From Candidatus Hydrogenedens sp. (GTDB taxonomy: Bacteria > Hydrogenedentota > Hydrogenedentia > Hydrogenedentales > Hydrogenedentaceae): a stretch of 64,000 nucleotides of DNA. Positions 1-64,000 of this stretch are shown here, piece by piece. Both the position numbers and the translations under genes were made by a program. The notes beneath the pieces are model-generated. The model made no database searches, had not been told where the DNA came from, and saw nothing but the letters and a program-made list of their open reading frames with translations. Each line of letters starts with the position of its first letter. Positions within the stretch are counted from its first letter, which is position 1. Location of the stretch: assembly GCA_049968235.1 (NCBI GenBank), contig JBMFRC010000007.1, positions 98,153 to 162,152 of the forward strand, written 5' to 3'.

Positions 1-59
1 GCCATAAATTTTTCTCCTACATTTAAGGTTAATATTTTGGAAAATATATATTATAGATA

Positions 60-90
60 TATTATATCTAATATATATATATATATGTCA
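60..90. repeat. (AT)n dinucleotide microsatellite in AT-rich intergenic DNA
   Basis: Run of atatatatatatatat read directly at about 70-88. No coding potential. Confidence 0.4.
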
Positions 91-685
91 AATCAAATAG
101 TTTGTCGATTGTGATTAGATACAAATGGTAGTAAACAAATATAAAGAGTAATGAAAGACCCTATCTGAAATTTTTCTTCCTGTAAGAATACATCTGCTAC
201 ATCTCAGACATATTGTTATTGGAGTAACTAATTTTCGCCCATTCATCATAGCAGTAGCGGACTTGTTTCCTTGTAGATATTTTTCAAACAAACACTACTT
301 TCTTGAATAATTGTTTTCCGGAAAATACAGAATTTCTCTTGCAAGGATATATAACATGCAGATTTGTTTGTGTCTAACTCAATAGATATTCTATGTGTTT
401 TATTCAAAATATCTTAATATACTGTCCTTTCATGTTTTTCCAAAAAATTCTTTAGAAATGAATTGCTTTCTCATTTGTATCGTCTTTTAAAGCAGTTAAT
501 ACAAATCACTCGAGAAAGGATACGACAATGAAAATGAAACACATGACAACAATCACTAAGGGACAAAATCATCCCAAAACGGCATCTTCCGCGGAAGCAC
601 TATTTTTCTATTTATATTTCACTGTAATTTCTGTTATGTTATCTGCTGCATTTGCCGAAAAAGGTAACTAATATCTATAACGGTT

Positions 686-1669
686 CTATTTACCTTTAAC
701 TGCCTCTATAACTGTATCCATTTGTTCCCCATGAATCTTAAAATGAACATTTTTGAACCCTGCCTGATTTAAATCCTCTTTAATCTCCTCAAAGGTATAT
801 GTGCCTCCTCCTTGCGTCCCTACTAACATATTAATTGCAAATAATGCCCCAGTCTTCGGATGTGTCCTATCTTCGGACATTACATAATCTCGTATCCACA
901 AAACACCTCCTGTTTCCAGAGCAGACATGCATTTCTTATATAGATTTACATTTTGTTTCCGGCTGTTCTGATGTATTATTGCCGATAACCACAAAAAATC
1001 ATATCCACACGGTAATTCATCCTTATAAAAATCTCCGGCATAAAAATCTATCCTGTCTTTATAGGGAGAATTTTTCAATCGTTCTCTGGCTATATCTATA
1101 ACTGGGGGTAAGTCAAATATTGTTGCCTGTAATTGAGGATTCATCTCGATAAAGGCTTCAGAATAAGTTCCTGACGCTCCTCCTACATCTAACATTTTTT
1201 TATAAGGGATAGTCCCTAATTTTTTTAACAACGGTCTGGATGCTCTCTGGGCAAGCACATGCATACCTAAAATAAACGCCTTCAACTGGTCTGAACTCAT
1301 CTGTTCAACAGGTTTTATTGTAATTGTTTTTCCTCTTACTATATCTGTAAGTTGAGACCAGCGATGCCATAAATTTGCATAATGTTCTAACATAGGCAAC
1401 ATACATTCGGGACCTTTTTTACTTAAAAAAGGAACTACTTCTATAGAAGTTTTATATTTTCCCTCTTTCTTTTCCAGCAATTTCATAGCAGACATCGCAT
1501 CCAGTAAATACTGTGTTGCCCTTTCTTCGGAATGTAATTCTTTACATATTTCCTGCAAATCCATCTCTTTCTCTGACAGCAATGTAAAAATATTCAGTTC
1601 AACACCTGTAAGTAAAACCCGTGCTTCACGAAACTTAATAGCAATTTCTACCAATTTAGGGAAGTCCAT
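686..1669 (-). CDS. Class I SAM-dependent O-methyltransferase (plant/bacterial OMT-like with N-terminal dimerisation/winged-helix domain)
   Basis: 327-aa ORF. Has the DVGGASG glycine-rich SAM-binding motif and a downstream acidic loop (DFYAGDFYKDELP), the architecture typical of hydroxyneurosporene/caffeate-type OMTs. Confidence 0.75.
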   Translation of the reverse strand: MDFPKLVEIAIKFREARVLLTGVELNIFTLLSEKEMDLQEICKELHSEERATQYLLDAMSAMKLLEKKEGKYKTSIEVVPFLSKKGPECMLPMLEHYANLWHRWSQLTDIVRGKTITIKPVEQMSSDQLKAFILGMHVLAQRASRPLLKKLGTIPYKKMLDVGGASGTYSEAFIEMNPQLQATIFDLPPVIDIARERLKNSPYKDRIDFYAGDFYKDELPCGYDFLWLSAIIHQNSRKQNVNLYKKCMSALETGGVLWIRDYVMSEDRTHPKTGALFAINMLVGTQGGGTYTFEEIKEDLNQAGFKNVHFKIHGEQMDTVIEAVKGK

Positions 1670-1686
1670 ATATTTACCTTTCTCAT

Positions 1687-2520
1687 TTATCTATTAAAAA
1701 AGGAACATAACAGAAAGTTTACCATATCTGCCTTCTGATAGTTTACTGCATGTGTCCCACCTTTTATGGCATGTAAAGTAAGCCATGGAATCCATTCTGT
1801 TATTTGCTTACTTAAATAAAACGGCACAACATTATCTTCCTCTCCCCATATCAGATACCCTTCTCGTTTCTGTCTTCCTAATTGAATATACACCTCTTCC
1901 ATATCGCATATAGGACCATACTTTAATGTTGACAATATGGCTTCTCTATATCCCGGGATTTTCATCTGTTCTTCATAAATCTTTTGCATATAAATTTTAT
2001 CTTCAATAGAGTCTCCAATCGTTTCCTGAACACCCTTAATTAAAGCCTTTTTACCAAAAACTTCATAAAGGATTTCTCCAATTCCAGATATACCCATTAA
2101 CTTCATTCCCCATGTGCGTTTTAATAAACCTGCAGGTGCAATTAATACAACTCTATCTACCATTTCAGGATAACGCACTGTGAAATAACTTACAATAGCA
2201 CCTCCCATACTTAACCCTACAAGGTTTACAGGTAAAGGAAGTGATAAACTATTTATTAGTTCATATAACTGAGTAATAAACAAATCTGAATCATAACGAA
2301 CCAGAGGACGAGCAGAATAACCTCTACCATAAAGGTCATATCGAATAACACAACAATAATTAGACAACTCATAGACATTTTTATCCCAGATACACATTGG
2401 TGAAGACAGACCATGTACAAATACTACAACAGTTCGTGAAACATCCCCCAACTTTTCAAAACACGTTTTCCCTTTGCTAAGTTCTATATATTGATATTCT
2501 TTATCCCTCATAAAATTCAT
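1687..2520 (-). CDS. Alpha/beta hydrolase fold protein
   Basis: 277 aa. HGLSS oxyanion-region motif and GLSMGG nucleophile elbow (GxSxG). An 18-nt gap to the upstream OMT suggests an operon. Confidence 0.7.
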   Translation of the reverse strand: MNFMRDKEYQYIELSKGKTCFEKLGDVSRTVVVFVHGLSSPMCIWDKNVYELSNYCCVIRYDLYGRGYSARPLVRYDSDLFITQLYELINSLSLPLPVNLVGLSMGGAIVSYFTVRYPEMVDRVVLIAPAGLLKRTWGMKLMGISGIGEILYEVFGKKALIKGVQETIGDSIEDKIYMQKIYEEQMKIPGYREAILSTLKYGPICDMEEVYIQLGRQKREGYLIWGEEDNVVPFYLSKQITEWIPWLTLHAIKGGTHAVNYQKADMVNFLLCSFFNR

Positions 2521-2530
2521 CTATCATATC

Positions 2531-3121
2531 CTATAAAAAAGACTTTAGTGGATGAAAAACATTATCTTCTGTAATAATCCAATCAACGGGAACATCCCAG
2601 TTCCTGCGAGGACATAACATTACTATCTGGAAACTATAACAAAAACCCACAGAAACGCATTGTCTATTATTACCTAAAAATCGGTCATAAAATCCTTTCC
2701 CATATCCAATCCGATAACCACGACGGTCAAAAACAATCCCCGGGACAATGCACACTGTATTCTCTTTTATATTATCCGTAGATGGTTCCCAATCATCCGG
2801 AGGTTCTAATATACCCCGAGAACTAATCTCTAATTTTTTTATTTTCTCTTCATTAATTAGATACCATGCCAGATTATGACCTTTTACACGGGGTATCCAC
2901 ACCTTTTTCCCTCTTTCAAGCAGTGAACAAATAACAGATTTTGTTTCCACTTCTCCCCGTTCATCAGACATATATACAAAAAAATTTTCTTTTGAATCCC
3001 ACCAATCTAATGAAAAAAACAACTTTTTTATTCTTTCACTTTTCTCTTTTACTTCGTCAGGTAAAAGTAACCTCCTACAAAATAATACCTTCTTCCGTAA
3101 CTCTTCTTTAGATATATTCAT
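2531..3121 (-). CDS. 5-formyltetrahydrofolate cyclo-ligase
   Basis: 196 aa. The VWIPRV and GYGKGFYDRFL motifs are characteristic of the 5-FTHF cyclo-ligase (MTHFS/YgfA) family. Confidence 0.7.
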   Translation of the reverse strand: MNISKEELRKKVLFCRRLLLPDEVKEKSERIKKLFFSLDWWDSKENFFVYMSDERGEVETKSVICSLLERGKKVWIPRVKGHNLAWYLINEEKIKKLEISSRGILEPPDDWEPSTDNIKENTVCIVPGIVFDRRGYRIGYGKGFYDRFLGNNRQCVSVGFCYSFQIVMLCPRRNWDVPVDWIITEDNVFHPLKSFL

Positions 3122-3149
3122 TTCTTTCTATCTAATACTTGCTGATAAA

Positions 3150-3560
3150 TTAATAAAAAACCACATGGAAGAGAGCATCATTCGATGCTTTTATCTTGAA
3201 CTGAACAGGAACTTCTTTATCTTGCGGTGCCAAAATTTGACCGATTAAAGAAGAAATCACATAAAACCGTATTTCTATTTGTTCTGGATAACTTTCTGCT
3301 ATCGATACGGTTTTTCCGAGATAAAAACATAACTGATTTGGAAATACAAATTTCCCTGAAAAGTTCCATTCTTCCATATCAACACTCTCTTTTGTAATTG
3401 TCCCTGTAAAGCCCAGAGGACCCTCAACTCTATAACCAAATTCTGTGGACAATAATGTCAATTCTCCTTCTCCAAAAGGCTTACAGATACATCCCGAAAA
3501 TCCAATAATTAAAAATAAAGCAATAATAATCGGCATTGTTTTTTTCATCAGATTCTTCAT
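3150..3560 (-). CDS. Small hypothetical lipoprotein
   Basis: 136 aa. N-terminal signal peptide with a lipobox-like GFSGC. No recognisable domain. Confidence 0.5.
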   Translation of the reverse strand: MKNLMKKTMPIIIALFLIIGFSGCICKPFGEGELTLLSTEFGYRVEGPLGFTGTITKESVDMEEWNFSGKFVFPNQLCFYLGKTVSIAESYPEQIEIRFYVISSLIGQILAPQDKEVPVQFKIKASNDALFHVVFY

Positions 3561-3673
3561 TATCTTTTTCTCCTCAAATAAAATTATAAATTACTTTTGA
3601 ATATTACAAATTCTAATGAAACCCAGATGTCTTTCAATCTGTCTCTATATATGGTAATAAACATACTACGCGC

Positions 3674-4690
3674 GTGGCAAAAAACAAAACCAGAAAGGAT
3701 ATGCGTATGTTAAAAAAGAAAGGATTTACTTTAATTGAGTTGTTGGTTGTAATTGCTATTATTGGTATACTTGCAGCCATCTTGCTACCTGCCCTTGCCC
3801 GTGCACGCGAAGCGGCTCGCCGTTCCAGTTGTCAAAACAATCTGAAACAATGGGGACTTGTCCTTAAAATGTATTCCAACGAAGCAAGAGGAGAACGATT
3901 TCCTCCTGTTCAATTTGGTGCCTATCCACAAATTAACGGAAATATCGAAGTTCGTGCCGACCTTTGTCCCAGTACCTTCTTAATCTATCCTGAATATCTC
4001 AACGACCCTATGATAGCCTTTTGTCCATCGGACTCCGACTATCGTCAAACAATTACTCGTGCCAAATATCCTGACCGTGATGATTGGTGTATAAATGTAT
4101 ATGCCAGTGATACAGTATCCTGTGCCTCTGCTATGGATTCAAGTTATATTTACTTAGGATTGGTCATGGACCGTATAGGCGATGAATGGCCTATGGTAGA
4201 TATTACCCCTATGGTAAATGTTTTGAATTCACTTGGAGCAGGTCCTGTATCCGGTTCAGGGAATGCCCCCGCACAGTTAGTTTACGGATTAATGGCATTG
4301 GCAAAACCGGAACTCATTACTGCTGTTAATACAAAAGATAATGCAGGTATTATGCGCGTCGTTGATGCAGACATAACAAGTTCTATACTTGATGGCTATG
4401 GTAATGGAGGAACCAATACCGTTTACCGGTTGCGTGAAGGGATTGAAAGATTTCTCATCACAGATATTAATAATCCCGCATCCAGTTCAAAAGCACAGAG
4501 TAGTCTACCTATCATGTTCGATAAAGTATCAACTGATGCTTCAAACTTTAACCATATTCCAGGAGGGTCGAATGTCCTTTATCTTGATGGACATGTCGAA
4601 TTTCTCCGTTACCAACCGACGGGCGGAACTGCTCCTGTAACACAAGCAGTAGCAGTTGTCATCGGAGTTCTTGTTTCCGCATTGACATAA
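3674..4690 (+). CDS. DUF1559 family protein with prepilin-type N-terminal cleavage/methylation domain (type II secretion pseudopilin-like)
   Basis: N-terminal [26 protein letters not shown] followed by the [17 protein letters not shown] motif. C-terminal H-X(9-10)-DG motif ([14 protein letters not shown]). This family is hugely expanded in Planctomycetes. Confidence 0.8.
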
Positions 4691-4855
4691 AATACTACAT
4701 CTCTCAATTGATGTATTTTGCATAAATAGGCAGAAAACTTAATATAGTGTTTCTGCCTATTTTTATTTATGTAAAAGAAACCTTTTTCTCTTTTTTAAGT
4801 ATAATAAAAGAAAAAATTTTTTAAATAATTTTCACTAACAATTCAGGATTTTACT

Positions 4856-5851
4856 ATGAACCCAAAACCGATTATTGCTATAACAATGGGAGATATTAAT
4901 GGTATTGGTCCCGAAATAATTGGCAAAGTTTTAATAAATAAAGAAATCTTAAAAATCTGTACCCCCATAATACTCGGAAACATACAGGCATATCAGTACT
5001 ATTGCAGTAAATTAAAAAACTATTTGGAACCCATCAAAATTGATACCCCCGAAGAAGCCCTGCATCTGAAAAACAAAGTCGGCATCATTGAACTGGAATA
5101 TCAAAATTTAAAAATAAGACCAGGAATCATTGACCCAAAAAATAGCATCTCTGCAACCGCATGGATTCACCAGGCAGTTAAATGGTGTATTGAAAAAAGA
5201 TGTGATGCCATTGTAACCTGTCCCATAACGAAAGAAGGGTTAGCCCGAGCAAAAATCCCCTATGATGGACATACTACTATGTTAGCAGACTGGACAAAAA
5301 CAAAAAATTATCGGATGTCTCTATTCGCAGGAAATATGCGAGTTGTTCATCATACCGCTCACAAATCACTACTAAATGCTATTCAGAGTCTTAACAAAAA
5401 AGACTTGATAAAAACTATTGAAATTGGATACAACGCATTAAAAACAATTTGCACGCACACATTTCATATAGGTGTTGCGGGACTGAACCCCCATGCAGGG
5501 GAACAGGGACTTTTCGGAAATGAAGAATTAGATATTATTTCACCAGCCATCAATACATGCAAGAAGAAAGGAATTCCCTGTTCAGGACCTTATCCCCCGG
5601 ATACCATTTTCCGAAGAATGTTCCGGGGGGAATTTGATATGATTATTGCTATGTATCACGACCAGGGACACATCCCTATGAAACTCATAGCCATGGACAA
5701 AGGCGTCAATGTTACATTAGGATTACCCATCATAAGAACATCCGTTGACCATGGGACTGCATTTGATATTGCAGGTAAAGGGATTGCTTGCGAACAAAGT
5801 CTATATCACGCCATAAAACTCGCTATCCAATTCACAAAAAAGAAAGATTGA
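4856..5851 (+). CDS. pdxA: 4-hydroxythreonine-4-phosphate dehydrogenase PdxA
   Basis: 331 aa. IAITMGDINGIGPEII N-terminus and HGTAFDIAGKG C-terminal motif are diagnostic of the PdxA family. Confidence 0.85.
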   Translation: MNPKPIIAITMGDINGIGPEIIGKVLINKEILKICTPIILGNIQAYQYYCSKLKNYLEPIKIDTPEEALHLKNKVGIIELEYQNLKIRPGIIDPKNSISATAWIHQAVKWCIEKRCDAIVTCPITKEGLARAKIPYDGHTTMLADWTKTKNYRMSLFAGNMRVVHHTAHKSLLNAIQSLNKKDLIKTIEIGYNALKTICTHTFHIGVAGLNPHAGEQGLFGNEELDIISPAINTCKKKGIPCSGPYPPDTIFRRMFRGEFDMIIAMYHDQGHIPMKLIAMDKGVNVTLGLPIIRTSVDHGTAFDIAGKGIACEQSLYHAIKLAIQFTKKKD

Positions 5852-5856
5852 TTTAC

Positions 5857-7131
5857 ATGATACCTTACTTCAACAAATCATTATACATGCTCTTTCCTCT
5901 ATTGTTTTTATTAACTACTTTTGCATATTCCCAGACCTTTTCTCTTTATCCTCAATTCTTACAAGTAGGTCCTAATCCTTATTCAATTGCTATTGCCGAC
6001 ATTAATGGAGACGAAATAGTGGACATTGTTACTGCAGACCGTGGTGAAATGCGAAATCCTCGTGAAGAAAAACCTGCAAACGATGAATTATCTATCCTGC
6101 TATCTCAAGGAATTTTAAATTACATAAAATTACATCCTTCTTTAAAAACCGATTTTGCTCCCTACGCCATCGCTATCGCCAATATGGACTCTCTCAAATG
6201 GCCGGATATTGTTGTTGCAAATTTCCTCGCTAAAAAAAATCAAGATATCCAGATATTCCATAACTTAAAGGAAGAAAACATTTTTACGGTTACCTCTATA
6301 AAAATCCCGGACGATAGTTTAAAATATGCACGATTTCTTGATGGAGACGAGCAACCTCTTTTTACAACTCCAGGTTTAACATCTCTGGTAATTACCGATA
6401 TAAATAAGGACGGATTAAATGATGTAATCACAACAGGTTGGAGTAGCGATATCGTAGCAGTCTTGCTCGGAGATTCAAAAGAATCCTTAATCCTGCATCA
6501 AATTCTCCCTACTCCGGGAGGACCTCGGTCAATTGCAACAAATGACTTTGATAATGACAAATTAACCGATATTGTTGTAACAATGTATAATTCTGGCGAA
6601 CTTTTATTCTTGAAAGGGAATGAAGAATACAATTTTTATGAACACTCACGAATCCTCACACGAGGTGCTCAACCCAATCGTATATTCCTTGCTGATTTCA
6701 ATGCTGATGGGAAAACAGACATTGTAATTACTCACAGAAAAGTTAACCAACCCCTCGAAATCTTATACGGTGACACCGTTCCTTTCTCTTTCCGTTTATC
6801 GGATACTTTCTATTTTAATACTTCAGACCCTGAGGTAAACACGGAAATGATGGACATTACTGTATCTGACTTCAACAATGACCGACTTCCTGATATTGCA
6901 ATTGCTGACAGAAAAGGACAACAACTTATTGTTATGATAAACAAAGGTGCAAACCCCAAAAAAGACACCACCCAACCTACCTCATTTACACCAGAAAAAT
7001 ATCCAATAAAATCAGGAAAACCAGTAGCCATTAACTCTGCGGACCTAAATCAAGATGGTTTTGTAGATATAATTATCAGCACACAGGATACCAATGAAGT
7101 CTTATTTTTCTTGAACAATAAGAAAAAATAA
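5857..7131 (+). CDS. Secreted FG-GAP/VCBS repeat (integrin-alpha-like beta-propeller) protein
   Basis: Start moved from 5788 (which overlaps pdxA) to the ATG at 5857, giving a signal peptide MIPYFNKSLYMLFPLLFLLTTFAYSQ. At least six DxNxDGxxDI repeats (ADINGDEIVDIV, TDINKDGLNDVI, NDFDNDKLTDIVV, ADFNADGKTDIVI, SDFNNDRLPDIAI, ADLNQDGFVDIII). Confidence 0.75.
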   Translation: MIPYFNKSLYMLFPLLFLLTTFAYSQTFSLYPQFLQVGPNPYSIAIADINGDEIVDIVTADRGEMRNPREEKPANDELSILLSQGILNYIKLHPSLKTDFAPYAIAIANMDSLKWPDIVVANFLAKKNQDIQIFHNLKEENIFTVTSIKIPDDSLKYARFLDGDEQPLFTTPGLTSLVITDINKDGLNDVITTGWSSDIVAVLLGDSKESLILHQILPTPGGPRSIATNDFDNDKLTDIVVTMYNSGELLFLKGNEEYNFYEHSRILTRGAQPNRIFLADFNADGKTDIVITHRKVNQPLEILYGDTVPFSFRLSDTFYFNTSDPEVNTEMMDITVSDFNNDRLPDIAIADRKGQQLIVMINKGANPKKDTTQPTSFTPEKYPIKSGKPVAINSADLNQDGFVDIIISTQDTNEVLFFLNNKKK

Positions 7132-7154
7132 TTTTTGCTTTAATGCATTAAATT

Positions 7155-9392
7155 TTACTGGCTAATATTCTCTTTCCAGTATTTCTTATTACGCCATTCC
7201 CTTATCCTTCCCCACCAATACATTTTTTTCTTTTCATCCCATGGCTTATTTCCAAACCGTATTAAATTATACTCCTCTAAAAAAGTCTGAATTTCATTAT
7301 ACAATAAAGGAATTCTGCCCGGTAGTTCTCGCTCTATCTCCTCAACAGTTAAATTCTGAATCTTCCAGTTATTTCTCGCAAACAAAATTTCCAGTTTTTT
7401 AAATAATTGTTTTGCTTCATACTGGTCCTTAGTTAGAGAAATTTTTCTTGTTTTAACTTGATAAATACGAAATACCCTCCACAATATCTGCCATATCAAT
7501 CCTAAAAGATAAAGAATACTAAGAAATATTAAAAGGATTACTATAGTCCCCACCGAAGGAACCGTTATCTTTCCACCCGGATTAATGTAATCATCCAGAC
7601 TTTTTATAAAACCAAACTTTTCAAGTCCAAAACTAGGCAATTGAAATCCACGGTCAAATCCTACAACCTGTTGATACCAGAACATTCGTGTACGTAACAT
7701 CCAACGCGTTAATTGCATTATAATCTGGTTCCTCATAAAATAATTAGAATCAGGTAATGGGGATGGGTCAAAAGGGACCCAGCCATAGTTAAGAAATAAG
7801 ACCTCCACCCATAGATGAGCCATCCCCTCTCGTACAAGATAAGAACGGCTTTGTGTGTCCCATTCTCCTCCTACATATCCTGAAACTACACGAGCAGGTA
7901 TCCCCAAACTTCGTACAGCAAGAGCCATTGCACTGGCAAACAGTTCACAATGTCCACGACGAATCTGCAAAAAAAAGGCATTCATCGGATGGTCTCCTGG
8001 CAATGGAGGTATATCCAACGTATATTGAAATTCCGGACCTGATAGCCAATCTTCTATCGCAAGAACTTTATCATACACAGTTGCTTTCCCTTCCACAACC
8101 CTCTGGATTCGTGCTTGCACCTCCGGTGATAAATCATGTTGCGTTAATAAATCATAATCCCGCTGAGACATAATTTCTTTATAATTATCCGGAGCCGTCC
8201 TCAATTTTGTTCCATCCCACTGAATAAGATCTGAAACCACACGATAAACCAATCTCCGTGCATTATTAGAAGAAAACGATACTGTATAATCCTTTGTAGA
8301 ATCCCAATTTAATGAAACCTGACTTCCTGATTCCCTCACACGAAATTCCCTCACACGGTCTAACACAGGAATACCATCTTCTGGAATATTGTCAAGATAT
8401 ATCTCCTGCACAACCTGAGTAGAAGGCATCTCCCTTTCTCTATCTAAGATAACCGTATTTCTTCCTCCATTTTTTTGCACTTGAATGGCTCGTAATAATC
8501 CCATAAAAGAAATAGAACCACTTGTAGGTTCATACGAATCCTCCAGAGGCCATCTACGCCATTGTATTCCAAGATAAGTAGGTAAACTTGTAATGCGCCA
8601 ATATAATTGATTCTGTGGTATCGGTGGATTTATACCTGCTGAAGGAATGAAAACACTCATTACTGGTATATAAGAGATAGCAATAGTCTGCCCTCCCCTC
8701 AATGAGACACTGGTTGCAATCCCTGTTCTCGAAATGGCTCCTAAATCACGACCAAAAATCCCTGCTTCCATACGAGGCATAAATAAAAATCCGGAAATGA
8801 TAAAAGCCCAACCTATAACAATATTCAATAAAACAAAAACGACCAGATAAAACCGATACGCAGGAAATATCCGCTTCAAATGAACCCATGGAACAGAAAT
8901 ACTCCTTCCCTGTTTATCTTTTCCATAAACCACTGTAACAACTGGCAATAAAATAAAAACACAACATACAAACAAAATAAACGAAATACCTACAATAAAT
9001 TCAGGAGCCTGAACCCCTGCTCCCAATAGTAGGAAAAAACTCATCAAAATAATATACAGATACTCTTTCATTCCCTTAGGTCGCACTACCAATGTTAACT
9101 GTATCATGCCCGTCAGTAAAAGCACCGTATCCAATATCCCCAATACCATTATTAACACCGGTAAAGCAATGCTCACTACCCACAATGGAATTTGAACCCA
9201 AAACGGATATCCGGGATACTTCTCTACAATTTTTTCAACAAAAAAACTTAATATCAACGGCACTATCGGAATAAATAGCACTACCATCCCATAGGACCGA
9301 ACTGCTGTTAACGCCAGGTATGCAGACATTACTGCAATCAATACTGATAGTTTTAATATCAAATTATGTCTATCTTCCTGCAGAAATAACAT
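7155..9392 (-). CDS. Transglutaminase-like protein with N-terminal polytopic membrane domain (TgpA/DUF3488-like)
   Basis: 745 aa. Multiple TM helices in the N-terminal 220 aa. The transglutaminase core RRGHCELFASAMALAVRSLGIPARVVSGY carries the Cys nucleophile. A final TM helix sits near the C-terminus. Confidence 0.8.
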   Translation of the reverse strand: MLFLQEDRHNLILKLSVLIAVMSAYLALTAVRSYGMVVLFIPIVPLILSFFVEKIVEKYPGYPFWVQIPLWVVSIALPVLIMVLGILDTVLLLTGMIQLTLVVRPKGMKEYLYIILMSFFLLLGAGVQAPEFIVGISFILFVCCVFILLPVVTVVYGKDKQGRSISVPWVHLKRIFPAYRFYLVVFVLLNIVIGWAFIISGFLFMPRMEAGIFGRDLGAISRTGIATSVSLRGGQTIAISYIPVMSVFIPSAGINPPIPQNQLYWRITSLPTYLGIQWRRWPLEDSYEPTSGSISFMGLLRAIQVQKNGGRNTVILDREREMPSTQVVQEIYLDNIPEDGIPVLDRVREFRVRESGSQVSLNWDSTKDYTVSFSSNNARRLVYRVVSDLIQWDGTKLRTAPDNYKEIMSQRDYDLLTQHDLSPEVQARIQRVVEGKATVYDKVLAIEDWLSGPEFQYTLDIPPLPGDHPMNAFFLQIRRGHCELFASAMALAVRSLGIPARVVSGYVGGEWDTQSRSYLVREGMAHLWVEVLFLNYGWVPFDPSPLPDSNYFMRNQIIMQLTRWMLRTRMFWYQQVVGFDRGFQLPSFGLEKFGFIKSLDDYINPGGKITVPSVGTIVILLIFLSILYLLGLIWQILWRVFRIYQVKTRKISLTKDQYEAKQLFKKLEILFARNNWKIQNLTVEEIERELPGRIPLLYNEIQTFLEEYNLIRFGNKPWDEKKKMYWWGRIREWRNKKYWKENISQ

Positions 9393-10467
9393 CAGGATTT
9401 ACCACCCTCATACCAGTTGATAGTATTTGTCCCCATAATTCGGGATTAATAGACAAAAGTAACAATCTTGAACTCCTACCTTCCTGGACAAAACGATTCC
9501 ATAGTTTCTCATTTATTTCTTCATTGTCAACAGGTTGCAGTAAGGCAAGTCTCTTCAGTATCAAATTTAATTGTCCTACCCCATGTCCGGGAGGTATCTT
9601 ATCCTCATCTGTCCATATACCCACTCGAAATTGTTTCATAAGAAGAGAGAACGCCAGAGAAGCGACAAAATCCATCATTTCTTCAAAAATCTCCTCATTA
9701 TTTTCTCCATTAGGTCTTCTTAAATCCAGGTAAATCAAATATTGATTGGGTAAACTCAATGCCCATTCTCGAACTAACCACACACCCAAACGAGCACTTA
9801 TTTTCCATGCGATATATCGTAAATCATCCCCCGGTTGGTATTCTCGAATAGAGTAATAATCCCCCGATTCGGAAATAAGTGTCCGTGTCGGGACGCGACT
9901 CCCTCCAGCAAAATTCCCCAATGATTGCACCTTAAGAAATTGTGTTTTAGGCACTACCAACACATCCGCCTCTACTTGATACCATGCCTCTCTTTCTATA
10001 ATTCCCAATGGAAATTCTGACCGTATCACTACCTCTCTTACTCGAACACGACCCCGCTTCGGAAATTTCTGTTCTAATGAAAACTCAATATATTGATTTA
10101 CAGGTAAAACAGGTATCTTTTTCCAGAATATTCTCGTCCTTATCCCATGTGTATCCTCAATTACACCTTCTACAGAAACACCGAACAAAGGTGTACACTT
10201 TTTCTTATTCTCTAAGCGTATCCATATATTAGCCTCACTCCCTCTTGTAACCTGTTCCGGCACTAATATTTCAAGATGAGGTGGTTTAAAATTCCATTTC
10301 GAAAATACTTCCGCACATACCGCAACAGAGAAACAGATAGAGAAAGCCAGATATAAAATATTATTACCACTATTCCATGCAGAAAGTAATAAAAGAATGG
10401 TAAAAAATACTTCCCCCCACCAATAAGTTCGTATCGTCTTCGTTCGTGTAGGTAATCCTGAAATCAT
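9370..10467 (-). CDS. DUF58 domain protein (vWA-like, MoxR partner)
   Basis: 365 aa. REYQPGDDLRYIAWKISARLG matches the DUF58 signature. Overlaps the downstream transglutaminase gene by 23 nt and is 2 nt from the upstream MoxR gene. Confidence 0.8.
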   Translation of the reverse strand: MISGLPTRTKTIRTYWWGEVFFTILLLLSAWNSGNNILYLAFSICFSVAVCAEVFSKWNFKPPHLEILVPEQVTRGSEANIWIRLENKKKCTPLFGVSVEGVIEDTHGIRTRIFWKKIPVLPVNQYIEFSLEQKFPKRGRVRVREVVIRSEFPLGIIEREAWYQVEADVLVVPKTQFLKVQSLGNFAGGSRVPTRTLISESGDYYSIREYQPGDDLRYIAWKISARLGVWLVREWALSLPNQYLIYLDLRRPNGENNEEIFEEMMDFVASLAFSLLMKQFRVGIWTDEDKIPPGHGVGQLNLILKRLALLQPVDNEEINEKLWNRFVQEGRSSRLLLLSINPELWGQILSTGMRVVNPDVISAGR

Positions 10468-10469
10468 AA

Positions 10470-11417
10470 TCAGCGTGGAATAGGAACTCTTTGGAGAATA
10501 TCCTGAATAATTTTTTTCCGTTCTTCGGCTATATGTATGAGATTAAAAGACCTCGATTTTGAAATCAGCCGATGAGACAATACAGGTTCTGCCACCTCTC
10601 GAACATCCTGCGGAGTTGCAAAATCTCTCCCATTAATGAGTGCCCATGCCTGAGTTGCTACATACAAACTCTGGGTCCCTCTGGGGCTTATTCCCAACTC
10701 CACCTGCTCATGGTTCCGTGTCTGTTCAATAATCTGCAAAATATAATCCATTATTGACTCATCAACAAATATTTTCTTCGTCTGCTCCTGTAATTCTGTA
10801 ACTTCTTCCGAGGTTATTACAGGCGGTAATTCACTTATCTCTTTCACCACCTCTCTTTTTTTCATTATAACAAGTTCTTCCTCTGCCGGAGGATAACCTA
10901 TTTCCAACCGAATTAAAAATCTATCTAACTGTGATTCCGGCAAACTATATGTGCCTTCATACTCAATAGGATTTTGTGTTGCTATCACAATGAAAGGTTG
11001 GGGTAAAGGATAGGTATTGCCGTCAACAGACACCTGATTTTCACTCATGGCTTCTAACAAAGCACTTTGCGTTTTGGGTGGAGTTCGATTGATTTCATCC
11101 GCAAGCACTATATTGGCAAAAATAGGTCCTCTACGAAACTCAAAATCCGTTGTCCGTGGATTTAATATAGATACCCCCAAAATATCTGATGGCAACATAT
11201 CGCTGGTAAATTGAATACGATGAAAAACACAATTCATGGAACGGGCTAATACTTGTGCCAGTGTTGTTTTACCCATTCCCGGAACATCCTCGATAAGAAT
11301 ATGTCCCCGCGAAAGTATCCCCGTTACACAAAGTTTGATAGCATGTGTTTTACCTAAAAAAACACGTTCTACATTCTGAATTAACTTATCAATTTTATTC
11401 TTATAAATTTCAATCAT
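10470..11417 (-). CDS. MoxR-family AAA+ ATPase
   Basis: 315 aa. Walker A GHILIEDVPGMGKTTLAQVLARS, then RIQFTSDMLPSDILG and Walker B VLADEINR, typical of MoxR. Confidence 0.85.
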   Translation of the reverse strand: MIEIYKNKIDKLIQNVERVFLGKTHAIKLCVTGILSRGHILIEDVPGMGKTTLAQVLARSMNCVFHRIQFTSDMLPSDILGVSILNPRTTDFEFRRGPIFANIVLADEINRTPPKTQSALLEAMSENQVSVDGNTYPLPQPFIVIATQNPIEYEGTYSLPESQLDRFLIRLEIGYPPAEEELVIMKKREVVKEISELPPVITSEEVTELQEQTKKIFVDESIMDYILQIIEQTRNHEQVELGISPRGTQSLYVATQAWALINGRDFATPQDVREVAEPVLSHRLISKSRSFNLIHIAEERKKIIQDILQRVPIPR

Positions 11418-11473
11418 ATTAGCAAAACAATCTCTCTATATGTTTAATTCCTATATATAAAAACTTTACTTTA

Positions 11474-12490
11474 TCAAAGCCATTCGGCAAACCAATCTTC
11501 AATAACAGGTAACAAGGAACTTTTGAAGTTTTTTGTCTTTCTTTGAACAACCTGCAATGCCTCTGGCATTCCCAATAAATCATATATTCGCTCTGCAGAT
11601 TTAATATATGGAATACTGGTTTTCCCTTTAGGAGTAATCTCCCCTTCTCCGGAAGGATTTATAATCATTACCGCACTTGTAGCACAAAGAGCAAGTATGT
11701 GTTCAATATCAAAAGTCTCTTTTCCCTCTTCTATCTCTTTACGAAGTTCTGGGATTAAATTATTTTTACATTGGAAAAGCCAGTTATTCTTATTCCTTTT
11801 ATCCTTCCATGAGGACAAAGGACCTATTGCCACACATGCCTGAATAGATGGCTCTATTGCCGTTAAAAGTATTGCTTGTAGAGCACCGAAACCTTTACCC
11901 AGGACACCAATACTTGTAATATCAGTTGTAAACCATGTTCCAAAAACACGAAACCCCGCAAGATAATCCATTATTAGTTTCCCTTGATATACCACTTTAG
12001 AGAACTTTGAATCCTGTGATTTTGCTCCCCCTTTAATTTGTTTCGGTTCCGTTCGTTCCCCAAAGTATAAGCAATCCGGAACCATAGTAATATAGCCAGA
12101 ATATGCAAGTTCTCGGGCAATTGCATAATTAGGGTCCCCTTCGATACCTGCAAACTCATCCTTCCCTTGAGGAATATAATCATGGCAACAGAGAACAGCG
12201 GGTTTAGATTCCTTCTTATTCCGTTCCGGGGCAAAAACCCATGCGGTAATCCGTTCATCCTCATGAACAGAATACTCTATCTTATACCTCCGAATGTCAT
12301 CTTCTCCTATCTCATCGATAATCTTTGTGTGTGGGACAAAAATACTGGAACGGTCTTCTTCTATTTCATCGTAAAGAGGGTCACTCAATATCAATATCTC
12401 TTCACCAAGATAATGCAAAAACCGCTTCTTTAACTCTTCTCTCTGTTCTCGCCATACCTCTGCTGATTTTATTTTCGATAAATCTATCAT
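11474..12490 (-). CDS. Hypothetical protein, alpha/beta-hydrolase-like (esterase/dienelactone-hydrolase-like) lacking a canonical GxSxG
   Basis: 338 aa. Overall pattern resembles acetyl-esterase/DLH-type folds (CCHDY..., PDCLYFGER), but the elbow reads GKGFG with no serine. Function uncertain. Confidence 0.4.
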   Translation of the reverse strand: MIDLSKIKSAEVWREQREELKKRFLHYLGEEILILSDPLYDEIEEDRSSIFVPHTKIIDEIGEDDIRRYKIEYSVHEDERITAWVFAPERNKKESKPAVLCCHDYIPQGKDEFAGIEGDPNYAIARELAYSGYITMVPDCLYFGERTEPKQIKGGAKSQDSKFSKVVYQGKLIMDYLAGFRVFGTWFTTDITSIGVLGKGFGALQAILLTAIEPSIQACVAIGPLSSWKDKRNKNNWLFQCKNNLIPELRKEIEEGKETFDIEHILALCATSAVMIINPSGEGEITPKGKTSIPYIKSAERIYDLLGMPEALQVVQRKTKNFKSSLLPVIEDWFAEWL

Positions 12491-12615
12491 AATTTCTTGC
12501 CTTCTAATTTAAAATAACATATTCTTTTATAATTCCTGATTATTATTTAATGGGAAGAATTATAATCATAACATTACTTACAAATAGGGTTGCAATTTTC
12601 CATTTTTTTCTTACA

Positions 12616-13464
12616 TTATTTTTCTTTCTTCAAACGATATAAATATACACAATCTCGAGCTGTAACAAGAAATTCATCTCCATTTTTCCCTCCAAAAGCA
12701 CAATTAGCAGGATGTTTTGGAACCTTAATAATATCTATCCTCTCCCCTTTACTATTAAACACAATTACTCCTTCCGATGATGTAACCCAAAGATTATCCT
12801 GCTTATCTATTTTTATCCCATCCGGAGACGCCACATCGCAAAATTTCATACCCTCTATTGGATATTCTTTTCCTTCATATAAAAACTTAAAAACGGCATC
12901 CTGTCCTGTATCAGCAACGAATAAAACTTTCTCATCTCTTGACAATGCTATTCCGTTAGGTCTCTTTAAGTTTTTATTAATAAGTCTAATATCTCCTTTG
13001 GGAGTAATTTCATAAATTCCACAAAAATCAAGTTCTGCATTCGGTCCATCCAAACCACCCGGCAAACCATAAGGAGGGTCCGTAAAAAATATAGTACCAT
13101 CTGAACGAACTACCAAATCATTAGGACTATTAAAACGCTTTCCCTGATACTTTTCTATAACAACATCAATAGTCCTATCATTACGCAACCTTGAAATTCT
13201 TCGATTTCCATGTTCTGCCAAAAGAATATTTCCTTCCTTATCCAGTCCCAGACCATTTGAGTTCCCACTGGGAGTTAAACAAACCTCATGATTAGCTAAT
13301 TTGTAAACCGTATTTGCAGGTATATCGCTAAATATCCAACCCAATTCTTCCACCCACAAAGGCCCTTCTGTAAATTTAAAGCCACAAACTTCTATTACCG
13401 GTTGTTCCTGGGCTAATAATGTTGTAAAAAAAGACAATTGATAAAGCAAAATAAAAAAACTCAT
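12616..13464 (-). CDS. Secreted SMP-30/gluconolactonase/LRE-family beta-propeller protein
   Basis: Start trimmed to the ATG at 13464 (GGAG RBS 8 nt upstream), giving signal peptide MSFFILLYQLSFFTTLLAQE. Motifs TEGPLWVEE and NSPNDLVVRSDGTIFFTDPPYG are typical of the SGL family. Confidence 0.75.
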   Translation of the reverse strand: MSFFILLYQLSFFTTLLAQEQPVIEVCGFKFTEGPLWVEELGWIFSDIPANTVYKLANHEVCLTPSGNSNGLGLDKEGNILLAEHGNRRISRLRNDRTIDVVIEKYQGKRFNSPNDLVVRSDGTIFFTDPPYGLPGGLDGPNAELDFCGIYEITPKGDIRLINKNLKRPNGIALSRDEKVLFVADTGQDAVFKFLYEGKEYPIEGMKFCDVASPDGIKIDKQDNLWVTSSEGVIVFNSKGERIDIIKVPKHPANCAFGGKNGDEFLVTARDCVYLYRLKKEK

Positions 13465-13527
13465 TTCGCATCTCCTAATATATTCATTTTTTATCCTCCT
13501 GTTAATTAGCATATCATAATAAAATTT

Positions 13528-14457
13528 ATGATGAAAGTTTATAAAACATGTTGGGAGATGTTTTTCATGCAACAAAAAATCCCCTGGTTTTTTTCCATGC
13601 ACGGTGGACACAGTAAAGAATTTTGCGACCATGCAGAAAGCGGTATTGAAGATATAGTTATTCGTGCTATTGAATTAAATATGCCTGTTTACGGCTTTTC
13701 GGAGCACGCCCCGCGAAAATATGAAAAATACCTCTACCCTGAAGAAATAGAATTAAAAAAAACACCCCGGGACCTTATTCATAATTTCTATGCCTACTGT
13801 AAAACTCTTGATAAACTTCAAGAAAAATATGCTTCAAAAATTACACTATTAAAAGGTTTGGAAATTGAAGTAGTACCCCCGGGTGAATATATTTCCTTTA
13901 ACCAACAATTAATAAAAGAAGGGAATATCGAATATGTAGTTGGCTCAGTCCATTGGGTTAATGAACAAATGACAGATTTTTCTTCTCAGACCTTTTATAA
14001 AGCGGTTGAGACGCATCACGGCTTAGAAAACTTAATGATTGCTTATTATCAGACTTTAAAAAATATGGTCATTTCTATAAAACCAGATATTGTAGCCCAT
14101 TTTGATTTAATTACCTGCTTTTTAAAACCTGAAGAACTGCCCAACTACTCTTCTAAATTAATCAACACTATAGAAGAAACCCTAGAAGAAGTGAAAAAGA
14201 ACGACTGTATTCTTGAACTCAATACCAGCGGTCTAAGAAAACCTATACAACGCATATTCCCCGATACTTTTATTATCCAGAAATCTGCCAAATTGGGAAT
14301 CCCCTTCACTTTTGCAGATGATTCCCATAATACCCAACAGGTCGGATACAAATTAGAAAAAGCAAGAGAATTATTATTAAATCAAGGTATCACATACATC
14401 ACCCGACTTAATAAATATCAACAAAAAATAATTCGCGAACAAATTACACTCATTTAA
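13528..14457 (+). CDS. Histidinol-phosphatase, PHP family (HisK/HisJ-type)
   Basis: 309 aa. MHGGHS...CDHAE, SEHAP, GSVHWV and AHFDL metal-binding motifs of PHP-type histidinol-phosphate phosphatases. The true start may be the ATG at 13567, which has a GGAG 9 nt upstream. Confidence 0.7.
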   Translation: MMKVYKTCWEMFFMQQKIPWFFSMHGGHSKEFCDHAESGIEDIVIRAIELNMPVYGFSEHAPRKYEKYLYPEEIELKKTPRDLIHNFYAYCKTLDKLQEKYASKITLLKGLEIEVVPPGEYISFNQQLIKEGNIEYVVGSVHWVNEQMTDFSSQTFYKAVETHHGLENLMIAYYQTLKNMVISIKPDIVAHFDLITCFLKPEELPNYSSKLINTIEETLEEVKKNDCILELNTSGLRKPIQRIFPDTFIIQKSAKLGIPFTFADDSHNTQQVGYKLEKARELLLNQGITYITRLNKYQQKIIREQITLI

Positions 14458-14605
14458 TTCTTCGCAACATATTACCTGATAAATTCTTTATATAAAATTA
14501 GATACATTAATAACACTTTTCTTCAACAAACTTCGTGTAAACATTTCCACTACTCTTAACTATTGAATCGCAAGTAATTCATATTGATTCTTTATACTAC
14601 TAAAA

Positions 14606-15754
14606 CTATTTCTTTATTTTTGACCTGCAAAATTCTCTGAAATCATCCTTACCACACTTCAACATAAGAATATCCGTTTGTTTCAACATACCGATTATCC
14701 ATGGGTAATCCCTCGTAATGGGACTGCTGTAATAACATATATAAATATTTTCTCCACGCATAGCAACCCCACCATATGCCGTATCACCTGCACTGGGAAA
14801 ATCTGTCAACCATTTTAATCCTTCGAGTTCTACATACCACAAAGATGTTCTTTTCCTATTTAAAATACTCCCCATATACCAGAGAGGACCTGTATTATTG
14901 TAATCCCTCCTTCCTATCGCAAAAACTTTTCCATCAAAAGCGAATAAACAGGGACCATCCAATCGTGTTTTTTTATCCCGTATCTTACTCCACTCTTTAT
15001 AAGGAGGTTTCGCTGTTGCCACTAAAGTGCTCCCCTCAGGATGACCCAGCCATGAATCCGAGTATTCCAGTCTTGCAGTGCAAATAATTGTATTATCCGG
15101 TAAAAATTCAAAATCCGTCTCATCATTTCTGTCCCCTTCATGAATTATAGATACCAACTCCCAGTTAATCCCATCTCTTGAACGAAACAATGCAGATTTG
15201 CCATGTTCATTCCAATATCCTGTAACATACCAATTGATAAAATCCCTCGTTTTGGGTCTCCATAAAAGCCAACCTTCCGCATCACCTTTCAATGGTTCAA
15301 AGGGTGTCCAGTTTCTCCCATCCATGGACCTCGCATATAAAGTACGATATGGCTCTGCAAAAAAATTCCTATTAACAAGCACATATAAAAACAACTGTCC
15401 ATTAATTTCTGCAAATTTCGGGTCACGTATATCTTCTCCCGGCGAATTAAACTCCCTTATTTTTTCCCATTTAACCCCATCATCAGATTTCCACAACCAT
15501 AATTTACAATGAGTACTCCCTAAATGAAACGGAGAATTGGCGTGAATTAAATAAAACACCCCTCGCCAACAGATCATATCCGAATTGGAATTATGCAATC
15601 CATTAGAATACATAACATCGAGACTATATCGAAATGATTGGTCTACCTCTACTTTATTTGTCCGATAAATTGACCAAATAACAATTGAAAAAAGAATACC
15701 TACTACTAATAAAACTACAATAAAAAATATTTGAATATATCTTTTACCTGTCAT
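14606..15754 (-). CDS. Membrane-anchored BNR/Asp-box repeat protein (sialidase/glycosidase-like beta-propeller)
   Basis: 382 aa. N-terminal TM anchor IQIFFIVVLLVVGILFSIVIW. Asp-box repeats SDDGVKW, SMDGRNW and SRDGINW. Confidence 0.6.
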   Translation of the reverse strand: MTGKRYIQIFFIVVLLVVGILFSIVIWSIYRTNKVEVDQSFRYSLDVMYSNGLHNSNSDMICWRGVFYLIHANSPFHLGSTHCKLWLWKSDDGVKWEKIREFNSPGEDIRDPKFAEINGQLFLYVLVNRNFFAEPYRTLYARSMDGRNWTPFEPLKGDAEGWLLWRPKTRDFINWYVTGYWNEHGKSALFRSRDGINWELVSIIHEGDRNDETDFEFLPDNTIICTARLEYSDSWLGHPEGSTLVATAKPPYKEWSKIRDKKTRLDGPCLFAFDGKVFAIGRRDYNNTGPLWYMGSILNRKRTSLWYVELEGLKWLTDFPSAGDTAYGGVAMRGENIYICYYSSPITRDYPWIIGMLKQTDILMLKCGKDDFREFCRSKIKK

Positions 15755-15871
15755 TATTATATCCCTGTACTTATTTATTTTATAATTTCAATTGACTTTA
15801 TTGATTATATTTATGATAATAATATAATACTATATTCGCAATAAATTTTTAATAATATAGGAGAAAGTAAA

Positions 15872-17212
15872 ATGAATAATCCCCCGAAAGAAAAAGGACG
15901 TAGAGAATTTCTGAAAACCACAGCCACTATCGGCTCCGCAGTTTACTTAGGAAGTCAGGTAAAAGCAACTGCTCAAACAACCTCTGAGACCTTAAAAAAA
16001 GAAACTTTAGCAATTAATGGAGGTTCTCCCGCAGTAACATCCCATCCCTCAGATGCAACAAAATGGCCCATCTACGGCGATGAGGAAATTCAATTGGTCT
16101 CAGAATTAATCAAAAATCCCAGTTATGCACCCATTACTGAGTTTGAAGAAGCATGGAAAAAGCACTTCGATTGTCCTTTTGTTAAAGCCCACTGCAACGG
16201 AACCAGTGCATTGACCTCTATACTATTCGCTCTTGACTTACCTCCCGGCAGTGAAATACTTGTTCCCGACTATAGCACATGGTTCCCGGTAGTTCCCATG
16301 CGTTTTCTTAAATATGTTCCCGTATTTGTTGATGTTAATCCCAAAACCATGAACATAGATGTTGAAGATTGTAAAAAACGACTTTCTCCAAAAACGCGTG
16401 CTATCCTCCCTGTTCATTGGTATGGCGTCCCCTGTGATATGGATTTAATTAATGATTTTGCGAAAGAACACGGACTGGAAGTTGTTGAAGATGCCAGTCA
16501 TGCACACGGTGCGAAGTTAAAGGATATTTATATTGGCAAATGGGGACGAATGGCAGGCTTTAGTCTTCAAACGACGAAACCCTTGCCTGCTATTGAAGGT
16601 GGAATAGCAATGTATAGAGACATTCGTGACTATGAGCGTTCCGTAACCTTTGGAAACTATGACCTACCTAAAACATTTCCAGAAGATAGCCCTTACCGAA
16701 AATATCAAGGCACAGCCTTTGGCAGTAAATTAAGGATACATCCCATTGCCGCTATCCTTGCAAATGTTCAGTTAAAAACATTGACAGAAAGAAATATAAA
16801 AGGTGTCTCTCAAATGAAAAAACTGAATAACGCCATCACACAACTTCCAGGGCTTTCCGCTCAATATGTCCGTCCTGACGCAGAAAGAGTTTACTATTCC
16901 AGAAACTTAATGTTTATAGACGAAAAAAAAGCAGGAGCATCCCGTTCCGCAATTGTTAAAGCGTTAAAGGCGGAAGGTGTAGATGTAGTTGAATATCAGT
17001 GGACATTACTTCATACCTATCCTATCTTTAGTGAAAATAAATGGTGGGACTACATGCCCGTTCTTCCGAAAGAAGGTACTCCAAAGGGATGTGAAGAAGC
17101 CAATCGTACCGCCATATCTTTGCCGTACTTTACCACCGAACAACCTGAACTTGTAGAACAATACATTCACGCTTTCCAGAAAGTCTGGTCAAATATAGAC
17201 AAACTCAGTTAA
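15872..17212 (+). CDS. DegT/DnrJ/EryC1/StrS-family PLP aminotransferase with twin-arginine (Tat) signal peptide
   Basis: 446 aa. N-terminus KGRREFLKTTATIGSAVYLGSQVKATAQ is a canonical Tat motif. The mature region has DegT-family features (DEEIQLVSELI, CNGTSALTSILFAL, ASHAHGAK with the PLP lysine region). Confidence 0.8.
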   Translation: MNNPPKEKGRREFLKTTATIGSAVYLGSQVKATAQTTSETLKKETLAINGGSPAVTSHPSDATKWPIYGDEEIQLVSELIKNPSYAPITEFEEAWKKHFDCPFVKAHCNGTSALTSILFALDLPPGSEILVPDYSTWFPVVPMRFLKYVPVFVDVNPKTMNIDVEDCKKRLSPKTRAILPVHWYGVPCDMDLINDFAKEHGLEVVEDASHAHGAKLKDIYIGKWGRMAGFSLQTTKPLPAIEGGIAMYRDIRDYERSVTFGNYDLPKTFPEDSPYRKYQGTAFGSKLRIHPIAAILANVQLKTLTERNIKGVSQMKKLNNAITQLPGLSAQYVRPDAERVYYSRNLMFIDEKKAGASRSAIVKALKAEGVDVVEYQWTLLHTYPIFSENKWWDYMPVLPKEGTPKGCEEANRTAISLPYFTTEQPELVEQYIHAFQKVWSNIDKLS

Positions 17213-17287
17213 AACATAGCAGAAACATTTTCACTTAAAAACAGTCTAATCAAATAAAACAAATACACCGACAGAAGGAGCGTATTT

Positions 17288-18868
17288 ATGGCTACATCTC
17301 TATCAACGCCACCCATAGTAGAAGTTAAAAATCCAAAAACGGGTGAACTGCTATATTCCTTTCAGGAAATTACCGAATTTGATGTCGAAAAAATGTATGA
17401 CACAGCAAAAAAAGCATTTGCAGTTATTCGTTCCATGTCGGTTCGAGATCGACTTAATGAACTGGATAAAATTAAACAATACATCATCAAACATAGAGAA
17501 GAAATCGCCGAATTTATAACCCGTGAAACGGGCAAATGTATAACAGATGCACTACTTCTCGAAGTTTTTCCTTCTGTAGACCAGATTGACTATTATCAGA
17601 AATACGCAGAGAGAATCCTTCGTGACCAAAAAGTCCCAACTCCTCTGTTACTCATAGGTAAGAAATCAAAAGTTGTTTATGACCCCTTAGGTATTATTCT
17701 TATAATTTCCCCATGGAATTATCCCTTTCATCTTTCATTTGTTCCCTTCGTTTGTGCTTTCACGGCAGGAAATGCGGTAATAATAAAACCTTCGCGTATC
17801 ACTCCTCTAAAAGGACTTTATGAAAGAATTATTGAAGAATCAGGCTTTATGAAAGGAGCCTTACAAATCGCCTACGCAAGTCGTAAAACCGCCAATCTGC
17901 TCATTGAAAAGAAACCCGATAAAATCCATTTCACAGGTAGTGTCGATGTCGGTAAAATCATTATGAAACAATCCGCAGAACACCTTATTCCCGTTGAATT
18001 AGAATTAGGCGGAAAAGACCCTATGATTGTATTTGAAGATGTAAACTTAGAAAGAACAGTAACCGGCGCCATCTGGGGAAGTTTTACCAACTGTGGACAA
18101 ACTTGCACTTCTGTCGAACGCATATTTGTTCAGGAAAAAATATTTGAACCCTTTGTGAACTTAATGGTCGAAAAAGTGAAAAAGTTAAGAACTCTTGCAA
18201 ATACTCCAAATCCATCTGACGAAAAGGAATTGGATGTCGGATGTATGACCGCTAACTTCCAGATTGAAGAAATTGAATCCCAACTCGAAGAAGCAAAACA
18301 AAAAGGAGCAAAAATCCTTTGTGGAGGAGAAAGACAAAAGGGAAGTCACGCTTTCCCACCTACCATCATTACAAATGTAGGTAGAGATTATCGCATACAA
18401 TACCATGAATCCTTTGGACCGGTTGTTACAATTACCCCATTCAAAACAGAAGAAGAAGTCATTCAAATGGCAAACGACTCTCCCTATGGTCTTTCCGCAA
18501 GTGTCTGGTCTGCAGATAAAAAACGCGCAGAGCGCGTTGCACGACAAATTGTAACCGGAAATGTCTCTATCAACAATGTCCTTGCTACTCAAGCAAATTC
18601 TGCATTGCCTTTCGGCGGTATTAAAGAAAGTGGCTTCGGAAGGTACCGGGGTGCACAGGGATTACATGCTTTCTCTAACATCAAAAGTATTTTAATAGAC
18701 CATCAATGGAACCGTATGGAAGCCTATTGGCATCCCTATTCCCGCAAAAAATTTGAACTGTTCTCTCAGGTCTTTGAAAGTGTATTCAAACGCGGAATAC
18801 TACCTTTTCTTAAAACTGCATGGATTGGATTAAAATTAGAATTACTAGCACGAAAAGAGCGACTCTGA
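17288..18868 (+). CDS. Aldehyde dehydrogenase family protein
   Basis: 526 aa. ELGGKDP glutamate motif and GQTCTSVERIFV catalytic-cysteine motif. GAGG RBS upstream. Confidence 0.85.
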   Translation: MATSLSTPPIVEVKNPKTGELLYSFQEITEFDVEKMYDTAKKAFAVIRSMSVRDRLNELDKIKQYIIKHREEIAEFITRETGKCITDALLLEVFPSVDQIDYYQKYAERILRDQKVPTPLLLIGKKSKVVYDPLGIILIISPWNYPFHLSFVPFVCAFTAGNAVIIKPSRITPLKGLYERIIEESGFMKGALQIAYASRKTANLLIEKKPDKIHFTGSVDVGKIIMKQSAEHLIPVELELGGKDPMIVFEDVNLERTVTGAIWGSFTNCGQTCTSVERIFVQEKIFEPFVNLMVEKVKKLRTLANTPNPSDEKELDVGCMTANFQIEEIESQLEEAKQKGAKILCGGERQKGSHAFPPTIITNVGRDYRIQYHESFGPVVTITPFKTEEEVIQMANDSPYGLSASVWSADKKRAERVARQIVTGNVSINNVLATQANSALPFGGIKESGFGRYRGAQGLHAFSNIKSILIDHQWNRMEAYWHPYSRKKFELFSQVFESVFKRGILPFLKTAWIGLKLELLARKERL

Positions 18869-18886
18869 TAACTTTGAGATAATAAT

Positions 18887-19228
18887 ATGATTGAAATGAC
18901 TAAAAAGGAAGAATTTGATAGTTTATTAAAAAATTCAAACGATATAATTTTAATCATCTTCAAACATAGTAACCGTTGTCCTATCTCATGGAATGCCAAA
19001 AAAGAAATCGATACTTTTCTTGAAAAATATACAGAATACAATAACAATACCTATCTCATTAATGTCATTGATTCACGTCCTCTATCAAATTATATCGCTG
19101 AAACACTTCATGTAGAACATCAATCACCACAAATTATTATCCTGAAAAATGGCGCCGTTGTGAAGCATATCTCTCATTTAACCATAACTGAAAAAAATCT
19201 AGAAAATATCCTCCAACCCTTAAAATAA
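18887..19228 (+). CDS. Thioredoxin-like YtxJ/DUF2847-family monothiol protein
   Basis: 113 aa. HSNRCPIS motif resembles the TCPIS active site of YtxJ-type bacillithiol-system proteins. 18 nt downstream of the ALDH gene. Confidence 0.55.
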   Translation: MIEMTKKEEFDSLLKNSNDIILIIFKHSNRCPISWNAKKEIDTFLEKYTEYNNNTYLINVIDSRPLSNYIAETLHVEHQSPQIIILKNGAVVKHISHLTITEKNLENILQPLK

Positions 19229-19304
19229 TCAAAAAATTTTTTGATTATTTATTTCCATTTACTTATTATATATAGTATTATATACACAATATAAATACTA
19301 TATA

Positions 19305-21116
19305 ATGTATTTTTCATTTATTAAAAATTTATGTTTGGAGGAAAGAAAAGTGCGAATTGGAAATCGTTCAAGACTCTTCTGGACACAAGGAAAGTCTATC
19401 TTTAATAAAAAAAATTCCCCTGATTCTTTAGATGATTCCGTAAAAAATGAAGAGAAAGAGGCTCTGTTATCAAAAACAGATGTAGATAACAAAGAAGAAA
19501 TAATCGAAACAACAAACCACGATGTAGATGCAATTGAATTTGGAAAAAAAATTTCTCCGTTATTAACAAACCTTAGAAAAGTTATTGAAGAAGGAAAATT
19601 ATTTCCGAACTCTCGTGAATGGGTTGATTCTGCATTACCTATATTAGGTAATTGTATCGAAGTCGCCTCTCAAAATAGACGAAAAGATTTAGAGCAATTA
19701 TTTGTAGATATTGCGAGAATTATTTATTCCTCGGATAGGGTTGGAAAATCCCATCTTTCTATCGAACCATCTCTTGAATTATATTCCCTTTTATGCTGTG
19801 TTGTTGCTGACTATATGCGAGGAAAAACCAACAAACTTACCTTTGAACAATGGACAAAGTCCTATCAGAAAGTTGCAACCGATTTTGTTAATTCAGGCAT
19901 CCGTCTAGTAACTGATAATGAGGAACCTATAACAATCTCTGTATCAGAAACAGAAAATACCTATTCTTCTTTAGAAGATATATCTGCTCCCACATCTGTG
20001 GACCATACCCCATCTCAAGACATCCTTCCCTCAGTGGAAGAAATTCCTCCTCCCTTACCTGAAGTCGAAAACATAGAAATATCTCATACAGATAATCTAA
20101 CAGAAGAAAAAAAATACGTCAAAAATACCACAGAAAGAACAGACAATAATGACCCAATATTACAGGATAGTTCATCTTCATACACAGTTAAAACCTTATA
20201 TTCAGAAACAATAGAAGAAACTCCTCCAGATACAAATCCATCACCAGAAACAAATGAAATTATAATTGAAAATAATGTCTCAATTACTAATATGGAAGAA
20301 GAAAATCCACAGGAACCTGAACCCATTATATCTACAACAGAACAACCCCCTGATATTGACATTTCAACTTTCCTCCAGCAAATCAGCCAATTACCTCAAA
20401 ACGAAGTGAAGGAAATTTTATTAGATACATTAAAAGCTATTGTCAATGGAACACCAGAAACCGCAAAAACAAAAGCCATCGAACTTGCCCGAGAAATGGC
20501 AAAATTAGAAGTTGAAAAAGTAAAAACTGAGTATCGAGGGACAGAATATCAGATAGAAAGTTTAAGTTCAGAGATACACCAGGTTGAAGAACAACTTAAT
20601 ATTTGTCAGAATGAAATCAAAACAATAGAAGAAGAATTAAAAGAACAACAATCTATCATTCAAAAAACAGAGAAAGAAAAAAACACTTTAGAAAGGCATA
20701 TTGAAAATACTCAAAACAAAATTGCAGATATCGAAAAAAGAATTTTAGAACTTCAACAACAAAAAGAAACAGAACTTACAAATCTAAACCAATACAATGA
20801 GCAACTTTCCACTACCGAAAAAAATATTGAATATCTCAATCAGTCCATATCCTCTCTCAAAGAATCTATTAGCGATTTTGAAAATCAAGCTATGACTCTA
20901 CTCAAAAGAATGGATTCGCTTGAACTAACCAAATCTCAGAAAGAAACACAGTTGGAACAACTCCAAAAACAGATAAAAGAAAGAGAATCTACAGTCCGCC
21001 GATTAGAAGAAACTTTATGGTTTCTCCAATCAGCAGAAAACAAATCCATAAAGAATAACCCATCAAATCATCTAAATACACAAAACACCATAGACCTCTT
21101 TGACGGGAAGGTATAA
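19305..21116 (+). CDS. Large acidic coiled-coil protein (hypothetical)
   Basis: 603 aa. An acidic Ser/Thr/Glu-rich middle is followed by a roughly 230-aa heptad-rich coiled coil (EKVKTEYRGTEYQIESLSSEIHQVEEQLNICQNEIKTIEEELKEQQ...). A GGAGG RBS precedes a GTG at 19351, which may be the true start. Confidence 0.55.
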   Translation: MYFSFIKNLCLEERKVRIGNRSRLFWTQGKSIFNKKNSPDSLDDSVKNEEKEALLSKTDVDNKEEIIETTNHDVDAIEFGKKISPLLTNLRKVIEEGKLFPNSREWVDSALPILGNCIEVASQNRRKDLEQLFVDIARIIYSSDRVGKSHLSIEPSLELYSLLCCVVADYMRGKTNKLTFEQWTKSYQKVATDFVNSGIRLVTDNEEPITISVSETENTYSSLEDISAPTSVDHTPSQDILPSVEEIPPPLPEVENIEISHTDNLTEEKKYVKNTTERTDNNDPILQDSSSSYTVKTLYSETIEETPPDTNPSPETNEIIIENNVSITNMEEENPQEPEPIISTTEQPPDIDISTFLQQISQLPQNEVKEILLDTLKAIVNGTPETAKTKAIELAREMAKLEVEKVKTEYRGTEYQIESLSSEIHQVEEQLNICQNEIKTIEEELKEQQSIIQKTEKEKNTLERHIENTQNKIADIEKRILELQQQKETELTNLNQYNEQLSTTEKNIEYLNQSISSLKESISDFENQAMTLLKRMDSLELTKSQKETQLEQLQKQIKERESTVRRLEETLWFLQSAENKSIKNNPSNHLNTQNTIDLFDGKV

Positions 21117-22473
21117 AGCCTTGTTTAACAAAAGAATACAAATCATCGCCATAGATTTTGGTTCAAATAATATACGCGTTCTCATCGGAGAACAAACAAA
21201 AGATGGCAACATCTCCATTATTGGACATGGAACAGCCCCTTCCTCAGGCGCTATATCCAGGGGGCTAATACAAGAAATGGACTCCGCACGTCATGCCCTT
21301 CACGAAGCATTATCTATGGCTCAACAAAAAACTTACTCCATTTCGCCCAAATTAATTGCTATCGGCATTAATACGCCCCGTGCTGAAACATACACAAAAG
21401 AAGGCACTCTGGACCTGAAAAATGAAGAAATTTCTTTTGAACACCTCCAAAAGGTATTTACCATTGCTCAACAACAAGTTCCCAAATCTGATAAAGACCT
21501 ATTAAACTCTCTTTACTCCTTCGAATGGTATATTGACAATTTTTTAGTGAAATATCCCTTAGGAATGAAAGCAGAACAACTTAAAATTCGTGTCCACTTT
21601 ACCATTATCCCCAAAGTCATCATTGAGAACTTAAAATCTTGCGCAGACAGTGAATTACATCCTTCCTATTCCGTCATGGAATATTTCGTATATAATCCCA
21701 TTGCAACTGCTATAGGTTCATTAACTCCCGAAGAAATGGAGTTAGGAACTTTACTGATAGATATCGGAAAAACTACAACAAACCTCACCCTGTTTTCAGG
21801 ACATAAACTCATATATGCATCTACTTTCGATTTCGGAACCATATTCATATCGAGAGATGTTTCTTCTGTATTTAAAATAGACTTCGAGGAAGCACACAAA
21901 CTCATCTGCGATTACGGGATTTCCGAAGAACTGATTAACAAATATATAAAATCAAATCTACCTATTGGGAACATTCCCCTCTCCCCTTCTTTAATCTCAA
22001 ATGAACTAAGGGGAAAACCCATCTCCCTTCAAACTGTTTTAGATGGTTTTAATAAAAATGTATCCAAAATCGAACTGGAAGGCGTTATTTTCGCCCGTGT
22101 TCAAGAAATGATTACAACCTTAAAAAAAGAAATTGAAAAAAAAGATTTGACACAATCTTTACTTCGGGGTATTGTTCTCGCAGGGGGTGGTGCTAATTTG
22201 CAAAATATGAATATCCTCATAGAAAAAATATTTAACACACCTGTGCGAATAGCAAAACCTCAATATGCCATCCCTAATATACCTCAATCTATTAATAACC
22301 CGGAATTTGCCACTGTTGTAGGAATACTTCGCGATGGGTTTTCTTATTACCACGCAAACAAAAAAAGACAGGTATTCCAGAATAAAAAAATCATTAGTCA
22401 ACTATGGATTACTTTAATTTCACCCTTCAAAAAACAAAAAGGGGCTAAAACGACTTCTACAAAATCGAATTAG
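21100..22473 (+). CDS. FtsA-like actin-family ATPase (SHS2/ASKHA fold)
   Basis: 457 aa. N-terminal IIAIDFGSNNIRVLIGEQTKDGNISIIGHGTAPSSGAISRGLIQEMDSARHALHEAL follows the FtsA phosphate-1 and SHS2 pattern. The C-terminal GIVLAGGGANL is the adenosine motif. Overlaps the coiled-coil gene by 17 nt. Confidence 0.6.
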   Translation: MTGRYKALFNKRIQIIAIDFGSNNIRVLIGEQTKDGNISIIGHGTAPSSGAISRGLIQEMDSARHALHEALSMAQQKTYSISPKLIAIGINTPRAETYTKEGTLDLKNEEISFEHLQKVFTIAQQQVPKSDKDLLNSLYSFEWYIDNFLVKYPLGMKAEQLKIRVHFTIIPKVIIENLKSCADSELHPSYSVMEYFVYNPIATAIGSLTPEEMELGTLLIDIGKTTTNLTLFSGHKLIYASTFDFGTIFISRDVSSVFKIDFEEAHKLICDYGISEELINKYIKSNLPIGNIPLSPSLISNELRGKPISLQTVLDGFNKNVSKIELEGVIFARVQEMITTLKKEIEKKDLTQSLLRGIVLAGGGANLQNMNILIEKIFNTPVRIAKPQYAIPNIPQSINNPEFATVVGILRDGFSYYHANKKRQVFQNKKIISQLWITLISPFKKQKGAKTTSTKSN

Positions 22474-22625
22474 CCCTACGGGGAACAGAAGAAAAAGGAA
22501 TTTAAAAATAAGACTTACATTCTCTTTTTTAAGTTTCATCCATTGGATAAAAAACTTAATAAAGATTTAAAATAACTACAATTTTTTATTTATCTTTTTC
22601 GCTGTAAATATCACAGGAGCAAAAA

Positions 22626-24068
22626 ATGACAAAAAAAACTATTGAACCTCGTTTACTCAAAGGTTTTCAAGACCACCTACCACCAAAAAGTAAAATTCGA
22701 CAGGAGATAAAAGAAAAAATTATTTCCGTCTATGAAAAATATGGTTTTGCATTCATCGAAACACCCGCAATTGAATTGAAAGAAATCTTACTCGGTCCCG
22801 GAGGAGAAAATATCAATAAAGAAATTTTCTTCTTAGAAACACCCGAAGGGGAACAATCCTGTCTTCGATTTGACCATACAGTTCCCTTTGCCCGCGTCAT
22901 TGCCCAATATCCTGAAAAAATAAAAATCCCTTTCCGTAGATACACCATTGGGTCTGTATGGCGTGCCGATAAACCCGGTGTGGGGAGATACCGTGAATTC
23001 GTCCAGATGGATATTGATATTGCCGGAACACCTAACACCGCTGCTGATGCAGAAATCATTGCCATCATGGTAGAAGTTATGAAAATCCTCGGATTTAATA
23101 ATTTTCAATCACAAATCAACAATAGAAAATTAATTGACGCTCTATTAATACAAAATGGTATTAAAGATATAGATACACAAAAACACATCCTGCGAGTTAT
23201 TGATAAACTGCAAAAAATAGGTATCGATAATATTCGTAAAGAACTCGGAGAAGGTCGTATAGATGATTCCGGTGACCCTATCAAAGGCGTCGGATTACCG
23301 AATAGTATTATTGAAAAAATTATTAGTTTCATAACTATAACCGGCAAAACACGCAAAGAAACTATTCAGAATATCAAACAATACTTATCAGACCAAACAG
23401 AATCTCAACAGGCAATCTTTACTATGGAAGAACTTGACCAATATCTATCCGCTCTTGATATATCTGATACGGAAGCATCCTTTTCCACTTCACTTACCCG
23501 AGGACTGGACTACTATTCCGGACCTGTTTTTGAAATGATACTCAAAAATGCTCCTCATATCGGCTCGGTTATGGGCGGTGGAAGGTATGACGGACTCATT
23601 TCACGATTTACAGACAAAACTATCCCCTGCACAGGAATGTCAATCGGTATAGATAGACTTATAAATGCTATGGAAGAATTAAAACTAATAGATACACAAA
23701 AACCAATATATGATGTCATTATTACTCGAGTAGGAAAAGTTCCTATAACGGAAGCACTTTCTATAGCAAAAGAATTGCGCAATCACGATTTAAAGGTCAG
23801 CGTCTATCTCGGGAAAAAAACAAAAGAAACTTTAGGCGAACAATTATCACATGCAGACCACTACAACATACCCATTGCTGTTATATTGGGTGAAGATGAA
23901 CTCAAAAAAGGGGAAATCTGTGTAAAAGATTTATACTATGGAGAAAAAGCTCGTAAGGATATAAAAGATAGAAATCAATACCGTGAAGCAGGAACAGTAA
24001 GTCAGGTTACTATCTCACGGGAAAAATTGGTAGAAACAATCTTTTCATTTCTCAATAAAAATTATTGA
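22626..24068 (+). CDS. hisS: Histidine--tRNA ligase
   Basis: 480 aa. Class II aaRS motifs 1-3 (FAFIETPAIE, FRRYTIGSVWRADKPGVGRYREFVQMDIDI, GGGRYDGL) and a C-terminal anticodon-binding domain. Confidence 0.9.
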   Translation: MTKKTIEPRLLKGFQDHLPPKSKIRQEIKEKIISVYEKYGFAFIETPAIELKEILLGPGGENINKEIFFLETPEGEQSCLRFDHTVPFARVIAQYPEKIKIPFRRYTIGSVWRADKPGVGRYREFVQMDIDIAGTPNTAADAEIIAIMVEVMKILGFNNFQSQINNRKLIDALLIQNGIKDIDTQKHILRVIDKLQKIGIDNIRKELGEGRIDDSGDPIKGVGLPNSIIEKIISFITITGKTRKETIQNIKQYLSDQTESQQAIFTMEELDQYLSALDISDTEASFSTSLTRGLDYYSGPVFEMILKNAPHIGSVMGGGRYDGLISRFTDKTIPCTGMSIGIDRLINAMEELKLIDTQKPIYDVIITRVGKVPITEALSIAKELRNHDLKVSVYLGKKTKETLGEQLSHADHYNIPIAVILGEDELKKGEICVKDLYYGEKARKDIKDRNQYREAGTVSQVTISREKLVETIFSFLNKNY

Positions 24069-24535
24069 GGGTCACCAATTACAGGGTCATTATTTGATGG
24101 TAATTGACTCTCATTGTAGCGAATAATTCCTGTATGGTCTATACGGAAATACCTATTCCCCGAATAACCTATTGTCTGAGGTGAAGCATAACATATAAAC
24201 TGGACATTTGTTACTTGTGGCATAGAATATACATACCCCTGACGGATACAGCCTTCACCCCATGATTCATCCAAATACCGCGTCGTCAGATTGGGAGATG
24301 AATTTACAAGGCTGTTAAAATCACCATAAGTATTATTTGCAGAATGATATGACACCTGTGCAGTACAAATAGCCCTTAAATTCCAGATAGTAGATGCCTC
24401 ATTAGAATGAATTCGTGAACGTATTAATGTCGGAATAGTTATCGCAGATATTATTGCGATTACTGCTACTACTACCATCATCTCTATAAGTGTAAACCCT
24501 TTTTGCCTTGTTCTCCACTGACGCCATTTATTCAT
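24062..24535 (-). CDS. Prepilin-type N-terminal cleavage/methylation domain protein (minor type IV pilin / pseudopilin-like)
   Basis: 157 aa. QKGFTLIEMMVVVAVIAIISAITIP class III leader. Converges on hisS with a 7-bp overlap. Confidence 0.75.
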   Translation of the reverse strand: MNKWRQWRTRQKGFTLIEMMVVVAVIAIISAITIPTLIRSRIHSNEASTIWNLRAICTAQVSYHSANNTYGDFNSLVNSSPNLTTRYLDESWGEGCIRQGYVYSMPQVTNVQFICYASPQTIGYSGNRYFRIDHTGIIRYNESQLPSNNDPVIGDPQ

Positions 24536-24549
24536 CGTTCACATCCTTT

Positions 24550-24609
24550 GTTATTTTAGAATGTAAAACAAAAAGGCATGATGGCGGTCACCGGGTTCCG
24601 CCATCATGC
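24550..24609 (-). terminator. Rho-independent terminator between the two pilin genes
   Basis: Perfect 12-bp inverted repeat gcatgatggcgg / ccgccatcatgc (24576-24587 and 24598-24609) with a 10-nt loop. On the minus-strand transcript it is followed by CUUUUUGUUUUACAUUC. No U-tract on the plus strand, so it is unidirectional. Confidence 0.7.
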
Positions 24610-24660
24610 ACTCAGCACCAACACAACCCACTGATTAGCGGGTTAATGGCTAAACTACGA

Positions 24661-25092
24661 TTATTGTTCTCCGATGGGCGGGTCACCAGCGCCAGCCTGT
24701 CCACCTGTATTGAAGCGGATTACACCACTGGCATCTGTGTAGAAATAACGATTACCACTTACACCAACTTCACTCGGGTCTGCATTGCAGGTAAAGTTAT
24801 TTGGTCCCGGAGAAGCCAGAGTAAATGTATAACCTTGCTTAATACCAGCCCAGTTTCCTTCTAAGAATGGAGGGGTTGCCCCTGTTAGGTCTGCAAAATC
24901 ACCCGTATAAGAACCATTTGCAGAGTTATAGGCAACTTCAGCACCAACAATGGCTTTTAAGTTGCTGATTGCAGCAGATTCATTGGACTGCAATCTGGAA
25001 CGAAGCAGGTTGGGAATCGCAATTGCTGCGATAATAGCGATGATTGCTACCACAATCATCAATTCAATGAGTGTGAAACCTTTATTTTTCAT
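24661..25092 (-). CDS. Type IV pilin (PilA-like major pilin)
   Basis: 143 aa. [32 protein letters not shown]. Noticeably higher GC and biased codons than its neighbours, consistent with high expression. Confidence 0.8.
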   Translation of the reverse strand: MKNKGFTLIELMIVVAIIAIIAAIAIPNLLRSRLQSNESAAISNLKAIVGAEVAYNSANGSYTGDFADLTGATPPFLEGNWAGIKQGYTFTLASPGPNNFTCNADPSEVGVSGNRYFYTDASGVIRFNTGGQAGAGDPPIGEQ

Positions 25093-25367
25093 ACTACATC
25101 TCCTTGTTAGGTTTTTAGTTTAGTTAAACTCCTACCTTGACACCCGGTTATCAAGGCACTTTATTAAATTGTTGTTGATTTATTTATAACAAATATCATG
25201 CCAATATAATTAAAAAAGAAAAATCACAACAAAATATTCATAAGTATCTATACATCAAATATATATTAAGAATATAACAGTTGTTATCATTTTTCTTATG
25301 AGAAGATATAAATAAATTAGTGACAAAAATTGTCATTTGAAGACAAAATTGGTCTATTTTTATTATC

Positions 25368-26861
25368 TTATTTCCCTCGCCAAAAAGAAGGAAAAAACAA
25401 AACCAGTATTGAATATATCTCTAATCGCCCCATCAGCATCAACATACATAACACCCCTTTACCTAAAATTGGAATCGTAGAAAAATCTTCGACACCCCCA
25501 ACATATTCTAACCCTGGACCACAACCATTTAATGCTGCAGCAACAGAAGATATTGAAGTTACTATCGGTAACCCAATCCAACATAAAATAAGACTACCTA
25601 TAATAAAAACCGTTACATACAAAGCAAAATAACTCAATACAGATTTTTGAACGACATCATCTATTGCCTGCTCTCCCAAATGAATCGCCCTTATTACTCG
25701 TGGTTGAAAAATAAATTGTATCCTATTTATTAAAAACTTAAATAAAATAACTACACGAATTATTTTTAATCCTCCGGATGTTGACCCGGCGGAACCACCC
25801 ATTATCATTAATATCACGAGAGACCATCTTGCGAAATGAGGCCATAAGTCATAATCTTCCGTAACAAAACCCGTATCTGTCATTAGGGAAGTAACTGTAA
25901 AAGCCACACTCCTAAGGGCTTTTCCAAAAGAGTACTGCACAAATTCACTTTTGTCCAAAGAGAAAGTCCCATGATACCCCATTACACAAATAGTTAAAAA
26001 TACAATAGAGAAAAACCAGATAGATATATAAGCCCGCCATTCTATATTTTGGAAGAAAGCCCGAACATTCCTCTGATAAAGAAGAAAGAACAATCCAAAG
26101 TTTGTTCCTGCACAAAGCATAAAAACGATAGTGATTATTTCTATGGGTAAACTACGGTAGGCACCAATACTCATCTGCCGTGTCGAAAATCCTCCACTGG
26201 CTAATGTTGCAAAGGCATGACATATTGCATCAAAAAAACTCATTCCAAATAGCATTAAAAGAATACATTGAATAGCTGTTAATGATATATATACCATCAA
26301 CAACTGTTTCAAAGTCTCCTTTACCCGGGGTCTAATAAATTTCACATCAGGCGCAAACGATTCTGATTTCAGAAGCAAACGACCTCCTGCACCTAAGTAA
26401 GGAAGCACCGCAATAAACATAACCACAATTCCCATACCACCTAAAAAATGCGTAAATGCTCGCCAAAAAAGCAATGTTTTCGGAAAGGCCTCTATATCTC
26501 TCACTACTGTCGAACCTGTTGTCGTAAATCCGGATACAGACTCAAAAATAGCATCCATTAAAGAAAGATGCCCAGACAAATAAAATGGGAAAGAGCCAAA
26601 AAAAGTAATCAATACCCATCCCAATCCCACAAGGGCTAATGATTCTTTAATTAAAAAACTATCCTCCTCCACTTTACTCCTTTGAAAAGTAGATACAATT
26701 CCTAACACACCGGTTAATATTACATACATAAAAGATTCTAAAATAGAAGGAATGATACTTGTTTCATGATAGGCTATAGCAGGCACCAACAATAATAAAA
26801 ATATAAGGGCATACCCAATTAAAAGCCTTCCCAAATAATTAATCAATTGAAAATAATTCAT
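25368..26861 (-). CDS. trkH: TrkH/KtrB-family potassium uptake membrane protein
   Basis: 497 aa polytopic membrane protein with repeated selectivity-filter-like glycine segments (TTGSTV, ASGGFST, DTGFVT, TSGGLK). Confidence 0.85.
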   Translation of the reverse strand: MNYFQLINYLGRLLIGYALIFLLLLVPAIAYHETSIIPSILESFMYVILTGVLGIVSTFQRSKVEEDSFLIKESLALVGLGWVLITFFGSFPFYLSGHLSLMDAIFESVSGFTTTGSTVVRDIEAFPKTLLFWRAFTHFLGGMGIVVMFIAVLPYLGAGGRLLLKSESFAPDVKFIRPRVKETLKQLLMVYISLTAIQCILLMLFGMSFFDAICHAFATLASGGFSTRQMSIGAYRSLPIEIITIVFMLCAGTNFGLFFLLYQRNVRAFFQNIEWRAYISIWFFSIVFLTICVMGYHGTFSLDKSEFVQYSFGKALRSVAFTVTSLMTDTGFVTEDYDLWPHFARWSLVILMIMGGSAGSTSGGLKIIRVVILFKFLINRIQFIFQPRVIRAIHLGEQAIDDVVQKSVLSYFALYVTVFIIGSLILCWIGLPIVTSISSVAAALNGCGPGLEYVGGVEDFSTIPILGKGVLCMLMLMGRLEIYSILVLFFPSFWRGK

Positions 26862-26915
26862 TGTGAATTACCATTTTTACACAATTTTTCAATTCCCTAT
26901 TAAACAAGGTATTTA

Positions 26916-28247
26916 TTATTTAAATAATTTACTTACATCATTAAATTTGTCAGCTTTCGTTACAATGACGACCCGGTCACCTTCTTCCATGGCATCTTCG
27001 CCTTTTGGAATTATTGCTTGTTCTTCACGAATTATCCCTGCTACAACAAAACTAATTTCAAATCGTATATCTTTAAGTGCACGATTAAGAAACTTAAAAG
27101 ACTTTTTAATCTCATATTCCGCTATTTCAATGCCTCGAATGTTCAACAGATGTTTTACTGTATTTTGATATACGATTCGTAATACCTTATTAACAAAACT
27201 ATAATACGGAATTACCGAATAATCAATTCCAAAACGGTCTACTAATTCACCAAACTGTTTATTATATATAACACTTACTACATAAGGAATACCTATATCC
27301 TTTGCTAAGGAAGCTGCAACAACATTACGCTCATCATCATGGGTTGGTGCAATAAACACATCAAAATCTTTAACCGCCATTAATTGAGAACGATTGCTTA
27401 ATGGGTCATCATTTACAATATCTACTTTATATTTTGAAAGTATTTGCGATAATTCCTCTGCCCTCTCTTTGTCCTTTTCAAATAATTTAATCACAGAAAC
27501 TTTATCTTTTAATGCCCGAATAATCTGAACACTTATAGGTGTCCCACCTAAAATAATAACTCTTTTCTTCTTATCCCAATCCCCTGTAAATATTTTTACC
27601 GCACGAGCCATACCGTCGCGTCTTCCAAAAATTCCTAAAATATCTCCGCACTTTATCCGCGTTTCACCCGTAGGCACATCCACCTGCTTCCCTGATTTTA
27701 TATAGCCAATAACTACCTTTTCTTTAATTACATCCATCACCTCTTTCAAGGTCTTTCCATTCTCCTTAAATTGGTTCCAGACCCTTAATTCATAAAATTG
27801 GATACGGTCATTTCCATATTCTTCAGAAACCAACAAGCCTGGCGACTCAGAAAAACTCGCAATATCCGTTGCAGTCAACTGCTCCGGTGATAAAAAATAA
27901 TCAATTCCCAGAATACTCTCATATAAAAAGGCATTATTAATATAAACCATATCTGAAACCAGAGCAGATACACTCTCTGCCCCTAAATTCTTTGCACAAC
28001 TACTCGCAATTATATTTGCTCTATCATCCCCCAAAGTTGCAATGAAAAGGTCACATCCACCACTCATTACCTCCTGTAATAGTGAAGGGTCCTGGGCATC
28101 GCCCAGCCGAATACCAACATCTACCTTTCCTGTTAAATCGTCAAGTACCGATTTATCGTAATCCAATACTGTTACATCATTATCTTTGTAAAGCATCTCC
28201 GCTAACAGCGAACCTGCTCTACCTGCACCTGCAATCACAATTTTCAT
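26916..28247 (-). CDS. trkA: Trk potassium uptake system NAD-binding subunit TrkA (two RCK domains)
   Basis: 443 aa. MKIVIAGAGRAGSLLAEML Rossmann motif at the N-terminus and a second ILGGTPISVQIIRAL Rossmann motif mid-protein. Directly upstream of trkH. Confidence 0.85.
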   Translation of the reverse strand: MKIVIAGAGRAGSLLAEMLYKDNDVTVLDYDKSVLDDLTGKVDVGIRLGDAQDPSLLQEVMSGGCDLFIATLGDDRANIIASSCAKNLGAESVSALVSDMVYINNAFLYESILGIDYFLSPEQLTATDIASFSESPGLLVSEEYGNDRIQFYELRVWNQFKENGKTLKEVMDVIKEKVVIGYIKSGKQVDVPTGETRIKCGDILGIFGRRDGMARAVKIFTGDWDKKKRVIILGGTPISVQIIRALKDKVSVIKLFEKDKERAEELSQILSKYKVDIVNDDPLSNRSQLMAVKDFDVFIAPTHDDERNVVAASLAKDIGIPYVVSVIYNKQFGELVDRFGIDYSVIPYYSFVNKVLRIVYQNTVKHLLNIRGIEIAEYEIKKSFKFLNRALKDIRFEISFVVAGIIREEQAIIPKGEDAMEEGDRVVIVTKADKFNDVSKLFK

Positions 28248-28388
28248 ACCTTTTATTCCAATATATAAATATTCCTTTTCAATATTCCCTTACGCCTTAC
28301 CTCTATCGCTCATTACTTATTTTACCTACTTATTATTGGAAGTGATATTATATCACAATGCAAACCATGAAATAAAAAAGGAAAGAAC

Positions 28389-30317
28389 ATGAAAAACATA
28401 TTATCACAAAAAAGCAAACAAACTTTCTTGCTTCTGCTTATCTCCATTGTATTACTATCCATCTCAGGATTCCCGCAAGAAGAGCATAAAACGGTTCTGG
28501 GATTAAATGTGGATTTCAACAAAATTCTTATAAACACCTCTCACGATAGACTCATCAAAGAAAGGTTTTCAATAGATAAAGGATTATTGGCTCAAACAGA
28601 AGAGGGGAAGGCAGCTCTCCAATGGGCAAAGGAACTCCTTCAGGAGCAAACAACAATTCCGCCAACACCCTATACCCTCTACAGAGAGTATAAAAGAACA
28701 GGAGACCGAAAAAAATATGAACAACCTTATTTCCTGAAACGGTCTATGCTTTCCGCAACTACTTTACTTATTTATTTTGAAAACGATGATTCTTTACTTC
28801 CCCTTCTTAACGACCTCATCTGGAATATTTGCGAGGAAACTTCCTGGGTCCTTCCTGCTCATGAACGACAAGAAAAATATACCTATGTTGACCTGTTTTC
28901 CGCCGAAACCGCAACTCAATTAGCCCACACATTCCTCTTCTTAGAAGATAAACTTCCTGATGAAATCAAAAAAAGAATTCGCTATGAAGTTAAAAGGAGA
29001 GTTATGCAACCTTACCTTTTTTATTCTGAAAATAAATACGGCTGGGTTAGTGGACGGAATAACTGGACAGGTGTTTGTGCCGGGTCCATCGGTGAATGCT
29101 TTATCATACTGGAAGAAAACGAACAAATTCTCCGTAAAGCCATTACTCTCGTTACAAACCAATTAGCACGGTTCTTGAAAAATGGTTTTGCGGAAGATGG
29201 TGGTTGTCTGGAAGGCATCTCTTACTGGAACTATGGACTTACGCATTATGTCAGTTTTGGCGAACTACTTTATGAAGCAACCGATGGGAATGTGAATATC
29301 ATGCAGAACCCGCGTCTTTACCAGATTGCCTTCTACCCTTATGTCGTTTACTTAGGAAATGGACAATTTGCCAGTTTCTCCGATGCCCCATCGCAATTTT
29401 ATCCTCACGCTTTCATCACACATCGGTTAGCAGATCGTTTCTCCGCTTATGACCGACTTTCTTCTACATCTCATCCTTTCATTTACCATAAATTGGGAAA
29501 ACGACTAAATGTAGATTACCTGCATGCACTCGCTAATCCTTCACCAATACACTGGCATTTTGGAGATATTATCCGCAATATCCTCTGGTCCTACCCTTAT
29601 TCTCAACAGGCTAAACAAGAAATCCCCATTAAAAGCACTTGTTTGCCTAAATCCGGTATTGCAAGATTTGTCTCAAAAGATAATCATGGAAATACACATA
29701 TTGTTATTTGTAAAGCGGGTAGTAATAATGAACCCCACAATCATAACGATGTTGGAAGTTTTGTATATGCTGTCAATAATACTATATTTCTAACAGACCC
29801 CGGTGCTGGTCTTTATTCCCGCGAATATTTCAGTGCTAAACGATATGAAAACATCTTTACGAATTCATACGGGCATAGTCTCCCCGTTATCGGAGGAAAA
29901 CTACAAAGTACCGGAGAACAATACAAAGGAGAACTTATCTATGAAGAACCTAACAAAGCCATTATAAACTTCCATGAGGCATACAACATTCCAACTTTGA
30001 AAAAAGCACAACGAACCCTTTTACTTAACGAAAATGGACTAAAAATTACCGATATCTTTGAATTTTCAAATCAAGGAGAAGAAGTAGAAGAAGCACTCGT
30101 AACATGGCTTCCTGTATCTATACAAGGTAATTGTGCCATCATTGAAAGCAAAGAAGGCAAAATTACAATCACTCCTTCTTGTGGGTCTTTTGAAGTGGAA
30201 TCCCTTAAAAAACAGTGCGAAGAAAACAGCCGTTCTGGCGAACTCTCTCGCATAAGATTAAAACTCCCTACACAAACCAAAACACAGATTACATTTAACA
30301 TAACCTTTTTAAAATAA
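28389..30317 (+). CDS. Secreted heparinase II/III-like polysaccharide lyase family protein
   Basis: 642 aa. Sec signal peptide. C-terminal HNHNDVGSFVYAV matches the HxHxDxGSF motif of the Hepar_II_III family. N-terminal alpha/alpha toroid-like region. Confidence 0.55.
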   Translation: MKNILSQKSKQTFLLLLISIVLLSISGFPQEEHKTVLGLNVDFNKILINTSHDRLIKERFSIDKGLLAQTEEGKAALQWAKELLQEQTTIPPTPYTLYREYKRTGDRKKYEQPYFLKRSMLSATTLLIYFENDDSLLPLLNDLIWNICEETSWVLPAHERQEKYTYVDLFSAETATQLAHTFLFLEDKLPDEIKKRIRYEVKRRVMQPYLFYSENKYGWVSGRNNWTGVCAGSIGECFIILEENEQILRKAITLVTNQLARFLKNGFAEDGGCLEGISYWNYGLTHYVSFGELLYEATDGNVNIMQNPRLYQIAFYPYVVYLGNGQFASFSDAPSQFYPHAFITHRLADRFSAYDRLSSTSHPFIYHKLGKRLNVDYLHALANPSPIHWHFGDIIRNILWSYPYSQQAKQEIPIKSTCLPKSGIARFVSKDNHGNTHIVICKAGSNNEPHNHNDVGSFVYAVNNTIFLTDPGAGLYSREYFSAKRYENIFTNSYGHSLPVIGGKLQSTGEQYKGELIYEEPNKAIINFHEAYNIPTLKKAQRTLLLNENGLKITDIFEFSNQGEEVEEALVTWLPVSIQGNCAIIESKEGKITITPSCGSFEVESLKKQCEENSRSGELSRIRLKLPTQTKTQITFNITFLK

Positions 30318-30479
30318 CAGTTCGTCCCCTCTGACTTGTCTGATTTGTCGGACCTGTTTGACTCGTTTATTTCCACCTAATTCTCACAATTAAATCTCTA
30401 TTTTTACATTTATTTCATTTCACTTGACTTTATTAACCATAACGTTTATAATAAAACTACAAATTACAAGGAGTGACCT

Positions 30480-31169
30480 GTGATTAAGCGAAAAATCATT
30501 TCTATAGACTCCGAAAAATGTAACGGTTGTGGTTTGTGTGTTAACGCCTGTGCGGAAGGTGCTATAAAACTCATTAATGGCAAAGCACAATTAGTTTCCG
30601 ATGTTTACTGCGATGGTTTAGGAGCATGTCTGCCTCATTGCCCCACATTAGCACTCTCCATTGTAGAACGAGAAGCGGAACCTTTTGATGAAGAATTAGT
30701 TAAATTACAGCAAAGCATTAACGAACCTAAAACACCCATACATACATGCCCGAGCATACAATTCAAACCTGACCCTGCCCGAAAAGGAACCCTTTCCTAC
30801 TGGCCTATCCAGATTCGACTCGTTCCCCCTATGGCTCACTACCTTCAAAACGCTAAACTCCTGGTAGTGGCGGATTGTGTTCCCATCGCATATCAAAATT
30901 TCCACAGCGATTTTTTGCAAGACCATGTTGTCCTTGTCGGCTGTCCCAAATTCGACCCGAAAGAACAATATGTTCAAAAATTCGCCGAAATTTTCACAAA
31001 CAATGATATAAAAAACGTTACCATCCCCGTTATGGAAGTTCCATGCTGTCAGGCACTACCCAATATCGTACTTGCAGGCTTGCAATATTCAGGGAAGAAT
31101 ATCCCTGTTGAAAAAATTATAATCTCAATTCAAGGAGAAATATTGGGTAAACAATTCATTAATGGGTAG
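30480..31169 (+). CDS. 4Fe-4S ferredoxin-domain protein (GTG start)
   Basis: 229 aa. CNGCGLCVNACAEGAI is a CxxCxxCxxxC cluster motif, plus a second cysteine group CDGLGACLPHCP. AGGAG RBS 6 nt upstream of GTG. Immediately upstream of nrfH. Confidence 0.6.
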   Translation: MIKRKIISIDSEKCNGCGLCVNACAEGAIKLINGKAQLVSDVYCDGLGACLPHCPTLALSIVEREAEPFDEELVKLQQSINEPKTPIHTCPSIQFKPDPARKGTLSYWPIQIRLVPPMAHYLQNAKLLVVADCVPIAYQNFHSDFLQDHVVLVGCPKFDPKEQYVQKFAEIFTNNDIKNVTIPVMEVPCCQALPNIVLAGLQYSGKNIPVEKIIISIQGEILGKQFING

Positions 31170-31175
31170 AAATTA

Positions 31176-31651
31176 ATGCAACAAAAATCATCTAAAATAT
31201 CCTCAGGTTTTTCTCATTTAATACCTATCTGCGTATGCTTCGGAATTCTCATCGGAGTAGGTTCTTTCACTTTTATTACGCCCGCGGTTATTCATACCTT
31301 ACCGATGACCCCAACGCCTGTGCTAATTGCCATGTAATGAAAGATTTTCTCGACTCCTGGCAAAAATCAAGCCATCACACTGTTGCAGTCTGTAATGACT
31401 GCCATACAGGACATACCTTGTTCTCCAAATACTATGTCAAAGGCTTAAACGGCTATCACCATTCCACCGCATTCACTCTGGGCAATTTCCACGAACCTAT
31501 TCGCATTAAAGAATTCAACCGAAAAGTAACAGAGGGAAACTGCCGATTTTGCCACCAAGACATTGTGCAAAATATTGATTCCAATATTGCTCATCGCAAA
31601 CCATTACAATGCTTAAATTGTCATTTTAATGTAGGTCATTTTAATTATTAA
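31176..31651 (+). pseudogene. nrfH: Cytochrome c nitrite reductase small subunit NrfH (NapC/NirT tetraheme quinol dehydrogenase), apparent -1 frameshift in a T4 run
   Basis: The ATG at 31176 encodes MQQKSSKISSGFSHLIPICVCFGILIGVGSFTF (the TM anchor), then reaches a stop at 31335. The frame of the 31235 ORF encodes YYARGYSYLTDDPNACANCHVM plus three more CxxCH motifs. Inserting one T in tttt (31271-31274) joins them as ...GVGSFTFYYARGYSYL..., matching the NrfH N-terminal architecture. This is either a sequencing error or a real frameshift. Confidence 0.7.
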
Positions 31652-31668
31652 AGGAAAAGAAAAAGAGC

Positions 31669-33087
31669 ATGACAAAAAAAATCAGAGGCAATGAAGGTAT
31701 ATCCTCAATCACCGCAGTTATCCTTGTGCTGGGAGTTGCTTTCGCCACATTTGCGGTAACTGCATTGCTTATTAATATCTTTGAGAAACAACAAGAGGCA
31801 AAAAATCCTTTTTTCCGTGTTGTTGACATTAATGACGACACGGAAGACCCGGAAATCTGGGGAAAGAATTTTCCTATCCAGTATGACCTGTATAAAAGAA
31901 CTGTAGATATGGTCCGCACAAAATACGGTGGCAGTGAAGCATTACCTCATACGCCTACCGAAAATGACCCGCGTTTCGTTGTTAGCCAATCCAAAATTGA
32001 ACTCGACCCCCGACTAAAACGAATGTGGGCGGGTTATGCCTTTGCCATTGATTTTCGTGAAGAGCGAGGACATGCCTATATGCTCGATGACCAGACCTTC
32101 ACAGGCAGACAACAGAAGCCACAATTCGGTGTGTGTGCACATTGCCACGCATCAGTATATGTCCCCTATAAAAAATTGGGTAATGGCGACCTTATAAAAG
32201 GTTTTGAAAAGATGAATCCCATGCCCTATATGGAAGCGAGAAAACTCTTACAACATCCTGTTGCATGTATCGATTGTCATGACCCAAAAACCATGCAACT
32301 ACGAGTAACCCGTCCCGGTTTCCTTGAAGGAATTAAAACCTACAAAGAAGCTCAGGGAATAAAGGACTACAATCCCAACACTATGGCAAGCAGACAAGAA
32401 ATGCGGACCTATGTCTGTGCCCAATGCCATGTTGAATATTATTTCAAAGGCGATGAAAAACGACTTACCTACCCATGGCATAAAGGTCTGGAAGCAGATA
32501 ATATCCTCGCCTACTACGATGAAATCAACTTCAAAGATTGGGTTCATGCAGAAACAAATGCACCTATGCTCAAAGCACAACATCCTGAATTTGAATTATG
32601 GAGTCAGGGCATTCATGCTCGTTCCGGTGTCGCCTGTGCAGATTGCCACATGCCATATACTCGCGTAGGAGCTTTAAAAGTAAGTGACCATCATGTCCGT
32701 AGTCCATTATTGAATATTAACCGTGCCTGCCAGACCTGTCACCATTTCTCCGAAGAAGAACTCAAAGCACGCGTAGAACGTATTCAAGACAAAACAGCTG
32801 AAATGAAAGATATGGCAATGGATTCTCTTATAGCACTCATTGACGATATTAAACGAATCCTGGATACAGGCATCTCCAATGAAAAAGTTGAAGAAGCCCG
32901 CTTATGCCAGCGTCGTGCGTCATTCCTGATAGACTTTGTTGAGGCGGAAAACTCCACAGGCTTCCACGCCGACCAGGAATCCGCCCGTATCCTATTCAAA
33001 GCCATGGACCATCTTCGCAAAGGACAGGTCGCACTCAAAGACGCCATTACCCTCTACCAGGCATACGGCAACACAACAACAAACTAA
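31669..33087 (+). CDS. nrfA: Ammonia-forming cytochrome c nitrite reductase NrfA (pentaheme)
   Basis: 472 aa. N-terminal signal anchor. Five heme motifs CAHCH, CIDCH, CAQCH, CADCH and CQTCH, plus the conserved LKAQHPEFE and YxxH regions. AAGGAAAAG RBS. Confidence 0.9.
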   Translation: MTKKIRGNEGISSITAVILVLGVAFATFAVTALLINIFEKQQEAKNPFFRVVDINDDTEDPEIWGKNFPIQYDLYKRTVDMVRTKYGGSEALPHTPTENDPRFVVSQSKIELDPRLKRMWAGYAFAIDFREERGHAYMLDDQTFTGRQQKPQFGVCAHCHASVYVPYKKLGNGDLIKGFEKMNPMPYMEARKLLQHPVACIDCHDPKTMQLRVTRPGFLEGIKTYKEAQGIKDYNPNTMASRQEMRTYVCAQCHVEYYFKGDEKRLTYPWHKGLEADNILAYYDEINFKDWVHAETNAPMLKAQHPEFELWSQGIHARSGVACADCHMPYTRVGALKVSDHHVRSPLLNINRACQTCHHFSEEELKARVERIQDKTAEMKDMAMDSLIALIDDIKRILDTGISNEKVEEARLCQRRASFLIDFVEAENSTGFHADQESARILFKAMDHLRKGQVALKDAITLYQAYGNTTTN

Positions 33088-33146
33088 TCTATCTCCATCA
33101 TATCTAATTTTTCTATTAAAATATTTGAACATATTAATCATCTTAA

Positions 33147-34004
33147 CTATCTCTTTTTTTTGCAGTCGAAGTAGTGGTTGTTTTTGGGACCGAACCAGCC
33201 GACATTCCATGCACGATTAATAGCACCGTAGGCATTTTCTTCCGTTGCCCATTCCCAGCGTTCTGAGGTGATATGTCCATCACACCATAAGACATTTGCC
33301 CTGCCCCAATGTCGAAAATGTAATGTTGGCGACATATATACACCTTCCTGCCCTCGTGGATAATTTGCTGAAACCATCAATGGCGGTTCCACAAAACTAT
33401 ATTCGACAATATATCCATTCTGAGGCATTCCACTATCTGCAAACATAATCGTCTCTGAGGGATTTTCAATCATCCGCTCATGCATTCCTGATTTACATGC
33501 TTTTACCGGGTCATGTTCGATACTCAACATGGAACCGACATACGCCATGTTATATCCATAGCCGCCCGAACCCGATTCAAATGCGTTGGGAACCTCGCCT
33601 AAACTCCGATATTCAAAAAATTCCGAGCATTCTTTAATCCTTCCCTCCGGCACATATTCAAATAACGGTCCTTTGCGAAAATCGAACGGCGTATCTGGAT
33701 TTGGGGTATCTCGTCTTCCATGCCATCTACATCTACCTCCGAAATGGTCAGGTTCCGAACCCGGCAACAAAAAATCATACATATCCGAGGCGGCTGGAAC
33801 ATAATACCCATTATTCTCTGACGCATACATTGTATTAGCAAGGTACAATTGTCTCAAATTATTCACACATGAGACACTCCTTGCCTGTGCCCGTGCCCTT
33901 GATAATGCAGGTAGAAGTATAATTGCCAGAATGCTAATGATGGCAATAACAACCAGCAGTTCAATTAGAGTAAATCCCATATTTCTCTGCAAATTAAAAA
34001 ACAT
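33147..34004 (-). CDS. DUF1559 family protein with prepilin-type N-terminal cleavage/methylation domain
   Basis: 285 aa. [45 protein letters not shown]-terminal H-X9-DG motif ([13 protein letters not shown]). Its start overlaps the stop of the upstream surface-protein gene. Confidence 0.8.
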
Positions 34005-36108
34005 TCTGACCTCTTTTTACTTTCTCTTTCTTATCTGTGAGGAGAAGCAGTCCTATGACGACACATATTAGAGCCAAAAAAGCACTGCCTGCCATAGGAA
34101 GTGTTTTTACCTCAAACTCAAAATTCCGGCATATTAATTCATGAGAACGATATTCATCATCATAAATACATACCTCTACATAAGCAGTCCCACCTACAGA
34201 TATAGGTTTTACAACAAAATATATCCTCCCTTCAGAAATTGTAATTTGATGCCCCGGAACAGCACGCAATACATCCGATGTAACTATTGTTCCACCTGCA
34301 ATATCTACTGTAACCACACCCGTCTGTAATGGATTTCCGTAAATATCCTGAAATTCATCCGAAATAAAACTGAAATACTGCCCACCTTCTCCCATATTCC
34401 ATAAATTAGCAATATACGCTGGCGGTCCCGGTAAAATATCAATAAATATCTCTCCGTGTATCGTATTATCTATACTCTGAACCCAAAGTTTTCCCTTTCC
34501 TGCTACAGTTCCAGCCTCCACATTTATCTCCAATTTTCCATCCTTCACCGCAACCTGAAGACCGTCAATAATTACATCCTCATCCATATTCAAAATATCC
34601 AGCAAAAAAGTATTAATCGTAAACAGTTTCCCATCTGAAACTGGATTATTTTCCACATCCCTTATCTCATCACCCGTAACCCTTACAACATCTCCATATC
34701 CTACCACCTTTGTCTGCGATGGGTTCGCTGTTAAATGAATATGTCCCTGTCCCGGATTAATATCTCCTTCCCCTGCTAATGAAAATATCGCAAATACGCC
34801 CGGATACCGTGTTTGAAAAATTATCTTATTATTCACAAGGTCACGGTCAATAACATTTACATCTGAATTTACCCATTCTGTCCCATTCCAGCGATAAACA
34901 TTTATCTCCGCTTCATCCATCCCATGAATTTGCTCTGCATTGTATCGGACTCTCATCTTTGCCCATGCAATTTGAGCATTCTGAAAATCATTTACAGAGG
35001 AGGATAATTGAATGAACAAACCGCCCTTTACCAATCCATTTACTCCTACTGTTGACGGATCTGGAACGGATTGCAAATCCACACTACAATTATAAGGTCT
35101 TTCACCCGTTCTAATCCCGGATGAAACTAATGTTATACAAATGTAATCTTCTGGATTACATGCAGTCCCCAACTCCATACCCGCTGGACTACCTCCCCAA
35201 ATACCAGGTATTTCCAGAGGCAGAACGGTGCTTTCCGGTCGGTTCGGGTCTGTTCCGGAAACTTGTGTTTCATACTCATCAAGAACTCCATCCCCATCTG
35301 TATCTATATCTGGTGCCACATCGGCAAATGCCATAACTTCCGTTGTATAAAAACCATACACAGGGTCAAGAATATTGGGTATTGTTGAAATTCGTATAAA
35401 ATCGAATTCATCAAGATTTGCCGGGGTTCCCGATTCATCAACAGCCCATGCAATATCAAACGCATCACCGCCCCCGCTACCTATATCAATACCTACAGTC
35501 TTTGGATTATCCGGTCGCAAATAATTATCCTTATACGGTGGCATGGTCGGATTGGTATCCGCATAACCCCACACTACTTCCTGGTTCGTTGTCGTAATTA
35601 CATTTCCTGCAAATGGTGGTGTATTGTTTGTCAATCCCTGAGGGAAAACAATCCTATTTAAGTTTCTACTACCAGGAATAACATACCACACATCATCCGC
35701 CAACCCATTTTTATTCACATCCTTTGATATTTCAATTAGTCCGGGTTCTATAAACTTCCTGTGCATATCCCCTCCAATCCAAAAGGCATTGGAATAAATA
35801 ATACAATCCAGCCCCATCGGATTATGGGGGTCATCCTTTACAGGAGTATTAAACTTCACAATAATAAAACTTTCTTGAGGTGCTCCCGGTGTGCCGATTG
35901 AATAAATACCACTCATTGACGGTAAACTTACACCAAACCCTAATGGTGCTCCCAAAACATCGTGCGGATTGGTAAAGCCAACATTTTGATTTATCCCAAA
36001 ATAGGACACAACCTCATCTGCCCATGGGTCATCATCCGCATAAGAATATACGGAGATAATGCAACATAGGAGAATAATCAATAAATATCTTTTTTTTCTG
36101 TCAAACAT
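33994..36108 (-). CDS. Large secreted cell-surface protein with C-terminal membrane anchor (hypothetical), downstream of a cobalamin riboswitch
   Basis: 704 aa. Signal peptide [24 protein letters not shown]. Beta-rich Gly/Asp/Asn-rich body containing a Ca-binding-like [13 protein letters not shown]-terminus [35 protein letters not shown] is a motif, then a TM helix, then a basic tail. Confidence 0.7.
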
Positions 36109-36239
36109 CGCATCTATAGCCTTTCAAAATTTTGTTCAGGCTACAGACGGAGGATTAAACACTGGAAGGGAAGTTGTTCAGCCCATATTTGATGGACTGT
36201 CAGACATCAGCCTTCCCGCGAGACCTCAGTCTGTTCGCT

Positions 36240-36410
36240 CAAATCGGACAGCAACTGGTAGGTCTTCGGACTTGCAGGCACAAACCTACTTGGCTCGGCT
36301 TCCCAGAAATGCATCCAGTGCCATTACGAGCTGTTCGTTCCTGCTCACCGCTGCGGGGCAGTTCCGGCTTTGCACCGGATTCCCTCTTAGCACCCTTTAC
36401 ACTACTTTGG
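36240..36410 (-). promoter_or_regulatory. Cobalamin (AdoCbl) riboswitch
   Basis: The minus-strand RNA reads AGGGUGCUAAGAGGGAAUCCGGUGCAAAGCCGGAACUGCCCCGCAGCGGUGAGCAGG...AUGGCACUGG...GCAAGUCCGAAGACCUACCAGUUGC. This matches the conserved cobalamin-riboswitch core (cf. E. coli btuB leader GGGAAUCCAGUGCGAAUCUGGAGCUGACGCGCAGCGGUAAGG) and the B12 box (cf. AAGCCCGAAGACCUGCC). Local GC is far above the surroundings. Confidence 0.75.
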
Positions 36411-36555
36411 GTGACCAGTCACAGAGCGATTCAATTTTGTTTGTATTCACTTATAGAGTAATAACACAAAAAGATAAAAAATTTCAAATATTTCAGAACC
36501 AATATACCTCTATATGGTATATTAATATTATAGATGTCAAAAGGAAAAAACGAAT

Positions 36556-36807
36556 ATGATATTTGATTTTAGTAAGTGTCAATCATCTAAAGAAAATATT
36601 CAAAACGCTATAGGACTATGGATTCTTAATATTCAAGGAAAAGATGTTTGTTTCTGGGGAAATTTTGAAGAAGCTTCAAAAACTGCAGAACTTTATTTAA
36701 AAACAAAGAACATAGAAAATACTACTGTTTATCTAATAGATTGTGTTGATTATAGCCAGATGTTCCATGAGGATCATTCTATAAATTCCTATTCCCAATC
36801 TATTTAA
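36556..36807 (+). CDS. Small hypothetical protein
   Basis: 83 aa. AAGGAAAAAA RBS. Upstream extended -10-like tggTATATT at about 36513-36521. No known domain. Confidence 0.3.
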   Translation: MIFDFSKCQSSKENIQNAIGLWILNIQGKDVCFWGNFEEASKTAELYLKTKNIENTTVYLIDCVDYSQMFHEDHSINSYSQSI

Positions 36808-36983
36808 TGCTTTAATCTATTTATTTTTCTATTAATGATAATAAAAATTAATTATATTATTTTTCTTATTTATAAATAAAATTCTTTATTTTATCCCGAA
36901 AATTTGGCAAAATCTGGAATAATATGTTATAATTTCAATGATAATGATTGTTTTCATTAAATTATAATAAAAGGATTTATTAT

Positions 36984-37427
36984 ATGTTATCATTCGTAGA
37001 TGTTCGATGTCCTCATTGCGGAGCACAGGGAAAAATTGTCCTTCCTCCTCTGGGAACAGTTTTAATTGGACCCTGTCCACAATGCAAAGGTATGGTCGCT
37101 TTGTTCAATGGGACAACACTCCCGTTAGACAGCAAAATAATATTAGACGGTACTCTTGAAGAGAAGAAAAAACATATAGTTGATGTATTTAATGCTTTTA
37201 TCGAAGAGAAAGTGGTAGAATTTTTTAATCCTAAAAAAGAAGGACTATCTCCTCAACCGGATGATGCTAATGATTCATACAAATCAGAACATAGAATTGA
37301 AGAATACAGTCACAAAAAAATGAAAAAAAATAAACCTATCTCACGCGACGAAGTTATGAAATTTAAAGAATCAGAAATAGACCTCCTCGATAATCCTGAA
37401 ATATTTCGTAAATATTTCAGCAACTAA
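36984..37427 (+). CDS. Zinc-ribbon protein (CPHCG...CPQC), hypothetical
   Basis: Start trimmed to the ATG at 36984 (AAAGGA RBS). MLSFVDVRCPHCGAQGKIVLPPLGTVLIGPCPQCKG four-Cys zinc ribbon, then a charged C-terminal tail. Confidence 0.5.
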   Translation: MLSFVDVRCPHCGAQGKIVLPPLGTVLIGPCPQCKGMVALFNGTTLPLDSKIILDGTLEEKKKHIVDVFNAFIEEKVVEFFNPKKEGLSPQPDDANDSYKSEHRIEEYSHKKMKKNKPISRDEVMKFKESEIDLLDNPEIFRKYFSN

Positions 37428-37610
37428 TAATCATAAACGGTAAAGATGAATAATCGAGTTGTAGTTAGTAACACAATTATAGTTGTAAGTTCCAATAAAA
37501 AATATAAAATAATTTACAGGATATGAAGCGAATTTATACAGGGTAGTTGGGCATAATAATTTATATTTTTCTTCTGCACCGTTTTTATTTAATTTATTTA
37601 ATATTGTATT

Positions 37611-38750
37611 TTATTGTGGTAGTTTTTTGCTGTGTTCACAAGATACGCGATACAGTTCCCATGCAATCGCCCCATTTACCACTCCACTTGATGCTAATGC
37701 TGGCACATCATAGCCCGGTATGGGAACACACGCATCTCCAAATGGCCACATAGGGTCAATCCATACCGTATCTTTGTCTGTCGGGAAGTCCCGGTCCATA
37801 TATGGTGCTACATACACTGATTTCGCACCTGCGTTTTTTGCTCGTTCAAGCATATTCCGTGGGGGATGTTGATAACCAATGTGAATTACCACATCCCCTC
37901 TGGAATAGACATCCTTCGGTTCAGGGATATAACTAAATCCAGCATTCCATACCTCAGACCGGAACAAACTGCCAATAGATGTCTTACTAACCTCGTCCGG
38001 GAAGATATGTCCCATACTATACATTGTAAGAGTTCGACCCGATTTCTTTGCCTCCGCTACCCATAAACCTACCGTGTCGAAATCTGCTCGATGTTGCTGT
38101 TCACAACGCCGTAACATTGCAGAAACACGCATAGCATAATCCTTCGCCAGAACCCCCGGCAGAATTGGTGAAACTGCATGTGTATCGTGCCAGAATATAT
38201 GATTGCCTTGATATTTCTGTTGTCGCAGTATACCCCCATAAAGTCCAATGCTCTCAAAAAGCACAGGCATTTTCCCCAATCGTGTGCACGCAGATACTAA
38301 TTCTCCTGTGAACATCCATGCATAAATTGCCATCGTCAGTGTTGGAGAAAGACCATAGTCATGCATCAACAGTGTAGTTACTCCCGGGATTGTCTGCGTA
38401 ATACCAAAAACCACCCAGCATGCCCCCGGTGTTGTTGCTTCTTCGGGCAGTGGATGTTCTGTATCTACAAAAAATAGCACGGCGTCACTATCCGTATTAA
38501 TCTTCTCCGGAAGTGTAGTAGTAAGCATCAACCCACCGGCTCGTCCTGTCACCTCACTTACCAATGCGGGATTTCCACCTGCATAGAGTTTGCCCCCTGC
38601 AGTTATTCTCTTTGCCACTATTTCCCCCGCCTGCACCATAGCAGGAATGTCTTCCTGTGCATGGACTAAGGCATCTGCTGTCCGAAGTAAATATGAATCA
38701 GGCATTATACCCATCGTCATAATCGCCGTTATGAATACAAGCATATTCAC
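37611..38750 (-). CDS. Hypothetical protein, compositionally GC-rich relative to its neighbours
   Basis: 379-aa ORF with markedly higher GC (about 50 percent) than the flanking DNA. Hydrophobic N-terminus. No family recognised from sequence. Confidence 0.55.
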   Translation of the reverse strand: MNMLVFITAIMTMGIMPDSYLLRTADALVHAQEDIPAMVQAGEIVAKRITAGGKLYAGGNPALVSEVTGRAGGLMLTTTLPEKINTDSDAVLFFVDTEHPLPEEATTPGACWVVFGITQTIPGVTTLLMHDYGLSPTLTMAIYAWMFTGELVSACTRLGKMPVLFESIGLYGGILRQQKYQGNHIFWHDTHAVSPILPGVLAKDYAMRVSAMLRRCEQQHRADFDTVGLWVAEAKKSGRTLTMYSMGHIFPDEVSKTSIGSLFRSEVWNAGFSYIPEPKDVYSRGDVVIHIGYQHPPRNMLERAKNAGAKSVYVAPYMDRDFPTDKDTVWIDPMWPFGDACVPIPGYDVPALASSGVVNGAIAWELYRVSCEHSKKLPQ

Positions 38751-39096
38751 ACCTCCATGTCCCGTTCTTACTACCTGTATATTTTTAACAACCTATATTT
38801 AGTCATTGCACCAAATTCAGTATATTATAAAAATTTCATACTCCACAATATCCATCAATATTCACATAAATTTATTTATAAAATCGGATACTAAAAGACT
38901 TTTTCATACCTACTCAATCTTTATATATATTAAGTTAATAAATGTGAATGAGATGCGAAAGAATGTTTAGTAACCTTAAAAATGTTTGTAAATATTTAGA
39001 TAACCAATTCACGCAAATTAATCGTTATATATTTAAGAAAATCAAATACTTGATTTTAATAAAGGTATTATCATATAATCACCTTCTAAAATATGA

Positions 39097-39173
39097 CGCG
39101 GGGTGGAGCAGTCTGGCAGCTCGTTGGGCTCATAACCCAAAGGTCGCTGGTTCGAATCCAGCCCCCGCTACCA
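39097..39173 (+). tRNA. Initiator tRNA-Met (anticodon CAT)
   Basis: CGCGGGGTGGAGCAGTCTGGCAGCTCGTTGGGCTCATAACCCAAAGGTCGCTGGTTCGAATCCAGCCCCCGCTACCA. C1:A72 mismatch and three G-C pairs closing the anticodon stem (GGG/CCC) are initiator hallmarks. CCA is encoded. Confidence 0.85.
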
Positions 39174-39183
39174 AATTTGAAAC

Positions 39184-39235
39184 AAAAACGGTATACAATA
39201 ATGTGTACCGTTTTTCTTTTTTTTTATTTATTTCT
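39184..39235 (+). terminator. Rho-independent terminator after the tRNA
   Basis: AAAAACGGTA / TACCGTTTTT stem extended by uaca/ugug pairs, followed by cuuuuuuuuuuau. Confidence 0.55.
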
Positions 39236-39333
39236 GCTATATTTTATCTTCAATAACATTGAAAACAAATAAAAAATAAATGATAATATTAATGAAGATA
39301 ACTATTTCTCCATCGGATTAAAAGAAATTTCTA

Positions 39334-41037
39334 ATGATTTACTTTTTTATTTCATATTCAATATTATTCCTTAGTTTTACAATCTCATCTCCGCCAACTT
39401 TTCAGGATTTGATGGCTCCTGATTTATTCCCAGAACCACAGTGTGGAATGCTTGTAGAAAAAGCAGAAATTGTTGATGGGAATTTATCCGTCTTGACAAC
39501 AGGTACGGAATTTTCACTTAATAAAACAGGTAATGGCACTTTTAAACAACGAATTGGACATTACCGTCCTGTTCTCATAATGAATATTGAACCATGCATT
39601 GCAGAAGTCTCTCCACAGATAATTACAAATTCCCCCGGACGCGTTATTATTTCTCATAATAATTTCAATCTTCGCATCAATGGTGATTCTCTATTCATGT
39701 TTCAAGCATTAAAACTTTTAACAATAACAGTATCCCGAAAATTTGATGCTGGTTTTCATGCATCATATAAAGCAAATCATGTGTTATTTGATGAATATGG
39801 AGGATTCGGCTTGTTTTATTCGGAACAGGAAGTGGAAGATGAATTCAATCCTTATGAAGAGATAACCGCAAAATATACCATTCCTCCTAATGCTGTTTTA
39901 TGGATAGGTATCTGTCCACCAAAACCATATAATTGGGAGCGTTCTATTAAAGATAATGTCGTCTGGCACTGGTCAAATCAATTAGGTTACCCTTCCAATA
40001 CTGATTTAATATCTTGGGCAAAAGAAGGAAATATCATCCTGCTTCAATCAGAAGTAATGTTATGGAAAGACTGGAACCTTGCTTTCATCCCAAGATTGGG
40101 TGAATCAGAATTCTCACGCGTTCGTGAAACCTGCCATCAACACGGATTAAAATTTATTGTCTATACAAGCCCCTTCTATTTCTTAAAAGGCACACCTTTT
40201 GAATCCCAATCCATGAATTCATTCGAAAATTTTAAAGGTTGGCCCCCCGGTGATGCCACAGGCAGAAACATAGACTTATTTTTATCAGAGATTACTCGAG
40301 TTATGCAGGAATACAAACCTGATGGTTTTTATTTTGATGGGCAATACACAGATAACCCTGCACCATTATATATGCTTGCCAGAAAAAGTCGCGAACTATT
40401 AGGAGAAAATGCCATTTTAGAATGGCACTCAACATGGGCTCTTGGCAACGGACAATGTTTCTTCCCTCAAGCCGATGCTTATGTTGATTTTATACTGCGA
40501 GGGGAAGGGCAAAATATGCTATATAAAGATTTCAATTATCTTCGCTATTTTGTTTCATGTTATAACACCAGCAACAGTATTGGTGTTTTATGCACAAATG
40601 GACCTGATAAACCTGATGCAGATACTATTGACCGTCTACTTCAAGCAAATTGCCGTCTTCATACTATTGTAGGCTGGCTACAAAATAAAGATATGATGAA
40701 TTTATTGAAAACACATTATCGCTATAAACTTACCCCTGACCTGCGTAAAGAAATCGAACAACTGGCGGATAAAAGACAGAAAGAAATTCCAAACATCGCT
40801 AAAAAAAGAGCCGAAGAAATGAACATTCTACTTCATGAGCCTTCATGGAAAGAATCGATTTTTACAGAGGAATTCAACAGCATACCCAATTGTAAATCAT
40901 CAATTTCCCCACTTAATGAGAATCCATTTTTAGTTCAAAATGGAATTATGTCCATCTCGGCTCTACCTCACACTTACGCATATTTCACCTGTCCATTAGA
41001 TAAAATTATTCAGGGATTTATCGTCCGATTTAAATAG
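39334..41037 (+). CDS. Secreted hypothetical protein (possible glycosidase-like)
   Basis: 567 aa. Signal peptide MIYFFISYSILFLSFTISS. No confidently recognised family. Ends at a TAG that is in frame with the next ORF. Confidence 0.6.
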   Translation: MIYFFISYSILFLSFTISSPPTFQDLMAPDLFPEPQCGMLVEKAEIVDGNLSVLTTGTEFSLNKTGNGTFKQRIGHYRPVLIMNIEPCIAEVSPQIITNSPGRVIISHNNFNLRINGDSLFMFQALKLLTITVSRKFDAGFHASYKANHVLFDEYGGFGLFYSEQEVEDEFNPYEEITAKYTIPPNAVLWIGICPPKPYNWERSIKDNVVWHWSNQLGYPSNTDLISWAKEGNIILLQSEVMLWKDWNLAFIPRLGESEFSRVRETCHQHGLKFIVYTSPFYFLKGTPFESQSMNSFENFKGWPPGDATGRNIDLFLSEITRVMQEYKPDGFYFDGQYTDNPAPLYMLARKSRELLGENAILEWHSTWALGNGQCFFPQADAYVDFILRGEGQNMLYKDFNYLRYFVSCYNTSNSIGVLCTNGPDKPDADTIDRLLQANCRLHTIVGWLQNKDMMNLLKTHYRYKLTPDLRKEIEQLADKRQKEIPNIAKKRAEEMNILLHEPSWKESIFTEEFNSIPNCKSSISPLNENPFLVQNGIMSISALPHTYAYFTCPLDKIIQGFIVRFK

Positions 41038-41052
41038 GGGACAGATACGGGA

Positions 41053-41418
41053 ATGTCATGGGGTCCTGCTGTTCAAATTCGCTGGGGAAATGGAGCAAAA
41101 TTAAGACTTGGCATTCGTAGCGATGGGCTAATTCAACTTGACATCGGTGGTGAACAAAAGTTATTTAAAGGTTTTATTCCTGATGAATGGGTTCAATTAC
41201 GAATCCGCTGGACCGAACATACGGGACTTATCGAAATGTTAAAATCAGACAATCAATGGCAAAAAATTACCCATTTCACTCATGCCTGTCCCATTCACAA
41301 TCCTGCTGAAAGCATATCCTTCGGCAAAGTTCCCTACAACGGAGAACCTATTGACTACTCTAATAATGAAAATCTTCCCATCGGCACTAATGAATGGGAT
41401 AAGATTATTGTGTACTAA
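41053..41418 (+). CDS. Hypothetical small beta-rich protein, possibly the C-terminal domain of the upstream gene
   Basis: 121 aa. Same reading frame as 39334..41037, separated only by the TAG at 41035-41037. No signal peptide of its own. Confidence 0.35.
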   Translation: MSWGPAVQIRWGNGAKLRLGIRSDGLIQLDIGGEQKLFKGFIPDEWVQLRIRWTEHTGLIEMLKSDNQWQKITHFTHACPIHNPAESISFGKVPYNGEPIDYSNNENLPIGTNEWDKIIVY

Positions 41419-41476
41419 AGGTCTGACATGTCAGACTCATTTATAATAGTATTAACCCATTTAGGAGGAGATTCTC

Positions 41477-42907
41477 ATGTCCAAGAATATAAATCGCCGA
41501 GACTTCATTGGGATAACAGGCTCCACTCTAAGCTTAAGCATGGTTAGTAATACAACTTCCAGAGATACATTAAACACTCCCAGTCTATCCCAAAAACTAA
41601 TTTCCAGCATTCAAGAATTGATTGAAAAGACACCTTTTGTTGATACCCATGAACACCTTCCCCCTGAAACTGGTCGTGTTGCCAATAAAAGTAATAAAGA
41701 CAAGACACCTGCTCCCGATATAGGCATGCTTTTTAGCCACTATGCAGATTCAGACCTTCAAGTATCCGGTTTATCTAATGATGACTACAAAAAACTTATC
41801 TCATGGGATTTATCCCCCAAAGATAAATGGAAATTGATTGCCCCCTACTATACACGCTGTCGGAACACAGGCTATTTACTATGTGTTCGGGAAAGTGTAA
41901 GAGCACTTTATGGCGAAGATGATATTCGAGAAGATAACTGCGAAAAAATAAGTAAACAATTAAATGAACAAATACAACCTGGCTTTTACCGTCAAATATT
42001 ACGCGAAGTAGCAAATATTGACTATGCCCAAATCAATTGCCTTCAGAGTGGAACTTTTCGTGAAAGTGAATCTGCTTCAGACTTGCTTTGTTTTGATATA
42101 TCAACTGTTGGCATTGCCAGTTCTATTTCCAAAATCGGGAGCCTTAATAAATTCGCAGACAAACCAATCAAAACACTAAATCAAGCCCATAAAACTATAG
42201 AGCATATATTTGAACGATTTGGACCTAAAGCAATAGCAGTAAAAGACCAATCTGCCTATGGTAGACCACTTCTATATGAAAATGTAAAAGACAAAGATAT
42301 ACAAACTATTTTCAAACAATTTGTTCAGAAACCATCTTTCTTAAAACCCGAAGAACTCAAAGCCATACAAGATAATCTATTTCGCAAATGCTTACGCTGT
42401 GCAACAGAATATAAACTCCCTATCAAACTACATACAGGCTATTTTGCAGGATACAATGGTATGGATTTATCCCGTGTTCGTAATAATCTTTGCGACCTTG
42501 TTCCATTAATCAAGGATTTTCCAGATACCACCTTCGTTATCATGCACATATCTTATCCCTATCAAAATGAATTGATTGCCCTCTGCAAACATTACCGCAA
42601 TGTATATGCGGATATGTGCTGGTCCTGGATAATAGACCCGGCTTCTGCAACTCGATTCCTGAAAGAATTCTTAACTACCGCACCTGCCCACAAAATATTT
42701 ACATTCGGAGGTGATTACATTCCCGTAGAACTCGTTCCAGGTCATGCTCGAATTGCTCGCAAAGGTATTGCATTAGCTATAGCCCAACTTTTGCATGAAG
42801 GGTGGCTCTCTGAATCTGATGCCCCTACCTTAATTCAGAGAATCATGAACCAAAATGCCCACGAAACCTTTGATCTCCCTCGTGTTTTAAAAGCATATAA
42901 AGTATAG
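41477..42907 (+). CDS. Tat-signal metal-dependent amidohydrolase (TIM-barrel hydrolase superfamily)
   Basis: 476 aa. NINRRDFIGITGSTLSL twin-arginine signal. FVDTHEHLPPE HxH metal motif. C-terminal HISYPYQNE...DMCW region typical of the amidohydrolase-2 family. Confidence 0.7.
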   Translation: MSKNINRRDFIGITGSTLSLSMVSNTTSRDTLNTPSLSQKLISSIQELIEKTPFVDTHEHLPPETGRVANKSNKDKTPAPDIGMLFSHYADSDLQVSGLSNDDYKKLISWDLSPKDKWKLIAPYYTRCRNTGYLLCVRESVRALYGEDDIREDNCEKISKQLNEQIQPGFYRQILREVANIDYAQINCLQSGTFRESESASDLLCFDISTVGIASSISKIGSLNKFADKPIKTLNQAHKTIEHIFERFGPKAIAVKDQSAYGRPLLYENVKDKDIQTIFKQFVQKPSFLKPEELKAIQDNLFRKCLRCATEYKLPIKLHTGYFAGYNGMDLSRVRNNLCDLVPLIKDFPDTTFVIMHISYPYQNELIALCKHYRNVYADMCWSWIIDPASATRFLKEFLTTAPAHKIFTFGGDYIPVELVPGHARIARKGIALAIAQLLHEGWLSESDAPTLIQRIMNQNAHETFDLPRVLKAYKV

Positions 42908-43033
42908 TCAAATTATAATTTCATTAATCTCGCTACTACACTTTTCTCTTCCCTATTTTTTGATAATATATAAAAACTAATAATATTCAATTGTAATATA
43001 TTTAAACCAATAAAAACTTTTTGGCACTGGAAT

Positions 43034-44708
43034 ATGAACCCATTTAGTCGTCGAGAGTTTTTAAGGTTAAGCAGTTTTTGTGCTATTGAAACTTCTTCCA
43101 TCGCTTCCATCATAAAAAATTCAAAAGAAGAAAAATCTACTCTCATATCGGATAATCTAAAAATTCCTCATGATAAGAATCTTCCTGCAAGTTATTTATT
43201 GGACTTTCATACTTCCATTCTTTAGTAGGGAAAAAATTTATTAGGTGTTTTGTCACCCCGACCACAATTATTTATCTCTTTGGGTGCTTTCAGTAAATCT
43301 AATTATGATGCAGAATTCCACTTTTGGTGGCCTGCACATAATTTAGGACGATGGCTTGACGCCATGTTACGGCTTGAATCTGCAACGGGATTTAAAATTC
43401 CTCATAAACTTGAATCTGCTTGTATAAACAACTTACATCGTTTTTTGATAATCCTGACCACATTTGTGTCAATTCGTACCCCAATGATTATTTTGGACTC
43501 CATTTACTTCGGGAAGATATGCCTGCCCTTCATGCATTAGTAAAGTATCGAAATGACCGCTGGGCAAAGGATAAAGGTAAAAAAATGATAGAAAACTCAA
43601 ACCGCGCCTGGCAGGATAATGGAACATGGAACCTTGATGTATGCGTTAATGCAAAACGAAGTAATCATTTAGGTCGACACTCAGACCCCACAGACTCCTG
43701 TGGTCGAATGATTGAAGCACTTATATATTTTTATGAAGTGACCGGTGAACTATGTGTCATTGACCTGGCGGAACGATTTGCCAAATACAACTTAGAAAAT
43801 TCTACCAATCCTGATGGCACCATTAATTACGCCAGCAAACCAGACCACACTCATTCATATCTGAACACATTGAAAGGTCTATTCTTATATGGGAAAATAA
43901 CCGGACAGAAAAAATACATAGACAGGGTTTCATCGGTTTATTATACAACGGTGAAAGGACTTATTTCGGAATCGGGATATAATGCTCATGACCTCGGCAC
44001 AGATGGGTTTGCAGAAGTAACCTCTGCGGGTGATTCCGCTCAACTGGCACTATGGCTTGCATTGATGGGTGATGGTAAACTTCTTGATGACGTAGAACGA
44101 CTTCTGCGCGTCCGACTTTTCGAATCTCAAATTATCGAAACACCTCCATTAGTACCGGTTAAAAATGATAATGCATATATACATCGTGATTTAGAACAGC
44201 GTATCATCGGCGACTACGAAGGTTGTCATGAACATCCCCATAGTGGGAAACAAGCGGTTACCGATGTAACATCTGCTGTTCTCCACTCCGTCATCGACTT
44301 ATACCAGCACACAGTTCAACAGAATGGAGATACCTTAAAAATATACTTTCATATCCCTTGCAGGACAAAATATGCAGATATAGAATCCAAACGCGGAAAA
44401 GAAGCAACATTAATAATCACTACTAAGAAACATTACGTCTTCTCATCCACGTGCCTAATTGGACACCTAGAGAGAATATCAGATTTAAATCAGTTGGTAA
44501 ATCTATTTCCGCTTCCATATCCGGTAATTTTGCATTCATCTCACAAGAACGACCTGAAGGTCCCGTAGAGATAAATTATCAATTACCTGAGCGAATTACA
44601 AAAGATAATTTGCGAGGAATAGAGTTCACCTATAAGTGGCGCAGAGATGACATCATGGGCATACCTCCCAACACAGACTTCTATCCATTCTATCCAACTC
44701 TGGAATAA
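43034..44708 (+). pseudogene. Tat-signal secreted enzyme gene split into four ORF fragments (one in-frame TAG and two -1 frameshifts)
   Basis: ORFs 43034..43225 (Tat motif SRREFLR), 43250..43540, 43420..44568 and 44451..44708 occupy frames 2, 2, 1 and 0. The TAG at 43223 is in frame. The frame 2 to 1 switch sits at the T6 run 43441-43446, and adding a T gives LHRFFDNPDHICVN. The frame 1 to 0 switch falls inside 44451-44568. Confidence 0.6.
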
Positions 44709-44815
44709 TCATTACTATAATATACTCTCTATGCAATAATTCCCTAATTCAAAAATTAATTTGACTTATCAATCCTTCACTCTGATATTTTTAATATAAG
44801 TTAAAGGGTATAAAA

Positions 44816-45367
44816 ATGGAACAAAACGAAGTCAATACAGCTTTTGAAATTCTATTGGAAGAAATTGAAGAAGTGTTCAATTTCTTAAATGAAGATGCTG
44901 AAACTGCCTTTAAATCTAAAGATTATGAAAAAGCCAAACAACTCATTGAAAACGGGGAAAAATTAAAACAATTCCGAGAAAAAATTAAAGCATTACAAAC
45001 AGAGTGGCAAAACCTTTTTGGCAAAAGAGTATATTCAAGCAGTAGAAAAAGAAAATCTAAAGGTAGATTGAAAAAAGGACTTCGCACTCCTGAGTCTGAA
45101 TTTAGAATTCCTATATTAGAAGCAATTGATAGTCTCGGAGGAAAAGGAAAAACAAGCCAGGTCATACAGTTAGTTTATTCAAAAATCAAACACAAATTGA
45201 ATGAACATGATTTAGAACCTTTAACTTCAAATCCTAATCAAAAAAGATGGGAAAACACCGCCCAATGGACAAGAAATACCCTCGTTAATGAAGGATTACT
45301 TTCTGCTAATTCTCCACAGGGTATCTGGGAAATAACTGAAAAAGGACGAAAATTCCTTCGTTCTTAA
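44816..45367 (+). CDS. Winged-helix protein with Mrr_N-like domain and N-terminal coiled coil
   Basis: 183 aa. The C-terminal half (ILEAIDSLGGKGKTSQVIQLVYSKI...NQKRWENTAQWTRNTLVNEGLLSANSPQGIWEITEKGRKFL) follows the Mrr N-terminal wHTH pattern found on restriction enzymes. There is no nuclease domain. Confidence 0.55.
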   Translation: MEQNEVNTAFEILLEEIEEVFNFLNEDAETAFKSKDYEKAKQLIENGEKLKQFREKIKALQTEWQNLFGKRVYSSSRKRKSKGRLKKGLRTPESEFRIPILEAIDSLGGKGKTSQVIQLVYSKIKHKLNEHDLEPLTSNPNQKRWENTAQWTRNTLVNEGLLSANSPQGIWEITEKGRKFLRS

Positions 45368-45421
45368 AATTAATCCACTCAAAATAGATTTGTATTAAAA
45401 ATCTTTGATAGGAGCTACAAG

Positions 45422-47821
45422 ATGAAACATTCTATTTCTCTCTTAAACATCTTTCTACTTTTTGCTGTTCTTCATCTACCGTCTTTTGCGGAGAACATCG
45501 CTTTAGGTGCAAAGTACACATTAGACCCCGTTCCCAATTACACACATTGTAAAGATAAAGACGATACCATTCAACTCACCGACGGCAAGTATGTAGAAGG
45601 ATATTTCTGGACACAACAAGGCACTGTCGGCTGGTCAAATGAAGGGCTTGTCATCATCACTATTGACCTCGGTAAAGATATGCCCATTGGAGGACTATCA
45701 TTTAGCACCGCAGGAGGAACTGCAGGTGTTGACTTCCCTAAATCTATTATGATTTTTACCGCAGGTGAAGACGGAATATTCCACAAAATCGGCAACCTAA
45801 TAGAACTAAACGACCAAAAACTTAAACCACCTAAAGCAGGATATGCTACCTATATTTATAAAACTGAGAAAATAAAAACACATGGACGAAAAGTAGGGCT
45901 GGTTATCGTTTCTGACCGTTTCACTTTCTGTGATGAAATTGAAGTTTATAAGGGAAGCGATAGTTTCTTAACCATCCCATTCCCCAAAGAAGGAACTGAT
46001 GATTTGCACAAATACACACAAATGATTACCACTTATAACTGCGTAAAACAACGGATAACAAACGACATAGAATCCCTCCGCAAAATTACCGAAAATATTT
46101 CCTCAAGAAATAAACAGCGACACTATCGCAAACAGTTAGATAAGATAATGCAAGAAGTTAAAAGCCTACCCATGGAATACAATCCTGAATTTAAGACAAT
46201 CTTCCCCATAAATTCAACCCATGAAAAAGTCTTCAATACTTTAGGAAAACTCTGGAAGGATACAGGCATCAACCAAATTATCGTTGAATCCATAAATCCA
46301 TATCAATATCTCGAATTACTTCCTGCAAATCCTATCTTCACGGACAAAGAATCTAATCAACTCCATCTTGAGATGATGCAAAACGAAGTCCGTTCCGTTG
46401 CATTCAACATTGCCTCACCCCGAAATATGGCTGTAAAAATTGTCATCTCAGGAATACCCGATGAAATGAGAAAAAAACATATCGAAGTTCGCAAAGTATT
46501 ATGGACAGATACAAAAAAATTAGAACCTGTTGCTTCCGCTTTACTGCCTCTTACAGATGAGAACGGAATATATAAACTTCATATCACCGGAGGGTTAATT
46601 CAGCAAATCTGGCTAACCGTCCACTCAAAAGACCTCTCTCCCAGTACTTACACTATGACAGTCAAAGTAAACGAAACATCGTTACCTTTCTCCTTAAGAA
46701 TATATCCCATTCGTTTCCCCGACCGACCCACCTTACATATGGGAGGCTGGGACTATACAAATGTCCTGAAACATTATGAAGTTACAGAAGCGAACCGAAC
46801 TATTTTAGTAAATATGCTAAGGGAATACTTTGTAGATTCCCCATGGGCTACTTCTGTCGCTATGCCATTTGGTTCTTATGATGATTCTGGGACCATGACC
46901 ACCCCTCCGGATACAAGCAACTTTGATGCATGGCGACAACTCTGGCACGACGCCCGTCAATATTGTGTATTTGTATCTGTATCTAATAAATTAAAAAATT
47001 GGGACATCGCAACTCCATCATTCAATAAAGCAGTTTCTGAATGGGCAAAATTCTGGGGCGATTATATGCGAAAAGCAGGATTAGACCCATCACAGTTAGT
47101 TATTCTTCTTGTGGACGAACCCCATGAACATTCTGCGGATACCATTATCAAAGCATGGGCGGAAGTAATTCATGCTTCCGGCGCCGGTATTACTATCTGG
47201 GAAGACCCCATTTACAAAGATATGAGCCAGGCATTACCCGAAATGATTGCCGAATGTGATGTCCTTTGCCCAAACCGACAACTTTTCTATTCCTGTGGTG
47301 AAAAATACCGCATGTTTTTCATTAACCAACGGGAACAGGGTAAAAAACTTGAATTCTATTCATGTAGCGGACCTATGCGACTATTAGACCCCTTGACCTA
47401 TTGCCGATTACAGGCATGGGATTGCTGGCGGTACGGAGCAAGAGCCACATACTTCTGGGCATTCGCTGATTCTGCGGGTGCCTCTTCCTGGAATGACTAT
47501 CTTTGCACACGAAATACATATACCCCGCTATTTATTGATGAAACATCTGTTACTGCTGGCAAACATTTAGAAGCCATGCGAGAAGGTATCGAAGACTACG
47601 AATACCTACTCATGCTCGATAAAGCCATAAAAGAAGGGAAAGGTTCTGAAAATACACGAAAACAGGCAGAAACACTACTCCATGAACTCCCTGATAAACT
47701 TCTATCCATCATACCCGAGAATGGACGCCTCTTCTGGCGCGAATCCAGAAACCTTGAAATTATTAACCCCATATGCCAGCAAATTCTCCAAACCTTAAAC
47801 CAATTAAAAAATCAACAATAA
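45422..47821 (+). CDS. Secreted protein with N-terminal discoidin (F5/8 type C, CBM32-like) domain, putative glycoside hydrolase
   Basis: 799 aa. Signal peptide. Residues about 30-150 follow a discoidin-like pattern (LTDGKYVEGYFWTQQGTVGWSNEGLVIITIDLGKD...). The large C-terminal region is of unknown family. Confidence 0.6.
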   Translation: MKHSISLLNIFLLFAVLHLPSFAENIALGAKYTLDPVPNYTHCKDKDDTIQLTDGKYVEGYFWTQQGTVGWSNEGLVIITIDLGKDMPIGGLSFSTAGGTAGVDFPKSIMIFTAGEDGIFHKIGNLIELNDQKLKPPKAGYATYIYKTEKIKTHGRKVGLVIVSDRFTFCDEIEVYKGSDSFLTIPFPKEGTDDLHKYTQMITTYNCVKQRITNDIESLRKITENISSRNKQRHYRKQLDKIMQEVKSLPMEYNPEFKTIFPINSTHEKVFNTLGKLWKDTGINQIIVESINPYQYLELLPANPIFTDKESNQLHLEMMQNEVRSVAFNIASPRNMAVKIVISGIPDEMRKKHIEVRKVLWTDTKKLEPVASALLPLTDENGIYKLHITGGLIQQIWLTVHSKDLSPSTYTMTVKVNETSLPFSLRIYPIRFPDRPTLHMGGWDYTNVLKHYEVTEANRTILVNMLREYFVDSPWATSVAMPFGSYDDSGTMTTPPDTSNFDAWRQLWHDARQYCVFVSVSNKLKNWDIATPSFNKAVSEWAKFWGDYMRKAGLDPSQLVILLVDEPHEHSADTIIKAWAEVIHASGAGITIWEDPIYKDMSQALPEMIAECDVLCPNRQLFYSCGEKYRMFFINQREQGKKLEFYSCSGPMRLLDPLTYCRLQAWDCWRYGARATYFWAFADSAGASSWNDYLCTRNTYTPLFIDETSVTAGKHLEAMREGIEDYEYLLMLDKAIKEGKGSENTRKQAETLLHELPDKLLSIIPENGRLFWRESRNLEIINPICQQILQTLNQLKNQQ

Positions 47822-47938
47822 TTTTCCATATATTTTACCTGTTTTATCTGCCAATCCAGTCCTCTTCTCACTATAACTTAAAAAATCATAATAATTTAAT
47901 GTATAATTTCTCTTTCCCTCATTTCAGGATTTTCATCA

Positions 47939-49342
47939 ATGGAAGATACTACAACGAAAAGAACCGTCCTTTTTATTTCTGTTTTGAGTTCATTTCTCAC
48001 GCCATTCATGGGTTCAGCAGTAAACATAGCACTACCCTCTATCGGCAAAGAACTTTCTATCAGTGAGGTTATGTTAAATTGGATTACTACATCCTATATC
48101 CTTACATCTGCAATATGCCTAGTGTCTTTTGGAGTTATAGCGGATTCATACGGCAGAAAAAAGGTTTTCCTCTATGGAATTATCCTATTTACCCTTTCCT
48201 CTCTTCTTTGTTCCATTTCTTCATCCATTCTCACTTTGCTCCTGTATAGAATTTTACAGGGTATTAGTGGAGCCATGATAATGTCCACAGGTATGTCAAT
48301 TTTAATCTCCGTATTTCCTCCCGGTGAACGTGGCAAAGTTATAGGTATAAGCACTTCCGCAGTTTATCTGGGTCTATCCCTTAGTCCATTTCTCGGGGGT
48401 ATCCTAACACAATATACCGGTTGGCAAAGTGTTTTCCTCACCATCGTCCCTATTGGAATAATAACCACTACTCTCATTATGTGGAAACTAAAAGGTGAAT
48501 GGAAACAACCCAGAAATGGTAAAATAGATGTATTCGGTTTTCTTACATATCCCCTATCTTTAATTTCCTTAATGTATGGGATATCCATCCTACCTCAACC
48601 TTTAGCATGGTGGCTCATCACAGCAGGCTTTTTATGTCTATGCATATTCATACTATGGGAGAAACAACATAAAAATCCACTCATTGATATAAATATTTTT
48701 CAAAACAATACCGTTTTTACTTTTTCCAATATCTCCGGATTAATTAATTATAGTGCTACTTTCGGAGTAACCTTTTTACTTGCTTTATATTTACAATACA
48801 TAAAAGGAATCTCTCCCAAAAATTCGGGAATAATTTTACTGGCACAAACTCTAATGATGACCCTATTTTCTCCATTTGCAGGACGAATTTCTGATAAGAT
48901 TGAACCACAACTTGTGGCATCATCAGGTATGTTTTTAAATTCAATAGCACTGTTTATGCTTATTTTTCTCAACGAAAATACTCCTGTATCTTTTGTCCTT
49001 GTCTATTTAGCAATATTAGGCATTGGCTTTACTCTTTTTTCATCTCCTAACACCAATGCAGTGATGAGTTCCATTCCTAAAAGTCTTTATGGTACCGCTT
49101 CAGGAATTTTAGGGACCATGCGTCTCACAGGACAAATAACCAGTATGGGCATCATCATGTTAATCACAACTCTTTATATTGGCAATATACAAATAACTCC
49201 CGAACATTACCCTGCTTTTCTAACAAGTATGAAAATTTCCTTCATTGTCTTTGCTTCTTTGTGTTTCATAGGCAACTTTATCTCTATCGCCCACGGAAAA
49301 CTGTATAATAACAAAGCAGACATGGTCCCTCGCGTTAAATGA
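47939..49342 (+). CDS. MFS transporter (DHA2-like, 14 TMS drug:H+ antiporter family)
   Basis: 467 aa. MFS motif A-like GVIADSYGRKKVF after TM2. 14 predicted hydrophobic segments. Confidence 0.85.
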   Translation: MEDTTTKRTVLFISVLSSFLTPFMGSAVNIALPSIGKELSISEVMLNWITTSYILTSAICLVSFGVIADSYGRKKVFLYGIILFTLSSLLCSISSSILTLLLYRILQGISGAMIMSTGMSILISVFPPGERGKVIGISTSAVYLGLSLSPFLGGILTQYTGWQSVFLTIVPIGIITTTLIMWKLKGEWKQPRNGKIDVFGFLTYPLSLISLMYGISILPQPLAWWLITAGFLCLCIFILWEKQHKNPLIDINIFQNNTVFTFSNISGLINYSATFGVTFLLALYLQYIKGISPKNSGIILLAQTLMMTLFSPFAGRISDKIEPQLVASSGMFLNSIALFMLIFLNENTPVSFVLVYLAILGIGFTLFSSPNTNAVMSSIPKSLYGTASGILGTMRLTGQITSMGIIMLITTLYIGNIQITPEHYPAFLTSMKISFIVFASLCFIGNFISIAHGKLYNNKADMVPRVK

Positions 49343-49374
49343 ATTCTTATACAAACCTCTGTTTATATCTTCGC

Positions 49375-51789
49375 TTATTTTTCGATTTCTCGCATTTGCT
49401 TTATGATTCCTTTCGGAAGTGGCAACACATTATCCCTCCCTTTGACTTCAGAAGTTGTACGTAATTTAATAACCATAGGTTGAGATGTATAAATTATCTT
49501 ACCGAAAATTAATTCTCGGTCAGGGTCGTAATAAAAATTCACGGACTTATCATTAGTAGTAACTTCAACCACAGTTTTTGCTCCTTTCCCAAAAATAACC
49601 CAATCCTCCAAACCCAATGGAGCATCTAATTTCACCGTTAATGTGTTCAATTCATTATTCCATACCTCGCATAATCGTTTTCCTCCCCAGAGATGATATG
49701 GCAATTCTTCTAACACAGCCCTTAAATAGAATACCTTCATTTGATACGGTTCTAACGGAACCTCGATAAAAATTTCAGGTACCTGCTGTTTTGTAACCTT
49801 AACCGCATCACATTGTTGAATATCATAAGAAATATACTTTTTATCTCCTACTACATAATCCGTTAAATTTGTTACTCCACATTTTTGCTTATCATCTGTT
49901 CTATTAGCAACAACGACAAGATAATCATCCCAAACCCTGTTATGATATAGTACCGCATAAGTTCCAGATACAGATGTTTTCAATTCCGACCATGCTTCTG
50001 TCTCATACATGCCAAAATAATACTGCATTAGGTTATACATTCTAATATACTTGACCTCATTCGGAAATACTCCCTCTGCGTATGGAAATTTTTCAGGCAA
50101 AAGTCGCCAATCGGTAGAACAATATTGTCCCCCTCCCGTGAGCAGGTCAAAGGTATATGCGGATTCCACCGGACACCGTTCCCTTTCATCATCACCTGCA
50201 TATAGACAACCCTGTCCATACATATTTGCAAACGACCCAAAAGTTGTTCGAAATTCTTCTACAGTTGAAAAATCATAACCCTCACCAAAAAGATGAACAT
50301 CAAAAGGTGCAATAATCGGTAAAACAAAAGCCTTACTACAATGCTCAATTAATACCACATGTGGAATTTTTTCTTTTAATGTCTCTCTCCGACGCCAATT
50401 AACATCATGTAGCTCAATTAAACAATCATATACCTCCTGCGGATGATTATGTTCCTTCCACCGTTTGCAGTTTGAATAGGCTAAATTATCATCGATATAC
50501 ATCCCATCCACAGGGTATCGTTCCATCATTCGACGATTACATTGCATTCGATAATCTGCTAATCCATTGGGAGAAGCAAGACAGGTCGCAACAAGGTCAC
50601 AAAACGGGTCCATCGTTGCCGTATACCGACCCCCATAATTAAAACCTTCCCATTCCACCCATTTACCCTCATTCATTCGCTTCACCACCTCCGACGCATG
50701 GGCATATTGCAGGTCCGCATTAGCAGTCCAGATAAATAGCATACCCGCGTCATGCACAGTTTTAATAACCCGGTCCAGTTCTTCCGCAGGTGGACGAGGT
50801 TCTCCGGGCGGGCCCAAACGATGCATTTGAAATAATGTATAACCCAATCGAGCAACCCTCCATATTTCCTCATCCGTTGGATAGGGATACTTTTCATCTC
50901 CAATCCAGATAAACATACGTAAATCATGCCGACGCGGATGAGGTAAACGATTCGGTGCTACTGCCAGACCTATACAAAAAGTAAACGGTTTACTTGCTTT
51001 AAGAACATAAGGTTCTCCTTTCTCTCCAACATGAACAATATGCTGATGTATATTTACAAAACTGTCATTGCCTTGAATAGAATCTACACGCACGGCTCCT
51101 GTGTCCAGTTCCTGTGGTGAACGATAATAATCTCCCATATCTGTAAACATAGCTAACGCAGATTTATTACTATATACCTCCAGACACGAAGTCGGGGTAT
51201 ATACCCGTGCCGTCTCCCCTATCTTTGGTATTTCTCCTTGATAACAATCAAAACCATAAGTATCTCTACGCTTGTGTAAGTAATGTGAGAACTGACCGCG
51301 TGCACTTAACTCCTGCCGTATCCCTTGGATTAACAATCTATCCGTTTCTGGCGTCAATGTAACTTGCGAGACAAATACACCATCATTATAAAAAGTACTC
51401 CTTATAATACAGGAAATATCCAAACCCCATTTACCCTCCGTTTGAAGCACAATCTGATTCTTTCCTTTAACCTCAACTATTGTCTTTCCTCTCATATTCT
51501 TAACAAGGTTTTCATCATCTATCAAAATATTCAATGGCTCTGTCATTTTCACCACAATAATCCCTTCACGCACTACCTCAATATCCGTTATAGCACCCGT
51601 ATCCTTGTTTACGGTATAACGGAAAGTTGGTCCATGAACAGTAATATTACTCTCCGTTTCCTCACAAACCAAATCCTCCGATGGTAATGGCTCCCTTAAC
51701 ACTTCCTTAATCGTCTTACTCATAGTCTCTGTAAAACCGTAAAAAGACATAAAAAATAGAACAAATAAAATAATCCTTTTCATACACAC
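49375..51789 (-). CDS. Large secreted hypothetical protein (possible glycoside hydrolase)
   Basis: 804 aa. Signal peptide MKRIILFVLFFMSFYGFTE. No family confidently recognised. Confidence 0.65.
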   Translation of the reverse strand: MCMKRIILFVLFFMSFYGFTETMSKTIKEVLREPLPSEDLVCEETESNITVHGPTFRYTVNKDTGAITDIEVVREGIIVVKMTEPLNILIDDENLVKNMRGKTIVEVKGKNQIVLQTEGKWGLDISCIIRSTFYNDGVFVSQVTLTPETDRLLIQGIRQELSARGQFSHYLHKRRDTYGFDCYQGEIPKIGETARVYTPTSCLEVYSNKSALAMFTDMGDYYRSPQELDTGAVRVDSIQGNDSFVNIHQHIVHVGEKGEPYVLKASKPFTFCIGLAVAPNRLPHPRRHDLRMFIWIGDEKYPYPTDEEIWRVARLGYTLFQMHRLGPPGEPRPPAEELDRVIKTVHDAGMLFIWTANADLQYAHASEVVKRMNEGKWVEWEGFNYGGRYTATMDPFCDLVATCLASPNGLADYRMQCNRRMMERYPVDGMYIDDNLAYSNCKRWKEHNHPQEVYDCLIELHDVNWRRRETLKEKIPHVVLIEHCSKAFVLPIIAPFDVHLFGEGYDFSTVEEFRTTFGSFANMYGQGCLYAGDDERERCPVESAYTFDLLTGGGQYCSTDWRLLPEKFPYAEGVFPNEVKYIRMYNLMQYYFGMYETEAWSELKTSVSGTYAVLYHNRVWDDYLVVVANRTDDKQKCGVTNLTDYVVGDKKYISYDIQQCDAVKVTKQQVPEIFIEVPLEPYQMKVFYLRAVLEELPYHLWGGKRLCEVWNNELNTLTVKLDAPLGLEDWVIFGKGAKTVVEVTTNDKSVNFYYDPDRELIFGKIIYTSQPMVIKLRTTSEVKGRDNVLPLPKGIIKQMREIEK

Positions 51790-51926
51790 TTCCTCTTCCT
51801 TATATAGATTTTAAACATTTCACTAATCATACAAAGAAATTTACACAAAAAAAAACAATTTTCAGGACTTCTTTCCTGATAACTTGAAACTATACAAAGG
51901 TATTTTTATATAATATTTAACACGGT

Positions 51927-52002
51927 TGCCGGATCGCCTAATTGGTAGGGCACCTGACTCTGGATCAGGCTTGTCTAGGTTCGAGTCCTAGTCCGGCAGC
52001 CA
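51927..52002 (+). tRNA. tRNA-Gln (anticodon CTG)
   Basis: TGCCGGA acceptor stem pairing with TCCGGCA. Anticodon stem CCUGA/UCAGG with loop CUCUGGA, so the anticodon is CUG. TTCGAGT T-loop. CCA encoded. T-run follows. Confidence 0.8.
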
Positions 52003-52102
52003 TTTTTTTACCCAAAATTAGTCAAAACTTCGTAGAAACTTCTCACAAAAGTTTGTCTAAAGTAAAAAGGTTTTGCTAAAATATTTTTTTCTGCAATGAA
52101 GT

Positions 52103-52178
52103 GGCCCCTTCATCTAGCGGTTCAGGATGCAGGATTCTCAGTCCTGTCACACGGGTTCGAATCCCGTAGGGGCTGCCA
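52103..52178 (+). tRNA. tRNA-Glu (anticodon CTC)
   Basis: GGCCCCU UC AUCU AGCGGUUCA GGAU G CAGGA UUCUCAG UCCUG UCAC ACGGG UUCGAAU CCCGU AGGGGCU G CCA. The architecture closely parallels E. coli tRNA-Glu. Confidence 0.75.
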
Positions 52179-52210
52179 ATTATTTAAATGTTCCAAAAAG
52201 TTTATTTCTA

Positions 52211-52531
52211 ATGCACATTCGTTTACTACTATTTAAGGGCTGTCCTTCCGGACGGAAAGCGGAAGAGGTATTAAAACAGGTATTAACCGAAGAAAATATC
52301 TCTGCTCCCATTGAAATTATCGATGTTCCGGACATAGATACCGCCATTCGTGAACATTTTTTAGGTTCCCCAACTATACAAATAAACGGATTGGATATTG
52401 AACCTTCACGACAAAATGACCCACCTTGCCACGGTTGCCGATTATATCGTACTCCAGAAGGGACCAGCGGCATTCCACCAAAAGAACTTATTCGTTCTGC
52501 TCTTCACCGTGCTTTACAAAACGAAATATAG
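52211..52531 (+). CDS. Small thioredoxin-fold-like hypothetical protein
   Basis: Start trimmed to the ATG at 52211 so it no longer overlaps tRNA-Glu. 106 aa with a CHGC pair near the C-terminus and a GCPSG near the N-terminus. Confidence 0.4.
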   Translation: MHIRLLLFKGCPSGRKAEEVLKQVLTEENISAPIEIIDVPDIDTAIREHFLGSPTIQINGLDIEPSRQNDPPCHGCRLYRTPEGTSGIPPKELIRSALHRALQNEI

Positions 52532-52893
52532 TTCTTGAGAAACTGGATTCCGTCACTGCTTATTTTAAAACCTCTTAGTTTAAGGATATAGCAACAGTTT
52601 GTATATAGTACTTATATCCTATCAACAAAGATGGTAACTATAATCCACCCTCCTTTCCCTCTTCAAGACATATCTACCTACTATAATTCCGGGTTGTGTT
52701 TGTAATATCACTACTTTACACTTTCCTCGGTTATTTTCACACTACCTTATATAATATAATTTGCTATGCAACATCAGAGACAAAATCTTAATCCATTTCT
52801 CTTTTTTAGATTGTATTTGATAGATGATACATACATTGCCAATAATGCTAACACATTAATACATAACCATATAGTCTTCTGTAAGGTTTTTTT

Positions 52894-53826
52894 ATGTTTG
52901 TATTTAAAATATTTTCTCGTTTAATGGTTTTCTGGGTAATTCTTGCAGGAATAATAGGTTATTTTTATCCACCCGCACTGACTATTTTTAATCCATACAA
53001 AGATTGGTTTTTCATGATTACAATGGCAGGAATTGGGGTCGTGTTAAAAATTGAAGATTTCATTCCCGTAGTAAAACGTCCTCACTGGGTATTGTTAGGA
53101 ACAATTGCCCAATTTGTAATTATGCCGTTGTTGGGATTTTTAATTGCCAGGGGGCTACAATTACCCGCCAACTTAGCAATTGGTGTGATATTGGTCGGTT
53201 CTACACCCGGAGCAATGGCTTCTAATGTAATTTCCTACATGGCAGGGGCAGATGTTGCATATTCAGTCGCATTAACCAGTACAAGCACTTTATTATCCCC
53301 TATCCTCACACCCCTATGCACCTATATTTTTGGGAGTGTTTATATTTCAGTACCATTCTGGGGAATGTTCATGAGCGTTATAAAAATGGTCATCATTCCA
53401 CTCATGGTCGGTTTTGCCATTCGTTATCTACTAAAAGAACGGATTAACCGAATTATTGATATATTCCCCGCACTATCATCCCTTTGTATTGCCTTTATTT
53501 GCGGATTAGTCGTAGCACTCAATGCAGATAAATTTAGTCAGGTGTCTTCACTAATTTTTTCTGCAGTAGTCCTCCACAATTTTTTAGGTTTAATTTTAGG
53601 ATATGGTGCCGGGGTATTATACCGTTTCGATGAAAAACGCAGACGAACACTATCCATTGAAGTAGGTATGCAAAATGCAGGATTAGGCGCGGTATTAGCC
53701 TTAAACCACTTTTCCTCAGAGAGTGCCCTTCCCAATGCACTATTCGCAACATGGTGCATCATAACAGCATCCATATTAGCCGAACTATGGCAATGGAAAA
53801 ACAGAAAAAAAATACACCTGAACTAA
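52894..53826 (+). CDS. Bile acid:sodium symporter (BASS/SBF) family transporter
   Basis: 310 aa polytopic membrane protein with typical BASS segments (GVILVGSTPGAMASNVISYMAGADVAYSVALTSTSTLLSPILTP). Confidence 0.8.
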   Translation: MFVFKIFSRLMVFWVILAGIIGYFYPPALTIFNPYKDWFFMITMAGIGVVLKIEDFIPVVKRPHWVLLGTIAQFVIMPLLGFLIARGLQLPANLAIGVILVGSTPGAMASNVISYMAGADVAYSVALTSTSTLLSPILTPLCTYIFGSVYISVPFWGMFMSVIKMVIIPLMVGFAIRYLLKERINRIIDIFPALSSLCIAFICGLVVALNADKFSQVSSLIFSAVVLHNFLGLILGYGAGVLYRFDEKRRRTLSIEVGMQNAGLGAVLALNHFSSESALPNALFATWCIITASILAELWQWKNRKKIHLN

Positions 53827-54063
53827 ATCTTCACATAATTACTGTCCCACCACTGCCCCCCCACTTGTATGGAACGAAGGTAAGTTATTAATTATTGAAG
53901 TTTGGCGTCTTTTACCATCATTTAATAATCATAGCAAAAATTATAGTAATATAAAGTAATCTGTCACTCCTTATAAAAGTATCCGGAATGGAAGTTAAAA
54001 TTTTTACTTACTTTTCTCTATGCTACAATAGGAACGGTTAAAAACTTTTAAGGAGAATTAGGT

Positions 54064-56292
54064 ATGCGAAAAATTTTCTTATTAACGCTTCTTTTTGTTT
54101 GTAGTTCTCTTTTCTGTCAGGCACAGCCTGCAAATTATCCCGACTGCTATGATGAGGTATGGGATACGCCAGGTCAGAATTCATCTGATTCAATGCCTAT
54201 TGGTAATGGAGACATAGGAGCAAATGTTTGGACTGAGGAGAATGGCGATATTGTCGCACTCATCAGTAAAACTGACGCATGGGATGATAACGGTCAGTTG
54301 TTAAAATTGGCTCGTGTCCGTTTCAAGATAACCCCATCCCTTACGGGGACAAATGCAAATTTCTCTCAACGATTACATCTACAACATGGCACGATTAAAA
54401 TACAGGGGAATGCTGGAAAAACAATGGCAATATTTCGTGTAGATGCAAATATGCCCGTGGCGGTTTTGAATGTGGAAAGTAAAGAAAATGTGGATTTACA
54501 GGTAATATTAGAAGTCTGGCGGACAACACCCCGCAATTATACTGAGGATGAAGTCAATCAGAGCAGTTTAATCCAGAAAATTGAAGAAGGTGTGGTGTAT
54601 CCGGATGTTGTGTTGGATAATCCACCTTTTTCAGGGCTATTGGTATATCATCAAAATAATCATTCTATCTGGGGTTACTCAATGGATTTGCAGGGCTTCG
54701 CTGAGTATAAAAATAAATTTACTGACCCCCTATTAAACCGAATCTTTGGTTGTGCGATTTGGTCAAATGATTTAAAAAAGGCAGATACCTTTACCTTAGA
54801 AGGTAAAGGTAAGAAAAATTACACGGTATATATTTTAGGGAAGACCTTGCATCCCTCAACCCCTGATGAGTGGTTGAATACCGTAGTAAAAGAGCGGGAA
54901 AAGGTGCTAAATGTCGTAGAGGATAAAGCATTTGAGCAGCATAAAAACTGGTGGCGAAACTTCTGGCAGAGAAGTTGGATTGTCGCAAGTGGTGATAAGG
55001 ATGCGGAGTGGATTAGCAAAGTATATGCCTTACAACGCTGGGTAACTGCATGCGGAAGTAGAGGTGCATATCCGGTTAAATTTAATGGTTCCATCTTTAC
55101 TGTGGAATGGCGAGAAGGTAATGAACTTAAGTCGGACCCGGACTATCGTCGTTGGGGAGGTGGCTACTGGTGGCAAAATACAAGATTGCCTTACTGGCCT
55201 TTGTTATCTTCCGGTGATTTTGATTTAATGAAGCCTGTATTCGATTTGTATATGAGTATAATGGAAATCAGTAAACTGCGTAGCAAAGTCTATTGGGGGT
55301 GTGAAGGTATTTATATGCCAGAAACTATATATCCCTGGGGGCTATTACGCAATCGCGATTATGGATTTGACCGAACCGGTTTGAAAGTAGGCGAAATTAC
55401 CAATCCATATATCCGCTGGATTTGGGCAAGTGGACTGGAATTAACTTTGATGATGTTGGACTACTATGATTTCACAAAGGATGACGTATTTCTAAAAGAA
55501 ACCTTGCTACCCTATGCCCGTGAGATTATCCGATTTTTTGAAACCCGTTTTCCTAAAAATGAAACCGGAATGCTCATTATACATCCGGCGCAAGCAGTAG
55601 AAACTTATCAGGAAGGTGTAACCGATGATACGCCCACTGTTTCTGGCTTGCATGCAGTTCTACCACGATTAATGGCACTGAACACTACCGAAATTACAAA
55701 TGAAGAAAAATCCCGTTGGGAACAATTATTAAAGTCTGTAGTGCCTGTACCGATTAAAGATGGTCGAATTCAGCCAGCACGCATATTTAACTCCAAACGC
55801 GGGAATGTAGAAAACCCCGAATTATATGCCGTGTTCCCATACCGCATCTTTGCCACCGGCAAACCCAACATAGACATAGCGATTGAAAGTTTCCAGAAAA
55901 GGTATGCAAAAGACTATCACGGCTGGCAACAGGATGCAATTCAGGCAAGTTTCTTAGGACTAACAGATGAAACAAAAAAAATGTTAATTACAAATGCCTA
56001 TCGTAAACACGAAGGTTCGCGTTTCCCCGCATTTTGGGGACCGAACTACGATTGGATACCCGACCAATGCCACGGTGGAAACATTATGAGCACATTACAA
56101 TTCATGCTATTGCAATGGGACAAAGATAACATTTATCTATTCCCCGCATGGGATAAAAACTGGAATGTAGACTTTAAACTCTATGCCCCCTATAACACCT
56201 CTATTCGTTGTATCTTACAGAAGGGGCAAATCCAAATTATAGATGTAACTCCACAGGAAAGAAAAAATAATATAACAATGTATCTGCAATAA
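54064..56292 (+). CDS. Large secreted hypothetical protein (possible glycosidase)
   Basis: 742 aa. Signal peptide MRKIFLLTLLFVCSSLFCQAQ. Family not recognised. Confidence 0.65.
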   Translation: MRKIFLLTLLFVCSSLFCQAQPANYPDCYDEVWDTPGQNSSDSMPIGNGDIGANVWTEENGDIVALISKTDAWDDNGQLLKLARVRFKITPSLTGTNANFSQRLHLQHGTIKIQGNAGKTMAIFRVDANMPVAVLNVESKENVDLQVILEVWRTTPRNYTEDEVNQSSLIQKIEEGVVYPDVVLDNPPFSGLLVYHQNNHSIWGYSMDLQGFAEYKNKFTDPLLNRIFGCAIWSNDLKKADTFTLEGKGKKNYTVYILGKTLHPSTPDEWLNTVVKEREKVLNVVEDKAFEQHKNWWRNFWQRSWIVASGDKDAEWISKVYALQRWVTACGSRGAYPVKFNGSIFTVEWREGNELKSDPDYRRWGGGYWWQNTRLPYWPLLSSGDFDLMKPVFDLYMSIMEISKLRSKVYWGCEGIYMPETIYPWGLLRNRDYGFDRTGLKVGEITNPYIRWIWASGLELTLMMLDYYDFTKDDVFLKETLLPYAREIIRFFETRFPKNETGMLIIHPAQAVETYQEGVTDDTPTVSGLHAVLPRLMALNTTEITNEEKSRWEQLLKSVVPVPIKDGRIQPARIFNSKRGNVENPELYAVFPYRIFATGKPNIDIAIESFQKRYAKDYHGWQQDAIQASFLGLTDETKKMLITNAYRKHEGSRFPAFWGPNYDWIPDQCHGGNIMSTLQFMLLQWDKDNIYLFPAWDKNWNVDFKLYAPYNTSIRCILQKGQIQIIDVTPQERKNNITMYLQ

Positions 56293-56354
56293 AGAAACCT
56301 TTTGCCTTTGTGTTAGTCAAAAGAAAAAAATAACGAACACAAGGACAAAATGAT

Positions 56355-57365
56355 ATGAATTTCAAAATCATTTTGTGGGGATTATTATCTATTTTCCCCA
56401 TAATACTTTTTGCCGATGAAAATACTCTCCCTAAAATGAATCAAATACAGGTTATTGGAACACACAACAGTTATCATAAACGCCCTCAATATCTTTACTG
56501 GGCAAAAGAATATGCGAAACAAACAGAAGACTGGGATTATGAACATCTACCTTTAGATATGCAATTAGAAAATGGTGTCCGTAGTTTTGAGTTAGATATT
56601 CACAATACACCTGAAGGTTGGAAAGTAATGCATGTGCCTAAGTTCGACGATACAAGTACATGCCCAAATTTACAGGAATGTCTGAGAGTTATCCGTGAAT
56701 GGTCAGACAAAAACCAAAAACATGTGCCTATTAGTGTCTTACTTGAATGGAAGTCGGAAGGACCTGTTATTGATAAACGCATAACAGTTCCCAAAAAACA
56801 AGACGTTGAACGAATTGAAGAGGACATACTTGCGGTATGGGACAAAACTAGAATCATCACTCCGGATACTATTCGTGGCGATTTCAAAACACTGGAAGAA
56901 GCAATATTAAAAAAAGGTTGGCTTACTCTGGAACAATCCAGAGGAAAAATCATGTTTATCCTCCATAACAGAAGAAAATTAAGGGATTTCTATCTGGAAG
57001 GGCATCCTAATTTAGAGGGTCGATTAATGTTTGTCAATTCATATCCCGGTGAACCTTACTCTGCAACCATAATAATTGATAACCCTTTTCATGAAGAAAT
57101 ACCCGTATGGGTTCAAAAAGGATACTTTATTCGTGTTTTCGGTGCTAACCCCAAATCGCAGTCTCCCGACAAAATTAGATTAAAAGACGATAAAGCATTT
57201 TCATGTGGTGCTCAGGTTATCTCAACAAACAATCCGCCCGGCGAACCTTACCCCCAAACAGGTTACTTTTTAGTATTCCCCGATGGTTCCACAATTCGCT
57301 GGAATCCTATTAATGGTCCCTCAAATATTGATATATCCCCTGAATCAAAAACCTCCCAAAAATGA
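56355..57365 (+). CDS. Secreted PI-PLC X-domain-like phosphodiesterase
   Basis: 336 aa. Signal peptide. VIGTHNSYH and GVRSFELDIH match the catalytic X-domain signature of Ca-dependent phosphatidylinositol-specific phospholipase C-like enzymes. Confidence 0.6.
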   Translation: MNFKIILWGLLSIFPIILFADENTLPKMNQIQVIGTHNSYHKRPQYLYWAKEYAKQTEDWDYEHLPLDMQLENGVRSFELDIHNTPEGWKVMHVPKFDDTSTCPNLQECLRVIREWSDKNQKHVPISVLLEWKSEGPVIDKRITVPKKQDVERIEEDILAVWDKTRIITPDTIRGDFKTLEEAILKKGWLTLEQSRGKIMFILHNRRKLRDFYLEGHPNLEGRLMFVNSYPGEPYSATIIIDNPFHEEIPVWVQKGYFIRVFGANPKSQSPDKIRLKDDKAFSCGAQVISTNNPPGEPYPQTGYFLVFPDGSTIRWNPINGPSNIDISPESKTSQK

Positions 57366-57628
57366 ATTTCAGAACAACTGATTTAAGTCAATTCTATTCG
57401 AAACCTCCAAATAAAGGGAGTTAAAGTATTTTTAAGACAGGTTATACATAAGATTATGAGATAAAATCAGATTAATATTTGAAATGAAGGAAGAAAACAA
57501 TAAGAGGTTTATTTCTTTTCATTTTTTTCTTCACTGCCGTTCTTATTTCATTTATTATAAGGTCTCATTTAATAAAAAAATGTCTTATGTGTTTAAAAAA
57601 TTATTTTTTGAAAAAAATTAAAAAAGAC

Positions 57629-57661
57629 TTGACAAATACTTTTTTTTTTTTTTTGTATAAT
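57629..57661 (+). promoter_or_regulatory. Consensus sigma70-like promoter with a homopolymeric 15-T spacer
   Basis: Perfect -35 TTGACA (57629-57634) and perfect -10 TATAAT (57656-57661), separated by a 21-nt spacer that is mostly T15 (57640-57654). A GAGGAGG RBS precedes the ATG at 57743. Confidence 0.5.
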
Positions 57662-57742
57662 AAATTTAATGATAATTAAGTAGTAAGAAGTAGTATAAGT
57701 GACAATTGAATAATTAAACATCCAAAAGAGGAGGCCAAGGGC

Positions 57743-59284
57743 ATGAAAAAGGTTATATGCTTTACAGTAGTAGTAATCACTTTGTGTTTGGCGGTTTCCG
57801 TTCCGGTTTATAGCGTGGATATTACTTTTCTGAATAAGGTTCGTTCCGAGGAAAAGCAGGCATACGCGGAGATAAGCAATGGACAGGTAAAAAATGGATT
57901 GTGTCGGCTGGCTCGTTTGTTTAGGGATGCACCTCTGGATGATATAAGTTGTATAGAGCCGTTATTAGGTCCTTTTCAGTTATTTTGTTATGAGTTATCA
58001 ACTCATAATGAGTTAATAATGCAGAGTTTGGTAGATAGAAACGTTGTTGTTAATTCTGGACGGGAAGAGCCTGTATTACAACCGAATATGTATCCATCGG
58101 ACCGATTATTAATGGCGGGAGCGTATGCATTAAGTGAACCGATGGACACATTTTCCCACGCACATTTATACCACTATATTCCGCAGTTAATAGGAGATAA
58201 AGAGATCTTGCTGAAAGCAGTAGGAGTAGGATTGGGGCTGGTAATCTTTCCAGAAGGTGGAGAGGCACTGGGGATACCAGGGGATTATTATCGGTCATTA
58301 AGTATTCCTTATATGCGTAAACAAATGAGTGTGGAGATACAGCGGTTATTTGTGGAGGTTTATGTGCTTATGCGTATAGATGAGTTAAGTGGTGCTATAA
58401 AAGAGATGGGGAGTTATGGAAATGAATTGAGTAAGCGGGATGACAAGACCTTGTTGTTGGATAAATTAGAAGAATGGGGAATAACAAGGGAAGAGGTAGT
58501 AAGTATATCACCGGGATTGAATTGTATTTCATTAGGTCTGCCAAGTCTGGATGTAAAAGATATAAATTGGGATAGTTTTTTATTGTGGGCGGATATGCTG
58601 AGGAAAACGAGTGATTCGCGGGTGGGGTATATGCTATTGTTTATTTTACGTTATTCTCCATACTTTGGAGAAGAGGTGGAGAATAAGGTTAGAGGGGTAT
58701 TGGAGGATATATGTAAGGAGGTTGGTTCGACAGGTAGAGTGGAGGGGATATATGCTCGTTGTATATTAAATGACTGGGATGCAAGGTCACATCGCGTAAA
58801 AGACTTATATATGCGGACAAAAGAATTACTTCAGACAGGGGTATTACCAGGGGTATATAGTTTCCGGAGTTTGTATAAAGAGCGAGAACGAGCGATAAAT
58901 CTGGCATATAATTATTTTGTTAAATATTGTTGGTATGAATACGGAGTGGAGATAGGTGATGCAATGAGAAGTAGAGACTGGATGAGTAAAGAGTTATTTA
59001 AAAGGGAACCTTTGTATATGAGTATGCGTCGGATAAGGGATGCAACGAATGTATTGAAGTATAAGAAGAACATGGAAGAATTACTTAATTATTACAAGGA
59101 TATAGCGGAGCATACACCTAATCCAGAATTAAAAGAAGAGATGTTGTCCCTTATCAACTCTCCACTTAAGGAAATAGTTCCGCGATTAAAAAATAGTTCG
59201 TCTCCACCCGTAGGGGATATATTATTAGATTGGGCGAGAGAAAGAACAGTGGGGATGTCGGAGAAAAGAGAAAAAGGAAGATAA
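57743..59284 (+). CDS. Secreted hypothetical protein, first gene of a compositionally distinct island
   Basis: 513 aa. Signal peptide MKKVICFTVVVITLCLAVSVPVYS. GAGGAGG RBS. G/T-rich codon usage (AGG, GGG, GTT, TTG) unlike the rest of the window. Confidence 0.65.
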   Translation: MKKVICFTVVVITLCLAVSVPVYSVDITFLNKVRSEEKQAYAEISNGQVKNGLCRLARLFRDAPLDDISCIEPLLGPFQLFCYELSTHNELIMQSLVDRNVVVNSGREEPVLQPNMYPSDRLLMAGAYALSEPMDTFSHAHLYHYIPQLIGDKEILLKAVGVGLGLVIFPEGGEALGIPGDYYRSLSIPYMRKQMSVEIQRLFVEVYVLMRIDELSGAIKEMGSYGNELSKRDDKTLLLDKLEEWGITREEVVSISPGLNCISLGLPSLDVKDINWDSFLLWADMLRKTSDSRVGYMLLFILRYSPYFGEEVENKVRGVLEDICKEVGSTGRVEGIYARCILNDWDARSHRVKDLYMRTKELLQTGVLPGVYSFRSLYKERERAINLAYNYFVKYCWYEYGVEIGDAMRSRDWMSKELFKREPLYMSMRRIRDATNVLKYKKNMEELLNYYKDIAEHTPNPELKEEMLSLINSPLKEIVPRLKNSSSPPVGDILLDWARERTVGMSEKREKGR

Positions 59285-59321
59285 ATATGACTCTGTATAA
59301 TAAATTGAGGAGGAATAAAAT

Positions 59322-61252
59322 ATGAATAAGGAGACAAAGAGACAAAAAAACAAAGAAAATGTAAAGTATGGGTCAAAATATTAATAGTAACAATGGGAAT
59401 AGGAATAATAATCGGTATGAGTGGATGTCCTTCAGAAGTGTGTAAGTGCGGAAATAATGAGCGAACAATAACAACCGAGGTAATTCCACCCGGAGCAGGT
59501 AGCATCTCACTGGAACCGGAGAAAGAATCTTATACTCGGGGCGAGAATGTATTAGTTACATTTACTCCGGAAACTAATTACAAGATGTATATATGGATTG
59601 ATACAAGCAGTTTATTTCATCTTTGTCCATCAAATACAATACTTATGAGGGTAACAGATAATATTCAACTGACGGCGTTACCGTGGTGGACAAAGAGGAA
59701 AGTGCATGTGTTTTGGGATACGTCTTTAGTGGATGTAGAAGTTCCAGAAGATGCAGTAGTACAGAGTCCGGGTTCTTTCGAAGTAGAACGGGAGGTGGAT
59801 AGCCTGGCAACCTTTTCGGGACAGATAAAAGAAAATTTACCACCTTTACCACCTGGTCAAGTTCGGAAGATGCTATGGGATTTGGTATCAATACCAACAC
59901 ATGTAGGACAGAGATGGGGTGAAACGAGTTGTTCGATAGTAGTAGAGGGTCCGTCCTCACCGACAGCGGAGCCAATATACCTGTATGCAACAGCCCAAGC
60001 ATGGGATGAGAGCAGTCCTGTATATAGTATGAATATCTTTCCTGCTTCAATAGTAAATGGGGAAAATTTTGAAGGAAGACTATACTGTAACGGTTGCGGA
60101 TGTGAGTGGTGTACTTGTTTGTCAGCGTTCCCATATGAGTGGACGAATAGTGGGGTTTGTAGGAAGTTTATGTTTTCAATGCGTCCGTCTCCGTATGAAG
60201 CATTTGTGTTCTGGCTGGGAATGCAGGGCTATAATCTATCGCAAAATGCGGAATATACATTTGAGAGTCCAGGTGGAGGTAGTATGAACTTTTATGGACT
60301 TTATGCCCCTCGAATACATCTGTCGCCGTCTGTCGAGGGTCAGGGTGTGATTCACATAGAGTCAGGAGGGTATACAGAGCGATGGGGATATAACCCAATG
60401 CCATTTTGTATTGGAGGAGAATGTTCAGGATGGGTACAGGAGGATATATCTAATTGTGTCAATATCTTAGGCAATAAAGTGGTATTAAAAGCAGAACCGT
60501 GTAACACTTCATGGATATTTGACCATTGGGAATATTTGGACGCGGGTGAAGGTGAGGGAAATTCTGGTAGTTGGGTAGAAATACCGGATGTTGGAGATAG
60601 ACTGAATACCTATATGAACTGGTGGGGTTATCTGGATGAAACTCCGGGGCATCTCCATGTCCCCTGGGGAGAAACCAATTTCCAGGTCAAAGCCGTTTTT
60701 AGAAGATATGGTGTGTTTACGGTACAACCAAATGACCCTCAAATTTGGTGGCATACAATTATATACAATTTTTTTGAGGAAAAGGGTTATAATTCAATAA
60801 TGGTTTTTAGTTTTAATAATTTTTTTGCTATTAGTAATTTTAAAGCTAGTTTACATAATTTGCCTAAATACGATGTTTTTCTATATAGTGGGCACCATGC
60901 TGGTGGTTGTTTGGGGGATGTATCATGGCAAGATATTCTGATTAATAATCACGGGCATGGTTATTTGCTTGTATATCTTTTAGCATGTAATACGGCAAAT
61001 ATAATAATTTATAATGGTCAAGAGATTGATTTAGGGGAAAGATGGAAAGGTGCTTTTAATGCTTCATGTTTTATAGGATTTGAACAAATACTCTCCGAAC
61101 TAGCGGCACAATCTTTCGACACAATGTTTTACCATTTCTTAAGATATTATTTTCCACATTCACCTCGAATGGCTGCTGAATTAGCATCATGGACGACAAC
61201 AGTAGATGTGCGTATTTTAGGAGATGTCTATTTGCCGTTTTGTGAAGGTTGA
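59322..61252 (+). CDS. Cys-rich lipoprotein with C-terminal caspase-like (clan CD) His/Cys dyad motif; start region carries an apparent -1 frameshift in an A7 run
   Basis: The ATG at 59322 has a perfect GAGGAGG SD 9 nt upstream but stops after 20 codons. The main ORF (59393..61252) is in frame -1. Adding one A to a7 (59344-59350) gives MNKETKRQKKQRKCKVWVKILIVTMGIGIIIGMSGC, a textbook lipoprotein signal. The C-terminus holds DVFLYSGHHAGG...(31 aa)...YLLVYLLACNTAN. Confidence 0.6.
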
Positions 61253-61293
61253 TTTATAATGAAGATAAAGCAATCGATACAGGATTGAAAGTT

Positions 61294-62088
61294 ATGTTGA
61301 GATTGGGTGTTATCAGTTTATTTTTAATGGGCTTGGGTTGTGTCAATGAAACTTATAAGTATAACTCTCCGTATGTGATATGGGAATGGAGATTGGGTCC
61401 GCTAAAAGAATTTAAGGAAGGAATCTTTCAAAAGGAGATTGTTGAATTTGCAAATCTTTTTATAAAAGAGTTTTCGTTTGAAAAAGAGGATATATCGCCA
61501 TTTTTATATAGTAAATACTTTGCAGATGGGGATATATATATAACTTTAATATATGTCAGGGATGAGCAAAAAAGAAAACAATGGCAATCTTTACTGGTTG
61601 AATATAGAAAAATAGATATACCTATGTATACGGATTACATAGTTACAATTTCTTTGTTAACCAATCGAGTGGTTCAATTTTATAACGGGGGGGTTCTTAC
61701 TTCATATAGTGGAAACTTGCATTTTTCGAACTCATACATGGACCGTAGATTGAAGATGGACAACGAAAATAATGAGGGTACAATGTGTGTTGAGAAGATA
61801 TCGGAATATATAGGTATCCCTGAAGAAAAAAGAACAAGTGTAGAAATATTTAAAAGTCCATTAGGATTCTTGTATTTTAAGAGTAAGGAGAAAAGTTTTA
61901 ATATTTTGTCAGGACTTGACAGGTATAAAAGTATAAACGATTTTTATTTCGGTATAGTTAGGACCTTATATTTTGACCTGGGTTCCCTTGATAATGAAGA
62001 CAGACCTATATCGGCACCTCTTTTTGAGGGCGTATTAATTTGTATAAAAGATAAGTGGTATCCACTTTTTTATATTTATAATTTTTAA
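61294..62088 (+). CDS. Hypothetical lipoprotein/exported protein
   Basis: The ORF from TTG 61249 overlaps the stop of the previous gene by 4 nt. The likely start is ATG 61294, giving MLRLGVISLFLMGLGC (signal plus Cys). No known domain. Confidence 0.5.
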   Translation: MLRLGVISLFLMGLGCVNETYKYNSPYVIWEWRLGPLKEFKEGIFQKEIVEFANLFIKEFSFEKEDISPFLYSKYFADGDIYITLIYVRDEQKRKQWQSLLVEYRKIDIPMYTDYIVTISLLTNRVVQFYNGGVLTSYSGNLHFSNSYMDRRLKMDNENNEGTMCVEKISEYIGIPEEKRTSVEIFKSPLGFLYFKSKEKSFNILSGLDRYKSINDFYFGIVRTLYFDLGSLDNEDRPISAPLFEGVLICIKDKWYPLFYIYNF

Positions 62089-62140
62089 GTGTGCATGCTT
62101 TTAAGAAGATTGCTAATTATAATATGAAAAAAGGAAGTCA

Positions 62141-62986
62141 ATGATGCTTCTGAATCTTGTTAATTTATTATTAATATTGAGTGGAAATATGAGTGAGGAG
62201 CAAACCTACAAAGAAATAGCACGAAATTTTATCAATGATACAATTCATTATGAGGTAAAAGATATAACAATCGAAAAAACTCCTCTACGTTCTAATTTCC
62301 TTTTATATGACGAGCCAGTAATTACATTAAAAGCAGATAATGCTTACTTATTAAGTATTGGTGAAAAGAGCAAGATCGTATTAAGTTGTATCGGACTCTC
62401 AATTGAAGGAATAGAAGGAGAAAAAATTGATACTGTAAATGATGCTTTTAAGCAACTGTATGAGGTTTTCAAGTATTATAATCTTCCCTTGCAGATTGAA
62501 GAATGTTCTGTAAAGGAGTCTATCGATAAATATATTTTTCAAAAAGAACTTTTATACAACAATATTATATGTAGAAATTCAGGGATACGTGTAGAGATAC
62601 TAAAGAAAAACGGAACTACAATGTCTATACTTTACAAACCTTGTATTGAGCCTTTGAATAAGTTTCCTCCTAAGATTAATGAAAAAGAATTGGAGGAAGT
62701 TCTAAATAATTGGTTAAAAGAACAAACATATTTCCAAAAATATCCAGCAAAGATTTTAGGGGAAGAAAAACTCCGCATTGTAATTGCTCCTAAACTTAAC
62801 CAATACGACCCTAACTCATATAAGAATGTATTGATACAGAGAAGTGCTATAGAAAGGTATTATGCATACGAAATGTCTATCGTATGGGAGGAAAAAGGAA
62901 AAAAATGGTTTGGATGGGTTTGGATTGATGGGAATAGTAAAAAAGTAATAGGGGGATTTCCTAATTATAGTCAAGAAAAGGAATGA
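62141..62986 (+). CDS. Hypothetical exported protein
   Basis: 281 aa. AAGGAAG RBS. N-terminal hydrophobic MMLLNLVNLLLILSG. Confidence 0.55.
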   Translation: MMLLNLVNLLLILSGNMSEEQTYKEIARNFINDTIHYEVKDITIEKTPLRSNFLLYDEPVITLKADNAYLLSIGEKSKIVLSCIGLSIEGIEGEKIDTVNDAFKQLYEVFKYYNLPLQIEECSVKESIDKYIFQKELLYNNIICRNSGIRVEILKKNGTTMSILYKPCIEPLNKFPPKINEKELEEVLNNWLKEQTYFQKYPAKILGEEKLRIVIAPKLNQYDPNSYKNVLIQRSAIERYYAYEMSIVWEEKGKKWFGWVWIDGNSKKVIGGFPNYSQEKE

Positions 62987-63792
62987 AAATGGACAGGATA
63001 AAGCACTATAAACTATTTTTATTATTTCTGCTTATATTATCTTTGATTGGCGTATACTTTGTCGTGCGAAAGAATATTTCTGAGAACATAAAACTGAGAG
63101 GATACATTAGAGTTAAGGATACAGATATAGAAAATATGGGTGTAAGAAAAGAAACCTTTAAAGAGATAGTTACTTTGGTCAGAGAAATCACAAACACCAA
63201 AGATTTTTACAAGATGATATCTATGCCTATGAAATTAGACCTTAATGAACCCTCAGAAAGAACATATCATGCAAAAGGAAAAGACTGTATTAAGATTTAT
63301 TTTTTTATTCTTCCACCAAAAAACAACGGATATTATTCCCTATCTGAGGAACCATATATAGAAATACTCTTTGATAAAGATATCGGAAAAATTATTTACA
63401 TGTGTGATTATACAGATTTTTATCGAAAAATAAGTTTATCTGAAGATTCTAATCGAGAAGATGAAAATGGCTACAAGACCCTGATAAATCTTTTACTAAA
63501 CTACTATGGATATAGTCAAGAGCCTCTTGAATACTTTCAAGTAGAAACTCGAAAAATGGCAGGAAAGGTTAAAATTACTATGAAGTTGAGAGAAAATAGT
63601 GAGGAAGGTAATAATGCAAAATTAACGAAGACATTTTATATTATTTTTAATTCAAGATTTAATAAAATACAATATTTTGATGTATTTACATTAAATTATG
63701 GGAACACAGTTTTATGGTCTTACAGTCCAGATGCAAAATACTATGAAAATAGTCCCCTCATGTTACAAATAAAATCTCTTATAGACAATTAG
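62983..63792 (+). CDS. Hypothetical membrane-anchored protein
   Basis: 269 aa. Overlaps the previous stop by 4 nt (ATGA coupling). N-terminal TM LFLLFLLILSLIGVYFVV. Confidence 0.55.
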   Translation: MKMDRIKHYKLFLLFLLILSLIGVYFVVRKNISENIKLRGYIRVKDTDIENMGVRKETFKEIVTLVREITNTKDFYKMISMPMKLDLNEPSERTYHAKGKDCIKIYFFILPPKNNGYYSLSEEPYIEILFDKDIGKIIYMCDYTDFYRKISLSEDSNREDENGYKTLINLLLNYYGYSQEPLEYFQVETRKMAGKVKITMKLRENSEEGNNAKLTKTFYIIFNSRFNKIQYFDVFTLNYGNTVLWSYSPDAKYYENSPLMLQIKSLIDN

Positions 63793-63926
63793 CCCTAATT
63801 TTTATTATAAAGAAATATTCGTTGATAATGTAAAATTACAAGTGGAATTAAATAACACGATACAGAGGTTTTACCACCGGGAATACTTCTATGTAAGCAA
63901 ATAAGAAAAAGAGACGAGTAGTTGTA

Positions 63927-64000
63927 TGAAAGTGCCGAATGTTGGAGATAGACTGAATACCTATATGAACTGGTGAGGTTATCTGGATGAAACTCCGGGG
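63927..64000 (+). repeat. Partial near-identical copy of an internal segment of gene 59322..61252 (truncated by window end)
   Basis: 63935-64000 matches 60586-60651 (ccgGatgttggagatagactgaatacctatatgaactggtgGggttatctggatgaaactccgggg) with 2 mismatches. One mismatch converts TGG (Trp) to TGA within an ORF starting at ATG 63927 (MKVPNVGDRLNTYMNW*). Confidence 0.5.

What the first reader, a model, noticed from the sequence alone, without database searches (positions are those of the whole stretch)
36240..36410. Cobalamin riboswitch hidden under spurious ORFs, controlling a surface-protein / DUF1559 pseudopilin operon rather than a classical B12 gene
This GC-rich stretch reads as a cobalamin riboswitch on the minus strand. 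The ORF track covers it with plus-strand ORFs 36059..36559 and 36174..36461.

Sequence match:
- Core of the riboswitch: GGGAAUCCGGUGCAAAGCCGGAACUGCCCCGCAGCGGUGAG.
- B12 box: GUCCGAAGACCUACC.
- Both are near-identical in pattern to the E. coli btuB leader.

What it controls:
- The first gene downstream on the minus strand is the 704-aa signal-peptide protein 33994..36108, about 140 nt from the aptamer.
- That gene's stop overlaps the start of a DUF1559 prepilin-like gene (33147..34004).
- Neither gene is a BtuB/BtuFCD, cob/cbi, metE or nrd homolog.

Inference: this B12-repressed operon encodes a previously undescribed cell-surface corrinoid capture or uptake device in a Planctomycetes-like cell. 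It would be analogous in logic to Bacteroides BtuG, and it implicates the enigmatic DUF1559 pseudopilin family in nutrient acquisition.
Basis: partly seen in the sequence, partly recalled or inferred. Interest (0 to 1): 0.85.

Follow-up and report, generated by a model that had tools for sequence, protein, structure and literature searches.

The report
B12 riboswitch controlling BtuH-like/pilin-like operon
A genuine vitamin-B12-sensing RNA switch sits in front of a two-gene operon whose first protein carries a distant relative of the Bacteroides B12-capturing BtuH domain and whose second is a pilin-like protein of unknown function (DUF1559); the trio recurs in almost every related genome, giving DUF1559 its first testable functional lead.

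Summary
Rfam RF00174 matches the minus strand at 36434..36240 over the full model (113.3 bits, E 1.3e-27). The plus-strand ORFs over it are spurious.

The riboswitch lies 131 nt upstream of a 704-aa gene. That gene overlaps a 285-aa DUF1559 prepilin-like gene by 11 nt. No terminator intervenes, and a conserved hairpin buries the Shine-Dalgarno sequence.

- The organism is Candidatus Hydrogenedens (Hydrogenedentota), not a planctomycete.
- The 704-aa protein is not unrelated to known B12 proteins. Its N-terminal domain is a remote homolog of the BtuH B12-binding domain (PDB 7BIZ and 8BLW_B; profile E 2e-16 and 6e-19). The phosphate/metal-site residues are conserved.

The association is strongly conserved:
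- 66 of 69 assessable homologous loci carry RF00174 upstream on the same strand. These come from Hydrogenedentota and Phycisphaerae.
- The DUF1559 gene follows in 59 of 63 loci, and is fused into one ORF in 35 of the top 120 homolog clusters.
- Many loci add a YncE-like beta-propeller gene.

Best reading: a B12-repressed corrinoid-capture module. This is a new variant of the BtuH kind, with an unprecedented pilin-like partner. B12 binding, cellular location and the DUF1559 role remain untested.

The parts
36553..36582 (-). Promoter-like site (TTGACA, 18 nt spacer, CATATT) about 120 nt upstream of the aptamer
   Evidence: Consensus scan only, 10 of 12 matches. The number of such sites in the region is no higher than in shuffles, so this is a candidate, not evidence.
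36240..36434 (-). Cobalamin riboswitch aptamer (RF00174, full length including the peripheral extension)
   Evidence: 113.3 bits against a gathering score of 31.5, E 1.3e-27, model positions 1-189 of 189. The same family is found at the same relative position in 66 related loci.
36344..36384 (-).
   Evidence: Read directly from the sequence. It aligns to the GGGAAcccGGUGcAAauCCgggGCuGCCCCCGCaACUGUAA part of the model.
36257..36271 (-). B12 box (GUCCGAAGACCUACC)
   Evidence: Read from the sequence. It aligns to the consensus GCCAGGAGACCuGCC.
36201..36233 (-). First hairpin of the expression platform (CAGAC...GUCUG). It is invariant among close relatives, and its 5' part (CAGACUGAGG) can alternatively pair with CCUCCGUCUG at 36153..36144.
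   Evidence: RNAalifold consensus on 8 orthologous leaders. A fold constrained to the alternative pairing gives -53.2 kcal/mol against -53.4 for the MFE.
36111..36149 (-). SD-sequestering hairpin (CGUCUGUAGCCU / AGGCUAUAGAUG). It contains the Shine-Dalgarno GAAAGG (36125..36120) and ends 2 nt before the AUG.
   Evidence: Present in the MFE and centroid folds, z-score -4.1. The 12-bp stem is kept in most of the 8 aligned orthologous leaders, with a few one-sided changes and no compensatory ones. There is no terminator-like site on this strand.
33994..36108 (-). 704-aa gene ('Y'): secreted, C-terminally anchored protein carrying a BtuH-like domain
   Evidence: ORF, translation. 306 homologs were found, mostly from Hydrogenedentota. 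The AF2 model has pLDDT 84.6.
36037..36108 (-). Signal peptide (aa 1-24, [24 protein letters not shown]|DDD)
   Evidence: Read from the translation and helix 3-19 in the model. There is no canonical lipobox. The cleavage site is inferred.
35311..36027 (-). BtuH-like putative corrinoid-binding domain (aa about 28-266)
   Evidence: The family profile against the PDB hits 8blw_B (BtuG1 H-domain) at E 6.3e-19 and 7biz_A (BtuH2) at 2.1e-16. The single window domain gives 8e-10 and 1.9e-9, with no other significant hits. These two entries are also among the top three Foldseek PDB hits for the AF2 model. Residues N107, E121, Y182 and D194 are invariant and E257 is at least 90% conserved; they align to BtuH2 N399, E406, Y510, D522 and E584.
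35236..35304 (-). Bacterial thrombospondin type 3 (calcium-binding) repeat, aa 269-291
   Evidence: PF18884, E 1.8e-5. It is present in 31 of 36 family members.
34111..35232 (-). Stalk of beta-sandwich / Ig-like domains (aa about 293-666)
   Evidence: The AF2 model is all-beta here with high pLDDT. Foldseek hits include invasin, InvD, intimin and FdeC Big domains. Invasin_D3 and Big_1 match weakly in some members.
34015..34095 (-). C-terminal transmembrane helix followed by a basic tail (aa 672-698, then [12 protein letters not shown])
   Evidence: Helix 672-698 in the model. A hydrophobic stretch followed by a basic tail is conserved in the family consensus.
33147..34004 (-). 285-aa gene ('Z'): DUF1559 / H-X9-DG type-IV-pilin-like protein. 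Its start overlaps the stop of Y by 11 nt (ATGTTTTTTAA).
   Evidence: PF07963 N_methyl 29.3 bits and PF07596 DUF1559 25.5 bits. NCBIfam pilin and pseudopilin models match the N-terminus. Z follows Y in 59 of 63 loci. It is fused to Y in 35 of the top 120 homolog clusters.
33912..33977 (-). Prepilin leader and cleavage/methylation motif (NMG|[16 protein letters not shown], Glu at mature position 5)
   Evidence: PF07963 and TIGR02532 above their cut-offs. The family profile matches solved type IV pilins and GspG over this helix only.
33270..33317 (-). H-X9-DG motif region ([16 protein letters not shown])
   Evidence: Read from the translation. H229, R231, H232, D242, G243 and H244 are invariant among 38 homologs. 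TIGR04294 scores 17.2 bits, just under its cut-off of 19.
36059..36559 (+). Spurious plus-strand ORFs (36059..36559, and 36174..36461 nested within it) antisense to the riboswitch
   Evidence: Listed mechanically. The region is fully accounted for by the RNA match. Antisense frames are not conserved in length or position in related loci.

Best explanation
This is a class-I-type cobalamin riboswitch acting as a translational OFF switch for a self-contained two-gene operon in a Candidatus Hydrogenedens genome.

Regulation. When a corrinoid (most likely adenosylcobalamin) fills the aptamer, the leader settles into the form in which a 12-bp hairpin buries the Shine-Dalgarno sequence next to the AUG. 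When corrinoid is scarce, the operon is translated.

Gene 1 (Y). It encodes an exported protein. Its membrane-distal N-terminal domain is a remote homolog of the BtuH B12-binding domain. [quoted passage not shown]

Gene 2 (Z). It encodes a very highly conserved DUF1559/H-X9-DG type-IV-pilin-like protein. It is made in fixed proportion with gene 1, from overlapping or fused ORFs. In the fusions the layout is: transmembrane helix, basic cytoplasmic linker, then prepilin leader. Prepilin peptidase could therefore separate the two proteins side by side in the membrane.

Proposed function. Together they form a corrinoid-capture module. In many relatives a YncE-like beta-propeller gene precedes the pair. 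The BtuH-like head binds the corrinoid. The pilin-like partner either positions that head or relays the ligand towards a transporter encoded elsewhere.

Shown: the riboswitch, the operon layout, the BtuH homology, and conservation of the riboswitch, gene 1 and gene 2 trio.
Inferred: ligand-dependent SD sequestration, B12 binding, the location of the proteins, and any role for the pilin-like protein.
For: Riboswitch and platform:
- RF00174 at 113.3 bits over the full model.
- No terminator-like site on the minus strand between the aptamer and the AUG.
- The SD-burying hairpin appears in the MFE and centroid folds (z -4.1) and is kept in orthologous leaders.
- A nearly isoenergetic alternative pairing exists.

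BtuH homology:
- Profile E 6.3e-19 and 2.1e-16 to 8BLW_B and 7BIZ.
- Single-sequence E 1.9e-9 and 8e-10, with no other significant PDB hits.
- They rank first and third among Foldseek PDB hits.
- BtuH2's metal/phosphate-site residues N399, E406, D522, S582 and E584, and the corrin contact Y510, align to N107, E121, D194, T255, E257 and Y182. All of these except T255 are invariant or at least 90% conserved in the family. The residue roles come from PMC8941943 and PMC13616437.

Conservation across loci:
- RF00174 is on the same strand in 66 of 80 homologous loci. Eleven of the other 14 are cut too close to the gene to judge, which gives 66 of 69.
- Its 3' end lies 81-271 nt before the first cassette gene in 64 of 66 loci.
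- Z follows Y in 59 of 63 loci.
- 35 of 120 homolog clusters are single-ORF Y-Z fusions.
- Z homologs picked independently also sit behind Y with the riboswitch upstream.

Context:
- Flanking genes differ between genomes and are unrelated to B12.
Against: - No experiment has been done. B12 binding is inferred from remote homology (about 18-21% identity).
- Three of BtuH2's four corrin hydrogen-bonding residues are not conserved. W511 and W577 are replaced, and H476 lies in a BtuH-specific insertion.
- The anchor type differs from BtuH: a C-terminal transmembrane helix instead of an N-terminal lipid. No btuB, btuG or btuFCD gene is in or next to any of the cassettes examined, so the onward route for the ligand is unknown.
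- Three loci (L008, L010, L067) have at least 1 kb of upstream sequence and no riboswitch, even at E<=1.
- The link between ligand binding and the hairpin is unresolved. No covarying kissing-loop partner was found. The alternative pairing frees the hairpin only partly.
- The globular part of Z resembles no solved structure convincingly.
Confidence: 0.65

Rival explanations
1. The riboswitch and the BtuH-like binder work as above, but the DUF1559 protein plays no part in handling the ligand. It is a cargo-specific pseudopilin. It couples the binder (and the beta-propeller, where present) to a type II secretion or type IV pilus-like machine for export or surface display.
For: - Z has a complete prepilin leader and matches pilins and pseudopilins over the N-terminal helix.
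- The tight 1:1 coupling with Y, including fusions, fits an adaptor for one cargo.
- From general knowledge: pseudopilin tips contact secreted substrates in type II secretion.
Against: - Y and X carry their own C-terminal hydrophobic anchor. That is not typical of type II secretion cargo.
- No secretion-machine genes are adjacent.
- The extreme conservation of the globular part of Z is greater than expected for a mere adaptor to the far more variable Y.
Confidence: 0.22
2. The operon is B12-repressed but is not a corrinoid-capture system. The BtuH-like fold binds some other ligand (for example a glycan or a surface), and the proteins form an adhesin or surface structure whose expression merely uses B12 as a cue.
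For: - The protein looks like an adhesin: a TSP3 repeat and invasin/intimin-like Ig domains.
- Three of four corrin hydrogen-bonding residues of BtuH2 are not conserved.
- The BtuH paper notes modest fold similarity of the BtuH domain to an alginate lyase (PMC8941943).
Against: - Cobalamin riboswitches almost always control B12 transport, B12 synthesis or B12-independent isozymes (established knowledge).
- The riboswitch is kept in 66 of 69 loci across two phyla, while the stalk length varies from none to about 400 aa. The BtuH-like domain is the constant part.
- The residues that hold the nucleotide-loop phosphate in BtuH2 are the conserved ones.
Confidence: 0.1
3. The aptamer is an orphan or decaying element, or the plus-strand ORFs over it are the real genes.
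For: Open reading frames of 166 and 95 codons cover the region on the plus strand.
Against: - The match is full-length at 113 bits with an intact B12 box.
- The same element sits at the same spacing in 66 related loci.
- No terminator-like site lies between it and the gene.
- The antisense frames are not conserved.
Confidence: 0.02

Closest known systems
BtuH B12-binding domain of Bacteroides thetaiotaomicron (BtuH1 BT1488, BtuH2 BT1956 = PDB 7BIZ; H-domain of BtuG1/BtuGH BT1490 = PDB 8BLW chain B)
   Same: - Homologous domain: profile E 2e-16 and 6e-19, and ranks 1 and 3 among Foldseek PDB hits.
- The metal/phosphate-site residues and Y510 are conserved.
- It is encoded behind a cobalamin riboswitch.
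- It is displayed at the end of a stalk of Ig-like domains away from a membrane anchor.
- It is often accompanied by a beta-propeller protein. In Bacteroides that is BtuG, which is even fused to the H-domain in BtuG1. Here it is the YncE-like gene X found in 27 of the 80 related loci.
   Different: - Only about 18-21% identity.
- The order is inverted: binding domain at the N-terminus, stalk, then a C-terminal transmembrane helix, instead of N-terminal lipid, PKD stalk and C-terminal domain.
- W511, W577 and H476 are not conserved.
- No btuB or btuFCD is in the operon, whereas more than 80% of Bacteroidetes btuH genes share an operon with btuB (PMC8941943).
- The obligate partner is a DUF1559 pilin-like protein.
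- The phyla are different. The literature places BtuH in Bacteroidota plus three Firmicutes (PMC13616437).
Cobalamin riboswitches with translational expression platforms (RF00174; for example the E. coli btuB leader)
   Same: - Full consensus aptamer with B12 box.
- Located in the 5' leader of a corrinoid-acquisition gene.
- No intrinsic terminator.
- The ribosome-binding site sits inside a hairpin next to the start codon.
   Different: - The genes controlled are different.
- The link between aptamer and platform (the kissing loop known for this class, from my own knowledge) could not be identified here.
Type IV pilins and type II secretion pseudopilins, including modular and ligand-binding minor pilins (for example the DNA-binding ComP and the bimodular S. 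sanguinis PilB, PMC8179133)
   Same: - Class III signal peptide with G|FTLIELLVV and Glu5.
- Long N-terminal helix (aa 13-63 in the model).
- Shares the idea of a pilin-like protein dedicated to one ligand or cargo.
   Different: - The globular DUF1559/H-X9-DG head has no solved relative.
- It is encoded away from any pilus or secretion machinery.
- It is coupled, and often fused, to a membrane-anchored binding protein. I know of no precedent for that.
BtuG (surface beta-propeller B12 binder capping BtuB) and DUF4465/BtuJ (beta-jellyroll B12 binders)
   Same: All are accessory corrinoid binders encoded in riboswitch-controlled loci. Gene X of related loci is a YVTN/YncE-type beta-propeller. 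BtuG1 carries the depositor's name 'YncE family protein'.
   Different: - The window has no X gene.
- The X profile does not detect BtuG chains by sequence.
- No member of the family matches any Pfam-A model over the N-terminal domain at E<=1, and Pfam-A should include DUF4465.

Membership tests
Cobalamin riboswitch (Rfam RF00174) | Covariance-model score above the curated gathering threshold over the whole aptamer | tested here: met
   113.3 bits against 31.5, E 1.3e-27, model positions 1-189 of 189, minus strand 36434..36240.
Cobalamin riboswitch (Rfam RF00174) | B12 box and conserved core junction sequences | tested here: met
   GUCCGAAGACCUACC at 36271..36257 and the GGGAA...GCCCCGCA core at 36384..36344 align to the consensus.
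Cobalamin riboswitch (Rfam RF00174) | Position in the 5' leader of the regulated gene, same strand, with no intervening terminator and promoter | tested here: met
   It lies 131 nt upstream of AUG 36108. There is no minus-strand terminator-like site. The same arrangement is seen in 64 of 66 related loci.
Cobalamin riboswitch (Rfam RF00174) | Expression platform that switches on ligand binding | tested here: inconclusive
   An SD-burying hairpin is predicted and kept in most of the aligned orthologous leaders, and an alternative pairing exists. No covarying kissing-loop partner was found.
Cobalamin riboswitch (Rfam RF00174) | Binds a corrinoid and represses expression | not testable with these tools
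   Needs in-line probing or ITC, and reporter assays.
BtuH-type B12-binding domain | Sequence homology to the roughly 250-270-aa domain shared by BT1488, BT1490 and BT1956 | tested here: met
   Profile against the PDB: 8blw_B residues 424-659 at E 6.3e-19 and 7biz_A residues 266-492 at E 2.1e-16. The single sequence gives 1.9e-9 and 8e-10.
BtuH-type B12-binding domain | Same fold | tested here: met
   The AF2 model has pLDDT 84.6. Foldseek against the PDB ranks 8blw_B first (E 3.5e-9) and 7biz_B third (E 1.4e-7). TM-scores are low because the query has several domains.
BtuH-type B12-binding domain | Conserved two-metal / nucleotide-loop phosphate site (BtuH2 N399, E406, D522, S582, E584) | tested here: met
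   These align to N107, E121, D194, T255 and E257. N107, E121 and D194 are invariant and E257 is at least 90% conserved in 36 homologs. The residue list comes from PMC13616437.
BtuH-type B12-binding domain | Corrin-ring hydrogen-bonding residues (Y510, W511, H476, W577) | tested here: inconclusive
   Y510 aligns to the invariant Y182. W511 aligns to A183. W577 aligns to V250, with Y251 adjacent. H476 lies in an insertion absent here. The alignment in these loops is uncertain.
BtuH-type B12-binding domain | Encoded in a cobalamin-riboswitch-controlled locus | tested here: met
BtuH-type B12-binding domain | Surface lipoprotein (N-terminal lipobox) usually co-operonic with btuB | tested here: not met
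   There is no canonical lipobox, and the protein has a C-terminal transmembrane helix. No TonB-dependent receptor or btuFCD is in the operon or its flanks.
BtuH-type B12-binding domain | Direct high-affinity B12 binding | not testable with these tools
   Needs SPR, ITC or spectroscopy on the purified domain.
DUF1559 / H-X9-DG prepilin-like proteins (PF07596, PF07963, TIGR04294) | Prepilin-type N-terminal cleavage/methylation motif | tested here: met
   PF07963 scores 29.3 bits against a cut-off of 21.2, and TIGR02532 scores 25 against 16.3. The motif G|FTLIELLVV with Glu5 is visible in the translation.
DUF1559 / H-X9-DG prepilin-like proteins (PF07596, PF07963, TIGR04294) | DUF1559 domain match | tested here: met
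   PF07596 scores 25.5 bits against a cut-off of 23.3, but only over residues 36-65. Many close homologs carry a precomputed PF07596 hit.
DUF1559 / H-X9-DG prepilin-like proteins (PF07596, PF07963, TIGR04294) | C-terminal H-X9-DG motif | tested here: met
   H232, nine residues, then D242-G243 is visible in the sequence and invariant. The TIGR04294 model scores 17.2 bits, just under its cut-off of 19.
DUF1559 / H-X9-DG prepilin-like proteins (PF07596, PF07963, TIGR04294) | Pilin fold, and assembly by a type IV pilus or type II secretion machine | tested here: inconclusive
DUF4465 / BtuJ B12-binding jellyroll | Match to a Pfam DUF4465 model | tested here: not met
   No Pfam-A family matched the N-terminal domain in any of the 36 members at E<=1. 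DUF4465 is BtuJ, a family separate from BtuH (PMC13398666).
BtuG beta-propeller | Seven-bladed propeller B12 binder encoded with the system | tested here: not met
   The window has no homolog of the propeller gene X found in related loci. The X profile matches YVTN/YncE propellers (1l0q at 5e-9, 3vgz at 6.8e-4) but no BtuG chain.

The most novel reading that the evidence does not exclude
DUF1559/H-X9-DG pilin-like proteins are the working parts of a previously unrecognised envelope-crossing nutrient-uptake route. A short pseudopilus or pilin-anchored complex receives a ligand from a tethered binding protein and carries it inward, without a TonB-dependent transporter. Here the binding protein is a BtuH-like corrinoid binder, often accompanied by a BtuG-like propeller. 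The B12 cassette would be the first member with an identifiable substrate. The hundreds of DUF1559 paralogs in Planctomycetota and their relatives would then be substrate-specific versions of the same device.
Probability: 0.15. Interest if true: 0.9.

Novelty: new variant of a known kind. Interest (0 to 1): 0.66.

Why it matters
- **BtuH range.** The BtuH class of B12 binders has so far been described in gut Bacteroidota and three Firmicutes. This finding extends it to uncultured environmental phyla (Hydrogenedentota and Phycisphaerae), in a different architecture.
- **Database gap.** Neither Pfam nor NCBIfam recognises the domain in these proteins, so standard annotation misses the B12 link. 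NCBI names the protein 'thrombospondin type 3 repeat-containing protein'.
- **DUF1559 function.** DUF1559/H-X9-DG is a very large, functionally blank family. From general knowledge, it is expanded to many paralogs per genome in Planctomycetota and their relatives. Only four papers in the searched library mention it at all.
- **A testable lead.** One sharply conserved DUF1559 subfamily is tied to a defined small-molecule ligand by three lines of evidence:
  1. a riboswitch,
  2. operon overlap or fusion,
  3. a partner with a known ligand.

  That turns the question 'what are these pilin-like proteins for?' into experiments: binding assays, complex modelling and genetics in a cultivable Phycisphaerae.
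- **Uptake route.** It also raises the question of how these bacteria move corrinoids across the envelope, since no BtuB is encoded in or beside the cassette.

Tried and rejected
1. **DUF4465 assumption.** I first assumed the BtuH-like domain might be DUF4465. PMC13398666 showed that DUF4465 is BtuJ, a different family. No Pfam model hits the domain.
2. **Kissing-loop partner.** I compared L5 loops with the loops of the three platform hairpins in 8 orthologs. I found no consistent complementarity or covariation, so the coupling mechanism is left open.
3. **Anti-sequestor.** CAGACUGAGG can pair with CCUCCGUCUG at nearly equal energy. That pairing opens the SD hairpin only partly, so I do not claim it as the ON state.
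4. **Propeller gene in the window.** I searched for a copy of the propeller gene X with tblastn and an HMM. There is none.
5. **Relating X to BtuG by sequence.** The profile finds only generic YVTN/YncE propellers.
7. **Weak riboswitches in the three exception loci.** A search at E<=1 found none.
8. **B12-related or secretion genes in the flanks.** I checked the window and two long contigs and found none.
9. **Literature linking the components.** I searched for any link between cobalamin riboswitches or BtuH and DUF1559, pilins, Hydrogenedentes or Planctomycetes. Nothing was found, though the library holds only open-access papers.
10. **Not done.** I did not compare the aptamer directly with the E. 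coli btuB leader. I did not survey the MAG for btuB, btuFCD or cob genes, because the rest of the genome is not available here.
Full report
**1. Observation**

A scan of the whole window against Rfam gives one cobalamin riboswitch hit (RF00174). It is on the minus strand at 36434..36240 and covers all 189 model positions. It scores 113.3 bits against a gathering score of 31.5, with E 1.3e-27.

The core is at 36384..36344 and the B12 box at 36271..36257. The plus-strand ORFs 36059..36559 and 36174..36461 exist and lie antisense to the RNA. Antisense open frames over the aptamer in related loci differ in length and position. That is expected for G+C-rich structured RNA and not for a gene.

**2. 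Anatomy of the locus**

- The aptamer's 3' end lies 131 nt upstream of AUG 36108, the start of a 704-aa ORF (33994..36108, minus strand).
- The stop of that ORF overlaps the start of a 285-aa ORF (33147..34004) by 11 nt, at ATGTTTTTTAA.
- The next gene is a convergent nrfA-type cytochrome c552 gene (31669..33087, plus strand), so the operon has two genes.
- Upstream there is only a divergent small ORF, plus a promoter-like site at 36582..36553. That site is a consensus match only.
- No terminator-like site lies on the minus strand between the aptamer and the AUG.

The leader folds significantly better than shuffled sequence (z -4.1). In both the MFE and centroid structures, a 12-bp hairpin (36149..36111; CGUCUGUAGCCU / AGGCUAUAGAUG) contains the Shine-Dalgarno GAAAGG and ends 2 nt before the AUG. 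In an alignment of eight orthologous leaders the hairpin is kept in most sequences, with a few one-sided changes. A second hairpin shows compensatory changes, and a third (CAGAC...GUCUG) is invariant.

An alternative pairing of CAGACUGAGG with CCUCCGUCUG is nearly isoenergetic (-53.2 against -53.4 kcal/mol). It opens the sequestering hairpin only in part. I could not find a covarying kissing-loop partner for L5. Translational control by SD sequestration is therefore the best-supported mechanism, but how ligand binding is transmitted remains open.

**3. Organism**

The closest database protein is 100% identical over the 87% of the query it covers. It is annotated as coming from a Candidatus Hydrogenedens sp. 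MAG, and nearly all 306 homologs that carry a name come from Hydrogenedentes. This is not a planctomycete.

**4. The 704-aa protein (Y)**

Pfam sees only a bacterial thrombospondin type 3 repeat (aa 269-291). NCBIfam gives only a sub-threshold match to a Leptospira lipoprotein family.

An AlphaFold2 model built from 36 homologs is confident (pLDDT 84.6). It shows these parts in order:
- a signal peptide;
- a globular N-terminal domain (about aa 28-266);
- the TSP3 repeat;
- about 370 residues of beta-sandwich domains;
- a C-terminal helix (aa 672-698) followed by a basic tail.

Foldseek against the PDB ranks the BtuB1-BtuG1 complex chain B (8BLW_B) first and the B12-binding lipoprotein BtuH2 (7BIZ) third. 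The remaining hits are Ig-like stalk domains of invasins and intimins.

Sequence evidence confirms the homology:
- The family profile hits only those two entries significantly. 8BLW_B residues 424-659 (the H-domain of BtuG1) scores E 6.3e-19, and 7BIZ residues 266-492 scores E 2.1e-16.
- The window domain alone gives 1.9e-9 and 8e-10, with nothing else below E 0.3.

BtuH is a characterised class of B12 binders (Putnam et al. 2022, PMC8941943; review PMC13616437). Using the offset between 7BIZ chain numbering and BtuH2 numbering (+100), I mapped the binding residues.

| BtuH2 residue | Role | Window residue | Conservation in the family |
|---|---|---|---|
| N399 | two-metal / phosphate site | N107 | invariant |
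| E406 | two-metal / phosphate site | E121 | invariant |
| D522 | two-metal / phosphate site | D194 | invariant |
| S582 | two-metal / phosphate site | T255 | conservative change; conservation not tabulated |
| E584 | two-metal / phosphate site | E257 | at least 90% |
| F401 | aromatic corrin contact | F109 | same residue in the window |
| Y510 | corrin H-bond | Y182 | invariant |
| W511 | corrin H-bond | A183 | not conserved |
| W577 | corrin H-bond | V250 | not conserved |
| H476 | corrin H-bond | none | lies in a BtuH-specific insertion |

The pocket region that the BtuH paper found to be conserved (near the phosphate) is the part conserved here. The corrin contacts are only partly conserved.

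DUF4465, which I first suspected, is BtuJ and a different family (PMC13398666). No Pfam model covers the domain in any of the 36 members.

**5. The 285-aa protein (Z)**

- It has a prepilin leader and the cleavage/methylation motif G|FTLIELLVV with Glu5 (PF07963, TIGR02532).
- It has a DUF1559 match above threshold, and the H-X9-DG motif is visible in the sequence.
- Its homologs are strikingly conserved. The 120th best cluster is still 59% identical, against 38% for Y. Invariant blocks include RWHG, FExGxGGYGYN and HxRHxxRxNxxWxDGH.
- The AF2 model (pLDDT 75.6) has the long N-terminal helix of pilins.
- Solved pilins match by sequence only over that helix.

The globular head therefore has no solved relative.

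**6. Conservation of the arrangement**

A scan of one genome per species returned 80 loci encoding relatives of Y. Most are from Hydrogenedentota. Seven are from Phycisphaerae, where only the N-terminal domain is present.

Riboswitch:
- Rfam finds RF00174 on the same strand upstream in 66 of the 80 loci.
- I mapped the genes with HMMs of the three proteins. Eleven of the 14 negatives have the first cassette gene within 150 nt of the end of the available DNA, so they cannot be judged.
- Only L008, L010 and L067 have at least 1 kb upstream and no riboswitch, even at E<=1. L008 is a second copy in a MAG whose other copy (L009) has the riboswitch.
- This gives 66 of 69 assessable loci.
- The riboswitch ends 81-271 nt before the first cassette gene in 64 of 66 loci.

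DUF1559 partner:
- Z follows Y in 59 of 63 loci with room.
- In 35 of the 120 best Y clusters the two are one ORF of about 880-1065 aa.
- In these fusions the order is: ectodomain, transmembrane helix, basic linker, prepilin leader, G|FTLIELL. Cleavage by prepilin peptidase on the cytoplasmic face would therefore release a membrane-anchored Y and a mature pilin-like Z side by side. This is an inference from topology.
- Starting instead from Z, two homologs on long contigs both sit directly behind a roughly 700-aa Y gene, with RF00174 upstream.
- Flanking genes differ between genomes and have nothing to do with B12, secretion or pili. The cassette is autonomous.

Third gene and domain variation:
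- In 27 loci a third gene (X, about 340-400 aa, two copies in three loci) lies between the riboswitch and Y.
- Its profile matches YVTN/YncE-type beta-propellers (1L0Q at 5e-9, YncE 3VGZ at 6.8e-4) but no BtuG chain.
- X also ends in a hydrophobic stretch followed by basic residues.
- The window has no X.
- The length of Y varies from about 270 aa (domain only) to about 700 aa. The BtuH-like domain is the constant element.

**7. Interpretation**

*Shown:*
- a bona fide cobalamin riboswitch in the leader of a two-gene operon;
- a BtuH-homologous domain in gene 1;
- a DUF1559 pilin-like gene 2;
- near-universal conservation of this trio across two phyla.

*Inferred:*
- The riboswitch represses translation when corrinoid is plentiful. 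The platform is predicted and the ligand class follows from the full RF00174 architecture.
- Y binds corrinoids.
- Z works with Y.

I commit to a B12-repressed corrinoid-capture module. The BtuH-like head, held away from its membrane anchor by the stalk, captures the ligand. The pilin-like partner, made in fixed proportion, positions the head or relays the ligand to a transporter encoded elsewhere. My confidence in the whole statement is about 0.65. By part, it is about 0.99 for the riboswitch, about 0.9 for control of this operon, about 0.75 for corrinoid binding by Y, and about 0.5-0.6 for a direct role of Z in acquisition.

'Cell surface' is not established. A Sec signal peptide plus a C-terminal transmembrane helix would, taken at face value, tether Y to the cytoplasmic membrane facing the periplasm, unless the C-terminal signal is a sorting signal.

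**8. Comparison with what is known, and novelty**

The RNA is an ordinary member of RF00174. Gene 1 works like BtuH and shares its domain. It fails the parts of the BtuH description that concern anchoring (lipoprotein) and context (btuB operon), and it comes from phyla where BtuH has not been reported. [quoted passage not shown]

The pairing with a DUF1559 pilin-like protein has no precedent in the searchable literature:
- no paper combines 'cobalamin riboswitch' with DUF1559;
- only four papers mention DUF1559 at all;
- nothing links BtuH or riboswitches to Hydrogenedentes, Planctomycetes or pilins.

The library holds only open-access papers, so absence there is not proof. I rate this a new variant of a known kind. 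It is interesting chiefly because it attaches a defined ligand and a regulatory logic to one subfamily of a large family of unknown function.

**9.

It is wrong or overstated on the phylum, on the absence of any homology to known B12 proteins, and on surface location.

Noticed in passing
window 33994..34004: The stop of the 704-aa gene and the start of the DUF1559 gene overlap in the run ATGTTTTTTAA. In 35 of the 120 best homolog clusters the two genes form one continuous ORF: transmembrane helix, basic linker, prepilin leader. A one-base slip in the T6 run would fuse them here too. I did not examine whether any frameshifting occurs.
   Followed up: partly
L023 1189..2376, L079 1231..2370, L081 4745..5815 and 24 other loci: A third cassette gene (X) lies between the riboswitch and the BtuH-like gene. 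It encodes a YVTN/YncE-type beta-propeller of about 340-400 aa with a C-terminal hydrophobic anchor. This echoes the BtuG-BtuH pairing and fusion in Bacteroides. It is absent from this window.
   Followed up: partly
L069 469..2367 and L073 548..2479; also L053, L060, L064: These loci carry longer X variants of about 630-640 aa, with a C-terminal extension of roughly 300 aa that matches no Pfam family or PDB entry. L053, L060 and L064 have two X genes in tandem.
   Followed up: partly
L071 592..761 and 873..1073: Two full-length RF00174 aptamers sit in tandem upstream of one cassette. Tandem riboswitches usually give a sharper or two-input response.
   Followed up: no
L008, L010, L067: These are Y-Z pairs with at least 1 kb of upstream sequence and no cobalamin riboswitch, even at E<=1. 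L008 is a second copy in the MAG that also holds the riboswitch-bearing L009. They may be constitutive or differently regulated paralogs.
   Followed up: partly
window 34015..34095 (and the C-termini of X proteins in related loci): Both Y and X end in a short proline/glycine-containing motif (LPxxG-like), a hydrophobic helix and a basic tail. This recalls C-terminal sorting signals such as PEP-CTERM, but no NCBIfam sorting-signal model matched.
   Followed up: no
window 35716..36027 (aa 28-131 of the 704-aa protein): There is a sub-threshold but consistent match to NCBIfam NF033170, the 'LIC_13355 family lipoprotein' of Leptospira. It is seen in 35 of 36 family members, best E 2.9e-11. Leptospira may therefore have a related, unrecognised BtuH-like domain.
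   Followed up: no
window 33549..33629 (aa 126-152 of the DUF1559 protein): The most conserved block of the DUF1559 protein (C126, F129, E131, F142, E143 and the glycine-rich GxGGYGYN) is exactly where the AlphaFold model is least confident (pLDDT below 50). This could be a flexible ligand- or partner-binding loop.
   Followed up: no
window 30480..33087 (+): Convergent with the operon is a nitrite-reductase-like cluster: a 4Fe-4S ferredoxin-type protein, a NapC/NirT-type tetrahaem cytochrome (31235..31651) and cytochrome c552 NrfA (31669..33087, PF02335 E 8.5e-131).
   Followed up: no
window 39097..39170, 51927..51999, 52103..52175 (+): Three tRNA genes (RF00005, 54-62 bits). The tRNA near 39.1 kb is syntenic with a tRNA about 1.1-1.2 kb upstream of the riboswitch in L003, L004, L005 and L035.
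   Followed up: no
L060 5362..5407 (-): An Acido-Lenti-1 small RNA match (RF01687, 50.4 bits) lies downstream of the cassette in one Hydrogenedentota-like MAG.
   Followed up: no
record titles of L003, L006, L008, L009, L022, L026 and others: Many MAGs carrying this Hydrogenedentota-type cassette are labelled 'uncultured Nitrospirales/Nitrospiraceae bacterium'. Single ones are labelled Desulfovibrionaceae (L048) or Rhodothermaeota (L067). These are probably taxonomic mislabels or mis-binned contigs rather than true spread of the cassette.
   Followed up: no

What the first reader, a model, noticed from the sequence alone, without database searches (positions are those of the whole stretch)
57629..57661. 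Perfect -35/-10 promoter whose spacer is a 15-T homopolymer: candidate slipped-strand phase-variation switch for the island
TTGACA and TATAAT are both perfect hexamers. The spacer is 21 nt (optimum 17) and consists almost entirely of T15 (57640-57654). Changes in homopolymer length would tune or abolish promoter activity. Poly-C/poly-T spacer switches in Neisseria, Haemophilus and Bordetella surface-protein promoters work this way. A roughly 11-T variant would give the ideal 17-nt spacing. The operon behind it encodes surface-exposed lipoproteins, the classic cargo of phase-variable promoters. Three genes in this window also show single-base gaps in homopolymer runs, so this tract's length is likely to be variable or mis-called.
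Basis: partly seen in the sequence, partly recalled or inferred. Interest (0 to 1): 0.6.

Follow-up and report, generated by a model that had tools for sequence, protein, structure and literature searches.

The report
Conserved promoter with variable poly-T spacer
A real, deeply conserved promoter in front of a secreted-protein operon of an uncultured bacterium (Candidatus Hydrogenedens) has a run of T's between its two recognition boxes, and the run's length differs between lineages (8 to 15 T). Here it is the longest seen, which should weaken or silence the operon, but nothing yet shows that it flips back and forth within a population.

Summary
In detail: TTGACA (57629-34), a 21-nt spacer (AATAC + T15 + G) and TATAAT (57656-61) lie 81 nt upstream of a 513-aa secreted-protein gene.

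It is not a chance match. The same cassette precedes the orthologous or paralogous operon in 10 Hydrogenedentota lineages. The cassette is an A-tract, TTGACA, AATAC, a T run, G, a -10-like hexamer, a purine-rich leader and GGAGG. Its 27-nt core is 75-100% identical to the window's (85-100% in six of seven lineages), while the coding sequence is only 53-67% identical. Within the six cassettes that keep AATAC and G, the T run is the only length variable. It ranges from T7 to T15, giving spacers of 15, 16, 16, 17, 17, 17, 17, 18, 19 and 21 nt.

The window's T15 is the extreme value. It is not a mis-call, because two further MAG assemblies also carry T15. One pair of 99.4%-identical strains differs by T9 versus T10.

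So this is a slippage-prone tuning element of a known kind, comparable to Helicobacter and Neisseria promoter-spacer repeats. Here it sits in a predicted weak or off setting. High-frequency reversible switching is untested, because no reads were available. Gene 2, a lipoprotein, also carries a reproducible frameshift in an A7 run.

The parts
57611..57625 (+). A7-TT-A6 tracts immediately upstream of the -35 box (UP-element-like). The A6-8 run next to the -35 is conserved in all orthologous cassettes.
   Evidence: Alignment A2 has invariant A columns just before TTGACA, and conservation stops abruptly upstream of the A tract. The UP-element function is inferred from general knowledge.
57629..57634 (+). 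-35 hexamer TTGACA
   Evidence: Invariant in all 10 lineages.
57635..57655 (+). 21-nt spacer: AATAC + T15 + G
   Evidence: AATAC and G are conserved. Within the cassettes that keep them, only the T run changes length.
57640..57654 (+). T15 homopolymer, the variable element
   Evidence: T15 also in L001 and L082. Other lineages carry T7 to T12.
57656..57661 (+). -10 hexamer TATAAT
   Evidence: Orthologues have TATAAT, TACAAT, CATAAT, TATGAT, TATATT, TGAAAT and TAAGAT. All keep A at position 2 and T at position 6.
57668..57742 (+). Predicted 5' leader of about 75 nt. It is purine-rich and unstructured. Conserved motifs are AAGTAGTAAGAAGTAGTAT (57678-57696) and ACAATTGAA (57702-57710), with the Shine-Dalgarno GGAGG at 57730-57734. 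The transcription start near 57668 is inferred.
   Evidence: no consensus structure; z-score +0.5.
57743..59284 (+). Gene 1: 513-aa secreted all-alpha protein of unknown function. It founds a small Hydrogenedentota-centred family.
   Evidence: 35 representatives in 1.84 billion; all-helical model, pLDDT 66; no significant PDB fold match; no Pfam or NCBIfam hit.
59322..59384 (+). Orphaned start of gene 2. ATG 59322 sits behind GAGGAGG (59307-13) and opens MNKETKRQKNKENVKYGSKY*. One extra A in the A7 run at 59344-59350 would fuse it in frame to gene 2 and restore a full lipoprotein signal peptide.
   Evidence: compared with the intact orthologue N-termini. The same A7 is in sibling-MAG contig L083.
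59393..61252 (+). Gene 2: 619-aa ORF, an InlB B-repeat-like lipoprotein family. The lipobox is GMSGC, with the Cys codon at 59426-28. In this genome it is cut off from its signal-peptide n-region.
   Evidence: (Flg_new_2, E 4.7e-5). The structure model was unusable (pLDDT 35).
61249..63792 (+). Genes 3-5 (279, 281 and 269 aa). They are small proteins with hydrophobic N-termini and no known family. The 281-aa type recurs in the related operons.

Best explanation
This is the sigma-70-type promoter of a conserved operon of exported proteins in Candidatus Hydrogenedens. The operon encodes a secreted helical protein, a lipoprotein and small membrane or secreted proteins.

The promoter has strong-promoter features: an A-tract upstream, a perfect -35, a near-perfect -10, an unstructured leader and a strong ribosome-binding site. 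Its spacer is built around an uninterrupted T run.

The run is prone to slippage, so its length drifts by single bases. Because it sits between the two boxes, each change alters their spacing and therefore promoter strength. Across lineages the spacing clusters on the 17-nt optimum.

In this genome the run has expanded to T15, giving 21 nt. That should make the promoter weak or off, and this state is the population consensus in three assemblies.

Shown: the anatomy, the conservation, the length variation between lineages and strains, and the reproducibility of T15.

Inferred: that RNA polymerase uses these boxes, that the start site is near 57668, that 21 nt lowers activity, and that slippage is the mutational mechanism.
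For: - The cassette is present upstream of the same gene family in 10 lineages, including a paralogue whose protein is only 25% identical.
- The 27-nt core, with the T run removed, is 75-100% identical to the window's (85-100% in six of seven lineages). The coding sequence is 53-67% identical, and 100 nt further upstream about 50%.
- Conservation starts sharply at the A tract.
- All -10 variants keep A2 and T6.
- Spacers are 15, 16, 16, 17, 17, 17, 17, 18, 19 and 21 nt, with T runs of 7-15.
- Two lineages with short or interrupted T runs keep 16-17 nt by using other bases (L100, L008). This argues that spacing is what selection acts on.
- T9 versus T10 separates strains that are 99.44% identical. 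It is one of only 2-3 indels in 3.6 kb.
- In 75 kb of related loci, the only A/T run of 9 or more is this spacer.
- tRNA genes in the window have sigma-70-like boxes at 18 nt, so the organism plausibly uses canonical spacing.
- Published work shows that repeats between -35 and -10 change sigma-factor docking and expression (PMC4081817 section 12; PMC5320596 on fetA and porA).
Against: - No transcription data exist for any member of this phylum.
- The consensus tract length is identical in every set of replicate assemblies (T15 x3, T12 x6, T11 x2, T10 x3). The run is therefore not visibly unstable at the consensus level.
- A promoter fixed in an 'off' setting in three samples, while gene 1 stays intact, is slightly awkward. 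Either the operon is dispensable or decaying here, or the promoter tolerates 21 nt.
- T-rich 17-nt spacers with the same TTGACAAATAC-T9 sequence occur in unrelated tRNA and phage promoters. In the phage family T9 was the only length found among 17 contigs. A T-rich spacer by itself therefore does not imply variability.
- Sampling of the cassette by DNA pattern required at least T9, which biases the length distribution upward.
Confidence: 0.55

Rival explanations
1. True contingency locus. The T run is kept pure by selection for mutability. It switches reversibly at high frequency within populations, turning the operon on and off. Switching may be combinatorial with paralogous operons and with the A7 run in gene 2.
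For: - The pure T run is retained in 8 of 10 lineages despite deep protein divergence.
- A one-base difference separates near-identical strains.
- Ca. H. terephthalaticus has two paralogous operons, each with its own T-tract promoter (T12 and T11).
- A second homopolymer lesion (A7) lies in the signal-peptide region of gene 2 of the same operon.
- Some cargo is exported or lipidated.
- There is precedent in H. pylori, where nine loci have T or A tracts of 9-15 between -35 and -10 (PMC4081817, Table 2).
Against: - No read-level data are available.
- All replicate assemblies within a lineage agree, including two single-cell genome assemblies and bulk metagenomes that all give T12.
- T15 is found in three MAGs, one of which is distinguishable by SNPs.
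- The A7 frameshift is likewise identical in two MAGs.
- The whole core promoter is conserved, so purity of the T run may reflect ordinary purifying selection.
Confidence: 0.3
2. Decay, not regulation. The operon is being lost in this lineage. The T15 expansion, the gene 2 frameshift and the stop codon in the downstream gene-2-like fragment are independent inactivating lesions that have become fixed.
For: - The gene 2 signal peptide is disconnected by a -1 frameshift in A7, identical in a second MAG.
- Window 63918-64000 repeats part of gene 2, with TGA where the sibling MAG has TGG.
- Another lineage (L079-81) has an in-frame TAG in gene 1 and a frameshifted gene 2 signal peptide, so members of this family do decay.
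- The 21-nt spacer is the family outlier.
Against: - Gene 1 (513 aa) and genes 3-5 are intact and of orthologue length.
- The promoter hexamers remain perfect, and the core is 100% identical to that of Ca. H. terephthalaticus. This is unexpected for a neutral, decaying region.
Confidence: 0.25
3. The T run is only a structural or strength element of a strong promoter, and the promoter works at 21 nt. This could be through unusual T-tract helical geometry, an alternative sigma factor, or an activator that compensates. On this view length differences are inconsequential drift.
For: - Identical TTGACAAATAC-T9 promoters with 17-nt spacers occur before tRNA genes in Campylobacterota and Clostridia and in a phage family.
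- T15 is stably fixed in three MAGs while gene 1 is intact.
Against: - The spacer distribution is centred on 17 nt, and lineages with shorter T runs compensate with other bases. This indicates that spacing matters.
- The spacer contains no dyad symmetry of the MerR-operator type. The only inverted repeats are low-complexity A-run/T-run pairs.
- From general knowledge of sigma-70 promoters, 20-21 nt spacers are nearly inactive without a twisting activator.
Confidence: 0.12
4. Artefact or other element. Either the tract length is an assembly error, or T15 is the U-tail of an intrinsic terminator for the upstream PI-PLC gene.
For: - Homopolymers are error-prone in some sequencing technologies.
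- The second-longest T run in the window (T9, 39217-25) is a terminator tail.
Against: - Three assemblies agree on T15.
- No G+C-rich hairpin precedes the run, and the terminator scan finds nothing there.
- The tract lies inside a conserved promoter cassette whose upstream neighbours differ in every genome.
Confidence: 0.03

Closest known systems
Helicobacter pylori promoters with T or A tracts between -35 and -10 (hopZ 14A, babB 14A, hopG 13T, HP_1105 15T and others; PMC4081817, Table 2), and the sabA T-tract 'rheostat'
   Same: Long A/T homopolymers (9-16 nt) lie in or next to core promoters of envelope-protein genes. The promoter sequence is highly conserved apart from tract length. A-rich UP-like sequences lie upstream. 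Tract length is proposed to tune RNA polymerase docking through slipped-strand mispairing.
   Different: In sabA the tract lies upstream of the -35 and acts through helical phasing of UP-like elements, giving a periodic output. Here it lies inside the spacer, so a single optimum is expected. H. pylori tracts vary widely between strains and within hosts (T5-T22). Here all replicates within a lineage are identical, and variation is seen only between lineages or near-identical strains. The organism is a free-living or bioreactor member of an uncultured phylum, not a host-restricted pathogen.
Neisseria transcriptional phase variation: fetA poly-C and porA poly-G between -10 and -35 (PMC5320596, citing Carson 2000 and van der Ende 1995)
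   Same: A homopolymer forms the promoter spacer, and its length changes the spacing and facing of the boxes. Expression therefore becomes graded or on/off. The cargo is outer-membrane or lipoprotein genes.
   Different: The Neisseria tracts are G/C, with experimentally measured switching. This is a T tract with no expression or switching data. The window allele lies 4 nt beyond the optimum, further than typical one- or two-unit Neisseria shifts.
Mycoplasma hyorhinis vlp lipoprotein genes with a poly-A tract in the promoter spacer (own knowledge: Citti and Wise 1995; not checked in the library)
   Same: An A/T homopolymer lies between -35 and -10. Each member of a paralogous surface-lipoprotein gene family has its own copy of a highly conserved promoter cassette, which would allow combinatorial on/off states. 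Ca. H. terephthalaticus likewise has two paralogous operons, each with the cassette.
   Different: The vlp genes are single genes and the on state is A17. The operon here has five or more genes with unknown functions. Combinatorial switching is speculative.
MerR-family long-spacer promoters (19-20 bp)
   Same: The distance between good -35 and -10 boxes is over-long.
   Different: MerR promoters carry a dyad-symmetric operator in the spacer and a cognate regulator gene nearby. This spacer is a homopolymer without dyad symmetry. The orthologous cassettes have normal 16-18 nt spacers.

Membership tests
Sigma-70-type (housekeeping) promoter | -35 TTGACA-like and -10 TATAAT-like hexamers, conserved among orthologues | tested here: met
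   Both hexamers are perfect. TTGACA is invariant, and the -10 keeps A2/T6 in 10 lineages.
Sigma-70-type (housekeeping) promoter | Spacer of 17 +/- 1 nt | tested here: not met
   The spacer is 21 nt in the window. It is 16-18 nt in 7 of the 9 other alleles.
Sigma-70-type (housekeeping) promoter | Transcription start 6-9 nt downstream of the -10 | not testable with these tools
   No transcript data. A leader of about 75 nt ending in GGAGG is consistent.
Promoter-spacer simple-sequence-repeat phase variation (Neisseria porA/fetA, H. pylori -35/-10 tracts, M. hyorhinis vlp) | Homopolymer or short repeat located between -35 and -10 | tested here: met
   T15 lies at 57640-57654, inside the spacer at 57635-57655.
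Promoter-spacer simple-sequence-repeat phase variation (Neisseria porA/fetA, H. pylori -35/-10 tracts, M. hyorhinis vlp) | Repeat length polymorphic among related strains while the flanks are conserved | tested here: met
   T7-T15 across lineages, with a 75-100% identical core. T9 versus T10 at 99.44% identity.
Promoter-spacer simple-sequence-repeat phase variation (Neisseria porA/fetA, H. pylori -35/-10 tracts, M. hyorhinis vlp) | Length heterogeneity within a population, with reversible high-frequency switching | tested here: inconclusive
   Only consensus assemblies were available, and all replicates agree (T15 x3, T12 x6, T11 x2, T10 x3).
Promoter-spacer simple-sequence-repeat phase variation (Neisseria porA/fetA, H. 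pylori -35/-10 tracts, M. hyorhinis vlp) | Expression level depends on repeat length | not testable with these tools
   Inferred from spacer-length rules. Needs reporter fusions or metatranscriptomes.
Promoter-spacer simple-sequence-repeat phase variation (Neisseria porA/fetA, H. pylori -35/-10 tracts, M. hyorhinis vlp) | Cargo is a surface or envelope component | tested here: inconclusive
   Gene 1 has a cleavable signal peptide followed by a conserved mature N-terminus. The gene 2 family has the conserved lipobox (S/G)MSGC or IIGC. Surface exposure and function are unknown.
MerR-type activator-dependent long-spacer promoter | Dyad-symmetric operator within a 19-20 bp spacer | tested here: not met
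   Only low-complexity A-run/T-run complementarity was found, with no spacer-internal dyad.
Intrinsic terminator | G+C-rich hairpin immediately followed by a T run | tested here: not met
   No terminator-like site at 57600-57660. The fold of 57590-57665 is no better than shuffles.
Cis-regulatory RNA leader (riboswitch or attenuator) | Conserved secondary structure with covariation, or an Rfam match | tested here: not met
   No Rfam hit in the region. RNAalifold predicts zero pairs. The single-sequence z-score is +0.5.

The most novel reading that the evidence does not exclude
A phylum-level 'contingency cassette'. On this reading, Hydrogenedentota keep a hypermutable T-tract promoter, maintained by selection across lineages whose proteins have diverged to 25% identity, in front of each copy of a paralogous envelope-protein operon. 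Together with homopolymer frameshifts in the gene 2 signal peptide (A7 here, G4 in L079), this would give combinatorial on/off variation of cell-surface composition in free-living, non-pathogenic bacteria, for example against phages or grazers. It would resemble the Mycoplasma vlp system but would have arisen independently.
Probability: 0.2. Interest if true: 0.65.

Novelty: new member of a known kind. Interest (0 to 1): 0.42.

Why it matters
Promoter-spacer repeats are textbook switches in a handful of host-adapted pathogens, but they are hardly documented in uncultured environmental phyla. This cassette gives a first concrete picture of a strong promoter in Hydrogenedentota. It also provides a natural allelic series, with spacers of 15-21 nt on an otherwise near-identical core, that could be tested directly.

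If read data show length heterogeneity, stochastic surface variation would extend to a free-living or bioreactor lineage. If they do not, the case is a clean example of a homopolymer expansion silencing an operon. In either case the operon it controls is a family of exported proteins, apparently centred on this phylum, with no known function.

Tried and rejected
- **Window-specific metagenome scan.** A scan with the window's own flanks around a variable gap found nothing. Re-running with the generic motif TTGACAAATAC+T9 worked. Most of those hits are unrelated sequences, including tRNA promoters, a phage family and several unrelated repeated contig families.
- **Profile search of the 5.8-billion-protein index.** A family alignment returned fewer hits than the single sequence, so it gave no new loci.
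- **Fold of gene 1.** The model is all-helical with pLDDT 66 and has only non-significant solenoid matches in the PDB. No function can be assigned.
- **Fold of gene 2.** pLDDT 35 is unusable. The sequence search of the PDB was empty. My impression that its C-terminus (SGHHAGG...LLACNT) resembles a clan-CD cysteine peptidase dyad is untested.
- **Leader RNA structure.** None found.
- **Phage-borne cassette.** The viral scan found only an unrelated phage promoter.
- **Frameshift screen.** Four homopolymer junctions between large adjacent ORFs turned out to be overlaps of unrelated genes by Pfam. The exception is gene 2, which I found by comparing N-termini.
- **Exact-protein look-ups.** Look-ups of gene 1 and gene 2 failed. 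The cluster listing shows that the window's gene 1 equals NCBI protein MGC8738379.1, on a 162-kb MAG contig.

Full report
**Observation**

One search shows TTGACA at 57629-57634. It is followed by AATAC, T15 (57640-57654) and G, a 21-nt spacer at 57635-57655. TATAAT is at 57656-57661. The Shine-Dalgarno GGAGG (57730-34) and the ATG of a 513-codon ORF (57743) follow 81 nt after the -10.

The tool's own promoter scan does not list the site only because it accepts spacers of 16-18 nt.

On statistics alone the hexamer pair is unremarkable. There are two perfect TTGACA-N15-21-TATAAT matches in the window against 0.29 expected, and 5 of 100 shuffles reach two. The homopolymer is a clear outlier. The next longest T run is T9, which is the tail of the terminator after tRNA-Met. 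No other A/T run exceeds 9.

**Source and reproducibility**

The gene 1 product is identical to an NCBI protein of a Candidatus Hydrogenedens sp. MAG on a 162-kb contig. Two other MAG assemblies carry the same intergenic region with T15:
- L001 (GCA_049969095.1) is 100% identical over 3078 bp.
- L082 (GCA_049971155.1) differs by 4 SNPs in 3666 bp.

The suggestion that the length is mis-called is therefore rejected.

**The cassette is conserved**

Homologues of the 513-aa protein are rare. The word-indexed search found 6. A full profile scan of 1.84 billion representatives found 35.

Every homologue whose upstream DNA I could fetch has the same arrangement about 70-85 nt before its ATG. In order, the arrangement is:
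- an A6-8 tract
- TTGACA
- AATAC, or a close variant
- a T run
- G
- a -10-like hexamer
- a purine-rich leader with the motifs AAGTAAGTAGT and ACAATTGAA
- GGAGG

A genome-wide motif scan also found a second copy in Ca. H. terephthalaticus, in front of a paralogous operon. Its first protein is only 25% identical to the window's.

With the T run removed, the 27-nt core is 75-100% identical to the window's (85-100% in six of seven lineages). The leader is 56-74% identical and the coding sequence 53-67%. The 100 nt upstream is about 50% identical, which is the baseline for this composition.

Conservation begins abruptly at the A tract. The genes upstream differ in every genome. The promoter therefore travels with the operon and is under stronger constraint than the proteins it drives.

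**The T run is the variable part**

The alleles are listed below.

| Loci | Spacer content | Spacer (nt) | -10 hexamer |
|---|---|---|---|
| window, L001, L082 | AATAC + T15 + G | 21 | TATAAT |
| Ca. H. terephthalaticus locus 1 (L003-6, L019, L073) | AATAC + T12 + G | 18 | TATAAT |
| Ca. H. terephthalaticus locus 2 (L010, L064) | AATAC + T11 + G | 17 | TATATT |
| L002 | AATAC + T11 + G | 17 | TACAAT |
| L079-81 | AAGCAC + T10 + G | 17 | TGAAAT |
| L100 | AATATATA + T8 + G | 17 | TAAGAT |
| L050, L055 | AATAC + T10 + G | 16 | TATAAT |
| L008 | AACAC + TTCT7 + G | 16 | TATGAT |
| L024 | AATAC + T9 + G | 15 | TATAAT |
| L007 | AATAC + T11 + GTG | 19 | CATAAT |

The distribution centres on 17 nt, and the window is the extreme. 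Lineages with shorter or interrupted T runs make up the distance with other bases. This argues that the spacing itself is under selection.

L024 and L050/L055 are 99.44% identical over 3.6 kb. The T9/T10 difference is one of only two or three indels between them. In 75 kb of related loci the only A/T run of 9 or more is this spacer.

There is an ascertainment caveat. The DNA-pattern scans required at least T9 and an exact TTGACAAATAC. Shorter alleles could therefore be found only through protein homology.

**Evidence that limits the switch interpretation**

Wherever a lineage is represented by several assemblies, the consensus length is the same. This holds for T15 (three assemblies), T12 (six, including two single-cell genome assemblies and bulk metagenomes), T11 (two) and T10 (three).

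Consensus sequences cannot reveal minority alleles, so this does not exclude phase variation. It does show that the tract does not churn visibly, and that T15 is the dominant state in three samples.

T-rich spacers are also a generic strong-promoter design. The identical TTGACAAATAC-T9 string, completed to a 17-nt spacer, precedes tRNA genes in Campylobacterota and Clostridia MAGs. It also occurs in a phage family, where T9 was the only length among the 17 contigs found. Alleles below T9 would have escaped that scan.

**Other readings excluded**

- No terminator hairpin precedes the run.
- The spacer holds no dyad of the MerR-operator kind. Only low-complexity A-run/T-run complementarity flanks the -35.
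- The leader has no Rfam match, no consensus structure and no excess stability.
- tRNA-Met and tRNA-Glu in the window have sigma-70-like boxes at 18 nt. This is consistent with canonical promoter geometry in this organism.

**Cargo**

The conserved operon core is the 513-aa family, a family of about 610-640 aa, and one or more proteins of about 300 aa.

Gene 1 has a cleavable signal peptide followed by a conserved mature N-terminus, (L/V)D(T/A)(A/V/S/I)(F/Y)L(Q/N/K)K(V/I). It is predicted to be all-helical, with no Pfam, NCBIfam or PDB-fold match.

The gene 2 family carries an InlB B-repeat-like segment and a conserved lipobox ((S/G)MSGC, or IIGC in the paralogue). It is therefore a probable lipoprotein.

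In the window, gene 2 is separated from its own start. ATG 59322, behind GAGGAGG, opens a 20-codon ORF. One extra A in the A7 run at 59344-59350 would yield MNKETKRQKKQRKCKVWVKILIVTMGIGIIIGMSGC, a complete lipoprotein signal peptide like those of the orthologues. The same A7 is present in a sibling MAG contig that differs from the window by 9 SNPs. The frameshift is therefore real.

Genes 3-5 have hydrophobic N-termini and no known family.

**Mechanism**

The best-supported reading is a strong sigma-70-type promoter whose T-run spacer changes length by slippage and so tunes or abolishes transcription. This genome sits at a predicted weak or off setting.

Three things cannot be decided without reads or transcripts:
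- whether this is an adaptive, rapidly reversible switch
- whether it is a slow evolutionary tuning knob
- whether it is one of several inactivating lesions in an operon that is being lost here. Supporting lesions are the gene 2 frameshift and a stop codon in the downstream gene-2-like fragment. The L079 lineage also shows clear decay.

**Comparison with known systems**

The closest systems are:
- H. pylori promoters with T or A tracts of 9-15 nt between -35 and -10, together with the sabA T-tract rheostat (PMC4081817, section 12 and Table 2)
- Neisseria fetA and porA spacer homopolymers (PMC5320596)
- from my own knowledge, the Mycoplasma hyorhinis vlp poly-A promoters

The position and the between-strain polymorphism match these. 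Switching, within-population heterogeneity and dependence of expression on length remain untested. I therefore class this as a new member of a known kind, in a phylum where nothing of the sort has been described. Two literature searches on Hydrogenedentes found no paper on promoters or repeat-mediated variation in the phylum.

Noticed in passing
window 91..61, minus strand (gene start at about 5..3, running off the left edge): A second perfect TTGACA/TATAAT pair has a simple-sequence-repeat spacer: TTGACA-TATATATATATATATTAGA-TATAAT. The spacer is 19 nt and contains (TA)7. It is followed by GGAG and an ATG. It resembles the TA-repeat spacer of the Haemophilus hif promoter (own knowledge).
   Followed up: partly
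window 59322-59393 (A7 run 59344-59350): Gene 2 of the operon is cut off from its start codon and signal-peptide n-region by a -1 frameshift in an A7 run. A8 would restore a full lipoprotein precursor. The same A7 is in sibling MAG contig L083, so this is not an assembly error. It could be a second phase-variable site, a transcriptional-slippage site, or a fixed lesion.
   Followed up: partly
L079/L080/L081 (three SRA-run assemblies), positions 1260-1270 and 1900-1965: In this related lineage gene 1 has an in-frame TAG where orthologues have a sense codon. The gene 2 signal peptide is frameshifted at a G4 run, and G5 would restore it. The operon looks pseudogenised or recoded there.
   Followed up: partly
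window 63918-64000 versus 60567-60694: The last 83 bases of the window repeat part of the C-terminal region of gene 2 at about 92% identity. They contain TGA where the sibling MAG (L083) has TGG. In L083 this opens a further 234-aa gene followed by more small genes. The gene cluster therefore continues beyond the window and contains internal paralogy.
   Followed up: partly
window about 54000-64000: GC skew on the + strand flips from consistently negative (-0.03 to -0.30) to positive (up to +0.35) from about 54 kb onward. tRNA-Gln and tRNA-Glu lie just upstream (51927-52178). This fits a compositionally distinct segment, but island status was not tested.
   Followed up: no
window 55927-59004, 54743-58408 and 59224-64000 (extents of L001, L082, L083): Sibling MAG contigs break inside or just after gene 1 (at window positions 58408, and 59004/59224). 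SNP density differs on the two sides: 0 in 3078 bp upstream against 9 in 4777 bp downstream, for the same sibling MAG. This hints at strain heterogeneity or paralogy within the operon.
   Followed up: no
window 36240-36434, minus strand: A cobalamin riboswitch (Rfam RF00174, 113 bits) lies upstream of the minus-strand gene at 33994-36108.
   Followed up: no
L032, L047, L049, L057, L072, L074, L075 (metagenome contigs Ga0307xxx/Ga0325xxx): An unrelated contig family shares TTGACAAATAC followed by T10, T11 or T14 and then CGTTATGGGG. It shows that T-run length variation of this size is readily visible between assemblies when it exists.
   Followed up: no
L084-L099, L059, L061 (IMG/VR and metagenome contigs): A phage family carries TTGACA-AATAC-T9-GAT-TATAAT, an exact 17-nt spacer. 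T9 is the only length among 17 contigs despite flanking SNPs. It serves as a natural control for a T-rich spacer that does not vary.
   Followed up: partly

What the first reader, a model, noticed from the sequence alone, without database searches (positions are those of the whole stretch)
57743..63792. Compositionally distinct island of five consecutive exported/lipoprotein genes with no recognisable families
From 57743 to the window end all genes are on the plus strand and tightly packed. Two junctions show ATGA/TTGA 4-nt overlaps (61249-61252 and 62983-62986), which suggests translational coupling. Every product has a signal peptide, a lipobox or an N-terminal TM segment, and none matches a family I recognise.

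Codon usage switches abruptly to G/T-rich codons. AGG, GGG, GTT and TTG are frequent, and the coding strand has G>C. The preceding 57 kb has an A/C-rich coding strand.

The block is bounded on the left by a 380-bp AT-rich spacer that carries a consensus promoter. This looks like a laterally acquired module encoding a secreted or surface multi-protein system of unknown function, possibly a surface protease complex.
Basis: seen in the sequence. Interest (0 to 1): 0.75.

Follow-up and report, generated by a model that had tools for sequence, protein, structure and literature searches.

The report
Swappable-end surface cysteine-protease lipoprotein operon
This is not foreign DNA but an operon specific to the uncultivated Hydrogenedens lineage, encoding a surface lipoprotein with a gingipain/caspase-type protease end, exported partner proteins and spare copies of the protease end, laid out like bacterial polymorphic-toxin loci.

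Summary
The five tightly packed plus-strand genes, their export signals and the G>C coding strand are real. The "foreign codon usage" is not.

**Composition.** In the first 57 kb, strand alone sets codon usage: minus-strand genes are G3-rich and plus-strand genes C3-rich. The island's codon usage matches the window's own minus-strand genes (r=0.95). Its strand-symmetric tetranucleotide signature lies within the window's range. Only O3-O5 stand out, by low GC (28-31%).

**Origin.** The window is Candidatus Hydrogenedens. Homologous clusters with the same consensus promoter occur in at least five related genomes. There too the cluster has G>C at third codon positions while its flanks do not.

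**Best reading.** A lineage-restricted, recombining effector/partner locus of the polymorphic-toxin style. O1 and the partner proteins have no known family, and no function has been tested.

The parts
57366..57742 (+). Intergenic region holding the operon's promoter and leader. It contains an A-rich upstream tract (about 57606-57628), the -35 TTGACA (57629-57634), AATAC, a T15 run (57640-57654), G, the -10 TATAAT (57656-57661), a leader of about 80 nt with the conserved ACAATTGAAT motif, and the RBS GAGGAGG (57728-57734).
   Evidence: Read directly. The same layout occurs upstream of the O1 homologue in every related locus, with T runs of 9-15 and spacers of 15-21 nt. GC is 23.3%, similar to other spacers. 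There is no DnaA-box cluster and no Rfam match.
57743..59284 (+). O1: a 513-aa secreted protein with a cleavable signal peptide. It has no known family and is the first gene of the operon, with the strongest G>C third-position skew (+0.67).
   Evidence: Homologues of 37-58% identity occur only in Hydrogenedens-lineage contigs. No Pfam, NCBIfam, PADLOC or PDB match.
59322..59392 (+). Apparent original start of O2. An RBS is followed by the ATG at 59322, which encodes MNKETKRQKN.... This is out of frame by one base with the O2 body. The A7 tract at 59344-59350 forms A_AAA_AAC in the ATG frame. One extra A, or a -1 slip, would give a complete lipoprotein signal peptide (MNKETKRQKKQRKCKVWVKILIVTMGIGIIIGMSGC).
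   Evidence: Three-frame translation. The sequence is identical in the independent contig L001. Orthologues in L004 and L005 are in frame. There is no downstream stimulatory hairpin.
59393..61252 (+). O2: a 619-aa lipoprotein (lipobox ..GMSGC). It has an InlB-type B-repeat (aa 27-95, nt 59471-59677), a Cys-rich middle and a second B-repeat-like segment that contains the junction. The C-terminal part is a clan CD cysteine-peptidase domain (about aa 430-619, nt 60680-61249) with His501 (60893-60895) and Cys532 (60986-60988).
60567..60703 (+). Junction (..GDRLNTYMNWWGYLDETPGHLHVPWGETNFQVKAVFR). This is the conserved stretch just before the variable peptidase domain, and it is repeated at 63918 onward.
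   Evidence: 83 nt at 90% identity within the window. In L001 the match is 137 nt at 91% (125/137), after which DNA similarity stops.
61249..62088 (+). O3: an exported, lipobox-like protein of 264-279 aa with 31% GC. No homologue was found in the other loci.
   Evidence: It shares only a weak ..Y(L/I)G(I/L)P.. motif with the O4 family (hhalign probability 3%).
62141..62986 (+). O4: a 281-aa exported partner protein. It belongs to the one accessory family present in every related locus, located directly after a peptidase-bearing gene in most of them. It has a C-terminal motif resembling PepSY.
   Evidence: BLASTP relations; alignment. PepSY reached only E 0.036 in 1 of 8 members, and there was no PDB match.
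62983..63792 (+). O5: a 269-aa protein with an N-terminal membrane anchor and 28.5% GC. It is weakly related to 292-293-aa proteins in the L006 and L016 arrays.
63918..64000 (+). Start of an orphan cassette, cut by the window end: the junction repeat plus a second, divergent peptidase domain. The window's copy has an in-frame TGA at 63974-63976. In L001 the gene is intact (234 aa, 39% identical to the O2 C-terminus) and is followed by two more exported proteins.
   Evidence: One source (NCBI) names the 234-aa protein 'C25 family cysteine peptidase'.

Best explanation
The block is a native operon restricted to the Hydrogenedens lineage, not an island from a foreign donor.

**How it likely works**
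- It is driven by a conserved promoter with consensus hexamers.
- It encodes a secreted protein of unknown fold (O1).
- It encodes a lipoprotein (O2) that would hold a gingipain/CHAT-type clan CD cysteine peptidase domain on a stalk of B-repeat domains at the cell surface.
- It encodes several exported partner proteins. The O4 type follows a peptidase-bearing gene in every related locus (directly in most), so it is most likely that gene's cognate inhibitor or immunity protein.
- Downstream lie promoterless "orphan" cassettes. Each is a conserved junction followed by a divergent peptidase domain, with its own partner genes.
- Recombination at the junction can swap the C-terminal domain of the expressed gene. 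This is the logic of polymorphic toxin/effector loci.

**The compositional contrast.** It is the sign of the strand skew. The operon carries G>C at third codon positions, as the window's own minus-strand genes do and as the homologous operons in other genomes do. I attribute this tentatively to the operon's own history: very strong transcription from the consensus promoter, and/or circulation of the operon by recombination within the lineage.

**Shown:** the gene order, the fold and dyad, the junction repeat, the orphans, the mosaic identity, the conserved promoter and the skew pattern.

**Inferred:** surface location, proteolytic activity, the inhibitor/immunity role, cassette swapping as an ongoing process, and the cause of the skew.
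For: **Lineage**
- P0001 and P0004 are 99-100% identical to O2 and O1 and are named Candidatus Hydrogenedens sp..
- Related clusters occur in Ca. Hydrogenedens terephthalaticus and in related metagenome contigs.

**Native composition**
- Codon usage correlates at r=0.95 with the window's minus-strand genes.
- The tetranucleotide signature is within the window's range.
- O1 and O2 have host-like GC.

**Conserved promoter.** It is present in all loci.

**Skew conserved across genomes.** Across five other loci, cluster genes have a mean GC3 skew of 0.38 and flank genes 0.07 (Mann-Whitney p=7e-6, values).

**Peptidase**
- The His/Cys dyad is conserved.
- The profile hits CHAT and legumain, aligning the catalytic residues.
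- The model has pLDDT 82.5.

**Cassette logic**
- The junction repeat is 91% identical over 137 nt, then diverges abruptly.
- At least five independent orphan genes begin at the same YMNWW junction.
- The wider family keeps the N-terminal part but carries other C-terminal domains, such as DUF6973 or an HExxH-containing domain.
- Between L006 and L009, the peptidase-plus-O4-like module is 97% identical over 1.7 kb, while the O1 proteins are 49% identical.

**Effector-partner linkage.** An O4-like gene follows the peptidase gene in L002, L004, L006, L009 and L016. The same holds in a distant high-GC genome, where only this pair is present, as a low-GC patch.

**Elevated diversity.** The window and L001 differ at 9 of 4777 nt, and 7 of the 9 are non-synonymous. 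There are 0 differences in 3078 nt of the left part, L007 (Fisher p=0.015).

**Precedent.** C-terminal caspase-like "Tox-Caspase" domains delivered through the Sec pathway are described for polymorphic toxins (PMC3482391).
Against: - No activity, toxicity or immunity has been tested.
- The partner proteins are large (270-350 aa) and homologous across loci, unlike typical small, hypervariable immunity proteins.
- O3 and O5 intervene between O2 and its supposed partner in this window.
- One sub-lineage (L006, L009, P0031) has Glu in place of the catalytic His. Catalysis is therefore not always kept.
- O2 in this window, and in L002, has its start codon out of frame with the body, so the main gene may be off or dead here.
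- O1, the best-conserved gene, has no place in the toxin model.
- The cause of the G>C skew is not established. The O2/O4 pair in L017 has none. The AT3 skew expected from deamination of the non-template strand is absent. The right flank of the operon is not available, so a local switch of replication skew or an inversion at 57.4-57.7 kb cannot be excluded.
- Some frameshifts in related loci are homopolymer sequencing differences (L004 against L011).
Confidence: 0.55

Rival explanations
1. One reading: a recently acquired genomic island from a compositionally different donor, carrying a secreted multi-protein system.
For: - The switch in third-position skew falls exactly at the left spacer.
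- O3-O5 have lower GC (0.285-0.311) than any of the 39 background genes, whose minimum is 0.328.
- The flanks differ in every genome that has the cluster.
- The O2/O4 pair is clearly foreign in L017, at 38-47% GC in a genome of about 62% GC.
- Near-identical modules occur in divergent loci.
Against: - Codon usage equals that of the host's minus-strand genes.
- The symmetric tetranucleotide signature is not an outlier.
- O1 and O2 have host GC.
- There is no tRNA, integrase or border repeat on the left.
- There are no plasmid or phage relatives.
- All close homologues and the promoter are confined to the same lineage.
- The same left flank occurs in a second assembly.
Confidence: 0.12
2. The compositional switch is a replication or rearrangement effect. 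Either the operon lies just past a switch of replication strand skew (an origin-type switch from C-rich to G-rich), or it sits in a recently inverted segment. Its genes would then simply be leading-strand genes of a genome with very strong skew.
For: - The first 57 kb shows a strand-wide skew that does not depend on gene orientation.
- The island genes classify with the minus-strand class by codon log-likelihood (+0.35, +0.19, +0.18, +0.06, 0.0 bits per codon).
- The island's skews are no lower than those of orthologues in weak-skew genomes. That is hard to square with a lagging-strand position.
Against: - Homologous operons in five other loci show the same coding-strand G>C, although their flanks on either strand have little skew.
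- There is no DnaA-box cluster in or near the spacer.
- The spacer is homologous to the promoter region of loci that have no skew switch.
- The skew fades along the operon (0.67 down to 0.03), rather than staying flat.
Confidence: 0.2
3. An ordinary surface or secreted protease system for nutrition or surface-protein processing, similar to gingipain. The partner proteins are pro-domain-like chaperones or inhibitors. The downstream copy is a plain tandem duplication that is now decaying, not a cassette for exchange.
For: - The window encodes many exported hydrolases nearby, such as GH95-like and PI-PLC proteins.
- The window's orphan carries a stop codon.
- The partner families are homologous across loci.
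Against: - The sharp boundary between 91% DNA identity and none at the junction is not what uniform decay of a duplicate gives.
- Orphans recur at the same junction in several genomes.
- Identity between L006 and L009 is mosaic.
- The wider family has alternative C-terminal domains.
Confidence: 0.25
4. A phase- and antigen-variable surface lipoprotein locus (a contingency locus). Expression is switched by homopolymer tracts and surface variation comes from cassette recombination, for example to evade phages or predators. The peptidase fold would serve mainly as a variable surface module.
For: - The T run in the promoter spacer varies from T9 to T15, giving spacers of 15-21 nt. It differs (T9 against T10) among contigs that are 99.1-99.6% identical.
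- An A7 tract separates the O2 start codon from its body.
- The catalytic His is lost in one sub-lineage.
- Silent cassettes share a junction.
Against: - The two assemblies of this strain both have T15 and A7.
- Homopolymer differences can be sequencing errors, as for L004 against L011.
- His and Cys are otherwise conserved, which argues for catalysis.
Confidence: 0.15

Closest known systems
Polymorphic toxin systems with a C-terminal caspase-like domain ("Tox-Caspase", Sec/T2SS-exported class; Zhang et al. 2012, PMC3482391)
   Same: - The N-terminal export and stalk region is conserved, and the C-terminal domain varies.
- A partner gene lies directly downstream.
- Promoterless orphan C-terminal cassettes share a conserved junction with the main gene.
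- Modules show mosaic exchange between loci.
- The C-terminal domain has a caspase-like (clan CD) fold.
   Different: - No RHS, filamentous or PAAR-type repeats are present, and no known pre-toxin domain such as VENN. The junction lies inside a B-repeat-like domain.
- The partner proteins are exported, large and homologous between loci.
- An extra conserved first gene (O1) of unknown family is present.
- Toxicity and immunity are untested.
SitA/SitI lipoprotein polymorphic toxins of myxobacteria (PMC5562445; title and abstract only, seen)
   Same: Polymorphic toxins that are lipoproteins, so they need no dedicated secretion machine.
   Different: There is no sequence relation. My knowledge of SitA domain content comes from memory and was not tested here. 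Hydrogenedens is not known to perform outer-membrane exchange.
Gingipains (peptidase family C25) of Porphyromonas gingivalis
   Same: - Both are extracellular cysteine peptidases combined with Ig-like domains.
- NCBI names the orphan copy 'C25 family cysteine peptidase'.
   Different: - No Pfam or NCBIfam C25 model is matched.
- O2 has a lipoprotein anchor rather than a T9SS C-terminal domain.
- O2 has no N-terminal pro-domain.
- Sequence identity is 11-14%.
CHAT-domain peptidases (SAVED-CHAT 8tl0, Csx29 TPR-CHAT) and separase
   Same: These give the best sequence-profile hit (8tl0, E 2.8e-5) and the best Foldseek hits, with the His and Cys aligned.
   Different: Those proteins are cytoplasmic signalling or defence proteases with sensor domains. 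O2 is an exported lipoprotein without such domains, and it does not match the Pfam CHAT model.
Protease-inhibitor operons (staphopain-staphostatin type; from my own knowledge, not tested)
   Same: A cysteine-protease gene is followed by a gene for a dedicated protein partner that is conserved as a pair.
   Different: Staphostatins are small cytoplasmic lipocalin-like proteins. The O4 family is exported, about 300 aa long and unrelated.

Membership tests
Clan CD cysteine peptidases (caspase/gingipain/legumain/CHAT fold) | Alpha/beta caspase-hemoglobinase fold | tested here: met
   [not shown]
Clan CD cysteine peptidases (caspase/gingipain/legumain/CHAT fold) | Catalytic His (in a G-H motif after a hydrophobic strand) and Cys (in an A/S-C motif after the next hydrophobic strand) | tested here: met
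   Gly500 and Cys532 are invariant. His501 is present in 9 of 10 aligned domains. HMMER aligns them to the GHG/NAC motifs of CHAT 8tl0 and to the NHG/EAC motifs of legumain. In the model both follow strands (E95-99 and E124-130). In P0031, and in the closely related L006/L009 domains, His is replaced by Glu.
Clan CD cysteine peptidases (caspase/gingipain/legumain/CHAT fold) | Match to a curated family model (Pfam Peptidase_C25, CHAT, Peptidase_C13/C14, or NCBIfam) | tested here: not met
   No such family appears at E<=0.1 for O2 or at E<=0.01 for ten relatives. The domain is therefore a new, divergent family within the clan, not a member of C25 or CHAT as currently defined.
Clan CD cysteine peptidases (caspase/gingipain/legumain/CHAT fold) | Peptidase activity | not testable with these tools
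   This needs an enzyme assay with a Cys532Ala control.
Polymorphic toxin systems | Conserved N-terminal region with alternative C-terminal domains in different family members | tested here: met
   Relatives share the lipobox, the B-repeats and the junction. Their C-termini differ: the clan CD domain, DUF6973 (P0063), an HExxH-containing domain (P0035) or another domain (P0082).
Polymorphic toxin systems | Orphan C-terminal cassettes downstream that share a conserved junction with the main gene | tested here: met
   In L001, 137 nt are 91% identical and similarity then stops. Within the window the match is 83 nt. Orphans P0158, L006_257, P0028, P0031, P0043 and L016_241 all begin at the YMNWW junction.
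Polymorphic toxin systems | Cognate immunity gene immediately downstream of each toxin domain | tested here: inconclusive
   An O4-like gene follows the peptidase-bearing gene in L002, L004, L006, L009, L016 and L017. The DUF6973 variant is followed by an unrelated 458-aa exported protein. In this window, O3 lies between O2 and O4, and the orphan is followed by a different family. Immunity itself was not tested.
Polymorphic toxin systems | Toxicity of the C-terminal domain to neighbouring cells | not testable with these tools
   This needs expression and competition experiments.
Laterally acquired genomic island | Composition that differs from the host once strand effects are removed | tested here: not met
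   Codon usage correlates at r=0.95 with the host's minus-strand genes. The symmetric tetranucleotide r is 0.81, against a background of 0.864 +/- 0.037 and a minimum of 0.77. One exception remains: O3-O5 have lower GC than all the other genes.
Laterally acquired genomic island | Integration hallmarks at the borders (tRNA, integrase or transposase, direct repeats) | tested here: inconclusive
   The left border has none. The nearest tRNA is 5.5 kb away, the neighbouring genes are a PI-PLC and a GH95-like gene, and no border repeats were found. The right border lies beyond the window and beyond L001.
Pfam PF18998 Flg_new_2 (divergent InlB B-repeat) | Score above the gathering threshold | tested here: met
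   O2 aa 27-95 score 23.7 bits against a cut-off of 23.6 (E 4.7e-5). The O2 profile retrieves hundreds of multi-B-repeat proteins. NCBI names P0001 'InlB B-repeat-containing protein'.
Pfam PF03413 PepSY (for the O4 family) | Match to the PepSY model | tested here: not met
   Only 1 of 8 family members matches, at E 0.036. The resemblance is limited to a C-terminal motif seen by eye.
Chromosomal replication origin (as the cause of the skew switch) | Cluster of DnaA boxes in an AT-rich spacer | tested here: not met
   There are 24 matches to TTATCCACA at <=1 mismatch in the window, against 24.6 expected. None lies within 57000-58000.
Phase-variable contingency locus | Homopolymer tract at a control point, with length variation among close relatives | tested here: inconclusive
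   The T run between -35 and -10 ranges from T9 to T15 across loci. It is T9 against T10 among contigs that are 99.1-99.6% identical. An A7 tract lies at the O2 frame break. Both assemblies of this strain agree with each other. Sequencing error cannot be excluded for the others.

The most novel reading that the evidence does not exclude
A previously undescribed polymorphic effector system of an uncultivated phylum that needs no dedicated secretion machine. In this reading:
- a surface lipoprotein presents exchangeable gingipain/CHAT-like peptidase domains;
- each domain is paired with exported immunity-type partner proteins of new families;
- a new conserved secreted component (O1) takes part;
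- homopolymer tracts gate expression (a T run in the promoter spacer and an A run in the signal-peptide coding region);
- the operon keeps its own G>C strand skew across genomes.
Probability: 0.3. Interest if true: 0.65.

Novelty: new variant of a known kind. Interest (0 to 1): 0.5.

Why it matters
Hydrogenedentota have no cultured representatives, and almost nothing is known about how they interact with neighbouring cells.

If the reading is right, this locus adds three things:
- a new family within the clan CD peptidases;
- at least four protein families with no annotation;
- a lipoprotein-anchored form of the polymorphic toxin/effector design, with exported partners.

It is also a cautionary example. 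In genomes with strong strand skew, a gene cluster on the "wrong" strand looks like foreign DNA to a codon-usage test.

The conserved operon-specific G>C skew in genomes whose flanks lack skew is a small open problem of its own. It could come from transcription-linked mutation or from a shared mobile history.

Tried and rejected
- **Exact-sequence look-ups.** O2, O5 and an alternative O5 start found nothing. The window's own contig is not in that collection, so the right flank could be extended by only 1.7 kb, through L001.
- **Right-flank extension.** A 40-nt exact search from the L001 end in metagenome contigs found nothing.
- **Full-length O2 structure.** With 4 sequences the model was unusable (pLDDT 36). 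Only the C-terminal domain model was used.
- **Structure libraries.** The afdb50 fold library was unavailable.
- **Family and PDB searches.** PADLOC, NCBIfam and Pfam gave nothing for O1 and O3-O5. PDB profile searches for O1 and for the O4 family gave nothing meaningful.
- **Relations among accessory families.** Profile-profile comparison of the O3, O4, O5 and 236-aa types gave only weak, unconvincing matches (probability 0.2-29%). I do not claim they are one superfamily.
- **Replication origin in the spacer.** Rejected for lack of DnaA boxes.
- **Structured RNA leader.** No Rfam match.
- **Programmed -1 frameshifting at A_AAA_AAC.** Considered because of the slippery heptamer and an upstream GGAG. 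The downstream RNA is less structured than shuffles (z +2.2), and the orthologues are in frame. I therefore treat it as a DNA-level frame break.
- **Split O2 in L004.** Rejected as biology. It is a G5/G6 homopolymer difference from the otherwise identical L011, where the gene is intact.
- **Plasmid or phage origin.** No hits.

Full report
**What is there**

The window holds five plus-strand ORFs at the stated coordinates:
- O1, 57743-59284
- O2, 59393-61252
- O3, 61249-62088
- O4, 62141-62986
- O5, 62983-63792

All five have N-terminal signal-, lipobox- or anchor-like segments. None matches Pfam, NCBIfam or PADLOC, apart from a borderline InlB B-repeat in O2.

The block does not stop at 63792. 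From 63918 the sequence repeats 83 nt of O2 at 90% identity and then runs off the window.

**Source organism**

O2 and O1 are 99-100% identical to proteins of a Candidatus Hydrogenedens sp. MAG. Two short contigs of that MAG overlap the window:
- L007 is 100% identical over 3078 nt and covers the PI-PLC gene, the spacer and most of O1.
- L001 is 99.8% identical over 4777 nt. It extends the locus 1.7 kb to the right.

**Composition**

In the first 57 kb the plus strand is C-rich whatever the gene orientation:
- The 14 large minus-strand ORFs have third-position GC skews of +0.23 to +0.65.
- The plus-strand genes lie between -0.52 and +0.04.

This genome therefore has two codon-usage classes, set by strand. 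The island genes (+0.67, +0.43, +0.34, +0.25, +0.03) use the class otherwise seen on the minus strand:
- Their synonymous codon frequencies correlate at r=0.95 with minus-strand genes and at r=0.76 with plus-strand genes.
- AGG, GGG and TTG are no more frequent than in minus-strand genes.

After pooling both strands, the island's tetranucleotide signature correlates at r=0.81 with the rest of the window. Other 6-kb windows give 0.864 +/- 0.037, with a minimum of 0.77.

GC content:
- O1 plus O2: 39.5%. The mean for background genes is 38.2 +/- 3.1%.
- O3-O5: 28.5-31.1%, below every other gene.

The 377-bp spacer has 23% GC, like several other spacers. There is no tRNA within 5 kb, no DnaA-box cluster, no Rfam hit, and no plasmid or phage relative of O1 or the O2 C-terminus.

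The usage is the host's, but that of the opposite strand.

**The same operon elsewhere**

Homologous clusters were found in:
- Ca. Hydrogenedens terephthalaticus (L004, L008, L011)
- four Logan or metagenome lineages (L002/L003, L005, L006, L009/L012/L013)
- degraded form in L010

The flanking genes differ in every lineage.

Upstream of every O1 homologue lies the same promoter region: an A-rich tract, TTGACA, AATAC, a T run, G, TATAAT, and a leader of about 80 nt with a conserved ACAATTGAAT motif.

The operon's G>C third-position skew is also conserved. In five other loci the cluster genes average 0.38 and the flanking genes 0.07 (p=7e-6). It tends to fade with distance from the promoter.

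This argues that the skew belongs to the operon rather than to a replication switch at 57.5 kb. The right flank is missing, however, so a switch or an inversion cannot be excluded here. The cause is not established. Candidates are strong transcription from the consensus promoter, or shared history through recombination within the lineage.

**What O2 is**

A profile of O2 and its relatives, searched against 1.8 billion representatives, found mostly multi-B-repeat proteins. It also found about ten proteins sharing the middle and C-terminal parts.

The C-terminal 190 residues show an invariant G-H...A/S-C pattern after hydrophobic strands. The supporting evidence is:
- A profile of this domain hits a CHAT protease (8tl0, E 2.8e-5) and legumain (E 0.065) in the PDB, with the catalytic residues aligned.
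- The AlphaFold model has pLDDT 82.5.

It passes no curated C25, CHAT, C13 or C14 model. It is thus a divergent new family within clan CD. Activity is untested.

**Cassette architecture**

In L001 the element that begins at the window's end is an intact 234-aa gene. It consists of the O2 junction (..YMNWWGYLD..HVPWG..F.VKA.FR) followed by a peptidase domain only 39% identical to that of O2. After it come a 236-aa exported protein and another ORF.

At the DNA level the junction is 91% identical over 137 nt, and similarity then ends.

Standalone genes beginning at the same junction recur in other genomes (P0028, P0031, P0043, L006_257, L016_241). They sit within arrays of partner genes.

More distant relatives keep the N-terminal part and the junction but carry other C-terminal domains, such as DUF6973 or an HExxH-containing domain.

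Between L006 and L009, the peptidase-plus-O4-like module is 97% identical over 1.7 kb, while the O1 proteins are 49% identical. The same module is an orphan in one locus and part of the main gene in the other.

The window and L001 differ at 9 positions. All lie in O2, O5 or the orphan, and 7 are non-synonymous. There are no differences in the 3 kb to the left.

This is the layout described for polymorphic toxin systems, which include Sec-exported proteins with C-terminal caspase-like toxin domains (PMC3482391).

**Partner proteins**

Only the O4 family occurs in every locus, and in most of them it lies directly after a peptidase-bearing gene.

In a distant genome of about 62% GC (L017), an O2-like/O4-like pair stands alone as a 47%/38% GC patch. 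This shows that the pair is a functional unit and that it can move laterally.

The resemblance of O4 to PepSY is only a motif. O5 and the 236-aa protein have relatives in the L006 and L016 arrays. O3 has none. O1 has no relatives outside the lineage and no structural lead.

**State of the locus in this strain**

- The promoter hexamers are 21 nt apart because the T run is T15. Orthologues have T9-T12 and spacers of 15-18 nt. Contigs that are 99.1-99.6% identical differ by one T.
- The RBS-preceded ATG of O2 (59322) is one base out of frame with the gene body, across an A7 tract. The second assembly has the same sequence.
- The window's orphan has a TGA where L001 has TGG.

The main gene may therefore be switched off or decaying here. 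Phase variation is possible but not shown.

**Verdict**

The most likely reading is a lineage-restricted, recombining effector/partner operon built around a new clan CD peptidase lipoprotein. It is a new variant of the polymorphic toxin/effector design, and several of its components remain unknown. Interest is moderate.

Noticed in passing
window 1-57365: The strand skew is very strong and independent of gene orientation. The plus strand is C-rich throughout, which gives two distinct codon-usage classes: GC3 skew of about +0.45 for minus-strand genes and about -0.3 for plus-strand genes. Related Hydrogenedens-lineage contigs (L002, L004, L005, L006) show little such skew in their flanks, whereas L010 does.
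   Followed up: partly
window 57629-57661: Perfect TTGACA and TATAAT hexamers are separated by 21 nt because of a T15 run. In orthologous promoters the run is T9-T12 (spacer 15-18 nt). It differs by one T among contigs that are 99.1-99.6% identical (L009, L012, L013). This may be a slippage-controlled promoter.
   Followed up: partly
window 59322-59395: The RBS-preceded ATG of O2 is offset by one base from the gene body across an A7 tract (A_AAA_AAC in the ATG frame), with GGAG 11 nt upstream. One extra A, or a -1 slip, would restore a full lipoprotein signal peptide. L001 has the same sequence. There is no downstream hairpin. L002 has an analogous frame break in its O2 signal-peptide region, and its O1 is split.
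   Followed up: partly
window 63974-63976 (and L001 4751-4753): The orphan peptidase cassette has an in-frame TGA in the window but TGG in the 99.8%-identical L001. A silent cassette is therefore inactivated in one strain only.
   Followed up: yes
L017 8001-10949: In a genome of about 62% GC (GCA_019455225.1), an O2-like lipoprotein gene (47% GC) and an O4-like gene (38% GC) form a sharp low-GC patch between genes of 64-68% GC. This is a clear case of lateral transfer of the two-gene pair, without O1.
   Followed up: partly
L006 12905-14614 vs L009 11933-13643: The peptidase-domain-plus-partner module is 97% identical in DNA, although the O1 genes of the same two loci encode proteins only 49% identical. 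The first ~100 residues of O1 are nevertheless about 90% identical. The loci are therefore recombination mosaics.
   Followed up: partly
L006 12781-13554, L009 11158-12582, P0031: This sub-lineage of the peptidase domain has Glu in place of the catalytic His (..FVFQGEAYC..) but keeps the Cys. It may be a pseudo-peptidase.
   Followed up: no
L004 vs L011 (L004 positions 695, 7757, 11055): All three indels between the single-cell-derived assembly and the 99.98%-identical metagenome contig fall in C or G homopolymer runs. One of them splits O2 into 359 + 288 aa in L004 and L008, while L011 has an intact 630-aa gene. This is probably sequencing error, and it is a warning about frameshifts in these assemblies.
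   Followed up: yes
window 57700-57712 and orthologous leaders: A conserved ACAATTGAAT motif (containing the CAATTG palindrome), together with AGTAGTA repeats, lies in the ~80-nt leader between the promoter and the O1 RBS in all loci. It could be a regulator site. There is no Rfam match.
   Followed up: partly
window 59092-59505 (-) and 59643-60134 (-): Long antisense ORFs (137 and 163 aa; Leu/Pro/Ser-rich) lie opposite O1 and O2. They are most likely by-products of the G-rich, stop-poor composition rather than genes.
   Followed up: no
window 51790-52893: A 1.1-kb gap contains tRNA-Gln (51927-52002) and tRNA-Glu (52103-52178). The all-position cumulative GC skew reaches its minimum near here, but the third-position skew of the next three genes is still negative or near zero (-0.25, +0.04, -0.22). 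This is therefore not the real switch point.
   Followed up: partly
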